A stretch of DNA of 5,950 nt, taken from a virus. Below, in pieces: positions 1 through 5,950 of the stretch; within the stretch, counting starts at the first letter, position 1, and every line of letters begins with the position of its first letter. The notes beneath the pieces are model-generated. The model ran no database searches. It had not been told where the DNA came from and saw only the letters and a list, made by a program, of their open reading frames with translations. Both the position numbers and the translations under genes were made by a program. The stretch lies in IMG/VR virus record IMGVR_UViG_3300020030_000013, positions 1-5,950 of that record, one strand, 5' to 3'.

Positions 1-43
1 AGGCCTTGATTGCGTACCCTGACTTTTCGGTCGATTTTTTCGA
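1..43. repeat. Terminal redundancy, an exact copy of 5908..5950, marking a closed circular genome of 5907 nt
   Basis: The string aggccttgattgcgtaccctgacttttcggtcgattttttcga at 1..43 is identical to 5908..5950, base by base. This is the typical overlap signature of a circular contig. Confidence 0.97.
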
Positions 44-122
44 CAATACGCTCGTTTTAATGTTTAGTACTGATCTGACTCGCGATGAAAGCACGTCGAA
101 AGAAGAAGGGAAGGGGAACTAA
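1..122 (+). CDS. 3' part of a junction-spanning hypothetical protein (107 aa once the circle is closed; the 5' part is 5706..5907)
   Basis: The reading frame entering from 5706 continues through the repeat. Codons GCC TTG ATT start at base 3 and the frame runs to TAA at 120..122. The C-terminal sequence is ...EALIAYPDFSVDFFDNTLVLMFSTDLTRDESTSKEEGKGN. By my count 48 of 107 codons end in T, like the core genes. I recognise no homology. Confidence 0.6.
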   Translation, partial: ALIAYPDFSVDFFDNTLVLMFSTDLTRDESTSKEEGKGN

Positions 123-168
123 AGTAGTGACCCGCCCGCTTGGTGGTAGAGTTCTTTAACTCGTTAGT

Positions 169-202
169 CCTGCGGGAGAAAAATCTCTCGCAGGCTTTTT
201 TT
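169..202 (+). terminator. Rho-independent terminator
   Basis: An 11-bp stem pairs cctgcgggaga (169..179) with tctctcgcagg (184..194). There is one G.U pair at 175/188 and the loop is aaaa (180..183). The stem is followed by c and then seven T (196..202). It sits 46 nt after the stop codon at 120..122. Confidence 0.85.
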
Positions 203-228
203 CAAGCGTAGATTAATGCTTTTAAGTT

Positions 229-429
229 ATGGATAATTTTGATTTTAAGCCTAGATTTTCTCCTATTATTAATGGTGTTCCTCATCGTTATTCTATTGGC
301 GCATATCGCGGCAAAAAGCGAGTCCCTATCGCTTGGTTTGTCGACGAAGGTTCTGCAAACGACTATCTTGCTCGCTGTCGTCGGACTAACCCTTATATCA
401 AGTTTGATTGTCTTAGAAGTCTTTTTTAA
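229..429 (+). CDS. Small basic hypothetical protein (66 aa), translationally coupled to the replication initiator
   Basis: ATG start. By my count 41 of 66 codons end in T, a strong frame signal. There are 12 K/R versus 6 D/E. The stop TAA (427..429) overlaps the Rep ATG (429..431) as TAATG. I recognise no family. Confidence 0.7.
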   Translation: MDNFDFKPRFSPIINGVPHRYSIGAYRGKKRVPIAWFVDEGSANDYLARCRRTNPYIKFDCLRSLF

Positions 430-1499
430 TGCCCTGCTCTTCCCCTATATGGATACGGAATCGTCGTTATTTCGACAAGAAGAATCCCTGTCGTAACGGT
501 TCCGACGTCGCCAAGTCCGCTTTGGCTCTTCGCCCCTGGGATATTGCTCGCCAGTGGCTAATGGTTCCCTGCGGAAAGTGTGAAGACTGCTTGCGTCGTC
601 AGCGTAACGATTGGTTTATCCGACTTGAGCGCGAGCTTGCTCGTTGTAAAGCCGATTCTCAGCAGGCTATCTTCATTACGATAACTATTGCTCCTGAGTA
701 TTATCAGGAAGCTCTTCTTGACCCGGCCCGTTTTATTCGACGATGGAACGAGCGTGTTCGCCACAATCTTGGTCACTCTTTTAAACATGCGTTTTTCCAA
801 GAGTTTGGCACCCACCCCGAAGTTGGTTCTGAGCCGCGCCTACATTTCCATGGTTTTCTTTTTGGGACTAATGTTTTATACAACGAAATCCGAAAGGCTG
901 TTGGAGACCTTGGTTTTGTTTGGCTCGGGAAGGGCACGCACAAGCGGGCTCGATATGTTGTTAAATATGTTACTAAACAAATCCAGTTTAACCCCGAGGA
1001 TGTTTCGGGTAAATTCGTTACTATAAATGGAAAAGCTACACCTCTATCTACTCTCCTCCAACATCGCCGTTATACGCGAAAATTCGTATCTGCTGGCGTT
1101 GGTGATTTTCTTGGCTATATGCCTCGTCCTTCTGCTCGTATTACGTCGTGGTCTTATTTCGACTTTAAGAAGGGTATCAATTATAATTACTCGATTCCTC
1201 GATATTATCTTAGGTATCTTAAACCGGAAGACGACGTTGTTCGCTCGATTACCGCTGCTGACGCTTATTCACGTTTTAGCAAGTCTTCTCTGGTTAAGCG
1301 TATTGTGTCTCTGTGTGTTGAGCGGTTCAATCTCAACTCCGCCGTATCCGGTAGAGCGTCGTACACGTGGGAGCAAAAGCAAATGATGCGCTTCTCTTCC
1401 TCCTCTCAAAAAATGCCTAATTTCGATCCTCCTACTTGGCTTGATTTCGATATCCTTCATTTTTGGGAGGATCACTATAAACTTCAACTAATTATTTAA
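429..1499 (+). CDS. Replication initiation protein (Microviridae VP4 / gene A-like HUH rolling-circle endonuclease)
   Basis: RCR motif 1 is FITITI (aa 82-87). The HUH motif is LHFHGFLF, with H139-F-H141 at nt 843..851. The catalytic tyrosine motif is ARYVVKYVTK, with Y176 at nt 954..956 and Y180. The N-terminal MPCSSPIWIRN plus PCGKCEDCLRRQRNDW (cysteines at nt 570..590) is typical of non-phiX microvirus Reps. Confidence 0.94.
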   Translation: MPCSSPIWIRNRRYFDKKNPCRNGSDVAKSALALRPWDIARQWLMVPCGKCEDCLRRQRNDWFIRLERELARCKADSQQAIFITITIAPEYYQEALLDPARFIRRWNERVRHNLGHSFKHAFFQEFGTHPEVGSEPRLHFHGFLFGTNVLYNEIRKAVGDLGFVWLGKGTHKRARYVVKYVTKQIQFNPEDVSGKFVTINGKATPLSTLLQHRRYTRKFVSAGVGDFLGYMPRPSARITSWSYFDFKKGINYNYSIPRYYLRYLKPEDDVVRSITAADAYSRFSKSSLVKRIVSLCVERFNLNSAVSGRASYTWEQKQMMRFSSSSQKMPNFDPPTWLDFDILHFWEDHYKLQLII

Positions 1500-1502
1500 T
1501 TT

Positions 1503-3302
1503 ATGGGAAAACAACCTTTTATCTCACACGCCGTAAATGGCTACTCTCGCTATGATGTTCCTGAGAGTAAAGCCTTTACATGCACACCGGGTATTCTCTA
1601 TCCGGTGCGAATCGATTTTATTAATGCTCGGGACCGCGTATCCATTGAGCAGGGAATTGACGTTCGGAGCAATCCGCTTGCCGTTCCGACGTTTAACCCC
1701 TATACTGTTCGGCTTCATCGCTTCTGGGTGCCCCTTCAGCTGTATCACCCCGAGCTTCGGACGAATAGTAGTAAGTTTGATATGAACGATTTGAGTCTTA
1801 ATTGGATTGCCTCTTGTCAGCCTCAAGCGGGTAGTCTGAATGCTGATTTTTTCGGTGCGGCTTATACTAATTCGTTGATGGCTTGGTTGCGTATCGCTAA
1901 TAAATACACTACTGGTGTATCCAGCGTTCCTTCTTCCGTGTCTCTCCCCGCTAATTCTTCTATGGATCGTTGGAGTAATGCGGATTCGTATTTAGCCTAT
2001 TGGGATATCGTCCGCAACTACTATAGCTATTCGCAGTGGGGACTTTACTCTTTCGCTTGGCCCATGGCTAACAAAGTTCGTTATTCTGGTTCTTCTTATG
2101 CTCTCGATCCCGATAATTCTGGAGACTCTCGCTTTTTTACACAGTGTTTTGGAAATCTTGAGTTCCTTGATGCTTACTTTGAGAGTCAGTTTTATCCGTC
2201 GGCCTTGACTTCTACGAATAATACTTTTAATCGCGGTAATTTGTTTACGCAGATAATTCGTTCTGACCTGGATAATGCTGCTGCTTCCGGTAATGGTTTC
2301 CCCGTTTCTACGACCCTCCCGTCTTCCTCGCTTTGGGGTTCAACCGGTATTATTTCTCAGATTTTGCCTACTGCTTCTTCTGCGGGCAATTCTGCTGTTT
2401 CCTATTTTGTTACAGCGCATCCTATGGCTGTATGTCCTTCGAATCCCGATCGTTTTAGTCGTCTTATTCCCACTGGCGCTAATTCTGCTGTATCTATGAC
2501 GGGCGTGTCTACTATTCCTCAGTTGGCCATTGCTTCTCGTCTCCAGGAATACAAGGACTTGCTTGGTGCTGGAGGTAGCCGTTATAGTGATTGGCTGGAA
2601 ACGTTTTTTGCCTCCAAGATTGAGCACGTTGATCGTCCAAAACTCCTTTTCAGTGCCTCGCAGACTGTTAATGTGCAGATTATTATGAATCAAGCCGGGG
2701 ATAATAATTTTTCTGGTAATCAACCCCTTGGGCAACAAGGCGGTTCTATTGCTTTCAATGATCGTTTAGGTCGTCGTCAGTCTTATTACTTTCGTGAGCC
2801 TGGTTATATAATTGATATGTTGAGTATTCGCCCTGTTTATTACTGGTCTTTTATCAAGCCGGACTATCTCAACTACATGGGTCCTGACTACTTTAACCCT
2901 ATTTATAACGATATTGGATATCAAGACGTTCCTGCCTTTCGTCTTGCTTTTAACGGCAATCCTGGGGCTTCATTTGCTACCGAACCTTGTTTTAATGAGT
3001 TTCGTTCTTCTTATGATGAGGTGTTAGGTCAGCTCCAGGCTTATAATATGCCGGAGGCCGAAGGTGGATCCGGAATTCCTCTCTACTCTTATTGGGTTCA
3101 GCAGCGCACTGTTTATACTCATAGTGGAACCGGTTCCCTTCCTGAGGCTAGTTATTATCCCCTTCTTTTCGTTGATTTGGCTCAGGTTAATTCTCCTTTT
3201 AAGTCAAATGTTGAGGATAATTTCTTTGTGAATATGTCTTATGCCGTCCAGAAGAAGAGCCTCGTTAATAAAACTTTTGCGACTCGTTTGTCTAACCGTT
3301 AA
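1503..3302 (+). CDS. Major capsid protein (Microviridae VP1 / F-like jelly-roll capsid protein)
   Basis: The ORF is 599 aa. Conserved microvirus capsid blocks are present: TPGILYPVRIDFINARDRVSI, LHRFWVPLQLYHP, AYWDIVRNYY, ASRLQEYKDLLGAGGSRYSDWLETFF, DRPKLLFSAS and YQDVPAFR. It is the largest ORF and has a strong T3 codon bias. Confidence 0.95.
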   Translation: MGKQPFISHAVNGYSRYDVPESKAFTCTPGILYPVRIDFINARDRVSIEQGIDVRSNPLAVPTFNPYTVRLHRFWVPLQLYHPELRTNSSKFDMNDLSLNWIASCQPQAGSLNADFFGAAYTNSLMAWLRIANKYTTGVSSVPSSVSLPANSSMDRWSNADSYLAYWDIVRNYYSYSQWGLYSFAWPMANKVRYSGSSYALDPDNSGDSRFFTQCFGNLEFLDAYFESQFYPSALTSTNNTFNRGNLFTQIIRSDLDNAAASGNGFPVSTTLPSSSLWGSTGIISQILPTASSAGNSAVSYFVTAHPMAVCPSNPDRFSRLIPTGANSAVSMTGVSTIPQLAIASRLQEYKDLLGAGGSRYSDWLETFFASKIEHVDRPKLLFSASQTVNVQIIMNQAGDNNFSGNQPLGQQGGSIAFNDRLGRRQSYYFREPGYIIDMLSIRPVYYWSFIKPDYLNYMGPDYFNPIYNDIGYQDVPAFRLAFNGNPGASFATEPCFNEFRSSYDEVLGQLQAYNMPEAEGGSGIPLYSYWVQQRTVYTHSGTGSLPEASYYPLLFVDLAQVNSPFKSNVEDNFFVNMSYAVQKKSLVNKTFATRLSNR

Positions 3303-3314
3303 TACATTGATTTT

Positions 3315-3611
3315 ATGGCACTTGATTGGTTACTTGAAGATGTTCCCGCTTACGTTTCTCGCGGTCAGCGTATCCTTTCCGTTCTTGACGGTTCTGGTTC
3401 TGTCGACGTCCTTCCCGGTCGTCCAGATGTAACAGCTGAACCCTCTGACTTTGAGAAAGGAGAGAAGTATAATCCTGATATTGACTTTGACCCTAATTCC
3501 TTCTCTCGTATGGATAAGTTTGACGGTCTCGAAGTAGGTCAAGAACTTATTGATTCAATGATAGATAGGAGTAAGTCTGACTCGAAGTCTACTAATCCTG
3601 AAGAAAAATAG
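3315..3611 (+). CDS. Acidic hypothetical protein (98 aa); candidate internal scaffolding protein
   Basis: ATG start 12 nt after the capsid stop. By my count 48 of 98 codons end in T. There are 22 D/E versus 11 K/R. The scaffold function is only inferred, from size, charge and position beside the capsid gene. Confidence 0.6.
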   Translation: MALDWLLEDVPAYVSRGQRILSVLDGSGSVDVLPGRPDVTAEPSDFEKGEKYNPDIDFDPNSFSRMDKFDGLEVGQELIDSMIDRSKSDSKSTNPEEK

Positions 3612-3633
3612 GATATCCTTTACTTGACGATAT

Positions 3634-3936
3634 ATGCTACGTGCGCGGACCCCTCTTGCAAGAGTTCGTGAATTGCTAGAGGTTATTGGTAACGACTGCA
3701 GGAGAGGCCGCGCATTTTTCTATCGTTCTTTAAATTCTACTATCATGTCTGATACCAAACAACCGTTTTATAAGTCGAAGGCGTTTTGGACGCTTGTTTC
3801 TTCTATTGTCGCTGCTTTAGCTGCCTTTTTTCTTGCCTCGTGTTCGGCTCAAGCTAGAATGCAGCGTAGCGGCGTTCACATCGACACTGTCCGTGTTGAT
3901 TATATTATTCGTTCTAACAATTTAACCCATATATAG
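3634..3936 (+). CDS. Small membrane protein, probably a lipoprotein precursor; the maximal ORF is 100 aa and the more plausible product is 63 aa from the internal ATG at 3745
   Basis: From M38 (nt 3745) the sequence is MSDTKQPFYKSK-AFWTLVSSIVAALAAFFLAS-C. This gives a Lys-rich n-region, a 20-aa hydrophobic core and a lipobox L-A-S-C. The mature peptide would be 31 aa (CSAQARMQRSGVHIDTVRVDYIIRSNNLTHI). By my count 32 of 63 codons in 3745..3936 end in T. The stop TAG (3934..3936) is 1 nt before the next gene. The upstream 37 codons overlap the stem-loop at 3642..3719, so the true start is uncertain. Confidence 0.65.
   Translation: MLRARTPLARVRELLEVIGNDCRRGRAFFYRSLNSTIMSDTKQPFYKSKAFWTLVSSIVAALAAFFLASCSAQARMQRSGVHIDTVRVDYIIRSNNLTHI
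3642..3719 (+). other. Extended imperfect stem-loop followed by a T5 run (candidate terminator and/or ssDNA structural element)
   Basis: Pairings are 3642..3648 tgcgcgg with 3708..3714 ccgcgca (7 bp), 3652..3656 cctct with 3703..3707 agagg (5 bp), and 3657..3660 tgca with 3697..3700 tgca (4 bp). A further 5 bp form between 3664..3669 and 3692..3696, with one bulged base. The apical loop is about 3670..3691, and ttttt follows at 3715..3719. A competing local 12-nt perfect palindrome, ctcttgcaagag, lies at 3653..3664. Confidence 0.6.
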
Positions 3937-3937
3937 T

Positions 3938-5305
3938 ATGCCTATTCCCATTGCCTCCGCCGCATCCTTCGGTCAAGCCCTTGGTCAGTCCGCTGCCTCT
4001 ACGGGTACTACAGGCTTGATTTCTGGCGCCCTTGGTCAGCTTTTCGGAGGCATGAATGCCCGTCGCCAGTGGCGTTTTCAACAAAAGCAAATGAAGCTTC
4101 AACAGCAGTATGCTTTAGAGCAAATGCAGAAACAGTCGGAGCTTTCTTACGCTAATTGGCAGAAACAATTTGATTATGAAAACGCTTATAATGACCCTTC
4201 AAAACTTTTTGCTCGCTATTTGAAGGCTGGTGTTACCCCTGCCGCCGTTTTAGGTTCTTCAGGCGTTGGCGTCAACGCTACGATGTCAGGAGGTTCTGCT
4301 GCTATGCCTTCCGCTGCTGGTCCTTCTGGTGGTTCCCCAGTTAGTCCCGGTGCTTCACCTATTGCCGACCCCGCTGCTATTGCGCAGAATATGGTTGCCC
4401 AGTCTACGGTTGATCGCAATACTGCTGCCGCTGCTCGTGATGAAGCGGAGGCTCGTTCTATTGATGACCAGAATGTCGGCAATCAGCTTTATGTTGCTAT
4501 GGCTCAGGCTCGTGTAGCTCTTGATGAGGCAGTAACAAAACATAATTTAGCTGCCCATGATGTTCTTCGAGTTCAAGAGGATATAGAAAAGAACAATCGA
4601 TTTATTTCTGATTCTACCCTTTTGAGTGTCATTGATGAAAAGAAGAATCAGGCTGCCCTTGTCGCTGCGGAAGTTCGCCGCTTGAATATCGAGAATGAAA
4701 ATATAGGTGCTGTCATGTCGGCTCAAGCCTTCATGATGAATACTCAGGCTGCTCTCAATCAAGTTCTTGGCCAGCAGGCTCGTGAAGTTATAGAGTCTTT
4801 ACGTTTAAATAATCTTGACACTGCTAATGAGCTCGCGCGTAATTGGGACAAGCGTTTCGATATCGAAATTCCGAATCCTCAGTATTCAGGAAATCTTAGA
4901 AGCAAAAATCCTATTACCCGTGGAAATCCCGGTCCTAAGACTTTCAAGATTTCAATGTCGCTTAAAGATTTTCACGATAAAACCATTATAAACGAAGCAA
5001 ATGCATCTGATTTCCTTCCCGAGCAGGCCCGCATTGCTCTTCGTAACGCGAAGGTTGACCCGTATGTTGAAATTTCTAAAGCTTTAGTCGGTGCGGCTGC
5101 TAGCATCGCTGGCGCAGGTATAATTCGCGGAGGCATGTCTCGTGCCTCTAAGACTATCTCTGCTGGCGGTTCTACCAGCGATTCCGCCGGCTCTTCGCTT
5201 ACGACTCGTTATGACTCGAGAGGAAATCTTGTTGGTTATGCGAAGACAGAGATGACTCGTGGTACTCACTCGAGTTCGTACAATACTACTCGAAGCTCTC
5301 GTTAG
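3938..5305 (+). CDS. Minor capsid / DNA pilot protein (Microviridae VP2 / H-like)
   Basis: The ORF is 455 aa. It has a Gly/Ala-rich hydrophobic N-terminus (PIPIASAASFGQALGQSAASTGTTGLISGALGQLFGG), then a Q-rich segment. The motif YENAYNDPSKLFARYLKAGVTPAAVLG (nt 4175..4255) is typical of VP2 proteins. An A/G/S/P linker is followed by a long heptad-like Ala/Gln/Glu region and a C-terminal glycine-zipper-like segment, ALVGAAASIAGAGIIRGG. Confidence 0.82.
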   Translation: MPIPIASAASFGQALGQSAASTGTTGLISGALGQLFGGMNARRQWRFQQKQMKLQQQYALEQMQKQSELSYANWQKQFDYENAYNDPSKLFARYLKAGVTPAAVLGSSGVGVNATMSGGSAAMPSAAGPSGGSPVSPGASPIADPAAIAQNMVAQSTVDRNTAAAARDEAEARSIDDQNVGNQLYVAMAQARVALDEAVTKHNLAAHDVLRVQEDIEKNNRFISDSTLLSVIDEKKNQAALVAAEVRRLNIENENIGAVMSAQAFMMNTQAALNQVLGQQAREVIESLRLNNLDTANELARNWDKRFDIEIPNPQYSGNLRSKNPITRGNPGPKTFKISMSLKDFHDKTIINEANASDFLPEQARIALRNAKVDPYVEISKALVGAAASIAGAGIIRGGMSRASKTISAGGSTSDSAGSSLTTRYDSRGNLVGYAKTEMTRGTHSSSYNTTRSSR

Positions 5306-5319
5306 AATTGTTGATTTTT

Positions 5320-5350
5320 TTTGCATTTTAGATTTTTGTTGTTATATTTG
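5320..5350 (+). promoter_or_regulatory. Candidate Bacteroidota-type promoter (-33 TTTG / -7 TAnnTTTG)
   Basis: TTTG lies at 5320..5323, followed by a 19-nt spacer and TAtaTTTG at 5343..5350. It sits in the 71-nt gap after the VP2 stop. In my scan this is the only one of four TAnnTTTG occurrences on the + strand that is both intergenic and has a correctly spaced upstream TTTG. Confidence 0.5.
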
Positions 5351-5376
5351 TGGCACAAACCAATAACCGTATTGCT

Positions 5377-5682
5377 ATGGAGAACACCAAAAGATTTAAA
5401 GTCGACAAGTTGATGATCGACGTTGTAGAGTACGCATTTGTTGAGTGGCTTGTTCGTCGAGGGATATTTACTGCCTTTAGGGCGAACTATGACCACATCC
5501 CTACGGCTCGAAAGACCTTTCGAGACTACTTGCGTGGCCACATTCGATATGTTTATCGTACGCCTAGCCTCGGCCCTGAGTCCCTCATCTCCTCTGCTTT
5601 TCTGTTTGATTCAACTCCCGAGGGTTACGAATTCTGGCTTAGGCACTCCGACGCTTGGAGGCGTTTTTACGGTAAGCTCTAA
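5377..5682 (+). CDS. Hypothetical protein (101 aa from the ATG; the ORF track extends it to a GTG at 5350) with a C-terminal F-x-F-D-S-T-P-E-G-Y-x-F-W motif
   Basis: The open frame runs 5350..5682. The GTG at 5350 is the last base of the predicted -7 promoter box, so ATG 5377 is the likely start. Codon usage differs from the core genes: 34 of 101 codons end in T and 32 in C, Arg is AGR 4 / CGA 4 / CGT 4, and Asp is GAC 5 / GAT 1. I cannot name a family. Confidence 0.6.
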   Translation: MENTKRFKVDKLMIDVVEYAFVEWLVRRGIFTAFRANYDHIPTARKTFRDYLRGHIRYVYRTPSLGPESLISSAFLFDSTPEGYEFWLRHSDAWRRFYGKL

Positions 5683-5705
5683 ATGAAACATTAAATTATA
5701 TTACT

Positions 5706-5950
5706 ATGACACAAGTTCATGTTGTTATTCGCCGCATTAATCCGGCCCTCAATGTCGATTTTGTTCAGGTAGGCTATATTAAAGAGGGACAATTTTCGAC
5801 ACTTCAGCTCAGTACCCTCGATTGCACTCCTATTCCTGATTATGTAGAGCTTTCCAGTATCTCTGCTACGCCTCATATTAATCATAGCCTTATTCCCAGT
5901 CTCATAGAGGCCTTGATTGCGTACCCTGACTTTTCGGTCGATTTTTTCGA
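5706..5950 (+). CDS. 5' part of the junction-spanning hypothetical protein (107 aa; it continues into 44..122 of the circle)
   Basis: ATG at 5706 is the first start after an in-frame TAA at 5673..5675. There is no stop before the window end. The translation is MTQVHVVIRRINPALNVDFVQVGYIKEGQFSTLQLSTLDCTPIPDYVELSSISATPHINHSLIPSLIEALIAYPDFSVDFF... It is absent from the ORF track only because the window is cut inside it. Confidence 0.6.
   Translation, partial: MTQVHVVIRRINPALNVDFVQVGYIKEGQFSTLQLSTLDCTPIPDYVELSSISATPHINHSLIPSLIEALIAYPDFSVDFF
5908..5950. repeat. Terminal redundancy, an exact copy of 1..43
   Basis: Identical 43-nt string; see the feature at 1..43. Confidence 0.97.

Follow-up and report, generated by a model that had tools for sequence, protein, structure and literature searches.

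The open reading frame at positions 3745 to 3936 of the window (the whole stretch of 5,950 nt that was analyzed) is a true gene on which purifying selection acts strongly, and its features indicate that, in a host of the Bacteroidales, it almost certainly gives rise to a lipid-anchored peptide of 31 residues. The genome is that of a complete circular microvirus of about 5.9 kb, and the region in front of the gene is a conserved non-coding element. As for function, our analysis favors, tentatively and at less than even confidence, a role in disrupting the envelope for progeny release over superinfection exclusion or receptor masking.

Microviruses outside the phiX174 group are among the commonest phages of the mammalian gut and, to our knowledge, their exit from the host is not understood, the subset with M15 peptidases apart. 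For one large clade, the question of lysis is here narrowed to two candidates, the conserved 31-aa lipopeptide and a two-helix protein overprinted on Rep. The coordinates of all features are collected in Table 1.

Table 1. Features of the prolipoprotein locus and of the other regions discussed
Feature	Position	Strand	Description
Overprinted ORF, candidate lysis gene	1027-1386		Inside the Rep gene; 119 aa, two-helix membrane protein
Structured element	3617..3733	+	Intergenic, after ORF98 and before the lipoprotein gene; covariation
Element 5' motif	within 3617..3733	+	CCTTTACTTGACGATATATGCTAC
Element outer stem	3641-3648 with 3708-3715	+	Paired
Element helix 2	3649-3651 with 3688-3690	+	Paired
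Element hairpin	3652-3661 with 3673-3682	+	Paired
Element 3' tail	within 3617..3733	+	TTTTTCTATCGTTCTTT
37-aa upstream extension	3634..3744	+	Not coding: flat entropy, broken frame
Prolipoprotein gene	3745..3936	+	63 codons plus TAG (3934-3936); ATG 3745 is the conserved start; translation MSDTKQPFYKSKAFWTLVSSIVAALAAFFLASCSAQARMQRSGVHIDTVRVDYIIRSNNLTHI
Signal peptide	3745..3840	+	Residues 1-32; invariant alignment columns, dN/dS, AlphaFold2 helix
Signal peptide n-region	3745-3780	+	MSDTKQPFYKSK
Signal peptide h-region	3781-3840	+	AFWTLVSSIVAALAAFFLAS
Lipobox L30-A31-S32-C33	3832..3843	+	Cys and position -1 conserved family-wide
Mature lipopeptide, type T1 (predicted)	3841..3933	+	31 aa, CSAQARMQRSGVHIDTVRVDYIIRSNNLTHI
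VP2 pilot protein gene	3938..5305	+	PHROG 8689 (pilot protein for DNA ejection); annotated VP2 in relatives

The comparative data agreed with the view, advanced in an earlier note made from the sequence alone, that this is a bona fide phage gene. The family matching the 63-aa protein comprised 396 protein clusters at 90% identity, and 175 IMG/VR loci of the gene were confirmed by tblastn. Among 85 distinct versions of the gene, the codon-position entropies were 0.24, 0.11 and 1.05, third positions varying the most. The dN/dS ratio (0.038) was the lowest among the three genes measured (0.079 for ORF98 and 0.098 for Rep), with the ascertainment bias that the relatives had been picked by similarity to the lipoprotein itself; within the gene, it was 0.039 for codons 1 to 32 and 0.038 for the mature part. 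The codon count of the earlier note (32 of 63 ending in T) was reproduced, as was the single nucleotide that separates the stop from the VP2 start (TAG-T-ATG), an arrangement in which translational coupling of the two genes is possible.

The 63-aa form was found in 86 of the 91 sequences examined. A small lipobox ORF in the same place, as anticipated for related microviruses, was present in every fetched relative whose VP1 was at least 55% identical, and the gene is therefore core, not accessory. In genomes picked without regard to the lipoprotein, its identity ranged from 71 to 89% (80 to 89% in seven of eight, and 71% in L005). In the same genomes, VP2 was only 34 to 42% and VP1 only 67 to 88% identical. 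The lipoprotein thus ranks among the most conserved proteins of these genomes.

Upstream of the gene, an in-frame ATG does exist at 3634, as the earlier note had pointed out, and the 37 codons that it would add include 8 for Arg; the extension is nevertheless not coding. Codon-position entropy between 3634 and 3744 was flat (0.35, 0.34 and 0.39 in 51 in-phase relatives), and of 89 relatives, 42 had the extension out of frame or interrupted by stops, frequently no more than 4 codons ahead of the ATG. In L004, L005, L007 and L010, the upstream region carried insertions of 34 to about 90 nt that contain stop codons. Frame, stops and periodicity together rule out the proposal of two products of differing topology, an anchored 100-aa form and the lipidated 63-aa form; the former is an accident of spacing and not a product.

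Instead, these 111 nt are part of a conserved non-coding cis-acting structured element, whose mean column identity was 90% in 93 distinct sequences. Its proposed pairs were formed in 98.4% of the alignment cells, with 11 pairs changed on both sides, a result that none of 500 shuffles reached; slid controls were paired in 28 to 52%. An alternative long-range pairing showed covariation at one pair. The 5' motif occurred once per genome, distant relatives included, and an Rfam search of the whole window gave no match. A mere terminator hairpin was set aside as an interpretation, since the flanks are nearly invariant and the 5' motif outlasts the recognizable hairpin in relatives. The ORF calls of 100 aa found in public records are accordingly erroneous, their upstream part being a conserved cis-element.

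The hallmarks of a signal peptidase II substrate that had been read from the sequence were all recovered: a K-rich n-region (K5, K10 and K12), a hydrophobic core of 20 aa with no charged residue from A13 to S32, the lipobox LAS|C and a mature part of 31 aa. Bacterial lipoproteins are recognized by a PROSITE PS51257-type rule (K or R in residues 1 to 7, Cys at 15 to 35, lipobox [LVI][ASTVI][GAS]C), with which K5, the uncharged h-region, LASC and the Cys at 33 are in agreement. Cleavage is predicted before C33, which would become the acylated N-terminus of the product. Two GenBank TPA records (DAU60727.1 and DAH63314.1) already carry the automatic name "lipoprotein".

The lipobox Cys, whose conservation was a point on which this assignment could have failed, was present in 227 of 236 family proteins, the other nine being either fragments, calls with a frameshift, or variants whose lipobox is still visible but escaped the search pattern. 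Position -1 of the 227 proteins was S (158), G (62) or A (7) and nothing else; position -2 was mostly S, A, T or V, and position -3 mostly L, V, T or A. The variants encountered were LASC, LSSC, LTSC, LAAC, VSGC, VAGC, AVSC, LVSC, AASC, LTAC, FCSC and LESC. The spacing from Trp to Cys was 18 in 222 proteins, and S11, K12, F14, W15, A23, A24, L25 and F29 of the signal peptide were invariant across both types of mature domain found in the family (T1, as here, and T2).

For its part, the mature T1 peptide alternates hydrophobic and polar residues, has a net charge of +2, contains no Pro and no Cys other than C33, and ends, 31 aa past the Cys, in a C-terminus that is not hydrophobic. No acidic residues follow the Cys, so that the lipopeptide, lacking an acidic surface-export signal there, would probably stay facing the periplasm. 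From an alignment of 48 sequences, AlphaFold2 predicted a membrane helix with confidence (pLDDT of about 90 for residues 11 to 30) and modeled the mature part as a continuous helix at low confidence (pLDDT of 50 to 65). The alternating residue pattern of the mature part also raised the idea that it may form a beta-hairpin.

Feces of pigs, rodents, lemurs, tortoises and humans yielded the hundreds of genomes that make up the clade. With the lipoprotein alignment as the probe, a microvirus prophage was found in an 839-kb scaffold of Alistipes montrealensis; it carries a homologue (76% identity), located at the prophage end, beside host genes. On the strength of this homologue, we infer that the host group is the diderm Bacteroidales, and the lack of a Shine-Dalgarno sequence before any gene in the window counts in the same direction. 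VP1 as a prophage probe gave no match in 185,579 species genomes, and probing IMG/VR with one long-form relative of the lipoprotein (P0182) gave none either. Pfam searches of the accessory ORFs of more distant relatives that do not carry the lipoprotein were likewise without a match. Literature searches on microviruses and lipoproteins, the lipobox, spanins or single-gene lysis, and on Alpavirinae and lipoproteins, turned up no account of this gene.

In the mechanism that we propose, the 63-aa precursor, made from the VP2 transcript in step with VP2, would be inserted via Sec in the Bacteroidales host, modified with diacylglyceryl at Cys33 by Lgt and then cut by signal peptidase II. The resulting 31-residue acylated peptide would sit on the periplasmic side of the envelope and act as an envelope-directed effector of progeny release, in principle like the colicin release lipoproteins (BRP) of about 28 aa, destabilizing the outer membrane or the cell wall late in infection. 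The conserved 32-aa signal peptide would perhaps act together with it. The more specific claim that a large clade of Bacteroidales-infecting gut microviruses relies on the acylated peptide, possibly with the released signal peptide, as its single-gene lysis effector appears to us unlikely. If true, it would make the peptide the first lysis protein of the lipoprotein type in an ssDNA phage, with a conserved periplasmic or outer-membrane target and not the lipid II synthesis step at the cytoplasmic face. A lysis factor of this kind would offer a new, small and genetically tractable way to breach the Bacteroidales envelope.

Several observations lean toward release. Pfam, PHROG and NCBIfam profiles detected no muralytic enzyme, holin, endolysin, Rz or E homologue in the genome. 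The mature size class is that of BRP and Rz1. Signal peptide and mature part are under equal constraint, which recalls the stable and functional signal peptide of BRP. The statement that microviruses outside the phiX174 group have no known lysis gene needs one qualification, that M15 peptidases, for which a role as endolysins has been proposed, are present in some of them (PMC3394797; phiHBP1, PMC13064476). Among the fetched loci, about 100 of which carry the lipoprotein, an M15 peptidase was found only in phiHBP1, and no family member was found in four peptidase-bearing microviruses, including the Bacteroides phage phiHBP1. This complementarity, drawn from few and phylogenetically non-independent lineages, weakly fits a lysis role.

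Other observations count against release. The lipoprotein resembles no lysis lipoprotein in sequence or profile, it is not obvious how a lipopeptide of 31 aa would breach peptidoglycan, and the family has a member in a temperate microvirus, where the gene lies at the end of the prophage, a typical place for exclusion genes. In addition, the same genome holds a better-looking lysis candidate in the ORF overprinted on Rep, whose start and stop are conserved and which coincides with suppressed synonymous variation. We consider this ORF, which the earlier note had not noticed, an at least equally good candidate; should it prove to be the lysis gene, another function would be probable for the lipoprotein.

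The strongest competitor to release is superinfection exclusion or receptor masking, which we regard as possible, if rather unlikely. Here, the acylated peptide would be sorted to the outer membrane and bind the phage receptor or the DNA-entry route, blocking secondary infection and sparing progeny from debris and outer-membrane vesicles in the manner of T5 Llp. T5 Llp and Cor are examples of small outer-membrane lipoproteins of phages that act in this way. The location of the Alistipes homologue at a prophage end favors this role, as do the existence of a separate plausible lysis gene and the differing genome positions of the module in different microvirus clades, reminiscent of a mobile accessory cassette. 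Furthermore, one signal peptide serves both alternative mature domains, T1 and T2, which are intermixed on the VP1, VP2 and VP4 trees. However, VP1 and above all VP2 diverge more than the lipopeptide, which does not co-vary with either and therefore does not track the proteins that would define receptor or entry specificity. Its universal presence and the strongest purifying selection of three genes would be unusual for a dispensable gene in a 6-kb genome, and it is neither homologous to Llp or Cor nor of their size. An exclusion factor would provide a handle on the phage receptor or entry route.

Some other role in the envelope, neither lysis nor exclusion, is doubtful. Examples would be tethering or organizing the site of infection or assembly at the membrane, partnering VP2 in DNA delivery during the next cycle, or modulating the host surface or vesicle production; we know of no precedent. 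The tight linkage to VP2 in this clade would suit such a role, but the lipoprotein does not co-vary with VP2, and in other clades its gene is not adjacent to VP2. A hint of tethering from membrane to cytoplasm comes from another clade, in which a long overprinted linker and a basic, J-like tail continue the reading frame of the lipoprotein module. Long-form relatives (160 to 223 aa), in which G42, H44 and D46 are also invariant, have a short hydrophobic patch and a basic tail resembling a J-like gene read in frame. Gene calling may, however, have produced the long form by reading through into a separate J-like gene, as such a gene stands free in the window at 85-159.

It is improbable that the protein is not lipidated at all, with the N-terminal helix serving as an uncleaved signal anchor or a functional transmembrane domain, for instance in a protein antibiotic that, like phiX174 E, binds a membrane enzyme of cell-wall synthesis, and with the Cys conserved for some other reason. 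A hydrophobic segment of 20 aa can span the membrane, the active part of phiX174 E is its transmembrane domain, and the helix is exceptionally conserved, FW, AAL and FF being invariant in T1, in T2 and in the long forms alike. Moreover, two distant relatives have LESC, with an E at -2 that is atypical for a lipobox. Against this stand the restriction of position -1 to S, G or A, the fixed Trp-to-Cys distance and the equal constraint on mature part and helix. Unrelated signal peptides precede the same mature domain in P0229, P0234, P0235 and L096, each with the lipobox kept, so that the lipobox plus the mature peptide, and not the helix, form the constant unit.

Finally, that the gene is a chance frame in a T-rich genome mimicking a lipoprotein signal is practically impossible: although T-rich third positions do turn alternative frames hydrophobic, and a lipobox pattern by itself is within the reach of chance, since a PROSITE-like scan also matched two alternative-frame non-gene ORFs in the window, the reading is refuted by the third-position variation, the dN/dS ratio, the conserved start and stop, the hundreds of homologues and the family-wide Cys, which make the feature real.

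Searches of Pfam, PHROGs, NCBIfam and PADLOC with the 63- and 100-aa forms, and of PDB sequences by phmmer and by profile, gave nothing significant; NCBIfam had no match above noise for the lipoprotein. The only weak matches were to lipoprotein signal regions (YgdI/YgdR, E of 0.15; NosL, E of 2). Homology to BRP, Rz1, Llp or Cor, the types that the earlier note had brought to mind, was thus not found in the profile searches.

Release of the kind favored here most resembles BRP in its general design: a very small prolipoprotein (45 to 63 aa) giving rise to an acylated peptide of about 28 to 31 aa, a long hydrophobic signal peptide, which in BRP is stable and itself active, no enzymatic domain in either, and a proposed action on the outer membrane that releases cell contents. 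The 31 aa of the mature part fit the class of about 27 to 35 aa. However, the two share no sequence or profile similarity (Lysis_col was not matched in Pfam at an E value of ≤0.1 with the translation of 100 aa, of which the 63-aa protein is a part), and BRP belongs to an SOS-regulated colicin operon of enterobacterial plasmids, whereas the present gene belongs to an ssDNA phage of Bacteroidales. BRP alone causes quasi-lysis via phospholipase A, which is not known to be sufficient for virion release.

The Rz1 o-spanin and the T1 gp11 u-spanin are likewise small outer-membrane lipoproteins encoded by phages; their mature parts measure about 40 aa, and they serve in the final step of lysis. A spanin was rejected as an identity for the present protein. 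Its gene has no i-spanin partner, the neighbors being ORF98 and VP2, and no holin or endolysin accompanies it; the mature part has neither a Pro-rich region nor a periplasmic Cys for disulfide dimerization, as in Rz1, nor the C-terminal transmembrane domain of T1 gp11. The distribution of M15 peptidases and the lipoprotein is also the opposite of that expected for a spanin.

T5 Llp and the Cor proteins of phi80, N15 and HK022 are small phage lipoproteins as well, sorted to the outer membrane, where they bind the phage's own receptor; Llp also shields progeny from debris. No significant Pfam, PHROG or PADLOC match placed the lipoprotein among them, its mature part is about half their size, and its conservation does not follow that of the capsid or pilot proteins.

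With phiX174 E, a single-gene lysis protein that inhibits MraY, the lipoprotein shares its origin in a microvirus, its tiny size, an N-terminal hydrophobic helix and the absence of a muralytic enzyme. It differs from E in lacking homology (no Pfam or PHROG match), in having a lipobox and a conserved exported domain, in a helix without a conserved Pro, and in a gene that is free-standing between the intergenic element and VP2 and not overprinted. In architecture, the closer analogue of E in this genome is the ORF overprinted on Rep.

The 63-codon ORF directly preceding the pilot protein gene (VP2) proved to be a genuine phage gene, as the earlier note had held, and its product is very probably a lipoprotein. 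The features read from the sequence were all reproduced: the n-region MSDTKQPFYKSK, the 20-aa hydrophobic core, the lipobox LAS/C with Cys33, the 31-aa mature part, T as the third base in 32 of 63 codons, and the TAG-T-ATG junction with VP2. The lipobox pattern alone is not beyond chance, because a scan for it also matched two alternative-frame ORFs of this T-rich genome, and the case for the lipoprotein ORF rests on sequence comparison. A search of 5.8 billion proteins matched 396 clusters, on contigs nearly all of ∼6 kb or less (two listed contigs reached ∼12 kb), and at least 175 lipoprotein loci were confirmed in IMG/VR. Variation was found at third codon positions (entropy of 0.24, 0.11, and 1.05 at the three positions, for 85 distinct nucleotide versions). 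The pairwise dN/dS was 0.038 (0.039 in the signal peptide and 0.038 in the mature part), lower than those of ORF98 (0.079) and Rep (0.098), for loci selected by similarity to the lipoprotein itself. In genomes picked by whole-genome or major capsid protein (VP1) similarity, the lipoprotein was 71 to 89% identical (80 to 89% in seven of eight), with VP1 at 67 to 88% and VP2 at only 34 to 42%. The expected syntenic small lipobox ORF lay directly before VP2 in every fetched relative with at least 55% identity in VP1, including Tortoise microvirus 7, Poophage MBI-2016a, and a genome from human feces. That the ORF is no gene at all thus has next to no chance of being right.

The lipobox is conserved, with the Cys present in 227 of the 236 family proteins collected. 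In 222 of these 227 the distance from the conserved Trp to the Cys is 18 residues. Only three residues occur at position −1, namely, S (158), G (62), and A (7); S, A, T, and V predominate at position −2, and L, V, T, and A at position −3. Of the remaining nine proteins, some are fragments or frameshifted calls and the others differ in their N terminus. Three of them (P0229, P0234, and P0235), together with the relative locus L096, bear unrelated hydrophobic leaders, each ending in a lipobox. The mature peptide, which comes in two types, T1 and T2, is T2 in L096 and T1 in the other three, so lipobox and mature peptide form the constant unit. Acidic residues following the lipoprotein Cys are the surface-export signal of Bacteroidota; none follows the Cys here, and a periplasm-facing mature lipopeptide would thus be expected. 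T1, the type of the window (...SGVHIDTVRVDYIIRSNN), and T2 (...HRVQQTATSF.G.DSVVM.ITYD.RGN.KK; 51 clusters) share one signal peptide; they may be divergent homologues, alignable with an indel of 5 residues, and are intermingled on the VP1, VP2, and VP4 trees. Two GenBank third-party-annotation records have already been named automatically "lipoprotein [Microviridae sp.]" (DAU60727.1, a 100-aa call, and DAH63314.1, a 63-aa call), and no published description of the gene was found in the literature searched. We conclude that these very small phage lipoproteins constitute a new family, as yet unnamed.

The in-frame ATG at 3634 and its 37-aa Arg-rich extension exist as sequence, but the proposal that they are translated, giving a 100-aa product besides the 63-aa one, was not borne out: the extension (MLRAR...) carries no coding signal in the relatives. 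It is out of frame or cut by a stop in 42 of 89 relatives, often just 4 codons 5′ of the lipoprotein ATG; insertions of 34 to ∼90 nt part it from the gene in the relatives L004/L007 and L005/L010; and its codon-position entropy (0.35, 0.34, and 0.39 in 51 in-phase relatives) lacks periodicity. The 100-aa form was consequently rejected. The region is instead a conserved noncoding element, in which a near-invariant motif at the 5′ end, CCTTTACTTGACGATATATGCTAC, is combined with a fold of three helices and, at the 3′ end, an invariant T-rich tail. Among 93 distinct sequences, 98.4% of the cells of the fold were paired and 11 pairs were changed on both sides, a result reached by 0 of 500 shuffles, and slid controls were 28 to 52% paired. 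A competing long-range pairing was 96.8% compatible, with covariation at one pair. The G-U pairs indicate that the folded strand is the + strand (viral single-stranded DNA or mRNA). Each genome has a single copy of the 5′ motif, including the genomes of distant relatives without a recognizable hairpin part, and the motif contains ACTTGA..ATAT, which resembles the phiX174 origin nick site. No Rfam match was obtained for the element, a candidate replication origin, complementary-strand origin, or attenuating terminator. Extra GC-rich hairpins are preferentially inserted in the short spacer that separates the element from the lipoprotein ATG, one of 34 nt (TCGCGCGAAGCGCGA plus an A/T run) and another of ∼90 nt.

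The window itself is a complete circular microvirus genome of ∼5,907 unique nucleotides and 44.7% GC, its 43-nt direct terminal repeat (1 to 43 and 5908 to 5950) being what results when the assembly of a circular genome runs beyond its starting point. The closest GenBank relatives, at 73 to 82% DNA identity, are uncultured Microviridae from feces of pig, deer, civet, rodent, lemur, tortoise, and human; VP1 is only ∼25% identical to that of Parabacteroides phage YZ-2015a. Comparison with the relatives L001 to L010 and L092 to L098 showed strong modular mosaicism, with incongruent VP1, VP2, and VP4 trees. VP2 and ORF110 were 34 to 42% and 27 to 44% identical where Rep, ORF98, and the lipoprotein were 71 to 89% identical, a pattern implying that recombination has been frequent in the vicinity of VP2. 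An unannotated 24-aa basic gene, MKARRKKKGRGTKVVTRPLGGRVL, with homologues in L001, L092, and L098, resembles the J/VP8 DNA-packaging peptides of microviruses, and is followed by a terminator-like hairpin, CCTGCGGGAGAAAAATCTCTCGCAGG, with a T-run.

Features of the window and of related loci
Feature	Sequence	Position
J/VP8-like basic gene, 24 aa	window	85-159
Terminator-like hairpin	window	169-194
ORF66	window	229-429
Rep/VP4	window	429-1499
Putative overprinted ORF, +1 frame inside Rep	window	1027-1386
Major capsid protein VP1	window	1503-3302
Acidic ORF98, position of a scaffold protein	window	3315-3611
Conserved noncoding element	window	3617-3733
Spacer	window	3734-3744
Lipoprotein ORF, 63 aa	window	3745-3936
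Pilot protein VP2	window	3938-5305
ORF110	window	5350-5682
Spacer-insert loci	L004/L007; L005; L010	about 3303-3346; about 3306-3400; about 2324-2420
Long-form ORFs (proteins P0175-P0225)	L104; L105; L106	4097-4672; about 4697-5320; 9977-10585
Different lipobox ORF, 67 aa	L102 (Microvirus mar36)	4125-4328

A profile search of 1.84 billion representatives gave 66 matches. In a more distant clade, comprising an Alistipes prophage, Dulem virus 219, and bajarodmic viruses 393 and 634, among others, VP2 and Rep flank the module, which either stands alone as a 62-aa gene or begins an ORF of 160 to 223 aa. The long ORFs lack conservation in their middle part, where a further open frame (annotated in L105) overlaps them in each of the three loci inspected, and they terminate in a J-like basic tail that is conserved (...RRGGRRG.P.PK.K.IPLGGSHL). 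A tail of this kind exists in the window as the free-standing 24-aa gene; hence, the long forms may be spanin-like proteins less probably than read-through products extending into a separate, very small J-like gene. They could also be a real fusion or tether, or u-spanin-like. Microvirus mar36, whose VP1 is only 31% identical to that of the window, has a different small lipobox ORF (MESFRFPLRRWCRNLLLVLFVVSVFASC...) between VP2 and Rep, for which no membership in the family was detected. Small lipoproteins may have more than one origin among gut microviruses.

When the family alignment was compared with 185,579 species genomes, the single match was a microvirus prophage of ∼5 kb on an 839-kb scaffold of Alistipes montrealensis (kh20 scaffold1; L106 is 121510 to 141662, with the locus at 9935 to 14793). 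Its order is lipoprotein long form, Rep, VP1, a 112-aa ORF, and VP2; the family member is 76% identical over residues 10 to 60, and the flanks are bacterial (a helix-turn-helix gene and a formate/nitrite-transporter-like gene). This prophage, together with the lack of a Shine-Dalgarno sequence before any gene of the window, places the family in Bacteroidales, that is, in diderm hosts.

The computed data do not decide the function of the lipoprotein. Profile, family, and PDB searches revealed no similarity to colicin release proteins (BRP), Rz1, Llp, Cor, entericidins, or phiX174 E, and the AlphaFold2 model gave no usable information on the mature part. A role in release or lysis is tentatively, and only slightly, favored. 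Supporting it, the gene occurs universally, shows the strongest constraint among the three genes measured, and belongs to a 6-kb genome without a muralytic enzyme; its signal peptide is as constrained as its mature part, and the mature lipopeptide is similar in size class to BRP and Rz1. The distribution of M15 peptidase counts on the same side: apart from phiHBP1, it was found in none of the 107 sequences examined, ∼100 of which carry the lipoprotein, and no family member was found in four microviruses that bear the peptidase, among them the cultured Bacteroides phage phiHBP1. Exclusion or receptor masking, which has precedents in T5 Llp and Cor and would suit a family member in a prophage, a module position that differs between clades, and two interchangeable mature types, is regarded as only slightly less likely; against it, the peptide stays conserved while VP1 and, above all, VP2 diverge. 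Another envelope role seems unlikely, and an uncleaved, E-like anchor decidedly improbable.

The lysis reading of the lipoprotein is complicated by an overprinted ORF inside Rep, encoding 119 aa with two hydrophobic helices and a basic C terminus (...PPYPVERRTRGSKSK). Synonymous variation in Rep falls to 0.26 to 0.39, against a gene mean of 0.89, between nt 1011 and 1376, coinciding exactly with this ORF and forming the only long suppressed stretch among seven genes tested. Its ATG and stop are kept in 76 of 91 relatives, and its motif IRENSYLLAL...HVLASL.WF...PPYP.E recurs in diverged ones. It is likely to be a real membrane protein and, by analogy, would be a rival lysis candidate at least as good as the lipoprotein. 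Two short candidate genes thus make the question of microvirus lysis directly testable, and the second of them, nested within Rep, has the same architecture as E within D in phiX174.

Follow-up and report, generated by a model that had tools for sequence, protein, structure and literature searches.

Organization of the locus downstream of VP2

The window analysed here comprises 5,950 nt of an uncultured microvirus (positions 1 to 5,950 of IMG/VR record IMGVR_UViG_3300020030_000013). It carries a terminal repeat of 43 nt, positions 5908-5950 being identical to 1-43, and orf107 is a circular ORF. Downstream of VP2 lies a small gene, here called ORFx, which is followed by orf107 and an ORF of 24 codons (Table 1). 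The original prediction of a 71-nt gap and a roughly 101-aa ORF at this site was confirmed. An alternative GTG start of ORFx at 5350 falls within the -7 box of the promoter, and the ATG is the start kept by the relatives.

Table 1. Genes and predicted signals of the ORFx unit; coordinates refer to the window
Feature	Position	Strand	Remarks
VP2 stop	ends 5305		
VP2–ORFx gap			71 nt, up to the ORFx ATG at 5377
Predicted Bacteroidota-type promoter	5320..5350	+	-33 box TTTG at 5320-5323, 19-nt spacer, -7 box TATATTTG at 5343-5350
Leader motif AAACCAATAAC	5357..5367	+	nearly invariant; predicted 5′ end of the mRNA; unique in the window
ORFx	5377..5682	+	101 aa; one copy of the undescribed AF-x-W/F-x2-TPEG-x2-FW domain
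orf107, first part	5706..5950	+	crosses the window junction
orf107, remainder	44..122	+	TAA at 120-122
24-codon ORF (MKARRKKKGRGTKVVTRPLGGRVL)	85..159	+	highly basic; overlaps the 3′ end of orf107 in another frame
Predicted intrinsic terminator	169..202	+	11-bp stem with 7 G-C pairs, followed by a T7 run

The product of orf107 is an acidic protein of 107 aa (pI 4.5), and homologues of this gene were found in 98 of 107 loci. The 24-codon ORF is kept in 82 of 89 complete genomes and is a candidate for a J-like DNA-binding peptide. The stem-loop behind it is the best terminator-like site of the window, and the terminator region folds markedly as ssDNA (z = -3.1 to -3.7 across 81-280). At the 3′ end of ORFx there is only a weak 6-bp hairpin (5646-5660), located inside the ORF, and no terminator of its own. 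From these features we infer a transcription unit that would start at the promoter in the gap and include ORFx, orf107 and the J-like gene before ending at the predicted terminator. This provides a likely transcription layout for a large uncultured group of mammalian-gut microviruses, with these three genes placed between one conserved Bacteroidota-type promoter and one strong terminator.

The predicted promoter and leader belong to the whole unit

Promoters of the primary sigma factor of Bacteroidota reportedly (Bayley et al. 2000) consist of TTTG at -33 and TAnnTTTG at -7. Both boxes are present in the gap, and their spacing lies within the expected range of about 19-21 nt. When both strands of the window were searched for TTTG-N17-21-TAnnTTTG, this site was the single match; 0.13 matches are expected by chance, and at least one match was found in 23 of 200 shuffled sequences. 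The claim that this is the only well-formed Bacteroides-type promoter (TTTG-N19-TAnnTTTG) was therefore correct, and its position is conserved in about 100 genomes. The full motif is present at the ORFx site in 59 of 100 relatives, and the -7 box is located at a fixed distance of -34 from the ORFx ATG in 89 of 100 genomes. Among 91 complete genomes the full motif did not recur at any other site, and a TAnnTTTG sequence upstream of orf66 is not conserved (5/98 genomes).

We also inspected genomes that do not carry ORFx. In L099, the -7 box and the leader are kept and directly precede orf107, and in L225 and L227 a TAnnTTTG box is found before the gene that follows VP2. Since the promoter stands before an orf107-type gene in genomes without ORFx, it belongs to the whole unit and not to ORFx. 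The idea that ORFx is expressed from its own promoter could thus not be maintained, as the unit also continues from ORFx to the terminator.

Judged, like the promoter and the terminator, from consensus and conservation, transcription would start at about 5355-5358. Exact 10-mers of the leader are common to 76-82 of 90 genomes, and few non-coding stretches are so conserved. The first 100 nt of ORFx are unstructured (z of at least 0). In addition, an inverted copy of ACCAATAACC is present at 3681-3690, inside a conserved hairpin element, and the leader motif and this inverted copy rank with the best-conserved non-coding stretches across about 90 genomes. Base-pairing between the two was rejected: both are invariant, and none of the three single variants is compensated, which gives no covariation support. 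In bajarodmic virus 678 one pair looked compensatory, but the 8-mers behind it are expected by chance.

Codon usage of ORFx is a standing trait

The deviating codon usage reported for ORFx was reproduced. T and C make up 0.337 and 0.317 of its third positions (originally given as about 34% and 32%), and the T3 of the other genes ranges from 0.449 to 0.621. Arginine is encoded by CGT (4), CGA (4), AGG (3) and AGA (1), with no AGR codon in VP1, and aspartate by GAC (5) and GAT (1). For comparison, the ORFx protein was recoded with synonymous codons drawn at random from the usage of Rep, VP1 and VP2. The simulated T3 was 0.484 +/- 0.045 (p = 0.0006 for ORFx) and the simulated C3 was 0.211 +/- 0.038 (p = 0.005), while a per-codon log-likelihood as low as that of ORFx was reached in 0 of 5000 simulations. 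Moreover, among the sliding windows of 101 codons from Rep, VP1 and VP2, none had a T3 of 0.39 or lower or a C3 of 0.27 or higher. The per-gene check called for in the original prediction thus placed the skew outside the sampling variance of the core genes (p about 0.001 or less).

The skew is not a mark of foreign origin, as had been proposed, because low T3 is found family-wide. T3 of ORFx is below that of the core genes in 51 of 53 genomes of the family, and in 51 of 88 genomes no gene has a lower T3 than ORFx. Between close relatives, synonymous sites differ by 40-65%, which is near saturation. A donor signature could not survive such divergence, and the skew must therefore be maintained in place. 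T-poor and C-rich third positions are a standing trait of the ORFx family and no relic of transfer. Reading deviant codon usage as evidence of a recent foreign gene is attractive, but here it was wrong; a gene of a fast-evolving ssDNA phage can carry a skewed composition as a standing trait of its own.

Three candidate causes of the skew were rejected. An overlapping gene is not conserved: the +1 and antisense frames over ORFx are open for at least 80 codons in only 33% and 26% of about 100 relatives, respectively, with minima of 27 and 22 codons. Structure of the ssDNA or RNA guarding third-position C was also discarded, as a single 120-nt window in ORFx reached z = -2.8 and was matched at many other places. 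The codon shift itself is a general flattening from T to C, plus G to A for Lys and Gln, and includes more CGA and AGG. This flattening and the rise of CGA and AGG are unlike selection for preferred codons, which led us to a provisional rejection of translational optimisation.

Distribution and evolution of ORFx

A homologue of ORFx is located directly after VP2 in 71 of the 72 complete relatives retrieved via Rep, and also in 21 of 22 further loci of more than 5 kb retrieved via VP1. This near-universal presence holds only for the sub-clade in which Rep is roughly at least 70% identical. Gene order was identical in all 53 loci retrieved via ORFx itself, and at least 232 clusters of homologues exist, nearly all of 101 aa and on contigs of about 6 kb. 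With a dN/dS of 0.24, ORFx is under purifying selection, and its length and reading frame are kept across more than 100 genomes. ORFx is a real protein-coding gene that is fixed in its immediate clade. The relatively recent acquisition suggested originally is contradicted, for this clade, by the presence and synteny in 71/72 relatives, a pattern that had been named beforehand as evidence against it.

At greater distance the gene is missing. The more distant clade members L222, L225-L229 and L236 gave no profile match, and no domain match was obtained in Tortoise microvirus 7, MG945683, bajarodmic viruses 416, 279 and 17 or Microvirus mar42. Related lineages without ORFx keep orf107-type genes. 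Among close relatives, L099 shows a clean deletion of ORFx, and L107 carries ORFx with a premature stop. On the Rep tree, which is unrooted and has long branches, at least three changes in ORFx presence are needed, a pattern that would be compatible with a single ancient gain and later losses. Within the wider clade, only one lineage carries ORFx, and the gene has occasionally been lost; it is a core gene of the immediate sub-clade, not of the Microviridae or of the wider clade. The description as an accessory gene therefore holds in part: it fits the absence from distant members, the deletion in L099 and the occurrence of the domain in dsDNA phages, but not the fixation in the immediate clade.

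Measured against the window, the relatives have a median identity of 54% in ORFx and 85% in Rep. The ORFx values spread between 32 and 82% and show a rho of -0.25 against Rep, which argues against tight co-evolution of the two. They do co-vary with those of the neighbouring genes VP2 (rho 0.62) and orf107 (rho 0.49). The evolution of ORFx, a family that has diverged to about 33% identity, is fast and modular.

When 185,579 prokaryote species genomes were searched, no relative of Rep or ORFx was found, and a cellular donor or prophage form of ORFx was rejected on this basis. The host of this gut microvirus lineage is very probably a member of the Bacteroidota. Taken together, we consider the architecture and evolutionary status of the ORFx unit as given here to be highly likely.

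The ORFx protein and its domain superfamily

The ORFx product is basic (pI 9.7) and aromatic-rich, with conserved arginines R27/R28, R49 and R53. It is predicted to have no signal peptide or membrane segment, and the maximum Kyte-Doolittle hydropathy over 19 residues is 0.94. The predicted model is all-helical, with five helices and a pLDDT of 81. Neither Pfam nor NCBIfam contained a match, and in the PDB we found no sequence-profile match and no fold match (best E 9.4). A fold search of BFVD returned only a microvirus homologue and one weak siphovirus ORFan, and no helix-turn-helix or other DNA-binding structure was matched in the fold search. PADLOC gave one meaningless match (E 0.004), and the source annotations of ten superfamily members gave no name.

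The C-terminal motif had been described as a recurrent module of small phage proteins, and this proved to be the case. It matches PHROGs 10949 and 16354 weakly (E 0.002-0.009, over 22 residues only), and a profile search of the domain against 1.8 billion proteins yielded about 495 clusters with E-values down to 1e-12. Outside the microviruses, the microvirus-family profile matches proteins over positions ~12-103 and thus over the whole domain of about 80 residues, and it reached E-values of 1e-10 to 3e-14 against a small set of motif-bearing ORFs. In the reverse direction, profile A3 matched microvirus members at 1e-12 to 1e-20. A DNA pattern search revealed the broad domain in viral contigs, with full-length matches in contigs of 83-401 kb. 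Members of the domain stand alone, form tandem arrays or are fused to DUF3310 (PF11753) or QueC (PF06508). In about five annotated dsDNA-phage neighbourhoods, the domain is accompanied by genes for an Erf-like annealing protein, a Gam-like protein, ATPases, an HNH endonuclease and a polynucleotide kinase.

PHROGs 16354, 10949, 25460, 20568 and 30073 and the DUF3310 and QueC fusions share with ORFx the C-terminal motif AF-x-W/F-x2-T-P-E-G-x2-F/Y-W-x6-W, and many of their members also share the N-terminal helix F-x2-F/W-L-x6-Y/F-x2-F-x2-N. The microvirus family has F in place of the W found in most other proteins with the TPEG module. None of these PHROGs or fusions has an assigned function. As judged from these profile matches, the ORFx domain is an undescribed superfamily that spans microviruses and large DNA phages. 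A superfamily that is widespread in very different phages and absent from Pfam, NCBIfam and the PDB is the more useful lead. Moreover, a 6-kb genome that gives 5% of its length to this domain, in what would be the best-expressed position, offers a compact system to probe its function.

Comparison with known systems

In phiX174 (Bullavirinae), the unit P_D-D-(E)-J-T_J consists of a promoter, small non-capsid genes, the tiny basic J gene and a terminator. As far as is known, gene D is universal in Bullavirinae, and gene dosage is set by position. The ORFx unit would resemble this arrangement in that a promoter, small non-capsid genes and a J-type gene are followed by a terminator before the next block, the whole lying on the one coding strand of a circular ssDNA phage, with dosage by position. 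Unlike in phiX174, the promoter is of the Bacteroidota type and not sigma-70, and the J-like gene overlaps orf107. ORFx resembles D, E and C neither in sequence nor in fold and, unlike D, is missing from related lineages. As a small non-structural-looking protein encoded between the pilot and Rep genes, ORFx is also reminiscent of gokushovirus VP5 and of phiX174 protein C, which mediates the switch to ssDNA synthesis and packaging. However, no homology to these proteins was detectable in Pfam or PHROG, ORFx does not co-evolve with Rep, and its domain is also found in dsDNA phages.

Like the morons of lambdoid phages, ORFx is an extra non-core gene of atypical composition that lies between core genes just behind a promoter, and it is dispensable in at least one relative. 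Lambdoid morons carry their own promoter and terminator, whereas ORFx uses the signals of a larger, pre-existing unit; it is fixed and syntenic in the clade, and its skew is maintained family-wide and not inherited from a donor. A promoter tied to the gene, a terminator of its own and patchiness among close relatives were all missing, and patchiness was seen only at greater distance. The Bacteroides fragilis microvirus phiHBP1 (6319 nt, with an M15 peptidase) belongs to a different lineage and gave no functional clue for ORFx (PMC13064476).

Possible roles of ORFx

The explanation that we favour as a whole, with middling confidence, is that ORFx is the non-structural first cistron of a conserved unit. 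The gene would have been inserted long ago between an existing promoter and orf107 and would in this way occupy the highest-dosage position while carrying no signals itself. An exchange of its domain with dsDNA phages, where it lies in replication and recombination neighbourhoods, may also have taken place. The protein would then act inside the cell, in host takeover, counter-defence or nucleic-acid binding, and would have no part in the virion or its assembly. That this non-structural role is directed at the host or at DNA metabolism is a tentative suggestion, and the anti-defence, host-takeover and exclusion roles named originally could each apply. The near-universal retention of ORFx and a dN/dS well below 1 would equally fit an important housekeeping role.

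The unit encodes a J-like packaging peptide, and basic ORFx adjoins acidic orf107, so a morphogenetic role or a complex of the two proteins is possible. ORFx could accordingly be a microvirus accessory of morphogenesis or replication, either as a counterpart of VP5 or protein C or as a scaffolding or chaperone partner of orf107. The layout of the unit, which recalls P_D-D-E-J-T_J of phiX174, and the almost universal retention in the clade would agree with this. We nevertheless consider it unlikely: Rep stays at about 85% throughout while ORFx varies between 32 and 82% without following it, ORFx is missing where orf107-type genes remain and is deleted in L099, and the domain is also present in dsDNA phages, where neither an ssDNA stage nor assembly of the microvirus type exists. 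More improbable still is a small DNA-binding regulator that recognises ACCAATAACC at the start of its own transcript and at 3681-3690; such a protein would autoregulate the cassette and act on a second control region. Both copies are highly conserved in about 90 genomes, the inverted one inside a conserved hairpin, and the basic protein has its conserved arginines. However, the motif is invariant while ORFx falls to about 33% identity, and it persists in L099 after deletion of the gene, which points to another conserved partner, e.g. Rep, host RNA polymerase or the ribosome. The predicted fold matched no DNA-binding structure, and the two copies show no covariation.

A recent moron-like acquisition, in which ORFx brought or owns the promoter and shows its foreign origin in codon usage, has very little probability left. 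The skew is real in this genome, the domain is common to unrelated phages and at least one close relative, L099, does without the gene. Against this stand the synteny in 71/72 complete relatives, a skew that is family-wide despite divergence to 33% identity and near-saturated synonymous sites, the presence of the promoter in ORFx-less genomes, and no cellular or prophage donor among the 185,579 species genomes. We give practically no weight to ORFx being untranslated and conserved as a DNA or RNA element. The unusual third-position composition is the one observation in its favour, whereas the dN/dS, the frame and length kept across more than 100 genomes, the confident helical model, the homologous domains in unrelated phages and the unexceptional ssDNA structure all argue against it.

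Returning to the favoured non-structural first cistron, a further-reaching proposal, which we regard as rather doubtful, is that the roughly 80-residue ORFx domain is a mobile effector module, passed from one viral realm to another, and acts on a conserved bacterial target. If so, a module of, e.g., counter-defence or host takeover would have been captured by this microvirus lineage into its highest-dosage slot, and an arms race with Bacteroidota hosts would explain the fast modular divergence of ORFx. On this reading, dsDNA phages, jumbo phages among them, would have multiplied the domain into tandem arrays and paralogous gene clusters.

Genome organisation

The window was found to be a complete microvirus genome: a 43-nt direct repeat is common to both ends, which gives a circle of 5907 nt. 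The + strand carries every gene and, unlike Rep, VP1 and VP2, the small genes were recognised by neither PHROG nor Pfam profiles. ORFx, the 101-codon gene that follows VP2, is labelled hypothetical protein in the records that contain it.

Genes of the window and their recognition by PHROG and Pfam profiles
Gene	Position	Strand	Profile match
orf66 (small gene)	229-429	+	none
Rep	429-1499	+	PHROG and Pfam
VP1	1503-3302	+	PHROG and Pfam
orf98 (small gene)	3315-3611	+	none
Small lipoprotein-type gene	inside 3634-3936	+	none
VP2 pilot protein	3938-5305	+	PHROG and Pfam
ORFx (small gene)	5377-5682	+	none
orf107	5706 across junction to 122	+	none

The codon skew of ORFx

A word-indexed search returned 232 clusters of ORFx homologues (67-90% identity), nearly all exactly 101 aa long and on contigs of about 6 kb, and 34 residues are invariant in an alignment of 32 sequences. 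The dN/dS of ORFx against 22 close relatives was 0.24, the values of the other genes being roughly half (0.09-0.15). By these comparisons ORFx is a real gene, clearly under purifying selection.

The deviant codon counts on which the original prediction relied were all reproduced. The share of T-ending codons (T3) in ORFx is 0.337 and that of C-ending codons (C3) 0.317, while T3 of the other window genes is 0.449-0.621. Arg is encoded by CGT (4), CGA (4), AGG (3) and AGA (1), VP1 having no AGR codons, and Asp by five GAC and one GAT. Synonymous codons were redrawn for the ORFx amino acid sequence from the pooled usage of Rep, VP1 and VP2 (the core genes) in 5000 simulations. T3 of ORFx lay 3.3 standard deviations under the simulated expectation (p = 0.0006) and C3 2.8 over it (p = 0.005), and none of the 5000 simulations fitted core usage as poorly. 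In the same test neither orf66 nor orf98 was unusual; for orf100, T3 and C3 were ordinary and the one deviation was a worse match with core usage (log-likelihood p = 0.0096). Furthermore, no 101-codon window of Rep, VP1 or VP2 attained the ORFx values. The skew is thus not sampling noise.

This formal test is new, as is the finding that the skew is a family-wide trait, which speaks against the foreign signature that had been read into it. ORFx has a T3 below that of its own genome's core genes in 51 of 53 relatives. Across 88 complete genomes T3 averages 0.39 in ORFx vs 0.44-0.55 in the other six genes, and in 51 of these genomes no gene has a lower T3 than ORFx (chance expectation about 13); the window's copy stands at the extreme end of the family distribution. 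In pooled codon tables T generally gives way to C at the third positions of Tyr, His, Asp, Asn, Ile, Val, Thr, Ser and Leu codons, and AAA, CAA, CGA and AGG are more frequent as well; usage is flatter overall, without a recognisable optimal set. Close relatives already differ at 40-65% of synonymous sites and protein identity in the family goes down to about 33%; a donor composition could not have survived this divergence, and the skew is therefore kept in place by something. As causes, an overlapping gene was excluded because about 100 relatives share no other consistently open frame over this stretch, and unusual ssDNA folding was excluded by folding analysis.

ORFx in a probably older transcription unit

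The 71-nt gap between VP2 and ORFx was confirmed in the sequence. Its predicted two-box promoter (TTTG at 5320-5323, a 19-nt spacer and TATATTTG at 5343-5350) is indeed the only well-formed one, since TTTG-N17-21-TAnnTTTG has no other match in the window on either strand (chance expectation 0.13). In 89 of 100 relatives the distance of the -7 box TAnnTTTG from the ATG is fixed at -34 (+/-1). The full motif was present at the ORFx site in 59 of 100 and recurred nowhere else in 91 complete genomes; upstream of orf66, the other large intergenic region, a -7 box was found in 5 of 98 only. Directly after the -7 box lies the leader AAACCAATAAC (5357-5367), which occurs only once in the window, hardly varies within the clade and would be the predicted first bases of the transcript.

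Downstream, orf107 starts 23 nt past the ORFx stop. Its 3' end is overlapped in another frame by a very basic 24-codon ORF, MKARRKKKGRGTKVVTRPLGGRVL (85-159), which 82 of 89 genomes retain and ordinary ORF callers miss; its product is a candidate DNA-binding packaging peptide of the J/VP8 type. The ORF ends 10 nt before a predicted intrinsic terminator at 169-202, the best of the genome.

The promoter had been taken to be ORFx's own. However, promoter and GTAAAC-type leader also stand in genomes without ORFx, which places the gene inside a pre-existing promoter-to-terminator unit, in the promoter-proximal slot. This is new evidence that the promoter predates the gene. An own promoter, an own terminator and patchy presence among close relatives are features of a moron and not of ORFx. 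In phiX174, the P_D unit has the order P_D-D-E-J-T_J; the ORFx unit is laid out alike, and its probable mode of working recalls that unit. ORFx is a lineage-specific small phage gene in an ordinary transcription unit, with a moderately interesting orphan domain.

The leader motif ACCAATAACC (5358-5367) has an exact inverted copy, GGTTATTGGT, at 3681-3690, within a conserved hairpin element that separates orf98 from the lipoprotein gene. Few non-coding stretches in about 90 genomes are as conserved as these two copies, and the element around 3681 is exact in up to 90/90. No covariation was seen between the two, which may represent a shared protein-binding site or take part in long-range pairing.

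Presence and loss of ORFx

With ORFx as the query, VP2 was followed by ORFx in all 53 IMG/VR genomes retrieved, nearly always after 63-86 nt. Relatives were also fetched through Rep, independently of ORFx, and 71 of these 72 complete genomes have an ORFx-family ORF immediately 3' of VP2, which does not fit the recent acquisition originally proposed. A further set fetched through VP1 gave the same picture. One locus, L107, carries a premature stop. Another, L099 (IMGVR_UViG_3300020030_000071, about 5239-5365), is an otherwise ordinary clade member with a natural, clean deletion of ORFx: the promoter (-7 box) and the AAACCAATAACC leader are kept and now stand before orf107, which starts 122 nt past VP2. 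This genome offers a ready-made comparison for tests of ORFx function.

The wider clade was covered by GenBank microviruses from the faeces of pig, rodent, lemur, tortoise and marmot, whose VP1 shares 38-67% identity with that of the window. Of these, MG945813, bajarodmic virus 678 and Dipodfec virus 660 carry an ORFx-family gene. The ORFx profile had no match in Tortoise microvirus 7, MG945683, bajarodmic viruses 416, 279 and 17, Microvirus mar42 and the IMG/VR locus L236; an orf107-type gene directly follows VP2 in at least Tortoise microvirus 7 and, by eye, in MG945683. Absence from relatives thus held for part of the wider clade, but in the immediate sub-clade the gene is fixed. On an unrooted Rep tree, ORFx-positive genomes form a short-branched inner group with scattered losses, and deep, long-branched genomes lack the gene. 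Its presence needs at least three changes, a pattern that would fit one gain and two or more losses. The distribution and the natural deletion, both newly described, mark ORFx as a lineage-specific, old gene, fixed in the sub-clade and at least occasionally dispensable.

The ORFx protein and the TPEG domain

The ORFx protein is basic, with a pI of 9.7 against a family median of 9.6; it is aromatic-rich and has no hydrophobic segment. AlphaFold modelled it from the 32-sequence alignment as five helices (mean pLDDT 81, pTM 0.73). With this model Foldseek found nothing in the PDB (best E 9.4), and in BFVD only a microvirus homologue and, weakly, an 81-aa siphovirus ORFan. A PDB sequence-profile search, Pfam and NCBIfam gave no match, and the single PADLOC match was meaningless.

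A profile of the microvirus family matched 495 clusters at E <= 0.001 among 1.84 billion representative proteins. The C-terminal motif noticed originally does recur, though in no named family. Many non-microvirus matches are stand-alone proteins of 77-115 aa aligned over profile positions about 20-100; others, 150-960 aa long, carry 2-7 copies in tandem without any further Pfam domain. They share F-x2-F/W-L-x6-Y/F-x2-F-x2-N in the N-terminal helix and AF-x-W/F-x2-TPEG-x2-F/Y-W-x6-W at the C-terminus (the TPEG domain). A DNA pattern for the C-terminal motif was found in 109 IMG/VR stretches, on contigs of 6-401 kb and often repeatedly on one contig, and the profile recognised 78 of 82 ORFs hosting it, 19 over at least 60 positions. 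DUF3310 or QueC is the fusion partner of some copies of this module (above Pfam thresholds in both cases), and one copy is joined to a dATP/dGTP diphosphohydrolase N-terminal domain (below threshold). In the few annotated dsDNA-phage neighbourhoods the domain is flanked by an ATPase, Erf-like annealing and Gam-like proteins, an HNH endonuclease, a polynucleotide kinase and its own paralogues. No member is named in the source records. ORFx lies outside every named protein family, and its domain, newly outlined here, represents a large undescribed superfamily reaching into jumbo phages.

In dsDNA phages, as in L122, L126, L114, L162, L180 and L178 (viral contigs of 48-317 kb), small paralogous genes for the domain often lie side by side, or a single protein of up to 964 aa has 3-7 tandem copies and no other recognisable domain.

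Possible role of ORFx

The small ORFx protein is conserved, under selection and of cytoplasmic type. Its gene comes first after the one consensus promoter that the clade conserves and belongs to a variable arc of the mosaic genome, VP2-ORFx-orf107-orf66 (median identities to the window: ORFx 54%, VP2 50% and orf107 43%, vs 85% for Rep). As the first cistron, ORFx would be expressed as soon as infection begins, and at the highest dosage. We tentatively propose that it is a non-structural factor directed at the host or at DNA metabolism. ORFx shows no co-variation with Rep, diverges fast and is absent from, or has been lost by, relatives in which the remainder of the unit is kept, and its domain is shared with dsDNA phages, there among replication and recombination genes; all of this argues for such a role rather than for microvirus-specific assembly or replication. 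The main rival, a morphogenetic or packaging helper, would accord with the J-like gene in the same unit and with basic ORFx adjoining acidic orf107, and we regard it as rather unlikely. A DNA-binding autoregulator acting on ACCAATAACC is more doubtful again, as that motif is invariant while ORFx changes and persists where ORFx is absent.

The orf107 product has a pI of 4.5 and an acidic tail, vs 9.7 for ORFx, and the identities of the two to the window co-vary across genomes (rho 0.49). A physical pair is compatible with this, as is simple linkage.

Other conserved and variable elements

Inside Rep, a stretch of about 100 nt (1054-1158) has its nucleotide sequence preserved in 72-88 of 90 genomes, much more strongly than the coding sequence around it, and ssDNA folding over 961-1160 is stabler than in shuffles (z -2.6 to -3.3). 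The phiX174 origin lies inside gene A; by analogy, the 1054-1158 stretch could hold the Rep nick site. The region from the cassette to orf66 (123-228) exists in at least three unrelated versions among close relatives: a CCTGCGGGAGA hairpin terminator, a GC-rich GGAGGCCGAAGACGCG...GGCCGGCG element and a CGCGCTCGAAAGTACCG...CGAAGCGC element, which points to probable module swapping at this point of the genome.
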